Source: a bacterium
GTDB lineage: Bacteria; Eisenbacteria; RBG-16-71-46
NCBI GenBank assembly: GCA_043779265.1
Contig: JAYWEM010000084.1
Location: 1-64,000 of the forward strand
Length of the DNA stretch: 64,000 bases
Reading direction: 5' to 3'
The notes below the pieces were generated by a model that was not told where the DNA came from, did not search any database, and saw only the letters and a program-made list of their open reading frames with translations. This document shows, in pieces, positions 1 to 64,000 of this stretch. A program made the position numbers and the translations under genes. How positions within the stretch are numbered: position 1 is the first letter of the stretch; every line of letters begins with the position of its first letter.

Positions 1-1
1 C

Positions 2-580
2 ACGGCGCGGGTGGACCTCGGCGTGGTGGGGATCGCGGTGCCGCGGTTCACGGCCGAGGGCGAGGCGGCGGGCGTGCGGGTGCGCTGGACGGTGGCGGAC
101 GCACAGGGCGTCACGGGATTCCGAGTGCACCGCATGGGCGTGGGCGTGATCGCCGAGCAGGGCATGCGAGGTGAGGGCGAGTACGAAGTGCTCGACGAGT
201 CGGCGACTCCCGGGTCGCGCGCGAGCTATCGGCTCGAAGTGAAGCGTGGGAATGCGAGCGAGTGGCTCGGGCCGGTCGAGGGCATGCGCGTCGAAGTGGC
301 GACGCGGCTCGCCTGGACTCGTGTGGGCCCGAGTCCGTTCTCGAGCGAGGTGGCCATGACGCTCGTGCTGCCCGTGGAGTCAGAGTTGTCCGTGCGGGTG
401 TTCGACCTGGCCGGCCACGAGGTGGCGAGGCTTCACGAGGGGAGAGCCGCAGCGGGAGCACTCGATCTGCGGTGGCGCGGCGACCATGCACGTGGCGGGC
501 GAGTGCCTGCCGGCGTGTACTTGGTGCGGGCTCGCACCGGAGCCGACGAGATCGTGAGGCGCGTCGTCCGCGTCGAGTAG
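2..580 (+). CDS. C-terminal part of a secreted protein with an FlgD-Ig/T9SS-like C-terminal domain (5' truncated by the window)
   Basis: Frame is open from the window edge. Ends with GPSPF...VRVFDLAGHEVARL...WRGDHARGGRVPAGVYLVRA...RRVVRVE, typical of FlgD-Ig/CTD tails. Confidence 0.8.
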   Translation, partial: TARVDLGVVGIAVPRFTAEGEAAGVRVRWTVADAQGVTGFRVHRMGVGVIAEQGMRGEGEYEVLDESATPGSRASYRLEVKRGNASEWLGPVEGMRVEVATRLAWTRVGPSPFSSEVAMTLVLPVESELSVRVFDLAGHEVARLHEGRAAAGALDLRWRGDHARGGRVPAGVYLVRARTGADEIVRRVVRVE

Positions 581-593
581 TCGATCCGTCGGC

Positions 594-1298
594 TCACCCC
601 TTCACGGGCCTCGCCGGCCGCATCTCGACCCGGCTGTGGAGCGCGCGCGGGTTCGTGTGCAGCAGGTCCACCACCATCTCGCCCACGTCCTCGGGCGTCA
701 GTGCCCAGTCGGCCTTGGCCGCGGAGCCGCGTCCGAACTCGGTCGCGACGCTGCCGGGCATCAGGTAGGTGACGCGGATGCCGTCGTCGCGGACCTCCTG
801 GAACAGCACTTCGCTCATGCCGTTGACCGCGTGCTTGCTGGCGCAGTAGGCGCTCGCGCCGACGAACGCATTGCGGCCCGCGAGCGAGGACACATTGAAG
901 ATGTAGCCGGCGCCTCGGGTCTTCATCTGCGGGATGGCCTCGCGCGTGCAATAGAACACGCCGTTCACGTTGGTCTCGATCACCGCGTGCCAGTCCTCGA
1001 TGCTCATCTCGGCGAGCTTGGCGAACACACCGACGCCGGCGTTGTTGACCAGCACATCGGCGCCGCCCAGGTCCTTGGCGACCGATGCGAACAGTGCCTG
1101 CACATCGGCGTAGTGCCGCACGTCGCACGCATAGCCACGGGCACCGCGGCCGATCTCGGAGGCGGCCTGGTCGGCATCGGACTGCTTGCGGGCCGTCAGC
1201 GCGACCGTGTAGCCGTCGGCGGCGAGCGCCTCGGCGACGCCTCGGCCGATACCGCGATTGCCGCCGGTGATGACGGCGATCTTCTGGTCCTTGGTCAT
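594..1298 (-). CDS. SDR family oxidoreductase
   Basis: TGGNRGIG, NNAG and YCASK motifs. Confidence 0.93.
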   Translation of the reverse strand: MTKDQKIAVITGGNRGIGRGVAEALAADGYTVALTARKQSDADQAASEIGRGARGYACDVRHYADVQALFASVAKDLGGADVLVNNAGVGVFAKLAEMSIEDWHAVIETNVNGVFYCTREAIPQMKTRGAGYIFNVSSLAGRNAFVGASAYCASKHAVNGMSEVLFQEVRDDGIRVTYLMPGSVATEFGRGSAAKADWALTPEDVGEMVVDLLHTNPRALHSRVEMRPARPVKG

Positions 1299-1326
1299 GC
1301 GGGACTCCTTCGGAGACGAGTGGTGT

Positions 1327-1782
1327 TCAGTCGGCGGGCGGGAACGCCCGCAGCAATCGGCCGTGCTTGGCGCCCTCTTCCAGTGCGATCTCGACCAGGT
1401 GGCCGGGCATGAAGCCGTGGTCTTCGCCGGTCAGTCGGCGCGTGATGGCCGAGACGAGCGGCATGTGGCTGACGACCAGCAGGCGGCCGGTGCCGAGTCC
1501 ATGCGCCTGAAGCGCGAGGAGGGCCTCATCGGCCTCGGAGTCGGGCATCAGATCCGAGACCACCTGGGGTTCGATGCGCGAATCGAGCCCGAGGAGCAGA
1601 CCGGCCATGGTCTGCCGGGCGCGGCGATAGGGGCTGACACAGGCGGCATCCGGCGGTAGGGCCTCGGCCAACAGCCTCGCGGCCAGGCGGCGCACGGCCG
1701 ACTCACCCTCGTGCGTCAGGCTGGCCTCGGCATGCATGCCGTCGGCACGGCCGTGGCGCGCGAGCAGCAGGGTGGAGGTCAT
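1327..1782 (-). CDS. SixA-like histidine phosphatase
   Basis: LLLARHG, SPYRRARQT and VSHMP motifs. True start is the ATG at 1782, inside the long listed ORF. Confidence 0.88.
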   Translation of the reverse strand: MTSTLLLARHGRADGMHAEASLTHEGESAVRRLAARLLAEALPPDAACVSPYRRARQTMAGLLLGLDSRIEPQVVSDLMPDSEADEALLALQAHGLGTGRLLVVSHMPLVSAITRRLTGEDHGFMPGHLVEIALEEGAKHGRLLRAFPPAD

Positions 1783-1914
1783 TCGGGCAGGGTGTCGCGC
1801 TTCGACCGGCCGGGCAAGCGGGGGCCGTTGGTCGTTCGGTTGCCCCCACTCCCGAGCGGCCTCTACCATCATCGCCCCCGACACCCGTTCCTCTCCCAGG
1901 AGATGTCCCTCATA

Positions 1915-4900
1915 ATGAGCCGGTTCCTCGAGACGATCCGCGAGCGCGTGCTGTTCTTCGATGGCGGCATGGGCACGCAGATCCAGGCGCGCGACCTCGG
2001 GCCCGAGGACTTCGGCGGCAAGCGCTGGGAGGGCTGCCTCGACTACCTGTCGGTGACGCGGCCCGACGTGCTGCAGTCGATCCATGAGACCTACTTCGAG
2101 CACGGCGCCGACTGCGTCGAGACCAACTCGTTCCAGGCCTCCAAGCTTCGGCTCGAGGAGTGGGACCTGGGCGATCGCACCATCGAGATCAATCGCGCCG
2201 CGGCTCACAATGCCCGCGTCGTGGCCGACCGACTCACCGCCGCCGACGACCAGCCGCGATTCGTGGCGGGCTCGATGGGCCCCTCGGGATTCCTGCCGTC
2301 CTCCGAGGACGCCGATCTCGGCCAGAAGACGCTGGTCGATCTGGTCGCCTCGTTCGAGGAGCAGGCGGTCGGCCTGATCGAGGGCGGCTCCGATGTGCTG
2401 ATCCTGGAGACGTGCCAGGACATCCTCGAGATGAAGGCGCAGATCCTCGCGTGCCGTGCCGCGATGGCGAGCGTCGGTCGCAAGCTCCCGATCCAGGCTT
2501 CGATCACGCTCGATCCGACGGGCCGCATGCTGCTCGGCACGGATTTTCGCGGCGCACTGGCGACGCTCGAGGCGATGCAGGTGGACGTGATCGGGCTCAA
2601 CTGCTCGACCGGTCCCGACCTGATGCGCGACGCGATCCGCTACCTGTGCGAGAACGCGTCGATGCCGGTGCACTGCATCCCCAATGCCGGCCTGCCGATC
2701 AACGACGGCGGCCGCACGCTCTATCCGATGCGTCCCGAGCCGATGGCCGAGACGCTGCGTGAGTTCGTGCAGGACTTCGGCGTCGGCATCGTGGGCGGAT
2801 GCTGCGGCACCACGCCCGAACACATCCGCGCGCTGGTCGCCGCCATCGGTCGCGGCACCAAGCCGCGCGAGCGAGCGGGCCGCAGCCGCTGGTACGTCTC
2901 CTCGGGCATGACCGCCGTGGCGCTCGAGCAGGAGCCGAGGCCGCTGCTGATCGGCGAGCGGCTCAACACGCAGGGCTCGCGCAAGGTCAAGCGTCTGGCG
3001 CTCGAGAGCGACTACGAGGCGATGCTCCCGATCGCTCGCGACCAGGTCGAGGGCGGCGCGCACGTGCTCGATGTGTGCCTGGCGCTGACCGAGCGCACCG
3101 ACGAGAAGGCGATGATGCGCACGCTCGTCAAGAAGCTATCGCTCTCGGTCGAGGCGCCGCTGTGCATCGACTCGACCGAGGCGGACGTGATCGAGGTCGC
3201 GCTGCAGACCTGCCCCGGCTCGGCCATCGTCAACAGCATCAATCTGGAGAACGGCCGCGAGCGCATCGATGCGGTGATGCCGCTGGTCGTGCGCTACGGC
3301 GCCGCCGTCATCGCCCTGACGATCGACGAGGTCGGCATGGCCAAGACCGCCGCGCGCAAGCTCGAGGTGGCGCGCCGCATCCATGACATTTGCAAGGACG
3401 AGTACGGACTGCCCCCTGAGCGCCTGATCTTCGATGACCTCACGTTCACGCTCGCCACGGGCGATGCCGAGTTCCTCGACTCGGGGATCGAGACCATCGA
3501 GGGCATCCGCATCATCAAGCGCGAACTGCCCGGCGTGCTCACGTCACTCGGCGTCTCCAACGTGTCGTTCGGGCTGGGCAAGGAGGCGCGCGCGGTGCTC
3601 AACAGCGTGTTCCTCTACCATTGCGTCCAGGCCGGCCTCGACATGGCCATCGTCAATCCCGCCGACGTGATCCCGATCGCCGAGCTCTCGGCCGTGGACC
3701 GCAAGCTGGCCGAGGACCTGGTGTTCAACCGAGACCCCCAGGCCCTGGCGCACTACATCACGCACTTCGAGGGGCGTGCACCCGACGCGCGCTCCAAGGA
3801 GGACGATGCCGCCGAGGCGGCGATGAGCGTGGAGCAGAAGCTCCACTTCCAGATCCTGCACCGCAAACCCGCCGGCATCGAGGCGCTGGTCGATGAGGCG
3901 GTCAAGCGGCAGGACCCGGTCGTCGTGCTCAATACCGTTCTGCTGCCGGCGATGAAGGAAGTCGGCGACAAGTTCGGCTCCGGCGAGTTGATCCTGCCGT
4001 TCGTGCTGCAGAGCGCCGAGGTGATGAAGAAGGCGGTGGCTCAACTCGAGCGCTATCTGGAGAAGAGCGGCGATGTGACCAAGGGCCGCGTGGTGCTCGC
4101 CACGGTGTTCGGCGACGTGCACGACATCGGCAAGAACCTGGTCAAGACGATCCTGAGCAACAACGGTTACACCGTCTACGATCTGGGCAAGCAGGTGCCG
4201 GTGCAGCGCATCCTCGAGAAGGCGCAGGAGGTCGGGGCCACCGCCATCGGCCTGTCGGCGTTGCTCGTCTCGACGAGCAAGCAGATGCCGATCTGCGTCG
4301 GCGAGCTGCATCGCCTGAGTCTCGAGTACCCGCTGCTGATCGGCGGCGCGGCGATCAACCGCAACTTCGGGCGGCGTGCCGCGCTGATCGGCGGCGAGGT
4401 TCTGTACGCGCCTGGCGTCTACTACTGCAAGGACGCGTTCGAGGGCCTCGATGTCATGAACGCGCTGACCGACCCAGTGGAGGCTCCCAAGCTGATCGAG
4501 CGTTCCAAGCGCGAGGCGTTCGAGTTCAAGACCAAGTCCGCCGAGTTGGAGCAGCGCGCCGCCGCATCGAGCGCGCAGCAGAAGGACTTCAAGGTCACGG
4601 TCTCGCGCGATGTCACCATCCCGGCGCCGCCGTTCTGGGGCCCGCGCGTCACCACCAGCAAGCAGGTCCCGTTCGCCGGCATGTACGAGGGGATGGACCT
4701 GAAGACCCTGTACCGGCTCCACTGGGGCGCTCGTGGCACGGGAGCGCCGTACGATGCGCTCATCGCCAGCGACTTCGAGCCGCGACGCCTCAAGCTCCAG
4801 CACGAGGCCGAGCACAAGGGCTGGCTGCGGCCGATCGCCTCGTACGGCTACTTCCCGTGCCAGAGCGAGGGCCAGGATCTCGTCGTCTATGACGCGACTG

Positions 4901-5409
4901 CGTTCCACCCTGGCTCGCTCACACCGCGCGGCAAGATCGAGGAAGTGGCGCGATTCACGTTCCCGCGTCAGGAGGACCGAGAGGGGCTTTGCCTTTCGGA
5001 CTACTTCCTGCCGGCGGATGGCTCCAAGTTCGATGTGATCGCGTTCCAGATCGTCACCGTCGGCAGCGGTGCAGATGAACTGTGCGCTGCGCTCAACGCG
5101 CGTGGCGAGTACGCCGACGCGCTGTTCATCCACGGGCTCGCGATGGCCGCCACCGAAGGCCTCGCCGAGTGGCACCACCGCCACATGCGCGCCGAGCTCG
5201 GATTGGGCGCCGACCGCGGCAAGCGCTACTCGTTCGGCTACAGCGCCTGCCCCGATCTGGCCGACCAGGCCAAGCTGTTCCAGCTGCTGCAGCCCGACAC
5301 CTCGATCGGCGTGACGCTGACGAGCGCCTTCCAGCTGGTGCCGGAGGCCTCGACGAGCGCGTTGGTCGTGCACCACCCCGAAGCGCTCTACTACATGGTG
5401 CGCGAGTAG
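1915..5409 (+). CDS. metH: Cobalamin-dependent methionine synthase
   Basis: FFDGGMGT, GLNC, GGCCG, IGERLN, GDVHDIGKN and RYSFGYSACPDL motifs. Start could be 1903 or 1915. Confidence 0.96.
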   Translation: MSRFLETIRERVLFFDGGMGTQIQARDLGPEDFGGKRWEGCLDYLSVTRPDVLQSIHETYFEHGADCVETNSFQASKLRLEEWDLGDRTIEINRAAAHNARVVADRLTAADDQPRFVAGSMGPSGFLPSSEDADLGQKTLVDLVASFEEQAVGLIEGGSDVLILETCQDILEMKAQILACRAAMASVGRKLPIQASITLDPTGRMLLGTDFRGALATLEAMQVDVIGLNCSTGPDLMRDAIRYLCENASMPVHCIPNAGLPINDGGRTLYPMRPEPMAETLREFVQDFGVGIVGGCCGTTPEHIRALVAAIGRGTKPRERAGRSRWYVSSGMTAVALEQEPRPLLIGERLNTQGSRKVKRLALESDYEAMLPIARDQVEGGAHVLDVCLALTERTDEKAMMRTLVKKLSLSVEAPLCIDSTEADVIEVALQTCPGSAIVNSINLENGRERIDAVMPLVVRYGAAVIALTIDEVGMAKTAARKLEVARRIHDICKDEYGLPPERLIFDDLTFTLATGDAEFLDSGIETIEGIRIIKRELPGVLTSLGVSNVSFGLGKEARAVLNSVFLYHCVQAGLDMAIVNPADVIPIAELSAVDRKLAEDLVFNRDPQALAHYITHFEGRAPDARSKEDDAAEAAMSVEQKLHFQILHRKPAGIEALVDEAVKRQDPVVVLNTVLLPAMKEVGDKFGSGELILPFVLQSAEVMKKAVAQLERYLEKSGDVTKGRVVLATVFGDVHDIGKNLVKTILSNNGYTVYDLGKQVPVQRILEKAQEVGATAIGLSALLVSTSKQMPICVGELHRLSLEYPLLIGGAAINRNFGRRAALIGGEVLYAPGVYYCKDAFEGLDVMNALTDPVEAPKLIERSKREAFEFKTKSAELEQRAAASSAQQKDFKVTVSRDVTIPAPPFWGPRVTTSKQVPFAGMYEGMDLKTLYRLHWGARGTGAPYDALIASDFEPRRLKLQHEAEHKGWLRPIASYGYFPCQSEGQDLVVYDATAFHPGSLTPRGKIEEVARFTFPRQEDREGLCLSDYFLPADGSKFDVIAFQIVTVGSGADELCAALNARGEYADALFIHGLAMAATEGLAEWHHRHMRAELGLGADRGKRYSFGYSACPDLADQAKLFQLLQPDTSIGVTLTSAFQLVPEASTSALVVHHPEALYYMVRE

Positions 5410-5440
5410 CGTTTCGGCGCCGCTGCCAGAGGAGCTCGGG

Positions 5441-6037
5441 ATGCCGGGATTCGACGTGGTGCCGGTCACGCTCGAGGGCGAGCACGTTCGCATGGAGCCG
5501 CTCGATCTGGCGCGGCATGGCGCCGGGCTCGAGGCGATCGGGCTCGAGCCCTCGCTGTGGGCGTTCACGATGAACCAGGTCCGGAGCCTCGGGGACCTGC
5601 GCGCCTATCTGCGGACAGCGGTCGATGAACGGCGAGACGGCGTCTCGCTGCCGTTCGCCACGATCCATCGCGCGAGCGGCGAGGTCGCCGGGTGCACCCG
5701 GTTCGGGAGCATCGTCGTGCCGCACCGGCGCGTCGAGATCGGCTGGACCTGGGTGGGCGCCGCATACCGCCGAACCGCCGTCAACACCGAGGCCAAGCGC
5801 CTCATGCTCCGTCACGCCTTCGAGGTCTGGGGCGTGAACCGCGTGGAGCTGAAGACCGGCGCGCTCAACTGGCCGTCCCGCAATGCGATGACGCGGCTGG
5901 GGCTGGTGGAGGAGGGCACGCTGCGCCAACACGTGGTGCAGGACGACGGATCCACGCGCGACAACGTCTACTTCAGCATCGTGCGCGAGGAATGGCCGGC
6001 GATGGACGCACGACTCGCGGCGATGCTCGCGCGCTGA
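5441..6037 (+). CDS. GNAT family N-acetyltransferase (RimJ/RimL type)
   Basis: VEIGWTW, NTEAKRLML.HAFE and EGTLRQH motifs. Confidence 0.9.
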   Translation: MPGFDVVPVTLEGEHVRMEPLDLARHGAGLEAIGLEPSLWAFTMNQVRSLGDLRAYLRTAVDERRDGVSLPFATIHRASGEVAGCTRFGSIVVPHRRVEIGWTWVGAAYRRTAVNTEAKRLMLRHAFEVWGVNRVELKTGALNWPSRNAMTRLGLVEEGTLRQHVVQDDGSTRDNVYFSIVREEWPAMDARLAAMLAR

Positions 6038-6041
6038 TCGC

Positions 6042-9000
6042 TCAGCGACCGGTGGCCACGAACGCGGCCCAGTAGAACGGATGCGTGCTGCGCTTGGCGT
6101 CGCGCCGCGCCGCGAGCACACGCGAGTGCGCGCGGCGGATCGCAGCCGCCGCCTCGGTGACGCCGGCAGCACGCGCGTCGTAGAGCTCGCGCATCCACTC
6201 CCGCGTGGCCGCATCCTCGACGGCCCACAGGCTGGCGATCACCGTGCGCGCACCGCTGAGCTGGAATGCGCGCCGCATTCCCAGCGAGCCCTGATGCGGC
6301 CATTGCGACGCCATGCCGGCGTGGCACGCGGAGAGCACCACCCAGTCGACGGCGCGCAGGTCGAGCAGCGAGACCTCCTCGGCCGTGAGCCAGCCATCGG
6401 AGTCAGCGACCCCGCGGTCTTCGGCGCCAGCCTCACCGGTGAGCGCCAACAGCACACGACGCCCCAGCCAAGGCAGCTCGGCCGGCTCCGGCCGCGTCGG
6501 CTTTGCCAAGACACCCGGATGCCGCCGTGCTGTCGCGGAGGCCTCGACGCGCGACACGCCTCCCACGCCGCGCATCCCCACCGAGGGCGTGCGGCAGGTG
6601 TCCTCGAGTACGACGCCATGGGTCGCCAGGTGCAGGATCGTGCTGCGGGGCGCCTCGCGACGGAACGCCATCTCCGAGGCCTGAGCGCCCACCAGTGCCA
6701 CCGCGTGGCCGCCCCGTTGTGTCCAGGCGAGCGCCAAGTCGGCGACTTCGAGGCGGGCGGACGGCAGTGACTCGAGCCGAGCACGCGTCACGGGCGTGCA
6801 ATCGGACGAGCCATCACGCAGGGCCAAGAGCTCCCCGGTTCGCGAGGCGCGAGCGCCTCTCTCGCCGAACTCGGGATCTCCCAGTGCCAGGAGCTGGCCA
6901 TCGGATCGAGTCGCTGCCGTGCGCAGACGCTCGCGTTCGGACGAGAGCACGCGAAGGGCCGGTCCGGACTCGACGAGGAAGCGCCCCGCGTCGGTGGGAA
7001 GAGCGCCCCAGGGCAGGTCCAACACCAGTCCGTCCTCGACGACGTCGATGTGAGTCGTCGGCCCCAGGGCCGCGACCACCGGGTCCCAGAGCCGCTCGCG
7101 CACCGCCATCCCCGCAGCGCGACACGCTCGCTCTGCGCGGGTCCGCCCCTGCGCCGACTGCGCCGGGCTCGCCTCGAGTTGGTCCCGCCATGCATCGACC
7201 AGCGCGCGCAGTTCGGCCGTCGGTCCGAGGTCGATGCAGCGGGGCGTGCGGTCCTCTCCCGTGGCCAGCAATGCGAGCAGACGCTCGCGGCCTCGCCCGA
7301 TACTCACGTCCGCGAACGAGACGATGGCTTCATCGGAGGCAAGCGTTCCGAGCACACCCTGCAGGCTGGCGGCGGTCTCCGGAGCGCTCGCGCGTTCACC
7401 GGCGAGCCGGACGTAGCGGCGTTCCTCCTCCTCGGCCGTGACGCGAGCTGCATCGGCGCGCTCGCGCCAGGCGGCGCCATGCTCGGCGGCGCCCGGGGCC
7501 ACGATGAGGCGAGCGAGCCGACGTTGCGCCGCTGCCCAGGAGCGATGGGCGTCACGCAGTGCCGGGTCATCGTCTGTGGGGGTTCGCAGTCGCGCGATCT
7601 CGTCCTGGACGGCGCCGCGCCACCCGACGAGCCGGTCCCATGCCGTCGCCAGACGGCCACTCGGTGCGTCGGCGGCGAGCCAGAGCAGGACATCGAGCGA
7701 GCTCGACAGCTGATGCGCGAGCTCGAGTGCGCGGGACTCGGGCATGCCGCGAGCGTCGGAGAGCGCCTTGATGAGCGCCAGCGAGTCGGTCGTGAACGCG
7801 TGCGCCCAAGCGTCCTCCACGAGTCCGACGCGAGCCTCGGCTCGGGCACGCGCCAACTGGACGGACGAGAACACGTTGTTGCGGCGCAATCCGGTCGAGT
7901 CCGCGATGCGCTCGAATGCCATCCCCAGCTCCCGGACTTTCACGGCCTGTCCCGTGACCTCCGACAGTTCGAAGAGCCCCCGCACGAGCTCCGCCCGGAT
8001 CGTGCCGCGTTCATCTTGAGTATGCGAGGCGCGTTCGAGAGCGAGCTCGAGATCCGTGCGCGCCGCATCAGGCTGCGCCCTTCCGGCGCGGATACCGGCG
8101 TGCACATGTCGGATGAACAGCAGGTTCGAGTCGTGGCGAATCGAATCGGCCATCGCGAGCCGGCGCGCCTCCTCGAGGAGCAGGAGCGCACCCGTTGTGT
8201 CCCCGATCATGCTGCGTGCCTCGGCGCGGTAGATCGTGTTGTTGACGGCGAGGAAGTGGTCCGGTCCGAGATTCCGGCTCAGCAATGCGACGGCACGCGC
8301 GAACTCGCGTTCGGCCGCACGCCAGTCGCTGACGAGCGCCAGCCGCAAGCCGAGCAGTGCGTGCAGCCGCCCGACGGCGAGCGTCGAGTCGCCCTCGGCG
8401 CGCCGAGTCAGCTCGAGCGCGCGTTGAGCGAAATCGACGGATTCACTCAGGTCCCCGAGGTTGCGCGCCAGGATCGAGAGGCTGCGGTAGAGAGGACCCA
8501 GAGTCCGCGCATGCGCGATCGGATCGCCCTCGAGGATCTGCCGCGCCTCGTGAAGTGCGGCCAGCGCGCTGTCGTAATCGGCCGCGGCTGTTGCGGCCAC
8601 ACCCAGGTCGGTGAGCATCTCGCCGACGCGCTGCAGGTTCCCGGGACGCGTCCGGTCGAGCATGCTGGCACCGGCTCGCATGCCATGCATCGCGGGCGAC
8701 CACTGACGAAGCATCGCCTGTGCGCGACCCCGCAGGAAGGCGCACTCGCCGCGCAGCGAGTCGTCGTGGATCGCACGCGGCTCGAGCCCGGCGAGCATGA
8801 GGAGCGCGCTGTCGGGCTGTCCCCATCCGATTCGCAGGGCGGCGCCGATCAGACGCATGCGGGCAGCGGTGCTGGCCTGCCCAGGCAGGCGATCATGGAG
8901 TTCCGCTGCGATTCGCACGCTCGCGATCGCTGCATCGCGGCGCGGTGTGCGCCCCGTCCACGCGATTTCGGCACGTTCCCTGTGCACTCTGGCCAGCAGC

Positions 9001-9218
9001 GCGGTGTCGCGGCTGGCCAGCGATGCGAGGTGCGCGAGCAGGTCGCGCGCAAGGCTGTCCGCGAGCACGAGCTGACGAGCCTCTCGCGCTGCACGGATCT
9101 GGCCGAGATCCGGGTCAGCTGCACTCCCACGCGGCGCGAGTAGAAGAAGCCCCATCACGGCCATCAAAGCGAATCGGACACACGTGGTGCGGCGGTGTGT
9201 GCTCCCCGCCCGGGTCAT
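6042..9218 (-). CDS. Secreted TPR-CHAT (caspase-like) protease
   Basis: ATG at 9218 overlaps the kinase stop (ATGA). Signal-like N-terminus, TPR-like helices, catalytic ILHLATHG and VVLSACHAG, terminal HPFYWAAF. Confidence 0.9.
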   Translation of the reverse strand: MTRAGSTHRRTTCVRFALMAVMGLLLLAPRGSAADPDLGQIRAAREARQLVLADSLARDLLAHLASLASRDTALLARVHRERAEIAWTGRTPRRDAAIASVRIAAELHDRLPGQASTAARMRLIGAALRIGWGQPDSALLMLAGLEPRAIHDDSLRGECAFLRGRAQAMLRQWSPAMHGMRAGASMLDRTRPGNLQRVGEMLTDLGVAATAAADYDSALAALHEARQILEGDPIAHARTLGPLYRSLSILARNLGDLSESVDFAQRALELTRRAEGDSTLAVGRLHALLGLRLALVSDWRAAEREFARAVALLSRNLGPDHFLAVNNTIYRAEARSMIGDTTGALLLLEEARRLAMADSIRHDSNLLFIRHVHAGIRAGRAQPDAARTDLELALERASHTQDERGTIRAELVRGLFELSEVTGQAVKVRELGMAFERIADSTGLRRNNVFSSVQLARARAEARVGLVEDAWAHAFTTDSLALIKALSDARGMPESRALELAHQLSSSLDVLLWLAADAPSGRLATAWDRLVGWRGAVQDEIARLRTPTDDDPALRDAHRSWAAAQRRLARLIVAPGAAEHGAAWRERADAARVTAEEEERRYVRLAGERASAPETAASLQGVLGTLASDEAIVSFADVSIGRGRERLLALLATGEDRTPRCIDLGPTAELRALVDAWRDQLEASPAQSAQGRTRAERACRAAGMAVRERLWDPVVAALGPTTHIDVVEDGLVLDLPWGALPTDAGRFLVESGPALRVLSSERERLRTAATRSDGQLLALGDPEFGERGARASRTGELLALRDGSSDCTPVTRARLESLPSARLEVADLALAWTQRGGHAVALVGAQASEMAFRREAPRSTILHLATHGVVLEDTCRTPSVGMRGVGGVSRVEASATARRHPGVLAKPTRPEPAELPWLGRRVLLALTGEAGAEDRGVADSDGWLTAEEVSLLDLRAVDWVVLSACHAGMASQWPHQGSLGMRRAFQLSGARTVIASLWAVEDAATREWMRELYDARAAGVTEAAAAIRRAHSRVLAARRDAKRSTHPFYWAAFVATGR

Positions 9219-10942
9219 CGCACTGGATTCTCCAAGGTCACCTGTCGCACCCACACGCCGCGGACATCGCGTTCGCGGCCGGCGAGCGAGTGGAAGCGGT
9301 CGAACGTCCCGGCGCGCTGCGGTGCGGCATCGGAGGGCACGGCGCTCACGCCGCCGACTCCACGCAGACGCTCGACCGACGCGGCCGGGATCATGGCGTA
9401 GCGAGGCGCGCGGCCGGGCGTGGGCGCGGGCAGGCGCGCCAGCTCGGCCTCCAGCTCCGAGACGGGTTCGAGGCTGGCGATCACCAGGAAGTGCTCGCGT
9501 CCGCCGCGGCTCGTGACGGTCCAGGCACTCACGTCGCCGCCCATGGTGCCGGGGAGCAGGAGCGTGGTGTCGGCGGGCAGCGGATTCTGCAGCTCGAAGA
9601 GCGGCTGCGGGAAGAGCAGATAGGACTCGCCCCGCTCGTCTTCGTTGAGCAAGTAGACATGCGCCGGACGAGTGGCGCGGAACTCGAGCGCCAGCTGGTC
9701 GCCGGGTCCGACACGATCTCCCGTCGAGAGGCGCGCGCGCTGGCCGTCGTTGCGGCGGACGATCGAGGCTTCGAGGTCGAACGTCGGCAGGGCAGTGGAC
9801 ACCGAGGTGGCCGCGGGAATCGGCGCCGGGGCCTTGGCGGGCTGTCGCAGCACGAGCCAGCCCGCGAACACCATGGCGGCTGCGGCCGCGACGGTGAGCA
9901 GCATGCGCACTGGCGAAGGCTCGACGCGAGGTGGCACGAGCGCCATCTCGAGCGCGGTGCCCATCTCCTCGGCGTTGGCGAAGCGCGCCTCGGGCGAAGC
10001 GGCCATCGCGCACTCGATCGTGGCGATGAGCCCGGCGGGGAGGTCGGGGCGTTCCTCGTGCAGCGAGCGCTTGGCGCCCGCGCTCGATTGCTCGCGCAGT
10101 TCTCCCATCGTCCGCGCGGTGAACGGCGGCCTGCCGGTGAGCGCGCACCACAAAGTGACGCCGAGCGCGTACAGGTCGGAGCGCGTCGTGGCCGATTCGC
10201 CCGAGAGCCGCTCCGGTGCCATGAACATGGGTGTGCCCGAGATGCGGAGCGGGTCATCGTCCTGGAGTGCGCGTCGCTGCCCGAGTCCGAAATCGGTGAG
10301 CACGACACGATGCTCCTCGGTGAGCACGACGTTCGCGGGCTTGATGTCGCGGTGCAGCAGGCCGCCGGCGTGCACGGCCGTGAGTGCGCGCGAGATCGCG
10401 ACGCCGATGCGCACGACCTCGGCGGCGGGGAGCGGTCCCATGCGCTCGATCCGCTGCGCCAGATCCTCGCCACGGAGGAACTCCATCCACAGGCCGATCT
10501 GGCCCGCCTCCTCGCCGATTCCGTACACGCTCACCACCTCGGGGTGCCGGAGCCGAGCGAGCGCGCGAGCCTCCTCGAGGAGGGGATGGTCATTCCCCGC
10601 GAGTCCGGGGCGCATCAGCTTGAGCGCCACCTCGCGCTCGAGCGTGGGATCCCACGCTCGATACACCTCGCCGCTCGCGCCCGCGCCGACCTGTTCGAGC
10701 AGGAGCAGCGAACCCCAGCGTCGAGTCCCGGCTGCGGCCGCCGCCAAGGGCGACTTCGAGCCCGATGGGCTCCGTTGCAGCGCGCGATTGAACTCGACGA
10801 TGCGGGCCACGTCACGAAGCGCATCGATCTGCGAGCGCTCGAGTGTGCTGCCCGGACGTTCGCTCTCGGCCTGCCAATCGACCGCGAGGCCCTCGGACAC
10901 CGAGCTGAGAAGCGTGTCGAGCGGATCGTCAGGTGCGCTCAT
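9215..10942 (-). CDS. Membrane Ser/Thr protein kinase with a DUF4384-like extracytoplasmic domain
   Basis: GAGASG, VALK, HRDIKPAN, DFG and MAPE motifs. One TM helix, then GDQLALEF...HVYLLNED..GESYLLFP. Confidence 0.92.
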   Translation of the reverse strand: MSAPDDPLDTLLSSVSEGLAVDWQAESERPGSTLERSQIDALRDVARIVEFNRALQRSPSGSKSPLAAAAAGTRRWGSLLLLEQVGAGASGEVYRAWDPTLEREVALKLMRPGLAGNDHPLLEEARALARLRHPEVVSVYGIGEEAGQIGLWMEFLRGEDLAQRIERMGPLPAAEVVRIGVAISRALTAVHAGGLLHRDIKPANVVLTEEHRVVLTDFGLGQRRALQDDDPLRISGTPMFMAPERLSGESATTRSDLYALGVTLWCALTGRPPFTARTMGELREQSSAGAKRSLHEERPDLPAGLIATIECAMAASPEARFANAEEMGTALEMALVPPRVEPSPVRMLLTVAAAAAMVFAGWLVLRQPAKAPAPIPAATSVSTALPTFDLEASIVRRNDGQRARLSTGDRVGPGDQLALEFRATRPAHVYLLNEDERGESYLLFPQPLFELQNPLPADTTLLLPGTMGGDVSAWTVTSRGGREHFLVIASLEPVSELEAELARLPAPTPGRAPRYAMIPAASVERLRGVGGVSAVPSDAAPQRAGTFDRFHSLAGRERDVRGVWVRQVTLENPVR

Positions 10943-11564
10943 GTCCCATCTCCTCGGCGAGGCGCCGGAGCGCTCGCTTCACGGCCATCCGTACCGCGTC
11001 CCGGCTCGACCGCTCGGTCATGGCGGCGATCTCACCGTGGTCGTAGTCCAACTCGATGTGCAGGTGCAGCAGTTCGCGGTCTTCGGCGCTGAGTGTCTGC
11101 ATCGCGCGCTCGTAGCGATCGACCACGTCGGACCCGATGGCGTCCTCGAGCGGGGACGGGGAGGGGTCGTGCAGATCCTCGGGAAGGCCGTCGGGCCCGG
11201 GCCGCCGATTCGCGTAGCGCACCTGGTCGCGGATCCGATTGAGCACCGCCTGGCGCACATAGGCCTGGAACCCGCCCGGCCCGCGCACCTCGATGCGATC
11301 GAGTCCCTGCACCGTCCGCATCAGGGTCTCCTGCACGAGGTCGTGTGTGTCGAGCAGTGAGCGGGCGCGCGACGGCAGCCGCCCGCTCGCCCAGCGCTGG
11401 AGGCGGGGGAGGTAGCGTGCCATGAGCGACTCGAGCGCCCGCGCATCGCCGGACTTGGCGCGCTGGAGCAGGTCGGTCGTGATGAGCAGGTCGTCCTCGG
11501 GTGAGCCCGAGGAGGGATCAGCGGGCAACAGGGCACCTCGAAGTGAGTCGGGTTCGAATCCCAC
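10929..11564 (-). CDS. ECF sigma-70 factor (kinase-associated type)
   Basis: GDARALESLMARYLPRL, DTHDLVQET, NRIRD and a region-4 EIAAM...AVRMAVKRALRRL. Start uncertain. Confidence 0.9.
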   Translation of the reverse strand: MGFEPDSLRGALLPADPSSGSPEDDLLITTDLLQRAKSGDARALESLMARYLPRLQRWASGRLPSRARSLLDTHDLVQETLMRTVQGLDRIEVRGPGGFQAYVRQAVLNRIRDQVRYANRRPGPDGLPEDLHDPSPSPLEDAIGSDVVDRYERAMQTLSAEDRELLHLHIELDYDHGEIAAMTERSSRDAVRMAVKRALRRLAEEMGHERT

Positions 11565-11657
11565 TTCTGAGCATACCCGTCCGCTCGACCGCGCGTCGTG
11601 GGGGGTGTGTCGTCGAGTCGCATACCCTACTTACGCCCGAGGCCGGGCAGGCGAACA

Positions 11658-11677
11658 GCCTCCCGCTTGCGGGAGGC
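11658..11677 (-). terminator. Probable intrinsic terminator after the hydrolase gene
   Basis: Perfect inverted repeat GCCTCCCGC-TT-GCGGGAGGC. On the minus strand it has a GCAA loop followed by TGTT. Confidence 0.5.
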
Positions 11678-11699
11678 CCACCGGGCGGCCCCATCGGAA

Positions 11700-12650
11700 T
11701 CACACGGTCCGCGATTTCCTCGCGATGCCCCTGGCCGCCGAGGCCACCTGCTCGATATGCGTGCGGACAAGCCAATGGCCGGACTCGGGGAAGGTCTCGA
11801 GCGTCAGGCGTCCCGCCCGCGCCAGCGGCGCGGCATTCTCGCGCGACGGCGTGATCCGATCGCCTTCGCCGACCATGACGTGGGCGACGAGGCTCGCGGC
11901 CTTCAGGTCCTCGGTCAGGCGTGCGAGGTCGCCCTCCAGCGCCGCCAGGTTCCCGAGGGACGCCTGGATCTGGATGGGCGAGAGAGGGAACGCCCGGGAG
12001 GCCGACCAGCCACCCGGCACCGGCGCGGGATGCCAGGCATCAGCACGAGTCCCGGGCGATGCGAACCGCCCCACCGGGACACCCAGTGCGAGCACGGCCG
12101 CATCGGCGAACCGACCGAGCCCTGAGAGCCCGACCCAGATGCGCGTACTGCCCGTGACGCGTCCGATCGGGGCCACCGCGAGCACCCCCGCGATGCGATC
12201 GGGAGCATCGAGCGCCGTGCGCAGCACCAGAGCACCGCCATAGCTGTGACCGAGCAGATGCGCTCGCTGCACGCCGAGCGCATCGAGCAGTGAGATCACC
12301 GCGCGCGCCTCGCCGCTCAGGTCCAGTCGGCCCGTGATCGAGCGCCGACTGTGGCCGTGCCCGGGCCGATCCGGGACGATCACGCGGAAGTGGCGGGCGA
12401 GTTCGGAGATCAAGGCCTCGGGGAAGTCGGTCGCGTTGCCGTTCGCGCCATGCAGCAGCACGAGCACGTCGCCTCGGCCCGCCTCGGTCACGTGCCGTGT
12501 GCCATCGACGGTCTCGACCATGCGACCGCGCGGCGGGTAGCGGCGTCGGACCGCGGCGTCATAGGCGAGCCCGATGGCGGCGAGTGCGCCGTACACCACT
12601 CCGGCGATGAGCAGGCCGTTCAAGCGGAACCCGGTTGCGCGACGACCCAC
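11700..12650 (-). CDS. Alpha/beta fold hydrolase with an N-terminal membrane anchor
   Basis: LLHGA, DRPGHG, GHSYGG nucleophile elbow, GEGD and SGHW motifs. Confidence 0.88.
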   Translation of the reverse strand: MGRRATGFRLNGLLIAGVVYGALAAIGLAYDAAVRRRYPPRGRMVETVDGTRHVTEAGRGDVLVLLHGANGNATDFPEALISELARHFRVIVPDRPGHGHSRRSITGRLDLSGEARAVISLLDALGVQRAHLLGHSYGGALVLRTALDAPDRIAGVLAVAPIGRVTGSTRIWVGLSGLGRFADAAVLALGVPVGRFASPGTRADAWHPAPVPGGWSASRAFPLSPIQIQASLGNLAALEGDLARLTEDLKAASLVAHVMVGEGDRITPSRENAAPLARAGRLTLETFPESGHWLVRTHIEQVASAARGIARKSRTV

Positions 12651-12699
12651 CGGAGAGTTGCCCGGTGGGTCGCGTGCGATGCCGTCGGCCGAGCGAAGC

Positions 12700-15438
12700 T
12701 CAAGCGTCGCGCGGGTCGATCACGTCCGTCTCGATCCCGTACTCGCGGATCGCCTTGGCCACGACCGCCGCCTTCACCTTGCCGTCCTGCTGCAGCGCAT
12801 GCAGCGTCGCGACGACCATGTGCTCGGCGTCGATCTCGAAGTGACGGCGCAGCGCCTCGCGCGTGTCGCTGCGACCGAACCCATCGGTGCCGAGCGCGAC
12901 GAAACGATTGGGGATCCAGCGCGCCGGCATGTCGTTGACGGACTTCATCCAATCACTGGTCACGATGACCGGACCCTCGGCCCCCTCGAGCGCCTGCGTC
13001 ACGTAGGGCACGCGCGGCTTCTCGGTCGGGTGCAGACGATTCCAGCGCTCCGCACTCAGCGCATCGGTTCGCAGCAGTGAGTGGCTCGTGACGCTCCACA
13101 CATCGGCCGCGACGCCCCACTTCTCGCCGAGCATCTCCTGCGCCCGCAGCGCCTGCAGCAGGATCGGGCCGCTGCCCCAGAGCTGCGCCTTGAGCGCGTG
13201 CTTGCCCTCGGCCACGCGGTAGCGATAGAGCCCCTTCAGGATGCCCGCTTCGACACCCTCCGGGCGCTTGGGCTGCGCGTAGTCCTGATTGTAGAGCGCC
13301 AAGTAGTAGAAGATGTCCTCGTTGTCGACGTACATGCGACGAAGACCATCCTGCACGATCGTCGCGAGCTCGAAGGCGAATGCCGGATCGTACGAGACGC
13401 AGTTCGGCACGGCCGAGGAGAGCAGCAGGCTGTGGCCATCCTCGTGCTGCAGGCCCTCGCCATTGAGCGTCGTGCGACCGGCAGTGGCGCCCAACAGGAA
13501 GCCGCGACCGCGCGCATCGCCGAACGCCCAGATCAGATCCATGGTCCGCTGGAAGCCGAACATCGAGTAGAAGATGTAGAACGGGATCGTCGTCTGGCCG
13601 TGGGTCGAGTAGCTCGTGCCCGCGGCGGTGAACGACGCCATCGAGCCCGACTCGGTGATGCCCTCTTCGAGCAACTGACCGTCGGCCTTCTCGGTGTAGG
13701 ACAGCACCACCTTGGAGTCGACCGGCTCGTAGCGCTGGCCGAATGGAGCGTAGATCCCGATCTCGCGGAACAGCACTTCCAGGCCGAACGTGCGTGCCTC
13801 GTCGGGGATGATCGGCACGACGCGCTTGCCGTAATCGGCGTCTCGCAGCAGGTTGCGGAGCAGCTTGCCGAACACCATCGTGGTCGAGACCAACTGCTTC
13901 TCGCTGGTGCCGCCGTCGAACTCGGTGAACAGCTTGGCGGGCGCCTCGGGCATGGACTTCGTGCGCACCACGCGCTTGGGGATGCTGCCGCCGAGTGCCT
14001 TGCGGCGCTCGAGCAGGTAGCGCACCTCGGGGCTGTCCGCACCCGGATGGAAGAACGGCGCGTGGTCGAGGTCGCGATCGGCGATCGGCAGCTCCAGGCG
14101 ATCGCGGAACGTGCGCAGTTCCTCGAGGTCCAGCTTCTTCTTCTGGTGCGTCATGTTGCGCGCCTCGGAGGCGGAGCCGAGCGTCCAGCCCTTGACGGTC
14201 TTGGCGAGCACCACCGAGGGGCGGCCCTGTGTCGCAGTGGCCGCCGCGTAGGCGGCGTACACCTTGCGGTAGTCGTGGCCGCCGCGGCGCAGGTGCTTGA
14301 TCTGATCGTCGCTCATCGACTCGACCATCTTGACGAGGCTCGGGTCGCGGCCGAACAGGTGCTCTCGGATGTAGGCGCCGGACTCGACGACGTACTTCTG
14401 CCACTCGCCATCGACGGTCTCGTTCATCGCGTCCACCAGGGCGCCGTCGTAGTCGCGCGCCAGCAGTGTGTCCCACTCGCGCGCCCACACGACCTTGATC
14501 ACGTTCCAGCCGGCACCGGTGAACAGCGCCTCCATCTCCTGGATGATCTTGCCGTTGCCGCGCACCGGGCCGTCGAGTCGCTGCAGGTTGCAGTTGATGA
14601 CGAACGTGAGGTTGTCGAGCCCCTCGCGCGCCGCGACCGTGAGTGCGCCCTGCGCCTCGACCTCGTCCATCTCGCCGTCGCCGAGGAAGGCCCACACGCG
14701 CGAACCCGAGGTGTCGGCGATGCCGCGAGCCGAGAGGTAGCGGTTGTAGCGCGCCTGATAGATGGCGTTGATGGGGCCGAGTCCCATCGAGACGGTGGGG
14801 AACTCCCAGAAGTCCGGCATCAGGCGCGGGTGCGGATAGCTCGAGAGCCCGACCCCGCGCGATTCGCGGCGGAAGTTGTCGAGTTGCGCCTCGGTCAGGC
14901 GCCCCTCGAGGAACGCGCGTGAATAGATGCCGGGGGCGGCATGGCCCTGGAAGAAGATCTGGTCGCCCGAGCTGCCATCGTCCTTGCCACGGAAGAAGTG
15001 GTTGAAGCCCACCTCATAGAGGCTGGCAGCCGACGCATAGGTGGAGAGGTGTCCGCCGAGCCCCGCGTCGCGATGATTGGCACGGATCACCATGACCGCC
15101 GCGTTCCAGCGGATGATGCGGCGGATGCGGAGCTCCATCGCCTCGTCGCCCGGGAACTCCGGCTCCTGCTCGGGCGAGATGGTGTTGATGTAGCGCGACT
15201 GCACCAGCCCCGGCAGCCCGACCTGCAACTGACGGGCGCGCTTGAGCACGCGGCGCAGCAGCCAGTCGGCGCGCTCGGGTCCCTGCGACTCGACCACGCC
15301 GTCCAGCGCGTCCAGCCACTCCTGCGTTTCGGTCTCATCGCCGTCCGGGAGGTGACGCTTGAACCCCGCGAGCAGGTTCAGGTGATAGCGCTCGGTCTCT
15401 CGCCGATCGCTCATGGGAGGCGGGTCCTTGAGGCTCAT
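12700..15438 (-). CDS. aceE: Pyruvate dehydrogenase E1, homodimeric type
   Basis: GGHLSTYAS, SSYPHP, FPTVSMGLG, GDGEMDE, DEARTFG and GEGLQH motifs. AAGGA RBS precedes ATG 15438. Confidence 0.96.
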   Translation of the reverse strand: MSLKDPPPMSDRRETERYHLNLLAGFKRHLPDGDETETQEWLDALDGVVESQGPERADWLLRRVLKRARQLQVGLPGLVQSRYINTISPEQEPEFPGDEAMELRIRRIIRWNAAVMVIRANHRDAGLGGHLSTYASAASLYEVGFNHFFRGKDDGSSGDQIFFQGHAAPGIYSRAFLEGRLTEAQLDNFRRESRGVGLSSYPHPRLMPDFWEFPTVSMGLGPINAIYQARYNRYLSARGIADTSGSRVWAFLGDGEMDEVEAQGALTVAAREGLDNLTFVINCNLQRLDGPVRGNGKIIQEMEALFTGAGWNVIKVVWAREWDTLLARDYDGALVDAMNETVDGEWQKYVVESGAYIREHLFGRDPSLVKMVESMSDDQIKHLRRGGHDYRKVYAAYAAATATQGRPSVVLAKTVKGWTLGSASEARNMTHQKKKLDLEELRTFRDRLELPIADRDLDHAPFFHPGADSPEVRYLLERRKALGGSIPKRVVRTKSMPEAPAKLFTEFDGGTSEKQLVSTTMVFGKLLRNLLRDADYGKRVVPIIPDEARTFGLEVLFREIGIYAPFGQRYEPVDSKVVLSYTEKADGQLLEEGITESGSMASFTAAGTSYSTHGQTTIPFYIFYSMFGFQRTMDLIWAFGDARGRGFLLGATAGRTTLNGEGLQHEDGHSLLLSSAVPNCVSYDPAFAFELATIVQDGLRRMYVDNEDIFYYLALYNQDYAQPKRPEGVEAGILKGLYRYRVAEGKHALKAQLWGSGPILLQALRAQEMLGEKWGVAADVWSVTSHSLLRTDALSAERWNRLHPTEKPRVPYVTQALEGAEGPVIVTSDWMKSVNDMPARWIPNRFVALGTDGFGRSDTREALRRHFEIDAEHMVVATLHALQQDGKVKAAVVAKAIREYGIETDVIDPRDA

Positions 15439-15617
15439 TTCGTGGGTGTCCTTTCGAAACGGCCGAAGTCGCGGCCGGAGCTGCGGGCGAAGCCGCCGCG
15501 GGAGGTCGCGCGGCTTGTGCCCGGGCGGGTGCAAGCGGGCCTGATGGCGGTTCCCTGATCGTCCGGCAGGATAGCGCCCGCGCGAGAGCGGGGCCAAACG
15601 CCCGGGGCCCCTTCTGG

Positions 15618-15795
15618 CCGCATCCGTCGCGATTGCTTTGACCTGCGCGTCTCGTCGTGGTGGCCTGTCGTCTCCGTCGACCCCCTTGCTGCTCCCCGGA
15701 GGCCCCGATGCCCGTCTCTTCGCCCGCACACACCGTCGTCCACCCGGCCCGCAAGGGTCCTCGCCCGATGGCCGCTGGGCGCTCGTGGCGGTTGG
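15618..15795 (+). repeat. Diverged, internally deleted copy of the promoter and 5' end of the S9 peptidase gene (partner at about 17847-18080)
   Basis: Both copies share TTGACC-N17-TGGCCT, CCCGGAGGC and the coding start MPVSSPAHTV(V/I)HPARKGPRPM, plus the DNA encoding SPDGRWALV. This copy lacks 58 bp. Confidence 0.88.
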
Positions 15796-15809
15796 TGAGC
15801 TCGCGATGA
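15708..15809 (+). pseudogene. 33-codon remnant ORF of the S9 peptidase N-terminus
   Basis: Translates MPVSSPAHTVVHPARKGPRPMAAGRSWRLVSSR*. Its TGA overlaps the ATG at 15806. Confidence 0.7.
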
Positions 15810-17825
15810 ACGGCGAAGAGCGCACTGGGCGCGGGCTCGGCCGGATCCGACACTGGCTCCTCGCTCTCCGGCGAGCTGGTCGGCCGATCGCGCTGCTCAT
15901 CCTCGGTGTGTTCGGCGCTCAGTTCGCTCAGGCGCAGTCCGTGGCTCCTTTCGAACGAGTGTGGGGGGGGCGATACGGGCCTGCGCGTGTTCAGCGCGTA
16001 CTCCGTGGCGAGCCATGGGATCGTGGGCGACGGACAGGGCGGAGCCTATGTGGCCGCGAGCCTCTATGAGCCCAGCCTCGCGGATTCGCCCTTCGTCACG
16101 CGGATCCTTCGCGTCGATGCCCAGGGAAACCCGCATAGCGGTTGGCCTGCGGGAGGACTCGTGCTCCACCGGAACGAGTCGTACGCCCCCTGGTTCGACC
16201 AACTGATCATCAGGCGCTCCCAGAATGGGAGCCTCTCCGTGAACGGCACGAAGCGCAGACACGGACAAGATCGGCTGGAGGCGATGGTGGTGGAGGATCC
16301 GGCGCCTCGAGTTGCCTGGGCGTCGTTCGATCGGAGACCCACTCAGCGGTTCGATCGCAGATTCGTACCCACGCCGAGTGGCGATTGGTGGTCGCTCACC
16401 TTCGAATTCGACTCGCTCACCGTGCGACTGCGCAGGCCCAACGGCTCACCCGCACCGGGCTGGCCTGCGAGTGGTGTCTGCATCGACCGCGCCAGCCCCT
16501 CCGGAGTCACTCGCGAAGTCACCAGTCATTGGGAACCGCGAGTACTTCCCGACGGACGGATCGGGATCCTCTATGAGAGCCTGGAGTATCCGCCCGGCCC
16601 GAGCGTGAGAAAGCTCCATTTGGTGAGGATCAGCCCATCCGGCGCAGCTATCGAACGCGATTCGTTGCCTCTCACGCCTTGGTTGGGCCGGCTCCGATCA
16701 TGGACCACCGACGAGGTCGGGAGACCACTGCTCACATGGTCCGATATGAACAATCTGCAGGCTACCGGTCTCCAATGGGACGGTGCACGGCGTTGGTCCG
16801 ATGCGCTGTACCCCGACTCGAGCTTCAACCTCTCGCTCGAGGCCTTCGCTGCTCCTGACGGAAACGGCGGGGCCTACATCGCTCACACCACCGAGGCTCC
16901 CTCGGAGTGGCTGTCGCAACTCCGATTGCTCCATCGGCAGGACGACGGCACGCTCGCTGTGGGCATCTATGCGCTCACTCCGATTCCCGGGACCACTCCC
17001 TTCGTAAGCAGTGCCTTCCGAGTCTGGGGGGACGCGCTGGGCCGCGCGGTGCTTTGTCTGCATTGCGATGGAGAGAGCTCATTCGGGGCGCGCGGGGCGC
17101 CCCGGTTGCTGATCGTGGATTCGGACGGTCAGTTCGCCGGCTCCGATCCGGAGGGCACCAAGGTGTTCCCTGTGGGCTTCTACAGCTCGTTCCGTCTTGA
17201 GTCCGATTCCAATGGGGATGTGTTCGCGTCCTGCCTCGAGTTGGATGCAAGTGGCACGGCGAGGCATGTGATCGCGCAGCGCATGCACGCCGACCAACCG
17301 GTGGCGACGCTCGCCTCGCGCGTCTCGGGCGGGCGCGTTCGTGGCGGGGTTGAGCTGACGTGGCAACTGAGCGGCGACGCCGCGACCGTGGCGCTCGTCG
17401 AGCGCAGCGTGGGCGACATGCCGTACGAGGCGTTCGCGTCACTGGCGCCGGATGGCGACGGGCGTGTACGCGTGCTCGACCTCGCTGCGCCGAGCGAGGC
17501 CCGCTTGCGCTACCGACTGTCGGTCGCGGGGCTGGTGCTCGACATCTGGGAGCTGACAGCGCACAGCCCGCCGGGGTTGTCGTTGGCACTCGGGCGCACC
17601 ACTGACGGCGAGGTGGCCGCGCGGATCACGCTCGAGGGCGTTGGCGATGCCCGGCTCGACGTGTTCGACGTGGCGGGACGACTCCAGCGCAGCGAGGACC
17701 TGAGCGACCGAGGCGCCGGCACACATGAGTTGGCGCTCCCCGGAGCCGGCCCGCCCGGGCTGCGGCTCGTGCGGCTGCGAGAGGGCGGAGCGCAGCGGGT
17801 CGTGCGGTACGCGAGCCTGCGCTGA
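15806..17825 (+). CDS. Secreted beta-rich protein with an FlgD-like C-terminal domain, frameshifted at a G8 tract (15963-15970)
   Basis: The signal peptide (..LLILGVFGAQFAQAQ) is in one frame and the body (DGQGGAY, GWPAGG, LDVFDVAGR) in another. Removing one G joins them as VWGGDTGLRV. Confidence 0.72.
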
Positions 17826-17846
17826 ACGGTCGGCGTGGCGTTCCCC

Positions 17847-18080
17847 CGCACCCGTCACGAAGCGGTTGACCGCGGCGCCTGCGCATGGTGGCCTCCGGTG
17901 CCACTTCGCGCTCTACAAGCTCCCGGAGGCTCTAATGCCCGTCTCATCGCCCGCACACACCGTCATCCACCCGGCTCGCAAGGGCCCCCGCCCCATGACC
18001 GCCGAGGATCTCTGGGACCTGCCGCGCGTCGGCTCGCCGCAGCCCTCGCCCGATGGTCGCTGGGCGCTCGTTCCGGTGGC
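17847..18080 (+). repeat. Intact copy of the direct repeat (peptidase promoter and 5' end)
   Basis: See 15618-15795. TTGACC at 17866, TGGCCT at 17889. Confidence 0.85.
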
Positions 18081-19941
18081 GCACACCGACCTCGAGAAGA
18101 ACGAGTCGCGCAACACGCTGTTCCTGGTCACGCTCGATGGCACCGCGGAGCCTCGCGCGCTCACCTCGCCCGAGCTGTCGGCCTCGGGCCCTCGCTGGGC
18201 TCCCGATGGGCGCCGCTTCACATTCCTCCGTAAGGACGCCGACTCGCGGATGCAGTTGCATCTGCTGTCGCTCGATGGCGGCGAGCCGCGCGTCCTGACG
18301 ACGCTGCCACTCGGCGTCTCCGATGCGCTGTGGCTGCCGGACGGCAAGGGGCTGATCCTCGCGGCGCAGTTGATCAAGGGGCACCTGACGCCCGAGGCGA
18401 CGCTCGCCGAGCGCGACCGCCGCGCCAAGGACCCGGTCAAGGCGCACGTCACCGAGGACCGCTTCTATCGCTACTGGGACACGTGGATCGACACGGGCGA
18501 GGTGATGCATCTGTTCCACCTCGAGCTTGCGAGTGGTGCGGTGCGCGACCTGATCCCGGACTCGGAGCTGTGGTTCGAGTGGATGGACCCGACGGGGCAG
18601 TTCGACATCAGCCCCGATGGCGCCGAGGTGGCGTTCACGGGCACGTGGTTCGATGACGCGCGCTCGCTCATCGTCACTTCCGTGTTCACCGTGCCGATCA
18701 CCGGCGGCACGCCGGCACGGCTCGTCCCGCCGCACACCGCCGACGACTTCCGCCCGCGCTATTCTCCGGACGGCACTCAGATCGTCTACGGACGCACGCT
18801 CGACCCGCTGTTCTACGCCGACCCGCCGCAGCTCATGCGCTACGAGCGTGCGAGCCGCCAGCACTTCATGATCGTGACCGATTGGGACTTCTCGCCGACC
18901 GGTTGGGAGTTCAGCGACGACGGCTCGCTGGTGTTCGTGGCCGAGCAGCATGCGCGCGTGAAGTTGTTCGCCTGGAACGGCAAGGGCGAGCCGCAGGTGG
19001 TGGTCGGCGAGGGTGCGGTCAGCGGGATGTCGCCGGTCCGAGGCGGTCGGCTCGTCTACGCGCATCAGACGAACGCCTCGCCCACCGAGATCGAGGTGTG
19101 CGCCAAGGACGGCTCGAAGCGCCAGCGCATCACCCACTTCACCGACGCGGTCGTCGCGCGCTACGGGACCGGCGAGGTGCGCGAGATGCTGTTCGAGGGC
19201 GCCGACGGCGAGACCGTTCAGATGCTCGTCGTGCTTCCTCCGGGCGCGGACGGCAGCCAGCCGCTGCCGCTGGTGCACATGATCCACGGCGGCCCGCACG
19301 GCATCTTCGGCGACCAGTGGCATGCGAGATGGAACCCGCATCTGTTCGCGGCGCCCGGTTACGTGGCGGCGATGGTCAACTTCCAGGGCTCGACGTCGTG
19401 GGGGAAGGACTTCGCCAAGCGCATCCAGGGCGAGTGGGCGAGGCGGCCGCACGAGGATGTGATGAACGCGACCGACGTGCTGATCGCCGCGGGTATCGCC
19501 GATCCCGAGCGCATGGCAGCCACCGGTGGCAGCTACGGTGGCTACATGGCGACCTGGATCGCCGGCCACACGGACCGCTTCAAGTGCATCATCTGCCACG
19601 CGGGCGTGAACGACCTGACCGGCCAGTACGCGAGCGACGTCACACAGGGGCGTGGCCAAGCGGCGGGCGGCGAGGCGTGGGACGGTCTCGAAGCGCAGGA
19701 TCGCTGGTCGCCGATCCGCTATGCGAGCGCCATGAACACGCCGATGCTGGTGATCCACGGCGAGCGCGACTACCGCGTGCCGGTGGGGCAGGGACTGCTG
19801 CTCTACGGGATGCTCAAGGCCAAGGGCGTGCCCGCGAGGCTCGTGTACTTCCCGGACGAGAACCACTGGATCCTCAAGCCGAAGAACTCGCTCCTGTGGT
19901 GCGGCGAAGTGCAGAGCTGGTTGGGTCGCTGGCTCGGCTGA
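17935..19941 (+). CDS. S9 family peptidase (dipeptidyl/acylaminoacyl peptidase)
   Basis: SPDG propeller repeats, IHGGPH, GGSYGG, DYRVP and DENHW motifs. Confidence 0.95.
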   Translation: MPVSSPAHTVIHPARKGPRPMTAEDLWDLPRVGSPQPSPDGRWALVPVAHTDLEKNESRNTLFLVTLDGTAEPRALTSPELSASGPRWAPDGRRFTFLRKDADSRMQLHLLSLDGGEPRVLTTLPLGVSDALWLPDGKGLILAAQLIKGHLTPEATLAERDRRAKDPVKAHVTEDRFYRYWDTWIDTGEVMHLFHLELASGAVRDLIPDSELWFEWMDPTGQFDISPDGAEVAFTGTWFDDARSLIVTSVFTVPITGGTPARLVPPHTADDFRPRYSPDGTQIVYGRTLDPLFYADPPQLMRYERASRQHFMIVTDWDFSPTGWEFSDDGSLVFVAEQHARVKLFAWNGKGEPQVVVGEGAVSGMSPVRGGRLVYAHQTNASPTEIEVCAKDGSKRQRITHFTDAVVARYGTGEVREMLFEGADGETVQMLVVLPPGADGSQPLPLVHMIHGGPHGIFGDQWHARWNPHLFAAPGYVAAMVNFQGSTSWGKDFAKRIQGEWARRPHEDVMNATDVLIAAGIADPERMAATGGSYGGYMATWIAGHTDRFKCIICHAGVNDLTGQYASDVTQGRGQAAGGEAWDGLEAQDRWSPIRYASAMNTPMLVIHGERDYRVPVGQGLLLYGMLKAKGVPARLVYFPDENHWILKPKNSLLWCGEVQSWLGRWLG

Positions 19942-20012
19942 GACGTGTGCGCCGCCGGGCCCCGCGAGAGCGGTGGCCCGGCTCGCCGATCCCGTTCTAG
20001 AGTGCGGGCACC

Positions 20013-20354
20013 ATGCCCCTGTCCGAGAAGCTGCTGCGCCTGCTCGCGGAGTGTGATGTCGAGACCTATCGCGCCTCCGGGCCGGGCGGTCAGCATCGCA
20101 ACAAGACCGAGTCGGCGGTGCGGTTGCGGCACAGGCCCTCGGGTCTGACCCGCATCGGGACCGAGGAGCGCTCGCAGCTGCGGAACAAGCAGCGGGCGCT
20201 CGAGCGCCTTCATGCCGCGCTCGAAGCCGCCAAGCGCAAGAAGAAGAAGCGCATCGCCACGAAGCCCACGCGCTCGTCGCAGCTCGACCGCATGGACAGC
20301 AAGACGCGCCGGTCCAAGGTGAAGCGCCTGCGGAGTACGAGCTCCGACGACTGA
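20013..20354 (+). CDS. ArfB-like peptidyl-tRNA hydrolase / release factor homolog
   Basis: [26 protein letters not shown] and a basic C-terminal tail. Confidence 0.88.
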
Positions 20355-20480
20355 GCCGGGCCGGGACCCGCGCGGGCTGGCCGCCCGGCGCGGCTGGGGC
20401 TAGTGTCCCGTCTCGTGCCCGCGCGCGTGGCCACGCCGGAGACACGCCTGCCGACCGCCTGGAACGCCTCGGAGAACTCG

Positions 20481-21089
20481 ATGAATCCCACGCCCGGACC
20501 TGCCGATATCCACGAGAGCCCGAGAAGCGAACCCCGGCTCCCTCCGGGGCAGGTGCTGACCGAGAAGTGGCCAGTTCTCCACTACGGATCGGTGCCGACG
20601 GTGGACCTCGACACCTGGGATCTCACGGTGAACGGCCTCGTCGAGCACGAGCAGAAGTGGAATTGGTCGCAGTTCGAGCAGCTCCCGCGGGTGCAGGTGA
20701 GGTCGGACATCCACTGCGTCACACGGTGGAGTCGCTACGACAACCTGTGGGAAGGCGTTTCGATGCGTGACCTCCTGTCGCGCGTGGCCGTGAAGCCGGA
20801 GTGCCGGTTCGCGATCATCCACGCCGAGCAGGGGTTCACCACCAATCTCCCGATCGCGGAGCTCCTGCACGATGACGTCCTGCTCGCCGACCAGCACAGT
20901 GGCCAGCCGCTCACGCCCGAGCACGGGTGGCCGCTTCGGCTCGTCGTGCCCAAGCGCTACTTCTGGAAGAGCGCCAAGTGGGTGCGCCGGATCGAACTGG
21001 TGGGAGCCGATGTCCCCGGATTCTGGGAGCGCAATGGCTATCACAACGACGCCGATCCCTGGAGCGAGGAACGTTTCTCCGACTGGTGA
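20481..21089 (+). CDS. Sulfite oxidase-like molybdopterin oxidoreductase (cytoplasmic)
   Basis: RLPPGQ, DIHCVTRWS, EHGWPLRL, YFWKSAKW and GFWERNGYH motifs. Confidence 0.92.
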   Translation: MNPTPGPADIHESPRSEPRLPPGQVLTEKWPVLHYGSVPTVDLDTWDLTVNGLVEHEQKWNWSQFEQLPRVQVRSDIHCVTRWSRYDNLWEGVSMRDLLSRVAVKPECRFAIIHAEQGFTTNLPIAELLHDDVLLADQHSGQPLTPEHGWPLRLVVPKRYFWKSAKWVRRIELVGADVPGFWERNGYHNDADPWSEERFSDW

Positions 21090-21107
21090 CCCGGCCGAGG
21101 AGGGGCG

Positions 21108-22502
21108 ATGAACGACGACGCTCGCGTCGCCCAGGCTCGCCGCTGGCTCGAAGAGCAGTTGGTCGGGCTCGCCGGCCTCCGCAACGCGCAGTCGCGCGAT
21201 CCGGCCTTCAAGCACTGGCGCCAGAACACGCTCACCGTGCTCCAGCGCATCTGGCCGGATGATGCTGGCCACTCCGAGAACTTCCGGCGCATCCCGTTTT
21301 CGATGCCCGGCAACAAGACGACGCCGAAGGCGATTCGCGAGTGGTATTCGCGCGGCTGCACGGACGCGGCCAAGGTGCTGCGCATGCTGCTCGAGGAAGT
21401 CGACACCGTCGGCGTTCCCGATCCCAGCAAGGATCGTTCGCGCGAGATCGAGAATGAAGTCGTGGTCGGCGACTACCCCACGCTCGACCTGGCCTCGGGA
21501 GAGGCCGAGTCGGATTCGTCAGGCCCCGAAGTGGCGGACGAGATCATGCTCGACCTGGGTGCGCCGAGCACTCCGATCGGAGCTGCGACGGCCTCGATGC
21601 TCGATCGTGGGCCCGACGAACCGTTGCCTCCAACGCTCAAGGTCGCCGTTCCCAAGGCCGCGCCGCTCCCAGCTGCGACGAGCGACGAACTTCCGGTCGT
21701 GAAGGAGCGCGTGAGCGCTCAGCCGATTCCCAAGCGCCGTGCCTCGGCCAAGCCGAGCCGCAAGGAGCGCACACGCGGAGCCTCGCGCCAGAAGCTCAAG
21801 GACATGCTCGGCCTCGCTCGATTCGAAGCGGTCGAGGGTAGTGCGGCCGAGCCGGCGGCTGCAGCGACGCCAGCCACACCGACCGCCGAGGCGGCGGCTC
21901 CGACCATGCAAGTCGGGAACGTCGAGGCCGCACCGCCCAAGCGCCGCTCCGGCTCGATCGTCGACCTGAACTCGATGATCGCCGCGGAGTTCCGCGATGC
22001 TCCGGCGGTCGAGCCGCGCCGAACGGCGGCCAAGTCGGTCGAAGCGCCGGTTCCCGCGAACGAGGAGGCGCCGGTCGCGGACGAGGCGCCTGCGCCTGCG
22101 ATCGAGCAGGCTCCAATGGCGAGCACCGAGGACACTGCCGAATCGTCCGAGGATGGCCTCGACCCCGAGGCGTTCGCCCGTGCAACCGAGGCCTTCCTGC
22201 TGACGTCGCCGGTGCTGGGCTCGACCGGTCGGCCGGTGCAGCGTGTCTCGGATGGCACGTCGTTCATGGATCCCGACGCCGTCGCCGTGGCGTCGCTGGC
22301 GAGCGAGGTCGGGCGGCTATCGGTGCCCGAACCCCAGCGCGCATCGCTTCGCGCTCACCTGATGGGTCTCGCGCGCCAGCTCGAGACCGGTGAGCTCGAG
22401 TGGGCACTGTTGCGTGAGTCGGTGACGCTTTCGATGGAGCATCCGGAGCTGGCGCGGCGACTCATGCCGATCCTGCTCCCGTGGCTCGACCGCGCCGCCT
22501 GA
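21108..22502 (+). CDS. Hypothetical protein (globular ends, Ala/Pro/Glu-rich linker)
   Basis: Long ORF with a GAGGAGG RBS and host-like codons. No recognised family. Confidence 0.75.
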   Translation: MNDDARVAQARRWLEEQLVGLAGLRNAQSRDPAFKHWRQNTLTVLQRIWPDDAGHSENFRRIPFSMPGNKTTPKAIREWYSRGCTDAAKVLRMLLEEVDTVGVPDPSKDRSREIENEVVVGDYPTLDLASGEAESDSSGPEVADEIMLDLGAPSTPIGAATASMLDRGPDEPLPPTLKVAVPKAAPLPAATSDELPVVKERVSAQPIPKRRASAKPSRKERTRGASRQKLKDMLGLARFEAVEGSAAEPAAAATPATPTAEAAAPTMQVGNVEAAPPKRRSGSIVDLNSMIAAEFRDAPAVEPRRTAAKSVEAPVPANEEAPVADEAPAPAIEQAPMASTEDTAESSEDGLDPEAFARATEAFLLTSPVLGSTGRPVQRVSDGTSFMDPDAVAVASLASEVGRLSVPEPQRASLRAHLMGLARQLETGELEWALLRESVTLSMEHPELARRLMPILLPWLDRAA

Positions 22503-22642
22503 GTGGCCGAGCAGACGCGCCCGCCGCGTCCCACATCGCGACGAAGTCGTCATGATCTGACCACGCTCAGAACTTCGCGTTGCAAGGTGTCACGCATCCG
22601 CTGTGCTACCGTCCGCATCGGAATGTGCGGAGGTATCCGGAC

Positions 22643-25252
22643 ATGAACTTCGATCGCTACACCATCAAGTCACGTGAAGCGGTGGACCGAGCGCAGCGCC
22701 TGGCGCGCGAACGCGGTCACCAGCAGCTCGAACCCGAGCACCTGCTGACCTCCCTCCTCGCCGAGAGCGAAGGGACCGTACTGGCCCTGTTCCAGAAGCT
22801 GGGCGCCCCTCGTGCCGACCTCCTGCGTGCCGTCGGCGCCGCGATCGAGCGGCTGCCGCGCGTCAGTGGCGCCTCGGGGCTCTATATGTCGAATGCGCTG
22901 CGCGAGGTGTTCGAGCGCGCGGATGCGCACGCCGAACGGCTCAAGGACGAGTTCATCAGTGTCGAGCATCTGCTCGTCGCGCTGGCCGACCCGGCCCATG
23001 CGAATGGCGCCCAGCGTGTGCTCGCTCAGTCAGGTGTGACCGCCGAGGCGATCCTCTCGGCACTTCAGACGGTTCGAGGAGGCCAGCGAGTGACGGACGA
23101 GAGTCCCGAGGACAAGTACCAGGCCCTCTCCAAGTACGGTCGCGACCTGACGGCGGCTGCTCGCGCCGGCAAGCTCGACCCGGTGATCGGGCGTGACGAT
23201 GAGATCCGCCGCGTGGTCCAGGTATTGGCGCGCCGGACCAAGAACAATCCCGTGCTGATCGGTGATCCGGGTGTGGGCAAGACCGCGATCGTCGAAGGCT
23301 TGGCGCAGCGCATCATCAGTGGTGACGTGCCGGAGTCGCTCAAGGACAAGCGCGTCATGGCACTCGATCTGGGAGCGCTGATCGCCGGCTCCAAGTTCCG
23401 AGGTGAGTTCGAGGATCGGCTCAAGGCTGTGCTCAAGGAGGTCATCGATGCCGAGAACCGCATCGTCCTCTTCATCGATGAGCTGCACACGCTCGTTGGC
23501 GCTGGTGGCGCCGAAGGGGCTGTCGATGCCAGCAATCTGCTCAAGCCGGCGCTGGCGCGCGGCGAGCTGCACTGTGTCGGGGCGACGACGCTCGACGAGT
23601 ATCGCAAATATATCGAGAAGGATGCCGCGCTCGAGCGGCGCTTCCAGCCGGTCGTCGTGGGGGAGCCCAGCGTCGAAGACGCCATCGCCATCCTGCGCGG
23701 GCTCAAGGAGCGCTACGAAGTGCACCACGGCATCCGCATCAAGGACTCGGCGCTGGTCGCGGCGGCGACGCTGTCGGACCGCTACATCGCCGACCGCAAG
23801 CTGCCGGACAAGGCGATCGATCTGATCGACGAGGCGGCCTCACGGCTGCGCATGGAGATCGACTCGATGCCGGTCGAACTCGATGAGATCGCACGTCGCG
23901 TGCGGCAACTCGAGATCGAGCGCATCGGGCTCGCCAAGGAGACGGACAAGGCGACGCAGGACCGCCTCGCTCGCCTGGACGATGAGTTGAAGCGGCTCAA
24001 AGCGGACAAGGCCAAACTCGACGAGCATTGGCAGAAGGAACGCACGTCGATCACCCGCATCAGCGAACTGAAGGCGCAGCGCGAGACGCTCAAGACCGAC
24101 GAGGCGCGCGCCGAGCGCGCCGGGGACCTCGAGCGTGTCGCCCGCATCCGGAACAACGACCTGCTCCTGCTCCAGCGCGAGCTCGAACAGCAGAGCGCGC
24201 GTCTCGCCGTGATCCAGACGCAGCAGAAGATGCTCAAGGAGGAGGTCGACGAGGAGGACGTCGCCGAGGTCGTCGCCAAGTGGACCGGCGTGCCGGTCAC
24301 GCGACTGCTCGAGAGCGAGGTGCAGAAGCTGCTCCGCATGGAGGAGCGCCTGCACGACCGCGTCGTCGGTCAGGCCGAGGCCGTGCGCGTCGTCTCGGAG
24401 GCTGTGCGCCGGTCGCGCGCGGGTCTGCAGGACGCGAAGCGGCCGATCGGGTCGTTCCTCTTCCTCGGACCGACCGGGGTCGGCAAGACGGAGTTGGCGC
24501 GCGCCCTCGCGGAGTTCCTGTTCGATGACGAGCGCGCGATGATCCGACTCGACATGAGCGAGTACCTGGAGAAGCACTCGGTGGCGCGGATGATCGGTGC
24601 GCCTCCCGGGTACGTCGGCTACGAGGAGGGCGGCGCGCTCACCGAGTCGGTGAGGCGCAAGCCGTACTCCGTCGTGCTCCTCGATGAGGTCGAGAAGGCG
24701 CATGTCGAGGTGCTGAATGTGTTGCTGCAGTTGCTCGACGATGGTCGGTTGACCGACGGGCAGGGGCGCACCGTGGATTTCCGCAACACCCTCGTCATCA
24801 TGACGTCGAATCTCGGTTCGGACGCCATCCTCGAACTGGTGGAGCGCGATCGAGCCGAGATGGAAGCCCTGGTGCAGCGTGCGCTGCGCGAGCACTTCCG
24901 GCCCGAGTTCCTCAACCGACTCGATGAGATCGTGACGTTCCACCCGCTGAGTCGGGCCGACATCCGCCGCATCGTCGACCTCCAGGTCGAGCACCTCCGC
25001 ATCCTGCTCGCCGAACGCGAGATCGGGCTGGTGCTCTCGGACGCGGCCAGCGACACGCTGGGCGACGAGGGCTACGATCCGCAGTTCGGCGCCCGGCCAC
25101 TCAAGCGAGTCATCCAGCGCCGATTGCAGAACCCGCTCGCGATGAAGCTGCTGGCGGGCGAGTTCAAGGCGGGCGAGGTCGTCGAAGTGGGGATCGCGGA
25201 TGGTGGCTACACCTTCCGCGTCGCCCGACCTGAGCCTGCGGGCGTCTCATGA
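22643..25252 (+). CDS. clpB: ATP-dependent chaperone ClpB
   Basis: Two AAA+ modules (GDPGVGKT and GPTGVGKT), coiled-coil M domain, GAPPGYVGY and GARPLKR. Confidence 0.97.
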
Positions 25253-25265
25253 TCGAGGGGGCTGT

Positions 25266-25511
25266 GTGAGTCAGAGGGGCGGAGTCGATGCACGCAGCAA
25301 GCTGGGCCGTGCCATGTTCTCGCTGGTGGATGCCTCGCGGAAGCTCTCGGTCGACACGCGCACGCGGGTGGTCCGCGTGCGCAATGCCATCGAAGCCAAT
25401 CCCGACGACGCGCTCACCCGGTTCTCGGTGCGAAGCGATCTCGACGTGCTGGGACGCGATCCCAAGCTGAATTCGATTGTGCGCATGCTGTGGAAGGCGA
25501 TGGCGAGCTGA
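25266..25511 (+). CDS. Small hypothetical protein
   Basis: GTG start after GAGGGGG. Fills the gap and has host-like codons. Confidence 0.55.
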   Translation: MSQRGGVDARSKLGRAMFSLVDASRKLSVDTRTRVVRVRNAIEANPDDALTRFSVRSDLDVLGRDPKLNSIVRMLWKAMAS

Positions 25512-25517
25512 TCGCGA

Positions 25518-26876
25518 TCAGTCGCGGGCGAGGTCCTCGGCGCGAACGAAGTCCCGATGTTTGCCGCGACCGCGCCGCTCGAATCGCACGACCTCGATCA
25601 GCTCGACGTCGATGCCCAGCACTTCACGGACCTCGGCGACCAGCCGGGGCCGCCACTCGGCCGACCACGCTGGCCCGGTCAACACGCGCAGCTCGATCCG
25701 CCCCTCGGGGAACTGGACGAACTGGTACTCGCGGATGCGGCCGTCGCGCCCGTGGGACTTGAAGACGTACGAGGGCTGATTGGCGTTGATGCGGCGACCA
25801 TCGGGAAGCGTCAGTGTGTCGCCCGCGCGGCCCGAGACACGGCCCAGAAGCGGCAGCGCGCAGCGAGCGCCTGGAGGGAGCGGCCAGAAGTCGGGCGCGG
25901 TCGGATCTCCGATGGGCTCCACGAGATCGCCGACGCGATAGCGCAACATCGGCATGCGCAGGTTGTTCAGATCGGTGAGCAGGAGCGCCCAGTGCCCATC
26001 CTCGGTGCGCTCATGGTCGACCACTACGGACTCCACCGGGACGCGCATGCCGCCCTCGGGATGTTCGAAGCCGGCCACGCCGATCTCGGCACAGCCGTAG
26101 CTGTCGGCGACCGGACAACCGAACGCGGCGTGGATGCGCTCGCGTTGCGAGTCATGCAGAACCTCGGCGCTGGTGATCACCACACGCCAATCGAGCGAGC
26201 GTCCATCGAGACCCTGGGCGAGCACTTCGTCGGCGAACTGCGTGATCGCCGAGGGGTATCCGAACGCGAAGCGGACTCGGTTCGAGGACAGGCGCGTGTG
26301 CGCTTGACGCGCCCGTTCCGGGTCCATCGTGAACGCGGAGACGCGTACACGATTGAAGAAGCGGTCCTTGCGTTCGGCGACCGCGCGATCCTCGCTGGCG
26401 AGCGGGACGCCCCAGAAATACGCGTAAGGATCGCCGCAGTCGACGCCCCACCAATGCCAGCCGCGGAACACCTGTGCATGCGCGTGCGCCCACGACAAGT
26501 GGCCGCGCTCGACCGCGACCGGTGTGCCCGAGGATCCGGAGGTCGCCGCCTTGAGACCCGCAGGGGCGGACTCCGAGAGCAATCGCTTCGCCGAGGTCTG
26601 AACCTCGGGCTTGCCGATCGACGGCAGCGCCCGCCAATCCTCCCACGACCGGATCGCGCCGGGCTCGATGCCCAGTGCTCGCCAACTCTCGCGATAAAAG
26701 GGAACCGCGGCGGCGCAGTGGCGTATCAACGTCTGGAGGCGCTGCCACTGGAGCTTCCGGAGCCGCTCGGCATCCCAGGTCTGTGTCCGCTCGATGTCAC
26801 GCAGGACGGCATCGACCGCTTCGCCGCGCCACCTCTGGGCACCGTAGTAAGCGAGTCTGTGGAGGAGAGGGATCAG
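25518..26876 (-). CDS. Phenylacetate-CoA ligase / CapK family adenylate-forming protein (probable CTG start)
   Basis: TSGSSG, GYPS, SYGCAE, RYRVGD and GKHR motifs. The frame stays open upstream of the listed TTG through LRKLQWQRLQTL to a CTG preceded by GAGG. Confidence 0.85.
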   Translation of the reverse strand: MIPLLHRLAYYGAQRWRGEAVDAVLRDIERTQTWDAERLRKLQWQRLQTLIRHCAAAVPFYRESWRALGIEPGAIRSWEDWRALPSIGKPEVQTSAKRLLSESAPAGLKAATSGSSGTPVAVERGHLSWAHAHAQVFRGWHWWGVDCGDPYAYFWGVPLASEDRAVAERKDRFFNRVRVSAFTMDPERARQAHTRLSSNRVRFAFGYPSAITQFADEVLAQGLDGRSLDWRVVITSAEVLHDSQRERIHAAFGCPVADSYGCAEIGVAGFEHPEGGMRVPVESVVVDHERTEDGHWALLLTDLNNLRMPMLRYRVGDLVEPIGDPTAPDFWPLPPGARCALPLLGRVSGRAGDTLTLPDGRRINANQPSYVFKSHGRDGRIREYQFVQFPEGRIELRVLTGPAWSAEWRPRLVAEVREVLGIDVELIEVVRFERRGRGKHRDFVRAEDLARD

Positions 26877-27155
26877 GGAGGGCCTCGTGACGGGATCCGA
26901 GTGGCGCGGGTCCGGACGTTCCGCGCACGCTGCACACTACATCGGCCGGAGAGAGCGGGCAGTTGAAGCGCCAGCGCCTTGTTCGAGCGGTCCGTGGGAA
27001 CGGGTGGCGGCTTGGAGCGAGGTGTTGCAGACTGCAAGCTGATTCCGGGCCCGGCCAGCCATCCGGCACGCCGGCCCGTTCCGAGTGAGTGCCCTGGCCG
27101 GGCGTGAACCCTTGAAAACACAGCATCGTGAGCATCCGGACGCATATCCGGCTTT

Positions 27156-27171
27156 TGGCATGTGGACTGCA
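27156..27171 (+). promoter_or_regulatory. Putative sigma54 (-24/-12) promoter
   Basis: TGGCATGTGGACTGCA fits GG-N10-GC. Upstream lie an IHF-like TGAACCCTTGAAA (27105) and the palindrome TTGCAG-A-CTGCAA (27025-27037). Confidence 0.5.
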
Positions 27172-27232
27172 TGCCGACAACGGGCTCAGTCGACCCGACA
27201 GCTCTGCGCCCATCGACTCCGGGGAAGGTGAC

Positions 27233-29074
27233 ATGCCATTCCGGCAGCCTCTTGCGACAATCGCGACTCTCCTGCTGCTGCTCGTCGTGGCATCGCCCGC
27301 GGCAGCGGCCACCTACTACGTGACGTCCACGGGTTCGTCCTCCAACCCGGGCACTCAGGGCTCGCCGTGGTCGATCTCGAAGGCGCTCACCACGGCTATC
27401 GCCGGGGACGTCATCCTGATCGCGGATGGCTCGTACACGGGTGACATGCGCCCCACCAACTCGGGCAACTCGGGTGCGCGCATCTCGTTCATCGGAAACC
27501 TGGCGACGCCGACCAACGTTTCGTTCTCGGGGCACATCAACCTGACCGCCCGGTCGTACATCAGCGTCAAGGGCATCGCGGCGGTCGATCTGACGATGGA
27601 TGCCACGTCCTCGACGGTTCGGCCCGAGCAGGACTCCGTCCTCTTCTGTCGCGCGACCGGCAGTCTGAACATGAGCGGTGCGCTGCGCTCCCACGTCGCC
27701 AACTGCACCATCGGCGCGATCACGGGCCAGCACCGTTGGTTCCTGGGGCCGAGTCCGATCCGCACGACGCTCTGCACGTTCCGCAACAACACGATGTACT
27801 TCGGTGGAGTCATGGCGCAGCCGCACGCGGTCAAGTTCGATCGCCCGGTGGCCTGTGAGTTCACCGACAACAAGGTGCTCGTGACGATGCCGGCGGGCGC
27901 GGTCGACGTGCATGGCCGCATCCAGTACGGCGTCCAGCACAGCCTGTTCCGCGGCAACAAGTGGATGCTCGACAACAAGACGGGGTACACGAACTACATC
28001 TTCGTGCAGCGCGACTCGTGCCGGTTCAACACGTATGAGCGCGACACCGTCATCGAGCTGGCCACGAGCAACGCCCCCGCCTACATCCGATTCGCGACCT
28101 CCGGGAGCTTTCCGGGAACGAACGGCTGGAACAAGTTCATCAACTGCTTCTTCAAGGCGAACACGACGCTGGACTATCAGAACGACGTCCGCGGCGACGA
28201 GTGGTACGGCAGCACGCTGGTCAGTACCGGTCGCGCGATGGACTTCAGCCCATTGTTCTCGTTCGCCGACAGCGTGACGTTCCGTCACTGCACGTTCTAC
28301 TCCTCATCGAGTTCGGGCATCACGATGGAGATGATGAAGAACACGAATCTCCGCTTCGTGAGCAATGTCGTGTACACGCGCGGAACGTTCTGTCCCGGGA
28401 CGTTCATGCCGACCAGTGCCATCTCGGACAGCAACCTGTTCTTCCAGGCGGGCGGTTCATCGGGCAACGTGATCGGCACATCCGGCGGCGCCTGCGGGCC
28501 GGTCGGTGCCGGTTCGGCTTGGTGCATCAATAATTCGGATGAGTGCCGCAGTAAGTGGGGAAGTCCGGCGTTCCTCGACTCGAGCTATGCCTCGTTCGAT
28601 CCGTCACCGCGTGCGAACTCGCAGGCGCTTGGATCGTTCTGGAAGGCTGGCTACGTGGGAGCGCACCCTTTCGCAGGCGGGGCCACCGACGTGACGCCTC
28701 CAGGCCCCGTCGCTGATCTCGGCGTCTCGCAGCCTGCCGCACAGAGCCTGCTCGTCTCCTGGACCGCTCCCGGCGACGATGGCTCGACTGGCACGGCGAC
28801 GATCTACGACCTCCGCCGCTCGACGTCGCTGATCACCTCGGCGAACTTCAACTCGGCCGCTGCCGTCGCTCCGCAGCCCTCACCCGCGGCCTCGGGCACG
28901 CCACAGAGTTTCGTGGCGCTGAATCTGACGGGCGGAACGACCTACTACTTCGCCATCAAGGCGAGGGACGAGGCGGGCAACTGGTCGGTGATGAGTAACG
29001 TGGCCAGCGCTACGACGCTCGCGGACACGACTCCGCCCGCGGCGATCCAGGATCTGGGCGCCACTTCGCCCTAG
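27233..29074 (+). CDS. Secreted beta-helix (pectin-lyase-like) protein with a C-terminal FN3 domain
   Basis: Signal peptide, ATYYV..GSSSNPGTQGSPW, AGDVILIADGSY, and FN3 WTAPGDDG...TYYFAIKARDEAGNWS. Confidence 0.85.
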   Translation: MPFRQPLATIATLLLLLVVASPAAAATYYVTSTGSSSNPGTQGSPWSISKALTTAIAGDVILIADGSYTGDMRPTNSGNSGARISFIGNLATPTNVSFSGHINLTARSYISVKGIAAVDLTMDATSSTVRPEQDSVLFCRATGSLNMSGALRSHVANCTIGAITGQHRWFLGPSPIRTTLCTFRNNTMYFGGVMAQPHAVKFDRPVACEFTDNKVLVTMPAGAVDVHGRIQYGVQHSLFRGNKWMLDNKTGYTNYIFVQRDSCRFNTYERDTVIELATSNAPAYIRFATSGSFPGTNGWNKFINCFFKANTTLDYQNDVRGDEWYGSTLVSTGRAMDFSPLFSFADSVTFRHCTFYSSSSSGITMEMMKNTNLRFVSNVVYTRGTFCPGTFMPTSAISDSNLFFQAGGSSGNVIGTSGGACGPVGAGSAWCINNSDECRSKWGSPAFLDSSYASFDPSPRANSQALGSFWKAGYVGAHPFAGGATDVTPPGPVADLGVSQPAAQSLLVSWTAPGDDGSTGTATIYDLRRSTSLITSANFNSAAAVAPQPSPAASGTPQSFVALNLTGGTTYYFAIKARDEAGNWSVMSNVASATTLADTTPPAAIQDLGATSP

Positions 29075-29136
29075 CGCTCGAGGGGGCGGGCGGCCGAGCC
29101 TCGCTGCCCCGCTCCAGAGTTGCTAGGGTGCGCCGG

Positions 29137-30357
29137 ATGCGCACGTTCCGTTCCCCTTGGGTGATTGCCGTCCTGCTGCTCGTGCTCCGCGCGATCCTGC
29201 TCGCGGTGACCTCCGATGGAAGCCGTTCCCTGCACGGGGATGAGCCCGCCTACGACGATGTCGCCCGCTCCCTGCTGGCGGGTCATGGATTCCTCTACCA
29301 CGGCGAACCGTGGATCTGGAAGCCGCCGCTGTGGCCTGCGGTCCTGGCCGGGATCCGATCTGTGTTCGGGGATTGCCTGCGGACCACCGTGCTGTTCCAG
29401 GGGCTCTTCGATGCGGGCTCCACGCTCCTCATTGGCCTCACGGCGCATCGCGTGGTCGGAGCGCGTGCTGCATGGATCACGATGGCGGTCGTGGCGTTGT
29501 GGCCTCCGTTCCTGCGCGAGAGCCGCCTGATCCAGACCGAGCCACTCTTCACACTCCTCGTGTCGCTGACGCTCTTCCTCTTCGTCCGCTACGTCCTTCG
29601 GCCGACGCACCGAGCGGCGCTCCTCCTCGGAGTGGGCGCGGGGTTGGCGGCGATGATCCGCCCCAATGGACTCATGCCGCTCGCCGGCTTCCTGCTCGCG
29701 TGGTGGTTGCTGGATCGTCGCGCTCGCGCGCACGCGCTGACGCTCGTGTCCGTCGCGCTCGGGGTCCTTGTGGTCATCTCGCCGTGGACGATCCGGAACG
29801 CGAAGGTGTTCCACACTCTCATCCCGTTCTCCTCGGGCGGCGGCGATGTGTTCGCCATGGGGACGTCAGTGGCGGCCAACGGGCGCTGGCACCATGTGAT
29901 CTGGGTCAACGAGCGCACGGCGCTCATCCGAGCCGAGGAGGATCGAGTCGGCCGAACGCTTGATGTGGTCGAGCGTGACCGTGCACTCCTGGTGATCGGG
30001 GCGAAGCGGTGGCTCGAGGCGCCCGGTGCTCAGCTCAGGCTCTGGGGGCTGCGATTGTGGCGGACCCTGGCGCTGCCGTTGGAGGGTACGAATGAATGGC
30101 TCCGCTTCGGATTCGCCGGATCGCTCTTCGCGATCTATGCGCTCGCCTTGTTGCGGCTGCGGCGGGGGGCAGGAGAGGGCGAGGATCGGGAGCGTTTGGT
30201 TCCGGTGCTCCTCCTGGCATTCTGCCTCTATGCGCTCATGCTCTCGATCGTCGCCTCGAGCTCGAGGTACGTGGAGCCGATGCGCCCGGTCCCGATGATG
30301 CTGGCCGTGAGTGCCGTGCTCGGGCTGTGGGCGACACGCGTGTCGCGCCGGAACTGA
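29137..30357 (+). CDS. GT-C glycosyltransferase (family 39/ArnT-like)
   Basis: GDEPAYD, PPLWP, TEPLF, IRP and PWTIRN motifs with multiple TM helices. Confidence 0.82.
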   Translation: MRTFRSPWVIAVLLLVLRAILLAVTSDGSRSLHGDEPAYDDVARSLLAGHGFLYHGEPWIWKPPLWPAVLAGIRSVFGDCLRTTVLFQGLFDAGSTLLIGLTAHRVVGARAAWITMAVVALWPPFLRESRLIQTEPLFTLLVSLTLFLFVRYVLRPTHRAALLLGVGAGLAAMIRPNGLMPLAGFLLAWWLLDRRARAHALTLVSVALGVLVVISPWTIRNAKVFHTLIPFSSGGGDVFAMGTSVAANGRWHHVIWVNERTALIRAEEDRVGRTLDVVERDRALLVIGAKRWLEAPGAQLRLWGLRLWRTLALPLEGTNEWLRFGFAGSLFAIYALALLRLRRGAGEGEDRERLVPVLLLAFCLYALMLSIVASSSRYVEPMRPVPMMLAVSAVLGLWATRVSRRN

Positions 30358-30379
30358 AGCGACTCGCCCTCGTCGACGC

Positions 30380-31717
30380 CTAGTGCAGGCCGAACTTCTT
30401 CCCGGCCACTGCGCCGTGGAAGACGATCTGGTTCTTCGGCGGGCGCTTGGCCTTGAGCAACGCGGTATTCGCGGCGCGCCACAGATCGGACGGGTTGTCC
30501 GCATGATCCGGGAACATCGCGACGCCGATGCTCACGGTCACATGCACGCGGTGCGAGCGGCCATCCAGGCCCTCGAGGCGGATGGCGGTGCGCTCGACCG
30601 CGCTGCGCAGTCGCTCGCTGATCGCGAGCACGTCCTCCTCGATGACCGGAGGCGTGAGCAACACGGCGAACTCCTCGCCGCCCCAGCGCGCCACCGTATC
30701 GAATGGGCGGACACCGGCGCGGAGCGTGGAAGCCACCTGCACCAGAACCTGATTGCCTGCTTCATACCCGAACGAGGTGTTGAACGACTTGAAGTCGTCG
30801 ATGTCGCAGATCAGAAGAGCCAGTGAACTCTGCTCGCGCTGGGCTCGCGCGATCTCGTTGCGGATCTGAAGGTCGTAGTAGGAGCGATTGTAGGAGCCGG
30901 TCATCGGGTCGACGAAGACGAGCTTCTCGATCCGGTTGGCGCGCTCGAGTACGCCGCCGCAGAAGTCGGCGAGTAGGGCGATCATGGCGAGGTCGGTGGC
31001 GTCGAACGCGTGCGACTCCGGACTCCGCACTTCGATGTGGCCCAGGGCCTCCCCATCGGATCCGAGCACGGCACAGGCCACGAGCGATTGAGCCCCGCGA
31101 CGCCGGGATTCGCGAGTCAGCGCGCTGGAGCGCTCGGTGTCGGGGCAGGAGAACAGCATGCCGTGATGCTGCAGCACGTCGCTGGCGAGGCCGGCATCGA
31201 TGGGCGTTTCGCCACCCTCCTCGGGTGCATCGTCCTTCCCGAAGTAGGTGACCTCTCCCGAACCGAGCAGTTCGCGCCCCGCCTGTTCCAGCTGCGAGAG
31301 CAGCCCGGCGCGAGTCGTCCCGGTACGTGGGTCCGAGAAGATGAGCGGATCGTCGAGGCGGACCAAACGCCGAACCTGATCCAAACGAGCCGGCGCCTGC
31401 ATCGGCAGCGCACTTCGATTCTGAACGGTGACGCCGTCGCGAACCTGCGGGCCCGGCATCTGCAGTGTGATCACGTCGACCCGGCCCGGCGCCTGATAGC
31501 GGACCACGGGGGAGGCGGCGGTGAGCTCGGCCGGCAGCCGGCGCAAAATGCCCTGCTGCTCCAGCATCTCGATGGCATGCAGCGCGGCATGCTCGACCTC
31601 GAGTGCGAGTCCGGATCGGAGCGCGCGCTGGACGCGATGACGGTCCACCGGGGAAAGCTGCTCGACCGGGAGCAGGCGCTCCAGAAGGTCACGGAAACCG
31701 ATGTTCTTCTGCTTCAT
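30380..31717 (-). CDS. GAF-GGDEF diguanylate cyclase
   Basis: DPMTGSYNR, DIDDFKSFN, RPFD I-site and RWGGEEF. A GAF-like segment lies upstream. Confidence 0.92.
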   Translation of the reverse strand: MKQKNIGFRDLLERLLPVEQLSPVDRHRVQRALRSGLALEVEHAALHAIEMLEQQGILRRLPAELTAASPVVRYQAPGRVDVITLQMPGPQVRDGVTVQNRSALPMQAPARLDQVRRLVRLDDPLIFSDPRTGTTRAGLLSQLEQAGRELLGSGEVTYFGKDDAPEEGGETPIDAGLASDVLQHHGMLFSCPDTERSSALTRESRRRGAQSLVACAVLGSDGEALGHIEVRSPESHAFDATDLAMIALLADFCGGVLERANRIEKLVFVDPMTGSYNRSYYDLQIRNEIARAQREQSSLALLICDIDDFKSFNTSFGYEAGNQVLVQVASTLRAGVRPFDTVARWGGEEFAVLLTPPVIEEDVLAISERLRSAVERTAIRLEGLDGRSHRVHVTVSIGVAMFPDHADNPSDLWRAANTALLKAKRPPKNQIVFHGAVAGKKFGLH

Positions 31718-32025
31718 GGCAGTACGCGCCTCCATGCGTGTATGCCGTTTGCCGTCCGAGCGAACGTCGGTCACGGGGATGCCTCGGAGGATGTCATGCG
31801 AGGGGGGAGATGCATCCGACCATTCTGTGCCGAGCGAGTGTAGCACAGCAGAACTCGCGCTCGACGAGCAAGTCGATCGTCCGAACCGACGGCTCACCGG
31901 TCGAGTGTCACGGCTCGCCGCAGGGCTGTGGAGTTGTGGCCGAATCCCTTGACGCACTTCAGTCGCGTCGATAAGTTGCGACCGCTGGCCCACTTGCGCT
32001 CTATCTCGTCATCCCGAGGTTGTCG

Positions 32026-32496
32026 ATGCGGCTCTCCGAACTGCTCGTCCCGCAGGCCGTCACCACGCGGCTCGCCGCCCGAACCAAGCGCGAGGCCATC
32101 GCGGAGTTGGTGGACCGCCTCGAATCGGCGCACGGACTCTCGAGTCAGGGTGAGATCCTCGATCGCGTGCTGCGACGTGAGGCGATGATGAGCACGGGCA
32201 TCGGCAATGGCATCGCCATCCCGCACGGCAAGGCCCGGCAGCTCGATCGCATGGTCGCCGCTTGTGGCGTCTCGCGAGAGGGCCTCGAGTTCGAGACGGT
32301 TGATGGCGAGCCGGCGACCCTGTTCGTGATGCTCGTGGCCCCCGAGAGTGCAGGCGCCCTCCATGTGAAGGTGCTCGCCAACATCTCCCGGCTCCTCAAG
32401 GAGGAGTCGGTGCGCCGCACGCTGCGCGAGTCGGGCTCGCCCGAGGAGTTCCTCTCGGCCTTGAGAGCTGCGGAAGCCGCACACATCCCCGGCTGA
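32026..32496 (+). CDS. PTS EIIA (Ntr/Fru type)
   Basis: REAMMSTGIGNGIAIPHG and HVKVLANISRLL. Confidence 0.93.
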   Translation: MRLSELLVPQAVTTRLAARTKREAIAELVDRLESAHGLSSQGEILDRVLRREAMMSTGIGNGIAIPHGKARQLDRMVAACGVSREGLEFETVDGEPATLFVMLVAPESAGALHVKVLANISRLLKEESVRRTLRESGSPEEFLSALRAAEAAHIPG

Positions 32497-32540
32497 TCCG
32501 GTCGTCGGCCGTTCCTCGCCGCGTTTCCAGCGGAGGCTGC

Positions 32541-33194
32541 ATGCACCTGCTCGACGCTTGGTTGACGCTCCCACCCGGCGACCTGCTCCGGCTGCTCCTG
32601 ATGCCCATTGCGGCGGCACTGGCAACGTTTCTGCCGGGGCGTCGGATCGCGCGCTGGGCTGCCGTGCTGATGGCCGTGGGCTCCCTCGGATCAGCTGAGA
32701 TCGGTGGCTCCTGGCTCGTGCGGGCGGGGTGGGCCGGGCTTTGGGCAGGACTCGCCTGGTGGGTGGGGCGAGAAGGTGCGGACTCGGAGTTGCACGAACC
32801 GAAGCGAGAGCGCTTCGAGGCGTGGGTGCTCGGGTTCCCGCTCGGCATCGGCGTCCTGCTCCTGCTCCTGGCGGCACTTTCGCGTCAGGTGCTTCCTGAC
32901 GACGCGTCGCGTTCGGCGCAGATCGGTGTCTCGCTCCTCGCACTCGGAATGCTCCATCTGCTGACCCGTCGTCACATCCGTCGGGCGGTGCTCGCCTTCG
33001 CGTTCATCGCGTTCGGAATCGAGGCGCTGAGTGCTGCCGTTCGCGCGATCGATGTCCTCCAGGAGGGCTCACCCTCGGGTGCGGCCCTCGCCGGCGCGTT
33101 CGTCGTGTTCGCGCTGCTCATCCGACTCACGCACGCTCGCGAATCGCTGGCTCGCGCTCCGCTCGTCTCCGACGCGCACGATCTGCACGACTGA
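32541..33194 (+). CDS. Membrane protein with a NuoK/HyfE-like C-terminal half
   Basis: Multiple TM helices. LGMLHLLTRRHIRRAVLAFAFIAFGIE resembles NuoK TM1-2. Confidence 0.6.
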   Translation: MHLLDAWLTLPPGDLLRLLLMPIAAALATFLPGRRIARWAAVLMAVGSLGSAEIGGSWLVRAGWAGLWAGLAWWVGREGADSELHEPKRERFEAWVLGFPLGIGVLLLLLAALSRQVLPDDASRSAQIGVSLLALGMLHLLTRRHIRRAVLAFAFIAFGIEALSAAVRAIDVLQEGSPSGAALAGAFVVFALLIRLTHARESLARAPLVSDAHDLHD

Positions 33195-34573
33195 TGCGGA
33201 TCCGACGCTTCGCGCCGCCCTCGCCGGTCACGCTGGGAGCCGTTCTCGCTGCGGGTGCGCTGGTGCTCGTGCTCGCGCCGTCGCTGCTCGCGGCGGCCAT
33301 CACCGTCGAGGCGCTGGCGCTGGCGTTCTGGTTGTGGGCGCGCGCTTCGGAGACACCCGTCGAGACACTCCGGCGATGGACCTGGCTGCGGCGTCCGGCG
33401 ATGGCGCTCTGGCTCGCCGTGGCGCTGTTGGCCGTTCTGCCCGAGCGAGCGGGGGTGTTCGATCCGAGCGGTCTCGCCGCGCAGGCGCCGGAACTCTCCG
33501 CGCCGGGGCCGCGCGATCCGCTGTCAGCCCCGCGAACGCTCGCGGCGTTCGCGATCCTGTGGGCGGCGCTCGAACTGCTCGCAGCCGCGCCACTGGCTCG
33601 TCCGTATCCCGATCTCACCGGGCCGTTGGTGCGCTCGGGTCCCTGGCTGCCGGCGCTGCTGCCGGTGACGGGATTCCTCGTGCTCTGGCGGCACCGAGCG
33701 CTCTGGGGTGACGCGCCGTTCATGCATGAGGCGGCCAGCTTCGCGCTGCTCGCCGCGGCGTGGCTCGCCGTGCTCCGCGCCTTCGCGAGGCGCGGGTTCA
33801 CGGCATCGACGCGCTGGCTCTCGGTCTATGACTCGGCACTCGCCGCGCTCCTATTGGCTCGCCAGATCGTCGAGCCGGAGATCGTCTTGTTGCTGTGGGC
33901 AGCGGCCGCGGGCGGACGGTTCATGACGCTCGTGGCGGAGTCGCGCGGAGCCCTCGCGAGGCGCGGTCCCGTGCTGGCTCGCTTGTGGCGCGTGGCGAGT
34001 TGGTCGGCCGGAGCGTGTCTGGCATGGCCTCTGGTGGCCGGGGTCTCGTTCGCGGGAGGACGGTTCCGCCTGTTCGAGACGCTGCTCGTCTGCCTTCCGA
34101 TCTTCCTCGCCGCGTTCCTCACGTGGCAGCGCCTGGTCGAGGTGCCCGAGCGTCGAGCCGCACGGCGACTGGATCGACTCGCGGCCCTGAGCGCCGCGGC
34201 GGCGGCCGGCACGTTGATACTCGGCCCGCTCGCGCTGCTGGCGGCGTGGTGGAATGGGTTCGAGGTCCCCATGATCGCGGGCCTCCTGGCTGCAGCCCCG
34301 GCGCTGCTCGCGCTTCGGCCCACTCCGACGGGTGGAGAGGTGCCGGCGATGTTCCGGGTTCCGGCGGCGGCGGGAGCGAGCGCGCGCGACACCGCGGTCT
34401 CGATCTTCCGCACCGTGGTCGCCATGGAGCGCGAGTTGGCGCGCGCGCTCGGTGTGGCCGTTCGCGCGATCACCGCCCCGATCCGCGACCTCCACACCGG
34501 CGATGCGCAGGAGTATCTGCTGTTCCTCGCGGGTGTGGCGCTGCTCTCACTCCTCGTTCCGCTGATGAGATGA
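33194..34573 (+). CDS. Divergent NuoL/MrpA-like membrane protein
   Basis: Many TM helices, an amphipathic C-terminal helix and LHTGDAQEYLL, similar to the NuoL C-terminus. Confidence 0.6.
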   Translation: MRIRRFAPPSPVTLGAVLAAGALVLVLAPSLLAAAITVEALALAFWLWARASETPVETLRRWTWLRRPAMALWLAVALLAVLPERAGVFDPSGLAAQAPELSAPGPRDPLSAPRTLAAFAILWAALELLAAAPLARPYPDLTGPLVRSGPWLPALLPVTGFLVLWRHRALWGDAPFMHEAASFALLAAAWLAVLRAFARRGFTASTRWLSVYDSALAALLLARQIVEPEIVLLLWAAAAGGRFMTLVAESRGALARRGPVLARLWRVASWSAGACLAWPLVAGVSFAGGRFRLFETLLVCLPIFLAAFLTWQRLVEVPERRAARRLDRLAALSAAAAAGTLILGPLALLAAWWNGFEVPMIAGLLAAAPALLALRPTPTGGEVPAMFRVPAAAGASARDTAVSIFRTVVAMERELARALGVAVRAITAPIRDLHTGDAQEYLLFLAGVALLSLLVPLMR

Positions 34574-34583
34574 GGGACGCTCG

Positions 34584-35789
34584 GTGATCGCTCCTCTGAC
34601 GACCCTGCTGGCACTCCTGACGCTGCTCGCCGCTCTTCTGCTGCGGCCGCGCCCCGAAGGCGAACCGCCGCGGACGCAATTGTTGGGCCTGGCGCTGTGG
34701 TTCATCGCCCTGCTGCCACTCGCCAGTGTCCTGCACTCCCCGCATGCGCTGGGACCAGCGGGCGTGCTGCTCACGTGGGCGCTCGTTCTGGCTCTACTGC
34801 TGCGGGACCTGCGGGATCCCTACTCGAGCGAAGCGGCGCTCAAGCTCGCGTGGGTGGGCGGCGCAGCGCTGGCGCTCTCGCTCGCCGGCGAGCACCTGCT
34901 CGCGCTGGCGGCGGGGACAGCGCGAGTGAGCGAGCAGGGCCCGGCCCTGACGCTCGGGCTGGACCCTTACGCACTGTGGGGCGTGGCGCTCGTGCTCAGT
35001 CTGATGGTCGGAGTCGTATTGCTCGCCGGTGTGCCCTTCCACTTCTGGGCCGCCGATCTCGCGCAGGGCGCGCCGCTCCACATCGCGCCTCTGGCGCTCG
35101 CCTCGCTCGCCGCGCTCGGCGCTGCGTGGCTGTCGCGCCGCCTTGCGGAAGTCGCGAACTTCCCCGACGGACTCGACCGGGTCGGTGCGGTGCTCGCAGG
35201 TTCGGCAGTGCTCGCGCTGATCGGCGGCGGCGCTTCGCTCGCGTGGCAGAAGCGGCCCGATCGCCGAGTCGGCGTACTGGTCGGCGTGCAGGGCGCTCTG
35301 GTGCTGACGGCGCTGGCGATCGATCCTGGGCGCGCGCCCTTCACGTCGCTCTCGCAGGATGGGCTCGCAGCGTGGGCCATCCATCTCGGCCTCGCGCTGA
35401 CCGGCGCCATCGCCTTCGCGCGATTCACGCCCGCCGACGTGCACGCGATCGAACCACCCGCCGTGCTGTTCCGTCGCCACCCGTGGGCGGGTTTCGCTGC
35501 GCTCTACGCGCTGCTGTCCTTGAGTGGGGCACCCGGCACGCCCGGCGCATCGCTCTGGTTCGTGACGGCTCGTCGCGCGATCGAGACCGGGCACTCCGGT
35601 TGGACGTTGGCCCTCGCGTTCGCCTGGGTCGCGTCGGTGGCGATGGTGATCAGCGAGGCGCGCCGGGCGTTCGGGATCCCCGCGAGTGGTCCGGCGCCGG
35701 AGGCGGAGGTCCCGCTCCGCGTTCGGGTCGCACTCTTCGCCGTGGCGGGCGGACTCGCGATGCTCGGTCTCGCCTGGATTCTCGTCTGA
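34584..35789 (+). CDS. Divergent NuoN/MrpD-like (proton-conducting transporter family) membrane protein
   Basis: SSEAALK, VPFHFWAADLAQGAP, LFRRHP and LLSLSGAPGTPG motifs. Confidence 0.78.
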   Translation: MIAPLTTLLALLTLLAALLLRPRPEGEPPRTQLLGLALWFIALLPLASVLHSPHALGPAGVLLTWALVLALLLRDLRDPYSSEAALKLAWVGGAALALSLAGEHLLALAAGTARVSEQGPALTLGLDPYALWGVALVLSLMVGVVLLAGVPFHFWAADLAQGAPLHIAPLALASLAALGAAWLSRRLAEVANFPDGLDRVGAVLAGSAVLALIGGGASLAWQKRPDRRVGVLVGVQGALVLTALAIDPGRAPFTSLSQDGLAAWAIHLGLALTGAIAFARFTPADVHAIEPPAVLFRRHPWAGFAALYALLSLSGAPGTPGASLWFVTARRAIETGHSGWTLALAFAWVASVAMVISEARRAFGIPASGPAPEAEVPLRVRVALFAVAGGLAMLGLAWILV

Positions 35790-35792
35790 AGG

Positions 35793-35829
35793 CGAACGGC
35801 CCGCCACGCGGTGCGTGACAGGCCGTTCG
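35793..35829. terminator. Hairpin between the convergent operon end and the tRNA
   Basis: CGAACGGCC...GGCCGTTCG with an inner CACGC/GCGTG stem. Confidence 0.45.
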
Positions 35830-35837
35830 TACGAAGA

Positions 35838-35913
<76 letters not shown>

Positions 35914-36035
35914 ACGAGAGGCCGAGCACGATACGCACGGCCCCTTGCCGCGTCAAGCGCCCGCGTGCGAGAGCAAGCGCCAGCATGTTAGGTTCCCGCG
36001 CTCGACCGGATTCGAGCGACCTGGGGAGGAGTGCG

Positions 36036-36443
36036 ATGTCGGTGTTGGAGCGCGCAGGCGGCGTCCGCGTTGCGGGGATCCACTGGCTGCCCGTGCTCGT
36101 CTATGTCGCCCTCATCTTCATGCTGAGCGCCCAGCCGCGTCTGTCGCCGCCCTTCACCTTCCAGAACTCGGACAAGGTGCTCCATCTGCTCGAGTACGCG
36201 GTGCTCGGCGTTCTGCTCGCCCGCGCGATCCGGCGCAGTTGGCCATGGCGGAGCATCGTGGCCGCGGCCGCACTCACACTGTTCGTCGGCCTCGCGGTGG
36301 CGGCCGGGGATGAATGGTTCCAGAGCACCGTGCCCGGCCGGGACTCGACGGTGTTCGACTGGTACGCGGATGGGTTCGGCCTCGTGCTGTCTCAACTCGT
36401 CGTCCTGACTCTCGGACGTGATCCCAGCGAGGCTCGGACATGA
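36036..36443 (+). CDS. VanZ family membrane protein
   Basis: DKVLHLLEYAVLG and DEWFQSTVPGR..DWYAD. Confidence 0.88.
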   Translation: MSVLERAGGVRVAGIHWLPVLVYVALIFMLSAQPRLSPPFTFQNSDKVLHLLEYAVLGVLLARAIRRSWPWRSIVAAAALTLFVGLAVAAGDEWFQSTVPGRDSTVFDWYADGFGLVLSQLVVLTLGRDPSEART

Positions 36444-37720
36444 GTCACAAGCACCAGGCTCCTCGCGGTACACGTGACCTGATGCCAGCGGACACGCGGC
36501 TGTGGCAGTGGGCGGAGGAGCGCGCCCGGAGCGTCCTGACGCACTACGGGTTCGGCGAGATGCGCACCCCGATGTTCGAGGACTACGAGCTCTTCGCCCG
36601 CAGCTCCGGCGAATCGAGCGATGTGGTGCAGAAGGAGATGTACCGCTTCCAGGATCTGGGCGAGCGCGATCTCGCACTGCGTCCCGAGTTCACGGCGGGC
36701 GTGCTCCGAGCCTATCTGGAGCATGGCCTCGGCGGTCGTAGCCGCGTCCATCGCCTGTGGAGCATGGGACCGGTCTTCCGCTATGGCCGGCCGCAGAAGG
36801 GGCGCTATCGTCAGTTCAGTCAGTTGAATGCCGAGCTGATCGGATCGAGCGCCGCGGGCGCGGATGTCGAGGTGATCGCCCTGTTCGTGGATCTCTATGA
36901 GGCGTGGGGCTTCCGCGACCTCAGCGTGCTCGTCAACAGCGTCGGCCAACCCGCATCACGCCGCGCCTATGGGGAGCGGCTTCGCGCGTTGTTCGCACCG
37001 CATGCCTCGCGCCTCAGCGAGGACTCGCGTCGGCGTCTCGAGCACAACCCGCTCCGCGTGCTCGACACGAAGGACGCCGGTGACCTCGAGCTGTTGCGGG
37101 AACTGTCCGATCGGATGCCGCGCCTGGTCGATGTGCTGGACGATGCCGACCGGGCGCACTGGGACGAAGTGCGTGCAGGGCTCGAGTCCGCCGGAGTGGC
37201 GTTCGAGATCGACCATGGCCTGGTGCGCGGGCTCGACTACTACTCGCGCACGGCCTTCGAGGTGCATGACCGCTCGCTCGGCGCTCAGAGCGCGCTCGGC
37301 GGCGGTGGTCGCTACGATGGTCTCATCGAGATGCTGGGCGGCCCGGCCACGCCGGGGGTCGGTTTCGCGATCGGGATCGACCGGGCGCTGCTCGTGCTCG
37401 AGGAGCGCGGGTTCCAGCCTCCAGCGGCCGATACCGTGTATGTGGTCGCGATGGACTCCACCCGGACGGCAGCTCAGGCGCTGGTGCGCCGGTTGCGCCG
37501 GGAGTTCACCATCGAGACCGACATCGAGGCGCGCGCCTTCGGGGCCCAGATGAAGTCCGCCGGCAAGGCGGGTGCCCGCATCCTGCTCATCGTCGGTGAG
37601 GAGGAGTGGAAGCAGGGCATCGTCGCACTCAAGGATTCCAAGACGGGTACGCAGCAGGCGGTTGCGATCGATCGGCTCGCCGAGACGCTGCGGTCCATCC
37701 TCTCATCCCAGGAGACGTGA
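36440..37720 (+). CDS. hisS: Histidine--tRNA ligase
   Basis: RGTRD, KEMY, LRPEFTA, RPQKGRYRQF, LVRGLDYY and GGGRYD motifs. Confidence 0.97.
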   Translation: MSHKHQAPRGTRDLMPADTRLWQWAEERARSVLTHYGFGEMRTPMFEDYELFARSSGESSDVVQKEMYRFQDLGERDLALRPEFTAGVLRAYLEHGLGGRSRVHRLWSMGPVFRYGRPQKGRYRQFSQLNAELIGSSAAGADVEVIALFVDLYEAWGFRDLSVLVNSVGQPASRRAYGERLRALFAPHASRLSEDSRRRLEHNPLRVLDTKDAGDLELLRELSDRMPRLVDVLDDADRAHWDEVRAGLESAGVAFEIDHGLVRGLDYYSRTAFEVHDRSLGAQSALGGGGRYDGLIEMLGGPATPGVGFAIGIDRALLVLEERGFQPPAADTVYVVAMDSTRTAAQALVRRLRREFTIETDIEARAFGAQMKSAGKAGARILLIVGEEEWKQGIVALKDSKTGTQQAVAIDRLAETLRSILSSQET

Positions 37721-37721
37721 G

Positions 37722-39536
37722 TTGGAGCACAGGCTGGAAGGCATCGGCGACTGGCGGCGCAGTCACACGTGTGGCGCGCTCGTGGCGACGGACTCGGAGA
37801 AGACGGCCACGCTCATGGGCTGGGTGCATCGCTCGCGCGATCACGGCGGCGTGCTGTTCGTGGACCTGCGTGATCGGTACGGGCTGACTCAAGTCGTGTT
37901 CCGGCCGGAGTCCGGTGGGGCGGAGTTGCTCGACCGCGCCGCCCACCTGGGCAACGAATTCGTGATCGCTGTTCGCGGCGTGGTGGCCAAGCGTCCCGCC
38001 GAGGCGATCAACCGCGACATCGCGACCGGCGAGATCGAGCTCGAGGCGCGTGAACTCAAAGTGCTTTCGGCCTGTGATCCGCTCCCGTTCCAGGTCAACG
38101 AGGAGCACATGCTCGCGAGCGAGGATCTGCGCCTCAAGTATCGCTACCTCGACCTGCGGCGCTCCGAGATCTCGAACATGCTCGTGCTGCGCCACCATGC
38201 GGCGATGGCAGCGCGGAACTTCCTCAGCGGGCAGAGCTTCCTCGAGATCGAGACGCCGCTGTTGGTCAAGACGACGCCCGAGGGCGCTCGCGATTACGTC
38301 GTGCCCAGCCGCGTGCACCATGGCCGCTACTACGCGCTGCCGCAGAGCCCACAGCTCTACAAGCAGACCCTCATGGTCGCGGGCGCCGATCGCTACTTCC
38401 AGCTGGCGCGCTGCCTCCGCGACGAGGACCTGCGCGCCGACCGACAGCCCGAACACACGCAGATCGACCTCGAGATGAGCTTCGTCACCGAGGACGACGT
38501 ATTCGATACGGTCGAGGGTCTGTTCGCGTCGCTGTGGAAGGAGTGCCTTGGCATCACCCTGCCGACTCCCTTCCCGCGCATCACCTATGACGAGGCGATG
38601 CGCACTTACGGTTCCGACAAGCCCGATCTCCGCTTCGCGCTCACGTTCACCGATGTCACCGAGCTGAGTGCGCAGTCCCCGCGCAATGTCATCGCCAATG
38701 GCGCCAAGGCGCCGGGCGGGACCGCGGTGGCGATTCGCATCCCCGGAGGCGCCGGGATCTCGGGGACCCAGCTGCGCAAGTACGAGGACGTCGTCAAGGC
38801 GGCGGGCGCCGGCGGACTCACGTTCTTCAAAGTGCTGGCCTCCGATCGCGAGAAGCAGCAGGTGATCTTCCCCGGCGACCTGCTCGATCGCTTCCTCGCG
38901 CAGGTCGGCGCAGTCGAAGGCGATGCCGTTGTGTTCACGAATGGTCCCTGGGAGCGCACCTGCAAGGCGCTCGGTGTGCTGCGCTCGCACCTGGGCCAGG
39001 CCGAACTCGAGAAGCGCGGGCTGCTCGGTCGCACGGGCAGCGAGCAGGACTGGCAGTTCCTGTGGGTCCGGCAGTTCCCACTCTTCGAGTACAACGAGGA
39101 TGCGAAACGCTGGGAGCCCAAGCATCACATGTTCACCATGCCCAATCCCGAGCACCTCGACCTGCTCGAGAGCGATCCGGGCCGCGTCATCGCCCAGCTC
39201 TACGACGTCGTGCTGAATGGCAACGAGCTCGGGTCGGGCTCGGTGCGCATCCATCGGCCCGACATCCAGGAGCGCGTGATGAAGGTGATCGGGCTGTCCC
39301 AGGAGCAGGCGCACGAGAAGTTCGGTTTCCTGCTCGAGGCCTACCGATTCGCCTCGCCTCCGCATGCGGGCATCGGCATCGGACTCGACCGTGTCATCAT
39401 GCTGATGGGTGGTCGCGACTCGATTCGCGACGTGATCGCGTTCCCGAAGACCGCCTCGGCGACCAATCTGATGGACGGCTCCCCGAGTGAGCCGGATCCC
39501 GACCAGTTGAAGGAGCTGGGTATCCGGCACGTGTAG
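37722..39536 (+). CDS. aspS: Aspartate--tRNA ligase (DHGG suggests a non-discriminating Asp/Asn type)
   Basis: RSHTCG, RLKYRYLDLR, TPEGARD, LPQSPQ and IRDVIAFPKT motifs. TTG start after AGGAG. Confidence 0.96.
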   Translation: MEHRLEGIGDWRRSHTCGALVATDSEKTATLMGWVHRSRDHGGVLFVDLRDRYGLTQVVFRPESGGAELLDRAAHLGNEFVIAVRGVVAKRPAEAINRDIATGEIELEARELKVLSACDPLPFQVNEEHMLASEDLRLKYRYLDLRRSEISNMLVLRHHAAMAARNFLSGQSFLEIETPLLVKTTPEGARDYVVPSRVHHGRYYALPQSPQLYKQTLMVAGADRYFQLARCLRDEDLRADRQPEHTQIDLEMSFVTEDDVFDTVEGLFASLWKECLGITLPTPFPRITYDEAMRTYGSDKPDLRFALTFTDVTELSAQSPRNVIANGAKAPGGTAVAIRIPGGAGISGTQLRKYEDVVKAAGAGGLTFFKVLASDREKQQVIFPGDLLDRFLAQVGAVEGDAVVFTNGPWERTCKALGVLRSHLGQAELEKRGLLGRTGSEQDWQFLWVRQFPLFEYNEDAKRWEPKHHMFTMPNPEHLDLLESDPGRVIAQLYDVVLNGNELGSGSVRIHRPDIQERVMKVIGLSQEQAHEKFGFLLEAYRFASPPHAGIGIGLDRVIMLMGGRDSIRDVIAFPKTASATNLMDGSPSEPDPDQLKELGIRHV

Positions 39537-39580
39537 CGAGATGGGGCTTTGAGATCGACTGCCCCGGAAGGAGTGCTCGC

Positions 39581-40678
39581 GTGATCAAGTTCATGTTGTT
39601 CATCGATGGCACCTGGCTCTATTCGAACACGCCGCGCCTGGTGGAGGCATCACGTGAGCCGAGCTTCGTGCTCGACTTCGGCAAGCTGCCCCAGGTTCTG
39701 GCCGCCGAAGTGGCCCAGCAACTCGGCCACACCGAGTACACCGTCGTGCGCACGCACCTGTTCGGGAGTTACGCCGACCATGCCGATGCGCGTGACAAGG
39801 AACCGATCCAGCGTCGACTCCACTTCTTCGCGATGCTCCGACAGCAGCATCACTACGAGGTCGAGGCCTTCCCGATCGATTTCCGGAACAAGCGGCTGCG
39901 CAAGTCGGACCGCGATCCCGCGGACACGTTCGAGCCCAAGGAGAAGTGCGTCGACATCGCGCTCGCGACCTCGATGCTGTTCAGTGCGGCGATGCCCAAT
40001 GCGTACGACGTCGCCATCGCGGTGCTGGGCGATCAGGACTTCAAACCCGTGCTGCAGAGTGTCCGCCGCCTCGGCAAACGAGTCGCCATCGCCAGTATCC
40101 ACGGCGCGTGCTCGGGCGAGTACACGGACCCGGCTGACAAGGCGCGGGTGCGCGATCTCGATTTGATCTGGCTCGAGGATCTGCTGCCCCGCCTCTCCAG
40201 GCGCTATGAGCCGCATCTGCTCGAATGCCTCTCGCCGATCCACGAGGGGGAGAGGCGCATGAGCACGACCTACTACCCCAAGCGTGGCGAGCGCTTCTAC
40301 TGCCCCGCGTGCCGCGACGCCTACGCCCGGCAGCGCTACGAGCGCGCTGCGTCCTCGTCGCCCGCGGTGGGTTCGGCCGGTCCGGCGGCGCCAGGCAATG
40401 GAAGCCCCGAGCCCGAGCCGCACTGGGCGCCTCCCGACACGCTGCTCTCGGGCGTGGTCAAGCACCGCCGCATGGACAAGAGCTACGGCTTCATCGAAGT
40501 GGATGGCTGCGGCGAGTGGGACGGCTCGGAGTACTTCTTCCACGAGACCGACATCAGCGACGGCACCCGCTTCATCGATCTCGCCGAGGGGACGATCGTG
40601 GAGTTCGCGGTCAAGGCCGAGGCTCCCGCCGGCAAGGCCCCACCCGCACGCGATGTTCGACGCAAGGTCGCCGTCTGA
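39581..40678 (+). CDS. NYN (LabA/DUF88, PIN-like) domain fused to a Zn-ribbon-like segment and a cold-shock domain
   Basis: FIDG, EKCVD, GDQDF..V, then C..(H)...FYCPAC, then KSYGFI...YFFHETDI. Confidence 0.85.
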   Translation: MIKFMLFIDGTWLYSNTPRLVEASREPSFVLDFGKLPQVLAAEVAQQLGHTEYTVVRTHLFGSYADHADARDKEPIQRRLHFFAMLRQQHHYEVEAFPIDFRNKRLRKSDRDPADTFEPKEKCVDIALATSMLFSAAMPNAYDVAIAVLGDQDFKPVLQSVRRLGKRVAIASIHGACSGEYTDPADKARVRDLDLIWLEDLLPRLSRRYEPHLLECLSPIHEGERRMSTTYYPKRGERFYCPACRDAYARQRYERAASSSPAVGSAGPAAPGNGSPEPEPHWAPPDTLLSGVVKHRRMDKSYGFIEVDGCGEWDGSEYFFHETDISDGTRFIDLAEGTIVEFAVKAEAPAGKAPPARDVRRKVAV

Positions 40679-41439
40679 CTCGCCTCGCGATCCTGGTGCT
40701 CGCGGGCGGCCTGCTCGTGTGTTCCGTGTCGGCTGCCGCGCTCGCGATCCCGGACACGGTGCAGGTGTCCCCCGATCTCGAGGTGATCCCGCTCACCGAC
40801 GGCGTGTGGCGGCATCGTTCGTGGAACGTGCTCGGCGACGGCACGCGCTTTCCCTCGAACGGACTGCTCGTGCGAGATGGCGACGTGCTGGTGCTGATGG
40901 ACACGGCGTGGGGGGACTCGCTGACCGAGGCTCTGCTCGTCTGGGCGGACTCGGCGCTCGCCTGGCCGATCGCGCGCGCGATTGCGACGCACTCGCACGA
41001 CGATCGCGTGGGTGGAGCGGCGGCGCTCGCGCGTCGCGGCATCCCGCTGCACGTCTCGCCGGCGACGCATCGCCGCCTCAGCATCGCCGATGCCGCTCAC
41101 GCGACCATGATCCGCCGACTTCGATCCCCCGGCTCCACGGCGCGAGTCGGCTCGCTGGAAGTTTTCGCCATGGGCGCGGCGCACGCGCCCGACAACATCG
41201 CGGTCTGGCTTCCGGGTCCTCGTGTCCTCTTCGGCGGCTGCGCTGTCAGGGCCGCCGCCAGTCGCTCGCTCGGGAACCTCGCGGATGCCGACACACTCGC
41301 GTGGGTCGACGCGATCTTCCGTCTCTCGCAGCGCTACGGCGGTGCTCGCATCGTCGTGCCCGGTCATGGTGAGCCGGGCGGACCCGACCTGCTCGGCCAC
41401 ACGCGATCGCTCCTGCCGCGCTCGACTCACTCCCCCTGA
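40675..41439 (+). CDS. Subclass B1 metallo-beta-lactamase
   Basis: Signal peptide, PSNGL, DTAW, HSHDDRVGG, AHAPDN, FGGC, LGNL and VVPGHG. Start is CTG 40675 or GTG 40696. Confidence 0.9.
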   Translation: MTRLAILVLAGGLLVCSVSAAALAIPDTVQVSPDLEVIPLTDGVWRHRSWNVLGDGTRFPSNGLLVRDGDVLVLMDTAWGDSLTEALLVWADSALAWPIARAIATHSHDDRVGGAAALARRGIPLHVSPATHRRLSIADAAHATMIRRLRSPGSTARVGSLEVFAMGAAHAPDNIAVWLPGPRVLFGGCAVRAAASRSLGNLADADTLAWVDAIFRLSQRYGGARIVVPGHGEPGGPDLLGHTRSLLPRSTHSP

Positions 41440-41446
41440 GCCCGTC

Positions 41447-42073
41447 TCAGTCGCGATAGCCGACGATACCCTTGCCGAGCACGATGTCGCGTCGCGCGAG
41501 CCACACCCCGTCGGCATTCCGGCTCGGCGTGGAGACGCCGACGCCGCCCCGGCCACTCGAGTGCGCACGCCGCTGGGCAGGGGTGAGGCGAGGATCGTCC
41601 GTGAACACCAGATCGTCGATGTAGTACGTGCTGCGACCAGGCTCGAGGATGTGGAAGTGCACGTGCTGTGGGAGTGAGGTACCCGGGTAGCCGCCGGGGC
41701 GGATCGTGTCGAACGTGTAGCGCCCGTCGCGGTCGGTCCTCGCCCAGGCACGCAGTCGACCATGTCGCGTCGTCGTGGCACGAGCGGGCGGTGGATAGAT
41801 CCCCTTCGCGTCCGTCTGATAGGCGTAGACGATCACGCCCGCGGCCGGTCGGCCCTTGGCATCGCGCACGATGCCGTCGATGCGCATGGGTTCTCCCGGC
41901 TCCCGGCTCGGTGCGATCCGCGAGTGATGGGGGATCGAGTCCGGGATCCCCTCGAATACCGACTCGCAGCCCTCGCAGGGCCCGAGGATCCGGGCGCGCT
42001 CGGCGGCGGCGTTCGAGGCTGAAAGGGCCAGCGTCAGGCCGAGGATCAGGGCGGAGTATCGGAGGCGTCGCAT
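41447..42073 (-). CDS. Secreted intradiol ring-cleavage dioxygenase-like protein
   Basis: Signal peptide, GPCEGC, EPGEP, YQTDAKGIY, HGRLR, TIRPGGYP and PQHVH motifs. Confidence 0.85.
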   Translation of the reverse strand: MRRLRYSALILGLTLALSASNAAAERARILGPCEGCESVFEGIPDSIPHHSRIAPSREPGEPMRIDGIVRDAKGRPAAGVIVYAYQTDAKGIYPPPARATTTRHGRLRAWARTDRDGRYTFDTIRPGGYPGTSLPQHVHFHILEPGRSTYYIDDLVFTDDPRLTPAQRRAHSSGRGGVGVSTPSRNADGVWLARRDIVLGKGIVGYRD

Positions 42074-42312
42074 GCGCACAGTCTCCAGGCCGTCGTGCAT
42101 CCGTGCACGCGCTCGCGGACGAACCGGGGAGGCCGGCTCACCGATGCGTCGACCCGGGCGACCGGCGCGGGGGAGGCAAGTGACCGCCTTTGAGGATGTT
42201 GGTGGGCTCTCCTGCCGCGAACCCGAGCGACCGAGACTCCAGGGGTCGGGGCCCGTGCGCGTGGTGGTGCGGCGCCCCATGAATCGGTCGTGTCACGCTG
42301 GGAGCGATTCGC

Positions 42313-44976
42313 ATGGATGCCGAACAGAGACGACTCGACGAGGATGTCGCGCGCACCCGCAATTGGAAGCGATGGGGCCCCTACCTCTCGGAGCGGCAGT
42401 GGGGCACCGTCCGCGAGGACTACTCCGAGAACGGGGACTCGTGGAACAACTTCCCGCACGATCATGCGAGGAGCCGCGCCTATCGCTGGGGTGAGGACGG
42501 GCTACTCGGCTTCTGCGATCGCGAGGGCCGACTGAATCTGGCGCTCGGGCTGTGGAACGAACGCGACGGCCTGATCAAGGAGCGGCTGTACGGGCTCACC
42601 GGGCCGCAGGGGAATCACGGCGAGGACGTGAAGGAGGTCTACGCCTATCTGGACTCCTCGCCCACGCACAGCTACGCACGCGCCGCCTACCACTATCCGC
42701 AGGCGGAGTTCCCCTACGCGCAGCTCGTGGCCGAGAACGCCTCGCGCGATCGCGGGGCTCGCGAGTTCGAGATCGAGGACACCGGCGTGTTCGCCGACGG
42801 CCGCTGGTTCGAAGTCATCGCCGAGTACGCCAAGGCCTCGCCGGATGATCTCCTGCTCCGCGTGCGCATCACCAATCGCGGTCCCGAAGCGGCACCGCTG
42901 CACGTGCTCGGCCAGCTGTGGTTCCGAAACACGTGGAGTTGGGGCCGAACCGGGGAATCGTATCCCGAGCGGCCATCGCTCGAACGAGCCGGCGCCAGTG
43001 AGATCCGGACCGATCACGCGACCCTCGGGCGATTCCGGTTCTTCGCCGATCAGGGTCCTGGCAGCCGTGCCCCGCAGATGCTCTTCACCGAGAACGAGAC
43101 GAATGCACAGGCGCTGTTCGGTTCTCCGAACGCCTCCCCATACGTGAAGGACGCGTTTCATCGCAGGCTCATCGAGGGCGATCGTTCGGCGGTCCATCCC
43201 GAGGAGCGGGGGACGAAGGCAGCCGCTTGGCACTCGCTGCATCTCGCTCCGGGCGAGACCCAGGAGTTGCGGTTCCGGCTGACGCCCGAGGCGGAGGTGT
43301 CTGGCGATCCGTTCGGCCCGGGCTTCGACGAGGTGTTCGCCGACCGACTCCGCGAGACCGACCTGCACTACGAGCGCCACATCCCCCTGTCGCTCGATGC
43401 CGAGGAGCGCCGCGTCGCGCGCGAGGGCTATGCGGGGCTGCTGTGGAGCAAGCAGTTCTACTTCTACGTCGTGAAGGAGTGGCTGGAGGGCGACCCGGCA
43501 CAGCCGCAGCCGCCGGAATCACGGCGATCCGGACGCAATCGCGAGTGGTCGCACCTGCACGCGCGCGATGTGCTGTCGATGCCCGATGCCTGGGAGTATC
43601 CGTGGTTCGCCGCGTGGGATCTGGCGTTCCACATGCTGCCGTTCGCGCGGATCGACGTGGACTTCGCCAAGCACCAGCTGCAGTTGTTCCTCCGAGAGTG
43701 GTACATGCATCCGAACGGACAGGCGCCCGCCTACGAGTGGCACTTGGGCGACGTCAACCCGCCGGTGCATGCCTGGGCGGCGTGGCGCGTGTACAAGCAC
43801 ACGGGTGTGAAGGGCAAGCGCGACCGGCTGTTCCTGCGGCGCATCTTCCAGAAGTTGCTGTTGGACTTCACGTGGTGGGTGAATCGCAAGGACCTCGAGG
43901 GCAACAACCTGTTCGCGGGCGGCTTCCTCGGCCTCGACAACATCGGTGTGTTCGACCGCAGCAAGCCGCTCCCCGGGGGTCGGCTCGAACAAGCCGATGG
44001 CACGGCATGGATGGCGTTCTACTGCGGCACCATGCTCTCGATCGCACTCGAGCTCGCCGCGGAGGACCCGGCATACGAGGATCTGGCGAGCAAGTTCTTC
44101 GAGCACTTCATCTCGATCGCCGACGCGATGAACCACATGGGCGGCACCGGGCTGTGGGATGAGGAGAGCGGCTTCTACCATGACCGCCTGCACCTCGACG
44201 GCCACACGCAGCCGCTGCAACTGCGCTCGGTGGTCGGACTCCTGCCCCTGATCGCGGTCGAGGTCCTGGAGCAGGATGTCATCGACCGGCTGCCGGGATT
44301 CAAGAAGCGCATGCAGTGGTTCATCGACAATCGTCAGGATCTCTCGCAGCACATCGCCTACCTCGATGCGCGCCAGAACGGCAAGGCGCACCGGCTTCTC
44401 GCGATCCCGTCGCGCGAGCGACTCGAACGGGTTCTGCGCGTGATGCTCGACGAGAACGAGTTCCTTTCGCCACACGGCATCCGCTCCATGTCGCGCGCCC
44501 ACCTGGAGCACCCGTTCGAGTTCGTGCTCGGCGACCAGACGCACAGCGTCCGCTACACTCCGGGCGAGAGCGACAATGGGTTGTTCGGCGGAAACTCCAA
44601 CTGGCGTGGTCCCGTATGGTTCCCGGTCAACTACCTGCTCATCGAGGCGCTGGAGCGCTACCATCACTTCTACGGCGACACGCTGAAGGTCGAGTGTCCG
44701 ACCGGATCGGGTCAGTGGATGGATCTGCGCGAGGTGTCCAACGAACTCTCGCGCCGACTGGTGCAGCTGTTCGTGCCGGGCAAGGACGGGCGCAGGCCGT
44801 TCCAGTCCTACGAGGCGCTGGCCGGGCATCCGGCGAGCGCGGATCTGCTCCAGTTCCACGAGTACTTCGATGGGGACACGGGGCGCGGTTGCGGCGCAAG
44901 TCATCAGACGGGCTGGACGGCACTCGTCACGCGCTGTCTCGAGAAGCTCGCGGAGTCGCGCGACCGAGCCGCCTGA
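42313..44976 (+). CDS. GH63/MGH1-like glycoside hydrolase
   Basis: WGPYLSERQWGTVREDYS, WEYPWFAAWDLAFH, NSNWRGPVW and GASHQTGWT motifs. Confidence 0.92.
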   Translation: MDAEQRRLDEDVARTRNWKRWGPYLSERQWGTVREDYSENGDSWNNFPHDHARSRAYRWGEDGLLGFCDREGRLNLALGLWNERDGLIKERLYGLTGPQGNHGEDVKEVYAYLDSSPTHSYARAAYHYPQAEFPYAQLVAENASRDRGAREFEIEDTGVFADGRWFEVIAEYAKASPDDLLLRVRITNRGPEAAPLHVLGQLWFRNTWSWGRTGESYPERPSLERAGASEIRTDHATLGRFRFFADQGPGSRAPQMLFTENETNAQALFGSPNASPYVKDAFHRRLIEGDRSAVHPEERGTKAAAWHSLHLAPGETQELRFRLTPEAEVSGDPFGPGFDEVFADRLRETDLHYERHIPLSLDAEERRVAREGYAGLLWSKQFYFYVVKEWLEGDPAQPQPPESRRSGRNREWSHLHARDVLSMPDAWEYPWFAAWDLAFHMLPFARIDVDFAKHQLQLFLREWYMHPNGQAPAYEWHLGDVNPPVHAWAAWRVYKHTGVKGKRDRLFLRRIFQKLLLDFTWWVNRKDLEGNNLFAGGFLGLDNIGVFDRSKPLPGGRLEQADGTAWMAFYCGTMLSIALELAAEDPAYEDLASKFFEHFISIADAMNHMGGTGLWDEESGFYHDRLHLDGHTQPLQLRSVVGLLPLIAVEVLEQDVIDRLPGFKKRMQWFIDNRQDLSQHIAYLDARQNGKAHRLLAIPSRERLERVLRVMLDENEFLSPHGIRSMSRAHLEHPFEFVLGDQTHSVRYTPGESDNGLFGGNSNWRGPVWFPVNYLLIEALERYHHFYGDTLKVECPTGSGQWMDLREVSNELSRRLVQLFVPGKDGRRPFQSYEALAGHPASADLLQFHEYFDGDTGRGCGASHQTGWTALVTRCLEKLAESRDRAA

Positions 44977-45902
44977 CGCTCGCAACCGTCACGGTGCTGA
45001 TGTCGCTGGCTGCAGCGGCAGATCCGGTGCAAGCCGCTTCGGTGCCGCATGCCACGCTCGACTCGCTGTTGCAGCGCCACGTGCGCGAGGAGCGCGTCGA
45101 CTATCTGACGCTGCGCGATGAGGACGGCGCGCGTCTCGATGCCCACTTGAGCCGTCTGGCCGCCGTCGATGCGGCGTCGCTCGGTGCGGCCGAGCGGCTG
45201 GCGTTCGAGATCGATCTCTACAATGCCACCATGCTGCGGGCGGTGTGCGATCGCTACCGCGAGGGCTGGACCCCGGCAGCCGACGACTTCGCCGTGTTCA
45301 AGGCGCCACTCGTGCGACTGCGGACGGGAGTGATCTCGCTCGATGACCTCGAGCATCGTGTCATCCGGCCGAGGGTCAAGGACGCTCGCGTCCACGTGGC
45401 GCTCGTCTGCGCGGCGAGGTCCTGTCCGCCGATCCAGCCGCGTGCGTGGGTCGGCGTCGACCTCGAGAGCCAACTCGATCGGAGGATGCGCGCATTCGTC
45501 ACGGACACGTTGCGCAACCGCATCGACCGCTCCGCCGGCCGACTCCGCCTCTCGAGACTCTTCGAGTGGTTCGCCGAGGACTTCGGAGGCGCGAGCGCGG
45601 TGGCCGATTACGTCAGTCGGTGGACGGAGCGCACGGTCGACGCCCTTCAGGTCTCGTTCCTCGACTACGACTGGTCACTCAATCTGGCGCGCCCACGAGC
45701 CGGCCTGTGGCGCACTGTGGCCGCACAGCAGGCGGCGGTCCATCCCGGCGCCAGCGGTGCGCCGGGACCGCGGAGCCTTTCGCGCGGGGAGGTCGTGCGA
45801 GAACTGGGCCTCCGAGGTGCGCGCGTTCGGGTCGTGCTTCCGGGCGGGGGCGAGGGCTGGATCGAGCGCACCGCACTCCGGCCCTGGCGCGCGCCGCGCT
45901 GA
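44973..45902 (+). CDS. DUF547 domain protein with a C-terminal SH3-like domain
   Basis: VDY, LYNA, DARVHVALVCAARSCP, LSRLFEWFAEDF, YDWSLN, then GEGWI. Probable CTG start overlapping the upstream stop. Confidence 0.82.
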   Translation: MTLATVTVLMSLAAAADPVQAASVPHATLDSLLQRHVREERVDYLTLRDEDGARLDAHLSRLAAVDAASLGAAERLAFEIDLYNATMLRAVCDRYREGWTPAADDFAVFKAPLVRLRTGVISLDDLEHRVIRPRVKDARVHVALVCAARSCPPIQPRAWVGVDLESQLDRRMRAFVTDTLRNRIDRSAGRLRLSRLFEWFAEDFGGASAVADYVSRWTERTVDALQVSFLDYDWSLNLARPRAGLWRTVAAQQAAVHPGASGAPGPRSLSRGEVVRELGLRGARVRVVLPGGGEGWIERTALRPWRAPR

Positions 45903-45916
45903 GGGACCGCGTTCGT

Positions 45917-45965
45917 CACTTGGCGACACAAAGTGCTTGACGGGGCTTCACGACAGGCGGACTCT
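45917..45965 (+). promoter_or_regulatory. Operator palindrome abutting a sigma70-type promoter
   Basis: CACTT-N9-AAGTG (45917-45935), TTGACG (45937), 17 bp spacer, GACTCT (45960). The ATG lies 6 nt later, so the mRNA may be leaderless. Confidence 0.5.
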
Positions 45966-45971
45966 CGGTCC

Positions 45972-46580
45972 ATGTCCGATCCAACGGCTCGCGATCCGAG
46001 GCCCCCCATCCCGCTGCACGCTCACGCCGCGGATGACCTGCGCTACATCCGCTCGACACTCGAGCGTGCGACCGCCTTCACCAGCATCTCCGGTTGGGGC
46101 GAGGTCGCCGTCGGACTCACGGCCCTCGGTGCGGCGGCCTTCACCTGGCGGCTCGCGGATCCCGATCGCTGGCTCGTCGCGTGGTTGTTCGAGGCGAGCA
46201 TCGCGATGGCTTTGAGCGTCGGCGCCGCTGCACTCAAGGCGCAGCGACTGCGCGTCGCACTCTTCGGCGTCGCCGGCCAGCGATTCGCGTTGGCATTCGC
46301 GGCGCCGGCGGTGACCGGAGCCGTGCTCACGGTCGCGCTGGTGCGAAGCGGACAGTTCTCGCTCCTGCCCGGCATGTGGCTCCTGACTTACGGCGCAGCG
46401 GTCGCCAGCGGCGGGGCGTTTTCCGTCCGTCCGGTGCCGTTGTTGGGAGCGGTGTGCATCGCGTGTGGCATCGGCGCGGTCGCCACGCCCGCCGCCTGGA
46501 GCACCGCCTGGCTCGCCGCCGGCTTCGGACTGGCGCACGTCGGGTTCGGCTGGTGGATCGCGCGGAGGCACGGTGGCTGA
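45972..46580 (+). CDS. Membrane protein
   Basis: AADDLRYIRSTLER followed by about six TM helices and GFGLAHVGFG. Confidence 0.8.
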   Translation: MSDPTARDPRPPIPLHAHAADDLRYIRSTLERATAFTSISGWGEVAVGLTALGAAAFTWRLADPDRWLVAWLFEASIAMALSVGAAALKAQRLRVALFGVAGQRFALAFAAPAVTGAVLTVALVRSGQFSLLPGMWLLTYGAAVASGGAFSVRPVPLLGAVCIACGIGAVATPAAWSTAWLAAGFGLAHVGFGWWIARRHGG

Positions 46581-46926
46581 CGCGGCGAGGCGGACGAGGC
46601 GAGCGAGCGAACCTCGAATCGAACAGACGGCGCAGAGCCTCGATCGCATCATCCATGAGCGAGCGCGTCTGGCGCTGGTGAGCGCCCTCGCCGTGCACGC
46701 AAGGCTCACGCACAACGAACTGAAGAGCCTCCTGAGCCTGACCGACGGCAACCTCAGCGTTCACGCGCGACGGCTGGAGGAGGCGGGCTACGTCACCTGC
46801 CACAAGTCCTTCGAGGGGCGCCTCCCGCGCACCGAGTACACGCTGACCGGTCCGGGTCGTCGCGCGCTCGATCGCTACCTCGCCCACATGGAGGCCCTCA
46901 TCCGAGCCACGAGGGAGCGGGCATGA
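46573..46926 (+). CDS. Winged-helix transcriptional regulator (ArsR/MarR-like)
   Basis: LDRIIHERARL, LTDGNLSVHARRLEEAGYV and PRTEYTLT. Confidence 0.9.
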   Translation: MADAARRTRRASEPRIEQTAQSLDRIIHERARLALVSALAVHARLTHNELKSLLSLTDGNLSVHARRLEEAGYVTCHKSFEGRLPRTEYTLTGPGRRALDRYLAHMEALIRATRERA

Positions 46927-47373
46927 CGTCGCCCTTCAACTCCCGGGGCCCGAGGCCGATACCTCGGGCGCAGGTTCGATCCGATCGCCGAGTCCAGCCC
47001 CCTTCGAGGAGAGCCGACGATGCATGAACGACGCAAACCGACGCGTGTCGCTCGACCGCGCCGCACGCGGCATGGAAACCCCAACGAGAGCGATCGTTCC
47101 TCCCCGAGGCCGATGCATGTCCCGATCGAGGACCGAGTCGAGGTCGCGGTTCTGGGTGCGCTCAGCCGACTTGCACGGCGCCTCGGCGCGTCGCCCTTCT
47201 CCGTCGCGCGCTGATCCTCCGCGACGCATTCGGCCACCCGAGCGGCTACAACTGACTCCCGCGATTCGGCGTAGTAGGGTGTGAATCCGCCTCCAGGAGT
47301 CCCCCAGCCGTGCCACGCCGGAAGTTCCGGAGGCCGAGGGGGCCGCACTCCGGAGCGCTGAAGGAGCACACCC

Positions 47374-47931
47374 ATGCTGAGATGGAGCCGTTGGGTCACC
47401 GTGACGTCCACGCTCGCCCTCATTGCCACGTCGGTCGTCGCGATCGCAGCCGTCTCGGGCAAGAAGGCCGGAGTCCGCGACAAGCAGGTGGAGCGTGGGT
47501 TGTACCTGAGCGTCCTCATGGGGTGCGGCGACTGTCACACGCCGGGCTACCTCTACGGCGCGCCGGACCACGAGCGGCATCTCTCGGGTAGTGAGCTGGG
47601 TTGGACGGGTCCCTGGGGCGTGTCGTTCCCGCGCAACCTGACGCCCGACATGGAGACCGGACTCGGCAAGTGGTCCGAGAGGGAGATCGTCACCGCGCTC
47701 CGTACGGGCACACGGCCCGACGGGTCGACGCTCCTGCCTCCCATGCCGTGGCAGAACTTCACCGTGATGACCGACGCGGATGCCTACGCGCTGGCGGCCT
47801 ATCTCAAGTCGCTCAAGCCGGTCCGCCACGAGATGCCCAGAACCGTTCCTCCGGGCGAGAAGTACGATGGCGCGACGATCGTGATGCCGCCGCCTCCCGC
47901 GTGGGACGTGCCGCCACCTGCTGGGCAGTGA
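47374..47931 (+). CDS. Secreted c-type cytochrome
   Basis: Signal peptide, CGDCHTP, NLTPD.ETGLGKWS and PPMPW. Confidence 0.9.
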   Translation: MLRWSRWVTVTSTLALIATSVVAIAAVSGKKAGVRDKQVERGLYLSVLMGCGDCHTPGYLYGAPDHERHLSGSELGWTGPWGVSFPRNLTPDMETGLGKWSEREIVTALRTGTRPDGSTLLPPMPWQNFTVMTDADAYALAAYLKSLKPVRHEMPRTVPPGEKYDGATIVMPPPPAWDVPPPAGQ

Positions 47932-47949
47932 GCGCGCTCGAATCGGAAT

Positions 47950-47978
47950 CGCCCGGCCGGAGAGCCTCCGGCCGGGCG
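47950..47978. terminator. Hairpin between convergent genes (bidirectional terminator)
   Basis: 13-bp perfect stem CGCCCGGCCGGAG-AGC-CTCCGGCCGGGCG. Confidence 0.6.
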
Positions 47979-48001
47979 TAATTCGTTCGAGAGGGCAGGG
48001 C

Positions 48002-49054
48002 TCAGGGCTGACGAGTCAGTTGCACTGCGCCCGAGCCGGTGTCGATGACGACGCGCGAGCGGCCATCGCCGATACGGCCGGCCAGCGAGTTGCGACTGCG
48101 CTCGCGAACCGTCACGGGCATCCCGGTGTGGATGCCGCCCGAGCCCGTCGAGATGCGCAGATCGGCGCCGAAACCGTGCGGGATCGTGAGCCGCACGCCG
48201 CCCGAGCCGGTGTCGATGAGCACGTCCGTCTTGGTCGCGAGCAGGGAGGCGGTCACGGCGCCGGATCCCGTGTCGATGTGCAGACGGTCCGAGTCGACAC
48301 CATCGACGCGCACCGCACCCGAGCCCGTATCCACGATGAGCTCCAGGCACCGGATGGCACTGCACGAGACACTCCCCGAGCCGGTGTCGAATGAGACGCG
48401 CTCGCCCTGGATGTCGTTGGCGCGGATGTCGCCGGATCCCGTGTCGATCAGCAGGCCCCCGACGTGGCGCGAGACTCGGACCGTGCCGGAGCCGACATCG
48501 ACCGAGAGTGAGCCTCGCGTGCCCTCGGAGATGAATGAAGTCGCGCCGCCATCGAACAAGATGTCCGCATCGGTCCCGGACTGCTGCCCATCCCCGACCG
48601 CCAGATAGAGCTCGAGCTTGACTCCCTTGGGCACCTGCACGCGCAGGTTCGCGTGCGCCTCGAGTCCTCGTCCGCCCGAACCGACCGTCACACGGCGTCC
48701 ACTCCAGCCTTTCTGATTCCCCCAGGTACCGTCGTCGCGCAGCCGCACGGTGGACTGAGAGCCGCTGCGACTCCCAGGACGGTTGTAGGCCACGCGATCG
48801 GCGTCGTAGAGGATGCGAAGGCGCGAGCCACCGACCATGCGATCGGTCATCAGCTTGAGCTTGGCGGCATCGCGGCCGCCGCGCTCCACGAGGACCACGA
48901 TATCGGGACCGGTGCCGGATTCGATGATCGCCTGGCCGGCCAGGTTCCAGATCGCCACGCTGCCGCCCGAGAGCGTCAGTTTCTCGGCCGCGAGAGCGGG
49001 CGCGTGGGCGAGCGCGACGAGGGTGAGAGCCGAGAGAGCTTGGCGGATTCGCAT
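48002..49054 (-). CDS. DUF4097 beta-strand repeat protein (secreted)
   Basis: Signal peptide and repeated DTGSG motifs. Confidence 0.85.
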   Translation of the reverse strand: MRIRQALSALTLVALAHAPALAAEKLTLSGGSVAIWNLAGQAIIESGTGPDIVVLVERGGRDAAKLKLMTDRMVGGSRLRILYDADRVAYNRPGSRSGSQSTVRLRDDGTWGNQKGWSGRRVTVGSGGRGLEAHANLRVQVPKGVKLELYLAVGDGQQSGTDADILFDGGATSFISEGTRGSLSVDVGSGTVRVSRHVGGLLIDTGSGDIRANDIQGERVSFDTGSGSVSCSAIRCLELIVDTGSGAVRVDGVDSDRLHIDTGSGAVTASLLATKTDVLIDTGSGGVRLTIPHGFGADLRISTGSGGIHTGMPVTVRERSRNSLAGRIGDGRSRVVIDTGSGAVQLTRQP

Positions 49055-49125
49055 GCGGTGCTCCTTCAAGAGGCGGCGAAAGGGGAGGCGAGGGCATGCC
49101 ACGGTCAGCATCCCCTATGCATGAG

Positions 49126-49152
49126 AACGGCCAAGGGACCGAGAAGGTTGCA
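49126..49152 (-). promoter_or_regulatory. Putative ECF promoter for the divergent DUF4097 gene
   Basis: TGCAACC-N16-CGTT. Confidence 0.55.
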
Positions 49153-49185
49153 TCCCCTTGACCTGGGCCGATGCGAGGCGGCACC

Positions 49186-49221
49186 GGAGCCGCGCCTGGA
49201 GCCGCGCCCGGAGCCGCGCCC
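49186..49221 (+). repeat. Three copies of a 12-bp tandem repeat GGAGCCGCGCC(T/C)
   Basis: Read directly, between the two divergent promoters. Confidence 0.8.
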
Positions 49222-49276
49222 GTGAGGGAACCGGGCGCGCCCGCCCATCGGGGCTTTCCGCGGTCGGCCTTCGGGT

Positions 49277-49303
49277 CCAAACCTTATCGGGGTTCGGCCC
49301 GTC
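49277..49303 (+). promoter_or_regulatory. Putative autoregulatory ECF promoter
   Basis: CCAAACC-N16-CGTC. Shares AACCTT.TCGG with the divergent copy. Confidence 0.55.
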
Positions 49304-49314
49304 CCATCATTCGG

Positions 49315-49938
49315 ATGTCACTCACCCTGACCATGCCATCACGAGCCCTGAACCTGGACACTCCCGCTCTGTCCTCGAGTCGAGATGCCGACGACGTGGC
49401 CCTCGCGGCACGGGGGGACACGCGTGCCTTCCAACGCCTCTACCACGAGCACAAGGACCGGGTGTACGCCCTGGCGAGGCGGATGGCCGGTGTGGATCGG
49501 GCCGCGGAGATGACCCAGGACGTCTTCGTCCGGGCGTGGCAGAAGCTCGGGACCTTCCGTGGCGAGGCGCGGTTCTCCACTTGGCTGCACCGACTCGCCG
49601 TCAATCTCATCATCAGTCGGCGATCGAGTGACACCACTCGACGCTCCCGCTTCATCGAGGACGAGTCACGCATCGAGTCCGCTGCCGCTCGGCCCGTTCA
49701 CCGCGAGCTGGTTCTGGACCTCGAGGCCGCGATCGAGCGGTTGCCCTCCGGGGCGCGGGCGGTGTTCGTGCTCCACGATGTCGAAGGCTACAAGCACGAG
49801 GAGGTCGGCCGTCTCCTCGGGATCAGCACCGGCACCACCAAAGCCCAGTTGCATCGTGCGCGCATGCTGCTGCGCCGACATCTCGAGCCCGTGACGGTGA
49901 GCAGTCCTGCGCCCCTGCAGAAGGATCGAAGCCGATGA
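49315..49938 (+). CDS. ECF sigma-70 factor
   Basis: GDTRAFQRLY, TQDVFVRAW, FSTWLHRLAVN, LHDVEGYKHEE and TKAQLHRAR. Start is 49315 or 49333. Confidence 0.93.
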   Translation: MSLTLTMPSRALNLDTPALSSSRDADDVALAARGDTRAFQRLYHEHKDRVYALARRMAGVDRAAEMTQDVFVRAWQKLGTFRGEARFSTWLHRLAVNLIISRRSSDTTRRSRFIEDESRIESAAARPVHRELVLDLEAAIERLPSGARAVFVLHDVEGYKHEEVGRLLGISTGTTKAQLHRARMLLRRHLEPVTVSSPAPLQKDRSR

Positions 49939-50615
49939 GCGACCGCTGGACCGACATGCTCTCCGACCATCTCGATGGTGACCTCGCTCGCAGCGAAGCC
50001 GAAGCGCTGAAGCGGCATCTCGAAGCGTGCGAGGAATGCAGCCGGACTCTCGAGGAGCTGCGCCGACTCAAGGCGCGCGCTCGTGCACTCGTGGACCCGT
50101 CCGCGCCCGACGATCTCTGGGCGGGGATCGCGCGACAGATCGGTGCGGCGGGTCCCACGAGTGCGACGTCCGAGGCGCCGATCATCGCGATGCCCCCGCG
50201 GCTCCGGCGGGACTGGCCGCTGCCGCAGCTGGTGGCCGCCGGCTTCGCCGCGCTTCTGATCGGCGCTGCCGCCATCTGGATGGTGCGCAGCCAGAGCGCA
50301 CCGGTGGCGCAGGTGGTGCCGACTAGGACCTCGACGCCCGTCGCTGCGCTCGCGACGTTCGATGCCGAGCAGGTCGCGGGCGAGATCGCACAGCTGCAGG
50401 CGGCGCTCCAGCGTGGGCGCGAGAAGCTCGACCCGCGCACGGTCGAAGTGCTCGAGCGCAACCTCGCGCTCATCCAGCAGGCGACTGCGGATGCCAAGGC
50501 CGCCTTGGCGGCGGATCCGGCGAATGCCGCCCTTCAGAGTTATTTCGCGGTGAACGTCCAGCGGAAGCTCGTGTTGATGCGTCAGGCGACACAACTGGCG
50601 GGAGTCGGGTCATGA
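49935..50615 (+). CDS. Zinc-binding anti-sigma factor (zf-HC2) with a TM helix
   Basis: HLEACEEC (HxxxCxxC) and a TM helix. Overlaps the sigma stop. Confidence 0.88.
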   Translation: MSDRWTDMLSDHLDGDLARSEAEALKRHLEACEECSRTLEELRRLKARARALVDPSAPDDLWAGIARQIGAAGPTSATSEAPIIAMPPRLRRDWPLPQLVAAGFAALLIGAAAIWMVRSQSAPVAQVVPTRTSTPVAALATFDAEQVAGEIAQLQAALQRGREKLDPRTVEVLERNLALIQQATADAKAALAADPANAALQSYFAVNVQRKLVLMRQATQLAGVGS

Positions 50616-51691
50616 TCGAGACTCTGTTCGCTTTGAGCCTCCTGTGCAGCACGCCGGTCTCGGATGACGGACCGCCTCATGTCCATCATGAGGACTGCGG
50701 CCCGCACGAGGTGATCGAGTGGGCCGCGCAACGAGGTGGAGCCCTCGTCGGGCGCAGCGACACGACGATCACCGTGGAGCGGGGCCTCACGCTCGTGTTG
50801 CAGGGACTCGACGGCGACATCCAGGTCGGCACGTGGCCCCGGCAGCAGTTGCGTGTCGAGGCCGAGCATGGCCGCCGGGACAGACTGGTGCTCCGGCGCG
50901 AGGGTCGTCGCCTGCATGTCGAGGCCGTGCGCCCCAACAGCATCGCGGCGCACGTCGAGTGGAAGCTCACGGTGCCCGAGTGGCTCCCGCTCCAGATCTC
51001 CTGCCTCGGCGGGGACGTGACGGTCGAGGGGACGCAGGGCCGACTCGAGGTCTCGGCCCTCAGTGGGGATGTGAAGGTGCAGGGCGCGCGAGGTCCGCTC
51101 AGCCTCAACTCGGTCGAGGGCCAGGTGCAGGTGCTCGATACCGAGGGCACCATCCGAGCGAGCTCGATCAACAACGACGTGCGTCTCACTCGGATCGTGG
51201 GTGAGGTCGACGCGCAATCGGTCAATGGCAGCATCCGGATGGAGTACCTGCGCGCGCTTCACGTGGTGGCGAGTTCGGTCAACGGCCGCGTGTGGTTCGT
51301 GGGCCCGCTGCAGCCGCAGGGCCGCTACAACCTGTCGTCGCACAATGGCGAGATGTTGATCGGTCTGCCCGACGGACAGGACGCCCAGATGCGTGTCACG
51401 ACGCATCAGGGGGAGGTCCAATCGGACCTGCCCGGTTGGACCGTGCCATCACCTTCCACCTCGCGCAGCTTCACCTTCAAGCTGGGGGCCGGCGGCAGCG
51501 AGGTCGACCTGGAGTCGTTCAACGGACTCATCCAACTGCTCCAGTTGAAGGACGTCGAGCTGAAACTACAGCGGGTCGACGAACGTATCCGTGAACGTGT
51601 CCGGCAGCGGAGCGCACCGCGCGCGCCGCGCGTGCCGAGGCCAGCGGGCACGCCCCCGCCCGCGCCTGAGGCGCCCAAGGAGGATCGCTGA
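50612..51691 (+). CDS. DUF4097 beta-strand repeat protein
   Basis: Repeated S(V/I)NG-type motifs and a signal-like N-terminus. Confidence 0.82.
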   Translation: MIETLFALSLLCSTPVSDDGPPHVHHEDCGPHEVIEWAAQRGGALVGRSDTTITVERGLTLVLQGLDGDIQVGTWPRQQLRVEAEHGRRDRLVLRREGRRLHVEAVRPNSIAAHVEWKLTVPEWLPLQISCLGGDVTVEGTQGRLEVSALSGDVKVQGARGPLSLNSVEGQVQVLDTEGTIRASSINNDVRLTRIVGEVDAQSVNGSIRMEYLRALHVVASSVNGRVWFVGPLQPQGRYNLSSHNGEMLIGLPDGQDAQMRVTTHQGEVQSDLPGWTVPSPSTSRSFTFKLGAGGSEVDLESFNGLIQLLQLKDVELKLQRVDERIRERVRQRSAPRAPRVPRPAGTPPPAPEAPKEDR

Positions 51692-52497
51692 TGCCCTCGC
51701 TCGTCCGACGTCTGCTGCCGTTCTCGTTCGCCTTCGCTCTGGCCGCTCTCACTGCGGCACCTGTCCAGGCCGATGTGGTCTTCGGCTCGAGCCGCACTTG
51801 GGAACACAGCGCTCGGGTCGAGCGCGGCCAGACCATCTGGATCCATGGGGTCAACGGCGGGATCCGAGCCGAGGCCACGACGGGCGACCAGGTCATCGTC
51901 GAGGCGACGATCAAGGGGCGGACGTCCGACCCTCGGGACGTCGATATCCGCGTCGTCCCCGACTCCGATGGCATCGCGTTCTGCGCGATCTACCCGGGTT
52001 CTCGCAGCGTGTGTGAGAGCGGGCGCTACGAGATGCCCGTCAAGAACAACGACGTTCAGGTGTCGTTCGTCGTGCGAGTGCCCGCTGGCGTGAAGTTGCA
52101 GGCCTCGACCGTCAATGGGGGGATCATCGTGCGCGGCCTCGATGCCCCGGTTCGCGCGGTCACGGTCAACGGCAGCTGCGAGATCGCGACGACCTCGAGC
52201 GGTGAGGCTCGCACCGTCAACGGCAGCGTTCGCGCGAGCCTCGGCCGCATCGCCGTCACGGACGCGCTCGAGTTCTCGACCGTGAACGGCAGCGTGACCT
52301 TGCACGTGGAGGGCCCGCTCGACGCCGAGATCTCGGCCCGCACGGTCAATGGACGCGTGCGCTCGGAGTTCGACGTGGCGAACAGCCGACGCCGGGGTGG
52401 CCGCACGTTGGAGGGCACGATCGGACGAGGCGGCGCCCGCATCGACATGAGCTGCGTCAATGGATCGATCTCGCTCAAGCGCGGCACCGAGCTCTAG
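51691..52497 (+). CDS. DUF4097 beta-strand repeat protein
   Basis: Signal peptide and repeated TVNG motifs. Confidence 0.85.
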   Translation: MPSLVRRLLPFSFAFALAALTAAPVQADVVFGSSRTWEHSARVERGQTIWIHGVNGGIRAEATTGDQVIVEATIKGRTSDPRDVDIRVVPDSDGIAFCAIYPGSRSVCESGRYEMPVKNNDVQVSFVVRVPAGVKLQASTVNGGIIVRGLDAPVRAVTVNGSCEIATTSSGEARTVNGSVRASLGRIAVTDALEFSTVNGSVTLHVEGPLDAEISARTVNGRVRSEFDVANSRRRGGRTLEGTIGRGGARIDMSCVNGSISLKRGTEL

Positions 52498-52594
52498 AGC
52501 GACCCGACATCTCCGGCCCTGGGCCCCATGCCCCGTGGCAGGAGAGCGAGACGCCGGTCCCCTCGAGAGGCCGGCGTTCTCATTTCCGCGCGGC

Positions 52595-52721
52595 GAGTGT
52601 CCGGTCATGGGACGATGCAGTCCCACGACCGGACACTCATGCGGACCCGATCGCTCAGGCGACGGCGTAACTCCTTGCCGTGCTTCTCACCGGTGGCCAG
52701 CGCAATTGGAACGATTCTTCC
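52595..52721 (+). promoter_or_regulatory. Putative enhancer palindrome, IHF-like site and sigma54-like promoter
   Basis: 19-bp inverted repeat with one mismatch (52595-52638), TAACTCCTTG (52668) and TGGAACGATTCTTCC (52707). Confidence 0.5.
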
Positions 52722-52769
52722 CTTGTATCCGTACCGAGCAGAACGGATGCGAACTTCGAGGGAGGTCGT

Positions 52770-54011
52770 CTGGACATCGCACGCGAGAAGAAGCCCACAC
52801 GCCGGGTCCCGATCCTCATCGCCGCCATCACGCTGATCCTGGCCGGAAGCGTCGCACTCTCGCAGCTGAAGCCCGCGGCCCCGACGCTGGAGCGCGCGAC
52901 GCTGTGGATCGACACCGTGGCCAAGGGCGAGATGCTCCGGCAGGTGCGAGGCAATGGAACGCTGGTGCCCGAGGATCTCCGTATCGTCTCGGCGATGACG
53001 GCCGGACGCGTCGAGCGCGTGATCATCCGGGCCGGGGCCAAGGTCGAGGCGGAGACCGTGCTCCTCCAGCTGTCGAACCCGGATGTCCAACTGCAGGCCC
53101 TGGATGCCGATCGGCAGGTCAAGCTCGCCGAAGCCGAACTGGCGCAGCAGCGCGCGGTGCTCGAGACGCAGCGACTCTCGTCCGTGACTTCGCTCGCCAG
53201 TGCCCGCCGCGAGTTCCGCGAGGCCGAGCGCGCGGTGCGCGTCGCCGAGCGGCTGGCGAGTGAGGGCCTGGCCTCGGCGATGGAGATCGAGCGCGCCAAG
53301 GACCACGAGACCGAGGCCCGCGAGCGATTCGACAGCGAGACGCGCCGTCTCGAGGTCTCGACCGACGCTGTGAAGGCGCAGTTGGTGTTGCGCGAGTCCG
53401 AAGTCGACCGGCTGCGATCGATCGCGGGATTCCATCGCGAACGCGTCGCGAGCATGACCGTGCGTGCCGGCCAGGCTGGCGTGGTGCAGACGCTCACGCT
53501 GCAGCCAGGCGAGTGGGTGAACCCCGGTCAGGAAATGGCCCGCGTCGCGGGACAGGACCGGCTCAAAGCGGTCGTGCGCGTTCCCGAGACGCAGGCACGT
53601 GACCTGACGCTGGGGCTGCCCGCCGAGGTGGACACGCGCAACGGCGTGGTGAAGGGCCGGGTTTCGCGCGTGGACCCCTCGGTGCAGGGCGGCACGGTCG
53701 CCGTCGACATCCAACTCGAGGGCGTCCTCCCGAAGGGAGCGCGTCCGGATCTCTCGATCGATGCCGTCGTCGAGATCGAGCGCCTTGCCGACGTGCTGCA
53801 CGTGGGCCGTCCCGCGAACGGATCGAGTGAGGCGACCGTCGGGTTGTTCCGACTCGACCGCGATGGACGGTTCGCCACGCGAGTGAGCGTGGAACTCGGC
53901 CGCGGCTCGGCCGATCGCATCGAAGTGCGCTCCGGCCTTGAGCCGGGCGACCAGATCATCCTGTCGGAGATGTCGCGCTGGGACGGAGTCGAGCGCGTGA
54001 GGCTCAAGTGA
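52770..54011 (+). CDS. HlyD/MacA-type periplasmic adaptor (probable CTG start)
   Basis: GGAGG RBS then CTG-DIAR. One TM helix, VRGNGTLVP, coiled coil, ARPDLS and GLEPGD. Confidence 0.9.
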   Translation: MDIAREKKPTRRVPILIAAITLILAGSVALSQLKPAAPTLERATLWIDTVAKGEMLRQVRGNGTLVPEDLRIVSAMTAGRVERVIIRAGAKVEAETVLLQLSNPDVQLQALDADRQVKLAEAELAQQRAVLETQRLSSVTSLASARREFREAERAVRVAERLASEGLASAMEIERAKDHETEARERFDSETRRLEVSTDAVKAQLVLRESEVDRLRSIAGFHRERVASMTVRAGQAGVVQTLTLQPGEWVNPGQEMARVAGQDRLKAVVRVPETQARDLTLGLPAEVDTRNGVVKGRVSRVDPSVQGGTVAVDIQLEGVLPKGARPDLSIDAVVEIERLADVLHVGRPANGSSEATVGLFRLDRDGRFATRVSVELGRGSADRIEVRSGLEPGDQIILSEMSRWDGVERVRLK

Positions 54012-54037
54012 ACACAGCTCCCCCTGAAGGAGGACGC

Positions 54038-54790
54038 ATGACCATCACCACGACCGATCGTCCCGCCGCCTCACCGTCCGCGTCGCGTCCGAGCAGCAGC
54101 GGCCAGTCGTTGCTGCGACTCGAGGACGTCAAGAAGGTCTTCTACACCGAGGAGGTCGAGACCCACGCGCTCTCCGGTGTGCATCTCGAAATCGAGCGCG
54201 GCGAGTTCGTCTCGATCTCGGGTCCGTCGGGTTGTGGCAAGTCGACCCTGTTGTCGATCCTCGGGCTGCTCGACACGCCGAGTGAGGGGCTCTATTGGCT
54301 GGACGGCAAGCCCGTTCAGAGCCTTGGCTTCGCGGAGCGCGCTCGCATCCGCAATCGCGAGATCGGCTTCATCTTCCAGAGCTTCAACCTGATCGGCGAT
54401 CTCACGGTGTACGAGAACGTCGAGCTGCCGCTCACGTATCGCGGCATGGCCGCCTCCGAGCGCAAGCGCCGCGTCGGCGAGGCGCTCGAGCGCGTCAGCA
54501 TGGCGCATCGCAGCAAGCACCTGCCCTCGCAGCTCTCGGGTGGTCAACAGCAGCGTGTCGCCGTGGCGCGGGCGCTCGCCGGCGATCCGCTCATCCTGCT
54601 CGCTGATGAGCCCACCGGGAATCTCGACTCGTCCAATGGCGACGCCGTGATGGAGTTGCTCAAGGACCTGCACGCGATGGGCTCGACCATCTGCATGGTG
54701 ACCCACGATCCGCGGTTCGCCCGCTCGGCCGATCGCACGATCCATCTGTTCGACGGTCGGGTGGTGGACGACAAGTCGCCCGCCGCGTGA
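54038..54790 (+). CDS. ABC transporter ATP-binding protein (MacB/LolD type)
   Basis: GPSGCGKS, LSGGQQQ, ADEPTGNLD and VTH motifs. Confidence 0.95.
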   Translation: MTITTTDRPAASPSASRPSSSGQSLLRLEDVKKVFYTEEVETHALSGVHLEIERGEFVSISGPSGCGKSTLLSILGLLDTPSEGLYWLDGKPVQSLGFAERARIRNREIGFIFQSFNLIGDLTVYENVELPLTYRGMAASERKRRVGEALERVSMAHRSKHLPSQLSGGQQQRVAVARALAGDPLILLADEPTGNLDSSNGDAVMELLKDLHAMGSTICMVTHDPRFARSADRTIHLFDGRVVDDKSPAA

Positions 54791-54797
54791 GGTGACC

Positions 54798-57242
54798 ATG
54801 TTCGACGGTCTGCTCCAGGACCTGCGGGATGCGGCTCGCTCGTTGGGTCGCCACAAGGTGGTCACCGCGATCGCCGTCGCGTCGCTGGCACTTGCCATCG
54901 GTGCGAACTCGGCGCTGTTCACGGTCGTGGACACCTATGTGCTTCGAGGCACGGGCGCCCCGGAGCCCGAGCGGCTGGTTCGCATCTACCAGAGCGAGTC
55001 GAGCGGCGAGCCGTGGGGGACGTTCTCCTACCTCGGCTTCGCCGATCACGAGCGCCAGGCGAAGTCGCTGTCGCACTTGGCCGTCGAGGCGCCCCGTCCG
55101 ATGAACCTCTCCGTCTCCGACCGCGGCGAGCGCATCCTCGGTGCGATGGTCTCGGGAAGTTACTTCCCGCTGCTTCAGCGTCCGGCCGCCGTCGGCCGCT
55201 TTATCGGTCGCGGAGATGATGAACTCGCCTCGCCCTCGGCGGTGGCCGTGCTGGGCGAGCGATTCTGGCGACGGCGATTCGCTGCGGATCCGAACATCGT
55301 CGGCCGCGACGTGCATCTGAACGGCCGGGTGTTCCGCATCATCGGCGTTGCGCCGACCGGTTTCTCGGGCACCATCGCCCCACTCACACCCGATGTCTAC
55401 GTTCCGGTCACGACGGCGGGCCTGCTCGATCCCACCGAGAGCGACATGGCCAATCGGGGTGGCCGCTGGCTCATGGCGATGGGTCGACTCGCGCCGGGCG
55501 CGACGAGACAGCAGGCTGAAGCGGAACTCGGAGCCATCACGCGCGCCCTCGGCCGGGAATTCCCCGCCGACAGTGGACGCATGGTGAGCGTCATCGCCGA
55601 ACACGAGGGTCGCGTGTTCCCCGCGGCCAAGGGCATCGTGCTCGGGTTCCTCGGCATGCTGTTCGCGGTCATCACGCTGGTGCTGCTGGTCGCCTGCGCG
55701 AACGTGGCGAGCCTGCTGCTCGCTCGGGGCGAAGCGAGGCGTCAGGAGTTCGCCGTGCGAGCCGCTCTCGGTGCTGGTCGCGGTCGCCTGATCAGGCAGT
55801 TGCTCATGGAGAGCGGGCTCATCGGGATGGGAGGAGCGGTCGTCGGCTTCGCGATCGCCCACGTCCTCTGTCGCCTCCTGACGCGGTTCCAGCCGCCCAT
55901 TCCGATCCCGATGACGTTCTCCCTGCAGCCGGATGCCCGAGTCCTGGCCTTCGCGATCGCAATCGGTTTTGCGACCAGTCTGATCTTCGGCCTCATGTCC
56001 GGGATCCAGTCGACCTCGGTCGGCCTGCTGAGCCGTGTGCGCGATGGCGGCCTGACCTCAACGCGTCGCTCGCGGCTCCGCCGTGCGCTGGTCGTCGTGC
56101 AGCTCGCCACGACGCTCGTGCTGCTGGGGGGAGCGGGACTCTTCATGCGTGCGCTCGTGCGTGCGCAGACGCTCGATCCGGGTTTCGACATCGAGCATGT
56201 CGGCATGGCGTCGCTCGATTTCAAGCTGAGCGGGTACCGGCTCGAAGCCGGTCGACAGTTCGCCGAGCAAGTCGCCGAACGCCTTCGCCAGCGCCCGGAC
56301 GTGTCCGATGTGGCGATCACCGATCAGGCGCCGCTCGGGCTCGCGTGGTCGAACCGCGGCTTGATGGTCGAGGGTGCGGCGGTCGCCACGGGGAACGATG
56401 CGGAGTGTGCGATCCAGTCGATCGGCCCCAGCTACCTGGGCACCGTGGGAATCGCACTGCTGCGCGGTCGTGATTTCAATGCAGCCGATCGCGACAGCGC
56501 ACCGCTCGTCGTCATCGTCAACGAGGCGTTCGCCAAGCACCATTGGGGAGGCGAGGATCCGATCGGCCGCCGGATCAACTGGGATCCGTCCGGCGAAGGC
56601 CCGTGGGTGACCGTTGTCGGAATGACAGCCACCACCTCGACGCGCTCGCTGGCCGAGGAACCGCGTCCCTTCCTTTATGTGCCCTACGCCCAGGAGGGGG
56701 AGGCCAGTCTGACGATGGTCGCTCGAGGGACAGGGGACGCTGAGGTGCTCGCTGCGACCATCGCGGAGACGGCGCGTGAGTTGGACCCGGACCTCCTGGT
56801 CTACGACGCGAAGAGCATGGCGAGGCATCTCGGCGTCGCGCTCCTGCCGGTGCGCATCGCCAGCACGGCGTTCGGTGCGCTGGGATTGCTCGCGCTCGCG
56901 CTTTCGCTGCTCGGCCTGTTCGGTGTGATCGCCTACTCGGTCAGCCAGCGGACGCGCGAGATCGGGCTGCGCATGGTGTTCGGCGCCACTCGTGAGGACA
57001 TCCTCCGGCTCGTCTTGGGCGAGGGGATGCGGCTGGTCACGATCGGCGTCGTCATCGGCTTCGCCCTCGTTCTGGCGATGGGGCAGCTCGTGCGCGGCTT
57101 CCTCTACGGCGTGCCGCCGGCCGACCCCGTCGCACTCGGCAGTGTCGTCGCTCTGCTGGCGATCGCGGCCCTCATCGCGGCATGGCTCCCCGCCCACCGC
57201 GCCACGCGCATCGAGCCCTCGATCGCGCTTCGGCAGGACTAG
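54798..57242 (+). CDS. ADOP-type duplicated MacB/FtsX ABC permease
   Basis: LQDLR, IGANSA, ACANVA, RAALGAGR, RTREIGLR and PAHRA motifs. Confidence 0.92.
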   Translation: MFDGLLQDLRDAARSLGRHKVVTAIAVASLALAIGANSALFTVVDTYVLRGTGAPEPERLVRIYQSESSGEPWGTFSYLGFADHERQAKSLSHLAVEAPRPMNLSVSDRGERILGAMVSGSYFPLLQRPAAVGRFIGRGDDELASPSAVAVLGERFWRRRFAADPNIVGRDVHLNGRVFRIIGVAPTGFSGTIAPLTPDVYVPVTTAGLLDPTESDMANRGGRWLMAMGRLAPGATRQQAEAELGAITRALGREFPADSGRMVSVIAEHEGRVFPAAKGIVLGFLGMLFAVITLVLLVACANVASLLLARGEARRQEFAVRAALGAGRGRLIRQLLMESGLIGMGGAVVGFAIAHVLCRLLTRFQPPIPIPMTFSLQPDARVLAFAIAIGFATSLIFGLMSGIQSTSVGLLSRVRDGGLTSTRRSRLRRALVVVQLATTLVLLGGAGLFMRALVRAQTLDPGFDIEHVGMASLDFKLSGYRLEAGRQFAEQVAERLRQRPDVSDVAITDQAPLGLAWSNRGLMVEGAAVATGNDAECAIQSIGPSYLGTVGIALLRGRDFNAADRDSAPLVVIVNEAFAKHHWGGEDPIGRRINWDPSGEGPWVTVVGMTATTSTRSLAEEPRPFLYVPYAQEGEASLTMVARGTGDAEVLAATIAETARELDPDLLVYDAKSMARHLGVALLPVRIASTAFGALGLLALALSLLGLFGVIAYSVSQRTREIGLRMVFGATREDILRLVLGEGMRLVTIGVVIGFALVLAMGQLVRGFLYGVPPADPVALGSVVALLAIAALIAAWLPAHRATRIEPSIALRQD

Positions 57243-57250
57243 GAGACCGC

Positions 57251-59659
57251 ATGGACAGTTGGATCCACGACATCCGCACCGCCGCTCGGTCGCTGCGACG
57301 TGCGCCGGGATTCTCGATGCTCGTCATCGTGATGATGGCGCTCGGCATCGGCGTCAACGCGATGATCTACACCGTCGTCCAGGGCATCCTGTTCCATCAG
57401 CAGCCTTTCCCCGAGCCCGCCCGCATCGTCACGATCGACTCGTGGCAGGGGCGGCAGGATGATCTCGACGAACTCTCGCCCCCCGACTTCCTGGATCTGA
57501 AGGACCGAACTCGAACGCTCTCGGCGTTCGCCGTCTACAACGAGAGCATGCTCTACCTCACGATCGGCCAGGATCCGCAGCGATTCCAGTCGGCGTGGGC
57601 GAGTGCCGAGCTGCTCGATGTACTCCAGGTCCAGCCCATCCTCGGTCGATGGTTCTCCGAGGAGGAGTGCACGGAGGGGCGGCAATACGAGTCCGTGGTG
57701 CTCGGACATCGGCTGTGGACGGAGCGATTCGGCGGGGATCCGCAGATCCTCGGGCGCACGCTGCGGATGAGTGGGCGGACCCGCACCGTGATCGGCGTGT
57801 TGCCCGAGGGCCTGCGCTTCCCCGAAGTCGCGGAGCTGTACATCCCGATCGTGGTCGACCCGAACGAAGAGGAGCGGGGGAGCCACTATCTGGAGTCAGT
57901 CGCGCGCTTGGCCCCAGGCGTCTCGATCGAGCAGGCACAGGCAGAGTTCCGCACGCTTGGCGCACAGCTCGAGCAAGAACACCCGGTCAAGGGCAAGGGC
58001 AAGGGATTCCGGCCGACGATCCTGAGCGAGGCGCTCGTGCGGGACATCCGGCCGATGATGCTGATGCTGGCGCTGGCCGTGTTGTTCGTGCTCCTGATCG
58101 CGTGCGCGAACATCGCCAATCTGACACTGGCACGCGCGACGAATCGCCTGCGTGAACTCGGCGTACGCATGGCGCTCGGAGCGGGCCGGGGTCGGGTCAT
58201 TCGCCAGTTGCTGCTGGAGAGCGTGCTGCTCGGCATCGTCGGCGGGCTCGGTGGATTCTTCGTCGCGCAGTGGGGTTTGGAGCTCACGACACGTGCCATT
58301 CCGATCGAGCTGCCGTACTGGATGACGTTCGAGGTGGATGGCCGCGTGTTCGCCACCACGCTCCTCCTGTCCATCGTCGCGGGCATGGCGGCGGGGCTCG
58401 TGCCCGCCCTGCAATTGGGAGGATCGGATCTGATCACTCCGCTTCGCGAGGGGTCTTCGGGCGGAGGGGACAGCCCGACACGCCGACGCATCCGCAATGG
58501 TCTTGTCATCAGCGAGATCGCAATCGCCGTGCTGATGCTGGTCGGCTCGGGCCTCATGGTGCGCACGTTCCTGAATCTCGCCGAGCAGCGGCGCGGCCTG
58601 CAGCCGAAGGGCGTGCTGACCGGCCAGGTCACCCTGCCCGTGGCGGTCTACCCGGCGGACTGGCAGAAGAGCGCCTTCTTCCAGGAGTTCCGCGACGCGA
58701 TCGCCGAGCTTCCGGGAGTCACGGCCGCAGGCGGCGTATCCGCCCTGCACCTGGGGCGCAGTTCCACGGCGCGGACGATCCAGCGTAAGGGCATCGACAG
58801 CGACGATGCGACGAGCCCGCCCGTCTCCCAGACGAACATCATCACGCCCGGCTATCTCGAGTCGGTGGGGATCCCGCTGCTGCGAGGACGCTCGTTCACA
58901 GCCGACGACGACTCGGGCAGCATGCGCGTCGTGCTCGTGAATCGCTTCGCGGCCGAGATGCTGTGGCCCGGGCAGGAGCCCATCGGCAAGCGCATCCGCT
59001 ACGGCAGTCGCGACAGCCTGTGGAAGACCGTGGTCGGGGTCATCGGCGACGTCCGTCAACACGTGTCGCGCTCGGAGACGCTGGCGGAGGTGCTGGCGCC
59101 ACATGCGCAACCCCCGGTGCAGACGATGACCTGGACCATCCGCACCGAGGGCGACATGGGTACGCTGTCCGGCGCCGTTCGCTCGCTGCTCCGCTCGCGC
59201 GATGCCGACTTGCCGTTCTACGAAGCGCGCTCGCTCGAGGAACATCTGCGGCGGGCACTCTGGGAGGAGCGCCTCTACGCCTGGCTGTTCGGGGCGTTCT
59301 CGGCCCTGGCCCTGGTGATCGCGGCGGTCGGCATCTACGGCGTCATGGCCTATGCCGTCGCGCAGCGGACGCGTGAGATCGGCATCCGCATGGCGCTTGG
59401 GGCTGCTCGCGGGGAGGTGCAGCGCATGGTCGTGTTCCAGGCGATGCGGCTTTCGGCGATCGGCCTGGGGCTCGGCCTCGCCGCCGCTTTCGTGCTCACT
59501 CGATTCATGGTCGGCATGTTGTTCGGCATCCGGCCGGATGATCCGCCCACCTACATCGTCGTCGTCTCGATCCTGGCGATGAGCGCTCTTCTCGCCGCGT
59601 GGGTCCCGGCGGCGCGCGCGACGCGCGTCGACCCGATGATCGCACTCCGTCACGAATAG
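57251..59659 (+). CDS. ADOP-type duplicated MacB/FtsX ABC permease
   Basis: APGF, LGIGVN, ACANIANL, RTREIGIRMALGA and VDPMIALR motifs. Confidence 0.93.
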   Translation: MDSWIHDIRTAARSLRRAPGFSMLVIVMMALGIGVNAMIYTVVQGILFHQQPFPEPARIVTIDSWQGRQDDLDELSPPDFLDLKDRTRTLSAFAVYNESMLYLTIGQDPQRFQSAWASAELLDVLQVQPILGRWFSEEECTEGRQYESVVLGHRLWTERFGGDPQILGRTLRMSGRTRTVIGVLPEGLRFPEVAELYIPIVVDPNEEERGSHYLESVARLAPGVSIEQAQAEFRTLGAQLEQEHPVKGKGKGFRPTILSEALVRDIRPMMLMLALAVLFVLLIACANIANLTLARATNRLRELGVRMALGAGRGRVIRQLLLESVLLGIVGGLGGFFVAQWGLELTTRAIPIELPYWMTFEVDGRVFATTLLLSIVAGMAAGLVPALQLGGSDLITPLREGSSGGGDSPTRRRIRNGLVISEIAIAVLMLVGSGLMVRTFLNLAEQRRGLQPKGVLTGQVTLPVAVYPADWQKSAFFQEFRDAIAELPGVTAAGGVSALHLGRSSTARTIQRKGIDSDDATSPPVSQTNIITPGYLESVGIPLLRGRSFTADDDSGSMRVVLVNRFAAEMLWPGQEPIGKRIRYGSRDSLWKTVVGVIGDVRQHVSRSETLAEVLAPHAQPPVQTMTWTIRTEGDMGTLSGAVRSLLRSRDADLPFYEARSLEEHLRRALWEERLYAWLFGAFSALALVIAAVGIYGVMAYAVAQRTREIGIRMALGAARGEVQRMVVFQAMRLSAIGLGLGLAAAFVLTRFMVGMLFGIRPDDPPTYIVVVSILAMSALLAAWVPAARATRVDPMIALRHE

Positions 59660-59667
59660 GAGACCCC

Positions 59668-62088
59668 ATGGAGACCATCCTGCAGGACCTGCGATTCGCC
59701 TTCCGGTCACTCCGCAGAAGCCCCGGATTCACCGCCGTCGTGGTCGTCGTCATGGCGCTGGGGATCGGCGTCAATGCCATGGTGTTCTCGATGGTCTACG
59801 GCATCATGTGGCGGCCGTGGCCGTTGCCCGAGTTCTCCCGCGTCCTGACGATCGAGGAGCGTAACCCCAAGCTCGGTGACAACGAGATGAACGTGTCGTA
59901 CCTCAACTACGTCGATCTGAGGGACCGTGCCCAGTCGTTCGAGTCGATCGGGGCGTTCTACGACATCAACGCCCTCGTCGTACTGGACCAGGATCCCGAG
60001 CGCTTCTACGGCTGCAACATCTCGTCCTCGCTGCTGCCGTCCCTGGGGATCCAACCGGTGCTCGGTCGCAACTTCACGCCCGACGAGGAGGTGCGCGGCC
60101 AGAACTGGAGCACGGTCCTCGTCAGTCATCGCATCTGGCAGTCGCGCTACGGCGGTTCGCCGGATGTGCTCGGCCGCACGATTCGAATGAACGGGCTGGT
60201 CCGGACCATCATCGGAGTGCTACCGCCCGGGTTCCAATGGCCCGAGATCCAGGACTTCTACATCCCGCTGGCCCCCGACCCCGCGGACACGGAGACACGG
60301 GAGGATCACCTGGCGAAGGTGACCGCGCGGCTCAAGCCGGGGGTGTCGAGGGAGCAGGCGGCGGCTGAGGTGGCCACGATGTACCGCCAGCTCCAGCTCG
60401 AGCATCCCGAGCACCTGAAGGACATCGAGGCGGGAGTCCTCGGCTATCAGGAATCGTGGACCGAGGGTCCGGGTCCGCTCATGTACATCATCCTGATCGC
60501 CGTCGTCTTCGTGCTCCTGATCGCGTGCGCGAACGTGGCCAACCTGATGCTGGCGCGCACCGCCGCGAGGCGGCGCGAGATCAGTGTGCGCATGGCGCTG
60601 GGCGCGAGCCGCGGCCGCGTCGTGAGGCAGCTGTTCACCGAGAGCCTGGTCCTCGCCCTGTTCGGGGCCGGAGTCGGTGTGCTGTTGGCGCTGTGGGGCA
60701 ATCAGTTGTGGATCGCAGCGATTCCGCTCGAGAAACCCTTCTACATGGATTTCACGATCGACGCGCCCGTGCTGCTCTACACGGCGGGTATCTCGATGCT
60801 GGCTGCGATCGTGTTCGGCGTCACCCCCGCCATGCATGCCACCGATCGCCGGCTCTCTCAGTCGTTGCGCGAGGGCGGTGCACAGTCCGGCACGGCCCGC
60901 AGCGGCCGACGGTTCCGGAACTCGCTCATCGTGGCCGAGGTGGCGCTGTCGATCGTGCTGCTGATCGGCACCGGTCTCATGCTGCGCAGCTTCATGAAGC
61001 TGTCGGCTCAGGGCGACCGGCTCCACACCGAGCAGGTGCTGACTGCGGGGCTTCTGCTGCCCGTGGCGAGTTTCCCGAACGACTCCGCGCGCCGGGTGAC
61101 GGCGGACATGGTGATGCAGCGAGTGCGTGACCTTCCCGGGGTTCGGCAGGCGAGCCTCACGACGTTGATGCCGATGGGACGAAACAGTCAGAACAACCGG
61201 TTGATCACCGAGAGCGGCGCCCATACCGACAAGAACCGCTCGCTCGAGTCGAACGTCGCGAGGATCTACCCGGGCTCGTTCGAGACGCTGGGGTGGGTTC
61301 TGCATCGGGGGCGTGATTTCAACGATGCCGATGAGGCGACGACCCAGCCCGTCGCGATCGTGAATGAGGCCCTCGCCAAGTCGCTGTGGCCCGGCGAGGA
61401 CCCGCTCGGCAAGCGCATCCAGGTGGTCGCGGATGACCGGAAACTCGGATGGCGAGTGGTCGTCGGCCTTGTTCAGGACATCCCGATCAACGTCGATGGT
61501 GGCAAGCACCTGCGCACCGCGTTCGTGCCGCACCGGCAGGAGCCCAACCAGTGGCTCAACCTGCTGGTGCGAGCCGAGGGCGACCCGGCCTCGCTGGCGC
61601 AGCCGCTCCGCAGTTCGATGCGAGAAGTGCTGCCGGATCTGCCCCTGCTCGACGTGCGCACGTTCAGCGAGCACACGAAATTCTCGTTCTGGGTCCGACG
61701 CTTGTTCGCATCGATGATGCTGGTATTCTCCGTGATCGCACTGCTCATCGCGGCCGTCGGGCTCTACGGCGTGATGGCGTTCGCCGTCACCCAGCGGACG
61801 CAGGAGATCGGCATCCGCATGGCACTCGGGGCGGAGCGGGGCTCCGTGCTGCGCATGGTGCTGGGCGATGCCATGAAGCTCACGGTGCTGGGTTCCGGAA
61901 TTGGCTTGGTGATCGCCTTCGCGGTGACCCGTTTCATGGCGACGGTGCTGTTCGATGTGAGTCCCACCGACCCTCCCACCTTCGCCATCGTCGCCCTCAT
62001 TCTCACGACCAGTGCGGCCATCGCCTCGCTGGTGCCGGCTCTGCGGGCGACTCGCGTCGACCCGATGGTCGCGCTGCGTTCGGATTGA
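59668..62088 (+). CDS. ADOP-type duplicated MacB/FtsX ABC permease
   Basis: LQDLRFAFRSL, ACANVANL, RTQEIGIRMALGA and VDPMVALR motifs. Confidence 0.93.
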   Translation: METILQDLRFAFRSLRRSPGFTAVVVVVMALGIGVNAMVFSMVYGIMWRPWPLPEFSRVLTIEERNPKLGDNEMNVSYLNYVDLRDRAQSFESIGAFYDINALVVLDQDPERFYGCNISSSLLPSLGIQPVLGRNFTPDEEVRGQNWSTVLVSHRIWQSRYGGSPDVLGRTIRMNGLVRTIIGVLPPGFQWPEIQDFYIPLAPDPADTETREDHLAKVTARLKPGVSREQAAAEVATMYRQLQLEHPEHLKDIEAGVLGYQESWTEGPGPLMYIILIAVVFVLLIACANVANLMLARTAARRREISVRMALGASRGRVVRQLFTESLVLALFGAGVGVLLALWGNQLWIAAIPLEKPFYMDFTIDAPVLLYTAGISMLAAIVFGVTPAMHATDRRLSQSLREGGAQSGTARSGRRFRNSLIVAEVALSIVLLIGTGLMLRSFMKLSAQGDRLHTEQVLTAGLLLPVASFPNDSARRVTADMVMQRVRDLPGVRQASLTTLMPMGRNSQNNRLITESGAHTDKNRSLESNVARIYPGSFETLGWVLHRGRDFNDADEATTQPVAIVNEALAKSLWPGEDPLGKRIQVVADDRKLGWRVVVGLVQDIPINVDGGKHLRTAFVPHRQEPNQWLNLLVRAEGDPASLAQPLRSSMREVLPDLPLLDVRTFSEHTKFSFWVRRLFASMMLVFSVIALLIAAVGLYGVMAFAVTQRTQEIGIRMALGAERGSVLRMVLGDAMKLTVLGSGIGLVIAFAVTRFMATVLFDVSPTDPPTFAIVALILTTSAAIASLVPALRATRVDPMVALRSD

Positions 62089-62104
62089 GAGGCAGGAGAC
62101 ACTC

Positions 62105-62824
62105 ATGTTCACGAAATCCACCTCGCGCATCGCTCCGGCCGAACTCCCACCGGGTGTGCCGCTCGTCCGGCTGGAGCAGATCGAGAAGTCCCACGATCAC
62201 GGTGGGGGCCGCTTCCACGTGCTGCGGCGCATCGATCTGTCGATCGAACCGGGTGAGTTCGTCTCGGTGATGGGCCCCTCGGGTGCGGGCAAGAGCACCC
62301 TGCTTCACCTGCTCGGGCTGCAGGACTCCGAGTGGGAGGGGCGCTATCACCTGGCTGGCGTCGCCGTGCATGAGTTGGGTGAGCGCGAGCGCGGCAGGCT
62401 GCGCAACGAGACGGTCGGGTTCGTGTTCCAGAGCTACCATCTGCTCGATGACCTGACGGTCGCCGAGAACCTCGAGGTCCCGCTCGGCTACCGCGACATG
62501 CCGCGTTCCGAACGCGAGGCGAGAGTGGCCGAGACCCTCGACCGCTTCGGATTGGCCGCTCGGGCGGATCTTCACCCGCGCCAGCTCTCGGGCGGGCAGC
62601 AGCAACTGGTGGGCGTGGCGCGCGCCGTGATCGGGCAGCCGCGGCTCCTGCTGGCGGACGAGCCCACGGGCAATCTCCATTCCGAGCAGGCGCGTGAGGT
62701 CATGCAGCTGTTCCAGCGCTTGAACGCCCAGGGCATGACGATCGTGCAGGTGACCCACTCCGAGGACAACGCCGCCTTCGGCAAGCGCACGATCCGGTTG
62801 CGCGATGGCTGGCTCGAGGACTGA
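62105..62824 (+). CDS. ABC transporter ATP-binding protein (MacB/LolD type)
   Basis: GPSGAGKS, LSGGQQQ, ADEPTGNLHS and VTHS motifs. Confidence 0.94.
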   Translation: MFTKSTSRIAPAELPPGVPLVRLEQIEKSHDHGGGRFHVLRRIDLSIEPGEFVSVMGPSGAGKSTLLHLLGLQDSEWEGRYHLAGVAVHELGERERGRLRNETVGFVFQSYHLLDDLTVAENLEVPLGYRDMPRSEREARVAETLDRFGLAARADLHPRQLSGGQQQLVGVARAVIGQPRLLLADEPTGNLHSEQAREVMQLFQRLNAQGMTIVQVTHSEDNAAFGKRTIRLRDGWLED

Positions 62825-62919
62825 CGCAGCCCTGACACCGGGGCCCCTCGGTCGAATGCTAGAATCGGGGCCGCCCGTGCGGACCCGCCGGGCGAATTCA
62901 GCTTCCGGGGAGACTGTCG

Positions 62920-63402
62920 ATGCCGCGCTGGGTGCCGATCCTCACGCTAGCACTGGTCTCGTTCGCGGCCGCTCCGGCGCCGGCTCAGACGCTGGCCGAC
63001 GAGGCGTTCCCGCCCCCCGCGTCCTCGCGTTTCACTTGAGAGCCGATCCGGGTCCCGTCGGGACCCATCGTCGACTCCGAGTTCGCGCTCTTCCATCTGA
63101 AGCGGGCGCTGTGGGATCCGGTCGATCCGAATCGGCTGGGGGCGCTGATCGCGGATCTACAATTCCGCGTCAATGGCGAGGTCTATCGCTTCGCCGAGGA
63201 GCGCACGCTGCGCCGGTTCATGATGCATCCGGAGCTGTGGTGTGGGGAACTCCGCGACCCGGTCTCGGGGGTGCGCTTCCGCCCATCCTCGAACTCGCCT
63301 CAGGCCTACTGGGTGGGCGGGCCGTATTTCTTCGAGAGCGAAGACACCAAAACCGCCTTCGTCGACGACCCGCACAAGTTCCAGGTCGTCCGCGCGCTCT
63401 AG
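62920..63402 (+). CDS. Secreted double-YHS-like protein with an in-frame TGA at codon 40 (candidate selenoprotein)
   Basis: GGGGAG RBS, signal peptide and a TGA at 63037. The frame continues into two DPV...Y(R/F)F...F..(H/D)P repeats. Confidence 0.7.
63044..63070 (+). promoter_or_regulatory. Candidate bacterial SECIS hairpin
   Basis: CGAT-cc-GGGTCCC-GTC-GGGACCC-ATCG. The loop begins GU at the 18th nt after the UGA. Confidence 0.55.
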
Positions 63403-63459
63403 GCCGCGGGCGAGCGTCGGGACTCTTGCCGCCGTGCGCCGCATGCTAGGCTCGCCGCG

Positions 63460-64000
63460 ATGACCGACGCGCGTACGACCTACGTCCACGGCACGCATCC
63501 CGAGGAGCAACAGCGCCTCGCCGATCTCAATGCGCTGATCAACGCGCACTCGCTGGCCGCGCTCGAGCCGCGGCTGGGCGAGCGGATGGTCGACTTCGGC
63601 AGCGGGCTCGGGCAGTTCTCGCTCGCGGTCGCGCGCGCGACGGGCGCTCCCGTGATCGGCATCGAGCGCAGCGACGAGCAACGCGCCAGGGCCGTGGACC
63701 TCGCCCGCGAACTCGGGGAGAGCGCCAACGTCGAATTCCGGTGCGGTGATGCGGCGGTGCCACCGCTGACCTCGGCCGAGCAGGGCAGCTTCGACGTCGC
63801 GCACGCACGTTTCCTGCTGGAGCACGTGCAGGACCCACTCGCTGTCGTGCGCGCCATGGCGGCAGCGGTTCGCAGTGGTGGGCGAGTCGTGATCGAGGAC
63901 GATGACCACGAGGTCTTCCGTCCATGGCCCGAGCCGCCCGGCGTGATGCTCGTGTGGCGCGCCTACATGCGCACCTACGACCGCCTCGGCATGGACCCGC
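63460..64000 (+). CDS. Class I SAM-dependent methyltransferase (3' truncated by the window)
   Basis: YVHG..EEQQRL, VDFGSGLG, GDA and FDVAHARFLLEHV.DP motifs. Confidence 0.9.
   Translation, partial: MTDARTTYVHGTHPEEQQRLADLNALINAHSLAALEPRLGERMVDFGSGLGQFSLAVARATGAPVIGIERSDEQRARAVDLARELGESANVEFRCGDAAVPPLTSAEQGSFDVAHARFLLEHVQDPLAVVRAMAAAVRSGGRVVIEDDDHEVFRPWPEPPGVMLVWRAYMRTYDRLGMDP

Follow-up and report, generated by a model that had tools for sequence, protein, structure and literature searches.

The TPR-CHAT fold and a linked ECF sigma factor are combined in the type III-E Craspase system, whose reported parts are the TPR-CHAT protease Csx29, the substrate Csx30 and CASP-sigma (bioRxiv 2022.08.17.504292; PMC10028731; PMC9729208). 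According to these reports, the cut falls in a flexible loop that belongs to the partner's C-terminal domain, as is also proposed here, and DUF4384 accounts for one group of the C-terminal domains found in Csx30. The DdvA-DdvS system of Myxococcus xanthus is described as an extracytoplasmic TPR-CHAT protein that controls an ECF sigma factor, and proteolysis of a membrane-proximal linker has been proposed for DdvA (PMC11506125). In the reported ECF43 pairs, EcfP-PknT and EcfK-PknS, the ECF gene adjoins a Ser/Thr kinase, no anti-sigma factor is present, and region 2.2 contains an invariant Thr (PMC8999054). In Haliangium, caspase-fold proteases, a sigma factor and a kinase are reported from one cluster (SAVED-CHAT, PCaspase, PCc-sigma and PCk), and proteolytic activation of the kinase has been hypothesised (bioRxiv 2023.06.23.546230). 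Separase is described as an Arg-specific relative of CHAT with self-cleavage and inhibitory loops (PMC10317155). A matched peptide in the protease is not described in the Craspase reports cited, and our literature search found no description of a matched protease-kinase peptide module.

Organization of the locus

The window, that is, the whole stretch of 64,000 nucleotides that was analysed, comprises positions 1-64,000 of the forward strand of contig JAYWEM010000084.1 (GCA_043779265.1), from a bacterium of the GTDB lineage Eisenbacteria RBG-16-71-46. Its minus strand carries a three-gene operon encoding an ECF sigma factor, a kinase with a transmembrane helix and a DUF4384 ectodomain, and a predicted exported TPR-CHAT protein. 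The sigma factor (10929..11564; Pfam Sigma70_r2 and r4_2) has an uncertain start, GTG 11564 or TTG 11528. The Ser/Thr kinase of 575 residues (9215..10942) contains Pkinase at residues 82-282, a hydrophobic segment beginning at residue 343 and DUF4384 at residues 413-493 (9464..9706), an Ig-like domain with a beta-sandwich model of pLDDT 85. The TPR-CHAT protein of 1058 residues (6042..9218; Pfam TPR_12, and CHAT at 702-1057) is encoded by a gene that overlaps the kinase stop through ATGA.

Among 108 loci with paired kinase and CHAT genes, an ECF gene was found in 102, the kinase catalytic loop pattern is found in 101 of the 108 kinases, and the module contains no anti-sigma gene. A fourth universal gene was not found among the neighbours, the largest neighbour cluster being united by a common FlgD-Ig C-terminal domain, and the flanking ORFs resemble housekeeping enzymes from a reading of their sequences. 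Kinase matches to PD-T4-6 and MAD6 from PADLOC/NCBIfam were set aside as spanning the generic kinase domain only; all NCBIfam kinase matches fall below their cut-offs, and PADLOC lists none for the kinase.

The shared heptapeptide

The first-pass annotation had noted the heptapeptide RGVGGVS in both proteins and had ascribed it to selection on the peptide rather than to copying of DNA. Both copies are exact and on the minus strand, and their codons do differ at 5 of 7 positions. The kinase copy (R527-S533; 9344..9364) stands where a helix ends and runs into a loop, and the CHAT copy (R883-S889; 6552..6572) belongs to the loop that follows the catalytic His, starting 16 residues past His867. 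Both loops are predicted to be disordered, and the CHAT loop has a pLDDT <50 in the model at residues 887-916. In the ectodomain model, R-G-V (527-529) has a pLDDT >50, so the kinase peptide may pack on the domain without being cut. RGVGGVS is the sole 7-residue word common to the two proteins and has just these two copies in the six-frame genome. A shared word of at least 7 residues arose in 278 of 20000 shuffles of the two proteins (1.4%), so the heptamer by itself is only modestly above chance, and the main support for a shared peptide is comparative. The resemblance of R-G-V-G-G to a trypsin activation site was set aside as unrelated.

Across the family, RGVGGVS is one case of the motif R-G-[VI]-G-G-[LV]. 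Of 227 ectodomains, 226 have the Arg, as do 114 of the 119 CHATs encoded next to them, and Gly follows at +1 in 325 of 333 ectodomains; as background, neighbouring frames totalling 558191 residues contain the motif 8 times. The first-pass annotation had also suggested that the copies might form a specificity code that would co-vary between homologous operons. In 108 cognate kinase-CHAT pairs they do co-vary, in the manner of a pairing code. Among 54 tree-independent pairs, co-variation in register holds for the positions that follow the Arg (T = 60, with 22 for versus 5 against, p = 0.0008) but not for the eight that precede it (T = -8); the maximum T in control windows (n = 56862) is 23, and out of register it is 9 or less. 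Identical heptamers occur in 17 of the 108 cognate pairs versus 1.2% of non-cognate combinations, and among paralogues of the same genome the cognate pairing is favoured in 22 of 23 comparisons. The identity of all seven residues at the present locus is the upper tail of this pattern and not special to the locus.

Motif codon identity is 0.455 in cognate pairs versus 0.433 in non-cognate pairs and 0.49 in swapped sisters, which bears out selection on the peptide and contradicts gene conversion, and locus GC is equal for the Val and Ile variants, which contradicts GC bias. The tree-independent, control-window, codon and GC tests led us to reject shared ancestry, conversion and GC bias as explanations. 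That the likeness stems from chance, composition bias, ancestry or conversion has hardly any probability: the shuffle rate, and the frequency of Gly, Val and Arg in GC-rich genes, would suit it, but the low background rate and the tests above contradict it. Overall, the comparisons show that both proteins carry an Arg and a matched peptide of 6-7 residues, alike through selection at the protein level.

A pocket on DUF4384

The new element is a coupling, in the alignments, between the variable residues of the motif and a pocket that the DUF4384 domain of the kinase itself provides. In 378 ectodomains, only one long-range coupling is stronger than V529-F485 (z 7.7), G531 is coupled to T477 (z 4.6), and V529 is also coupled to L417 and N433. 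In 166 sister pairs, both associations persist (Fisher p 2.5e-6 for V529-F485 and 5e-6 for G531-T477). After correction for divergence, G531-T477 scores 4.5 versus a background maximum of 3.8, and V529-F485, at 3.4, falls under that maximum. Couplings and conservation together outline a putative peptide groove at 9488..9646, made up of N433-D435, W474-T477, E483 and F485, with L417 just upstream; D435 (332/333), E483 (331/333) and W474 (333/333) are its invariant residues. This pocket, at one end of the sandwich, appears to read the variable residues of the motif, which the sister-pair and coupling data show to be sterically matched to it.

The CHAT copy tracks the same residues. As a predictor of kinase F485, CHAT V885 equals kinase V529 (uncorrected p 3e-13 vs 4e-13), with disagreements split 9 against 8, and CHAT +4 puts T477 first among 154 columns; in the small tree-controlled paired set, F485 lies outside the top four for CHAT +2. 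Because the couplings map to DUF4384 and the CHAT copy follows them, the ectodomain is more likely than the protease active site to be the reader of the peptide.

The C-terminal strands (residues 556-572; 9227..9277), modelled by AF2 at ectodomain residues 172-188, are predicted to turn back and join the sandwich, and Ig-like fold matches cover ectodomain residues 4-190. Such a topology would keep a cut peptide tethered. The fold search returned generic Ig-like matches only (best Z 7.7, none of 8 or more). The first-pass annotation had raised the idea that cleavage exposes a tethered ligand in the kinase, and this idea gains support in so far as the predicted topology and the couplings fit it.

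The pocket can also be read without cleavage. The kinase loop, including its Arg, would rest in its own DUF4384 groove until the intact look-alike in CHAT displaces it by strand exchange, which would either signal directly or expose the kinase to cutting, here or elsewhere. This reading accounts for the same couplings, gives the invariant acids D435 and E483 a possible role in holding the Arg, and fits the absence of the loop motif from CHATs that lack a kinase partner. It is nevertheless doubtful, since the near-invariant +1 Gly and the exactness with which the likeness stops at the Arg, without any shared sequence upstream, resemble a processed N-terminus, and all complete partners retain the protease dyad.

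The protease

The identity of the CHAT domain, which would place the enzyme among the clan CD proteases, is indicated by PF12770 (158 bits over a cut-off of 24), by the conserved His-Cys dyad and by agreeing fold matches; the TPR-CHAT fold resembles Csx29, separase and DdvA, with 8eey as the best structural match. All 86 aligned homologues keep His867 (6618..6620) and Cys965 (6324..6326), the rows of that alignment having been picked for the presence of Cys; among 119 CHATs, Cys965 is found in 111, the other 8 being gaps. An N-terminal hydrophobic segment (residue 12 here) also occurs in 66 of 83 homologues, and the protease is predicted to be exported rather than cytoplasmic. A second loop (6798..6818) bears R801, which is less conserved (Arg in 59/86), and Cys807. 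The latter co-occurs with Cys875 (6594..6596), both being present in 63 homologues, neither in 23 and one alone in 0, and a disulfide between them is probable, in keeping with a protease outside the cytoplasm.

Cutting after Arg by this CHAT is plausible. Asp1002 (6213..6215; 86/86), 37 residues past the Cys, could be the S1 acid that meets a P1 Arg, and Glu824 is also invariant. In separase, Asp2151/Asp2070 is reported to contact the P1 Arg. The equivalence of Asp1002 is suggested by its spacing and by a motif; the residue could not be aligned to separase because the CHAT-domain profile found nothing at E 10 among sequences of solved structures.

The first-pass annotation had taken the shared peptide for the recognition site of the protease, probably cut after Arg, with the CHAT loop possibly serving as autoprocessing or pseudosubstrate loop and the kinase as a target in trans. 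On this reading the CHAT active site would recognise a P1 Arg and prime-side residues, the kinase loop would be the substrate, and co-variation would follow the subsites. The invariant Arg, the small +1 residue, the disordered loops, the separase precedent and the reported reliance of a Runella CHAT on prime-side residues are consistent with this. It is unlikely, however, as the P-side signal is not shared, the couplings of the motif lead to DUF4384 and no coupling on the CHAT side is conspicuous (though ones of 3.0-3.7 could still exist there), and the motif is missing from eight CHATs of the same clade, which makes it unnecessary for the enzyme in general. This clade was read from a quick CHAT tree, on which one CHAT, L258, is wrongly labelled motif-less by the pattern used. 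That the peptide is simply a recognition site is not supported. Prediction of the complex between CHAT 259-1058 and the ectodomain scored 0.01 and was counted neither way.

Another Arg-specific protease might instead cut the Arg sites, leaving CHAT mainly as a ligand carrier. A clostripain-family (C11) gene adjoins 14 of the 108 loci, and 5 loci have subtilase genes as neighbours, but most loci, including the present one, were found to have no such neighbour and the CHAT dyad is conserved, making this very unlikely.

Proposed mechanism

The reading that we favour, in which the three genes form a module for signalling at the envelope, is tentative, with a probability approaching even: cleavage at the Arg would unmask N-termini that bind the DUF4384 groove and switch the kinase, which would phosphorylate an invariant Thr of the sigma factor. 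A signal would activate the protease through its TPR part, and the protease would cleave both itself and the kinase, in each case behind the loop Arg. The new N-termini, G-V-G-G-V-S, would dock in the groove, the kinase copy staying tethered via the last strand and the protease copy binding in trans. Occupancy, exchange or cross-linking of the groove would then alter kinase activity, either on or off. Co-evolution of the groove with the peptides would keep paralogous modules of one cell partly insulated.

The candidate phosphorylation site is the Thr (codon 11346-11348) of a D-T-x-D motif in region 2.2 of the sigma factor, for which NCBIfam gives just the ECF superfamily above cut-off. Across the family the first position is Asp in 151 and Glu in 15, and Thr and the last Asp are each present in 176 of 176. 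The Thr thus occupies position 2 of a DAED-type motif with both acids kept.

Several points weigh against the cleavage model. The invariant Arg and the acids D435 and E483 would suit a loop left uncut and salt-bridged just as well; the bacterial CHATs that have been characterised cleave after Leu or Met rather than Arg; and EcfP is phosphorylated at position 3 of the motif, not position 2. For DUF4384, a domain of no known function, the analysis proposes a ligand and a groove as candidates; for an extracytoplasmic CHAT protease it predicts the exact cut sites, the substrate being described as an open question even for DdvA; and it suggests how proteolysis at the envelope could lead to phosphorylation of a sigma factor.

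Comparison with known systems

Craspase, as reported, cuts after Met or Leu, and its partner is an anti-sigma factor whereas the partner here is a membrane kinase; its protease is cytoplasmic and the present one is predicted to be exported. No CRISPR effector was found beside these loci, PADLOC gave no match for the CHAT or sigma proteins, and the 7 recurrent neighbour clusters scanned are not Cas proteins. DdvA is described as a fusion of anti-sigma factor, membrane helix and protease, while here protease and receptor are separate and a kinase forms the cytoplasmic output. The TPR-CHAT protein has a short signal-like start with TPR and CHAT matches only, and not the single DdvA-type chain of zinc anti-sigma domain, helix and TPR-CHAT.

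As in ECF43, a Ser/Thr kinase is adjacent and the module has no anti-sigma gene. The module adds a protease partner and a DUF4384 sensor to the ECF43 scheme as reported, and its Thr is at another position: the STTA feature of ECF43, in which DAED is replaced and Thr is third, is absent and D-T-x-D stands instead. The Haliangium cascade is described as cytoplasmic, nucleotide-triggered and CRISPR-linked, without a DUF4384 receptor. Separase reportedly reads P-side residues (ExxR), whereas here the side after the Arg is shared.

In animal protease-activated receptors, which are unrelated GPCRs, a cut after Arg unmasks a tethered ligand; the likeness to the kinase is one of logic only. It is possible, though somewhat short of an even chance, that the module is a bacterial protease-activated receptor kinase, in which DUF4384 receives Arg-cut N-termini, the kinase carries a tethered ligand and the processed protease a second copy, and groove and peptides form a co-evolving, insulating code. 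If the tethered-ligand model is true, bacteria share a logic known from these animal receptors, and the natural variants would provide a ready set of matched protease-receptor pairs.

Conservation and Organization of the Module

The first-pass annotation placed an identical heptapeptide, RGVGGVS, in a kinase and a CHAT protease, and it is indeed found at residues 527–533 of the 575-residue kinase (gene 10942–9215, minus strand) and residues 883–889 of the 1058-residue CHAT protein (gene 9218–6042, minus strand). Five of the seven codons differ between the copies, as had been claimed. A six-frame translation of the genome contained no third copy, and a shared 7-mer arose by chance in 278 of 20000 shuffling trials. 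Three genes, overlapping at their ends, make up the set: one for an ECF sigma factor, one for a kinase that combines a membrane helix with a DUF4384 domain, and one for a TPR-CHAT protein. The window's genome encodes four kinases of this kind, and each carries the motif; three have a motif-bearing CHAT downstream, and the fourth stops close to a contig edge. Of 106 kinases, 104 have a hydrophobic segment upstream of the DUF4384-bearing ectodomain, and 66 of 83 CHATs start with one, so both motif copies are probably extracytoplasmic. Two Cys flanking the CHAT loops are both present in 63 and both absent in 23 of 86 homologues, an all-or-none pattern such as a disulfide would give. The ORFs that flank the module in the window (1711–6037 and 11700–15900), read by eye, resemble methionine synthase, acetyltransferase, alpha/beta hydrolase and pyruvate dehydrogenase E1.

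Relatives were gathered as 160 loci from a protein search (the best 80 of 93 genomic and the best 80 of 167 metagenomic matches) and a further 100 regions from genome searches. Of 267 ectodomain matches, 255 cover the motif site and 227 are distinct; the motif Arg is present in 226 of these, a conservation that may be slightly inflated because the search queries contained the motif. Unlike the kinases, the CHATs were sampled without selection on the motif, and Arg occurs in 114 of the 119 distinct neighboring CHATs having the His motif. Of the five exceptions, three come from another CHAT clade, which has no such loop, and the locus edge truncates the other two. A profile search returned 799 clusters at E 1e-30, with the motif in 148 of the best 150. 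Named records matched in the protein search were mostly from Eisenbacteria, Krumholzibacteria and Acidobacteriota. The ectodomain was detected in 84 genomes out of 206 from the window's phylum, and in 15 out of 401 sampled from the phylum to which another match belongs; these tallies include genomes G073 and G360, which are marked unpublished and support no other claim by name. In one set of regions (L198–L204, family f18 genomes), the kinase-DUF4384 genes keep the motif and no ECF or CHAT was detected in the fetched stretch. Kinase or CHAT genes at L041, L043, L055, L079 and L253 are broken across two frames, by sequencing error or as pseudogenes.

Pairs were taken only when both partners carried the Arg, giving 115, or 108 once duplicates were removed. 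The CHAT is downstream of the kinase in 63 of these, divergent in 22, upstream in 15 and convergent in 8; an ECF was detected for 102. Many modules (L075, L090, L191, L192, L196, L224, L269 and contig C96 of the window's genome) have as neighbors small FlgD-Ig proteins as well as long proteins sharing a C-terminal domain that had no Pfam match in scanned representatives; both are possible regulon members.

Co-variation of the Two Copies

Over the seven positions after Arg, cognate partners share 4.49 residues vs 3.37 when shuffled, a value reached in none of 20000 shuffles, and heptamers are identical in 17 of 108 cognate pairs vs 1.2% of non-cognate combinations. In 54 independent sister pairs from a tree built without the motifs, cognate-minus-swapped scores sum to 60 (22 positive, 5 negative, 27 zero; p 0.0008). 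For the eight residues upstream of Arg this test gives −8; it reaches at most 23 in 56862 control windows and at most 9 for out-of-register comparisons. The proposed co-variation across homologous loci is borne out, and in register. Rare variants occur in both partners, including Glu-Ile-Gly at +4 to +6 (L108; +1 follows the Arg), Ala (L153) or Thr (L066) at +3 and Ser at +1 (L243); L229 and L242 are counterexamples. Codon identity at shared residues is not special in cognate pairs (0.455, vs 0.433 in non-cognate pairs and 0.49 in swapped sisters), and DNA copying between the two sites is therefore ruled out. The shared motif is real, conserved and co-evolving, and an artefact is extremely improbable. 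Among paralogues within one genome, cognates are favored in 22 of 23 comparisons; since these paralogues are also far apart on the tree, the result fits insulation of modules but falls short of proof.

Some partners may be unlinked. Forty further CHAT loci were fetched away from known kinase loci, chosen among the matches listed; the motif is present in 33 and absent in seven. In a comparison by eye of lone kinases with lone CHATs of the same genome, L268/L304 and L195/L299 agree at nine residues, L197/L297 and L216/L293 at seven, one of them a rare +4 residue, and L230/L308, whose genes lie about 540 kb apart on a single contig, at eight of ten; the match is poor or at consensus level for L199/L286, L270/L280, L249/L290 and L248/L288, and apparent separation can be mimicked by contig breaks (L291). 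Of the seven motif-less CHATs, four (L302, L305, L306, L314), together with one in the window's genome (contig C10, 3111–6391), all of the same TPR-CHAT clade, directly follow an ECF, and the fetched stretch shows no kinase-DUF4384 gene. A quick tree places them within a well-supported clade of motif carriers; its backbone, however, is weak, and only two changes are forced by it. Contig C12 of the window's genome (2293–6188) encodes an ECF, a zinc-finger-like anti-sigma factor that has a DUF4384 domain, and a CHAT from another clade in convergent orientation; Arg-Gly motifs occur just before DUF4384 and in a C-terminal CHAT loop, positions other than those of the module.

The Probable Site That Reads the Peptide

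Coupling analysis of 378 ectodomains links V529 (+2) with F485 (z 7.7, which ranks second among all long-range pairs), G531 (+4) with T477, S533 (+6) with T475 and G530 with Y441. Val at +2 accompanies Phe at 485 in 146 of 164 cases, Ile accompanies Leu, Val or Ile there in 110 of 142, and non-Gly residues at +4 are mostly paired with Ser477, a pattern that on sequence grounds reads as steric. The sister-pair test (166 pairs) gives F485, L417 and N433 once more as the top partners of V529, with V529–F485 at 3.4, below the background maximum of 3.8 among 2838; T477 is the top partner of G531, at 4.5. The near-invariant D435, W474 and E483 neighbor the coupled pocket residues in sequence. When CHAT and kinase sequences are aligned in pairs, the CHAT copy couples both to its kinase counterpart and to the same pocket residues of the kinase (V885–F485, z 4.9), and it is as good a predictor of F485 as the kinase's own motif. 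CHAT +4 ranks T477 first, and F485 is not ranked highly for +2 in the 54-pair test. One common site very probably reads both peptides, and that site is probably DUF4384, on which we read a putative groove binding both. The rival that the motif is a code for the CHAT active site is unlikely; couplings to CHAT-side residues are at noise level.

Predicted Structures and Proposed Mechanism

The ectodomain model is a beta sandwich (pLDDT 85) in which a helix ends at R527–G528, residues 530–544 form a disordered stretch, and the final strands come back to the sandwich. In the CHAT model (pLDDT 87) the motif begins a disordered loop; a second disordered loop (window 6798–6818, minus strand), often F/Y-R-G-x-R-x-x-C in homologues, carries a less conserved Arg and is a possible second processing site. 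Fold matches of the CHAT model are Csx29, separase and DdvA. Asp1002 is invariant and lies 37 residues C-terminal of the catalytic Cys; from this spacing and a motif, we infer that it is presumably the equivalent of the separase Asp that contacts P1 Arg. That separase Asp binds P1 Arg, and Lys stands in its place in the Leu-cutting Craspase.

Cleavage at the motif Arg is predicted with somewhat better than even confidence. The cut would expose G-V-G-G-V-S on kinase and CHAT; these ends, of which the kinase's would remain tethered, would dock in the DUF4384 groove, and the kinase would change state and then phosphorylate the sigma factor. This putative series of steps is the most likely single account, at slightly less than even odds; that the loop acts intact, as a mimic, is a less probable alternative. 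A different Arg protease as the cutter is very doubtful, although clostripain-family (C11) genes adjoin 14 of 108 loci (L044, L049, L060, L061, L063, L067, L071, L138, L155, L158, L166, L167, L170, L254); two of these neighbors carry repeated short units at the C-terminus. The proposed protease-kinase-sigma mechanism is precise enough for testing.

Overall, the module is read as a new form of protease-gated ECF signaling with the kinase as receptor, its mechanism being putative. In the open-access article texts searched, neither module nor motif is described. All 176 sigma factors have an invariant Thr within D-T-x-D, a candidate phosphorylation site; the position phosphorylated in EcfP differs from that of this Thr.
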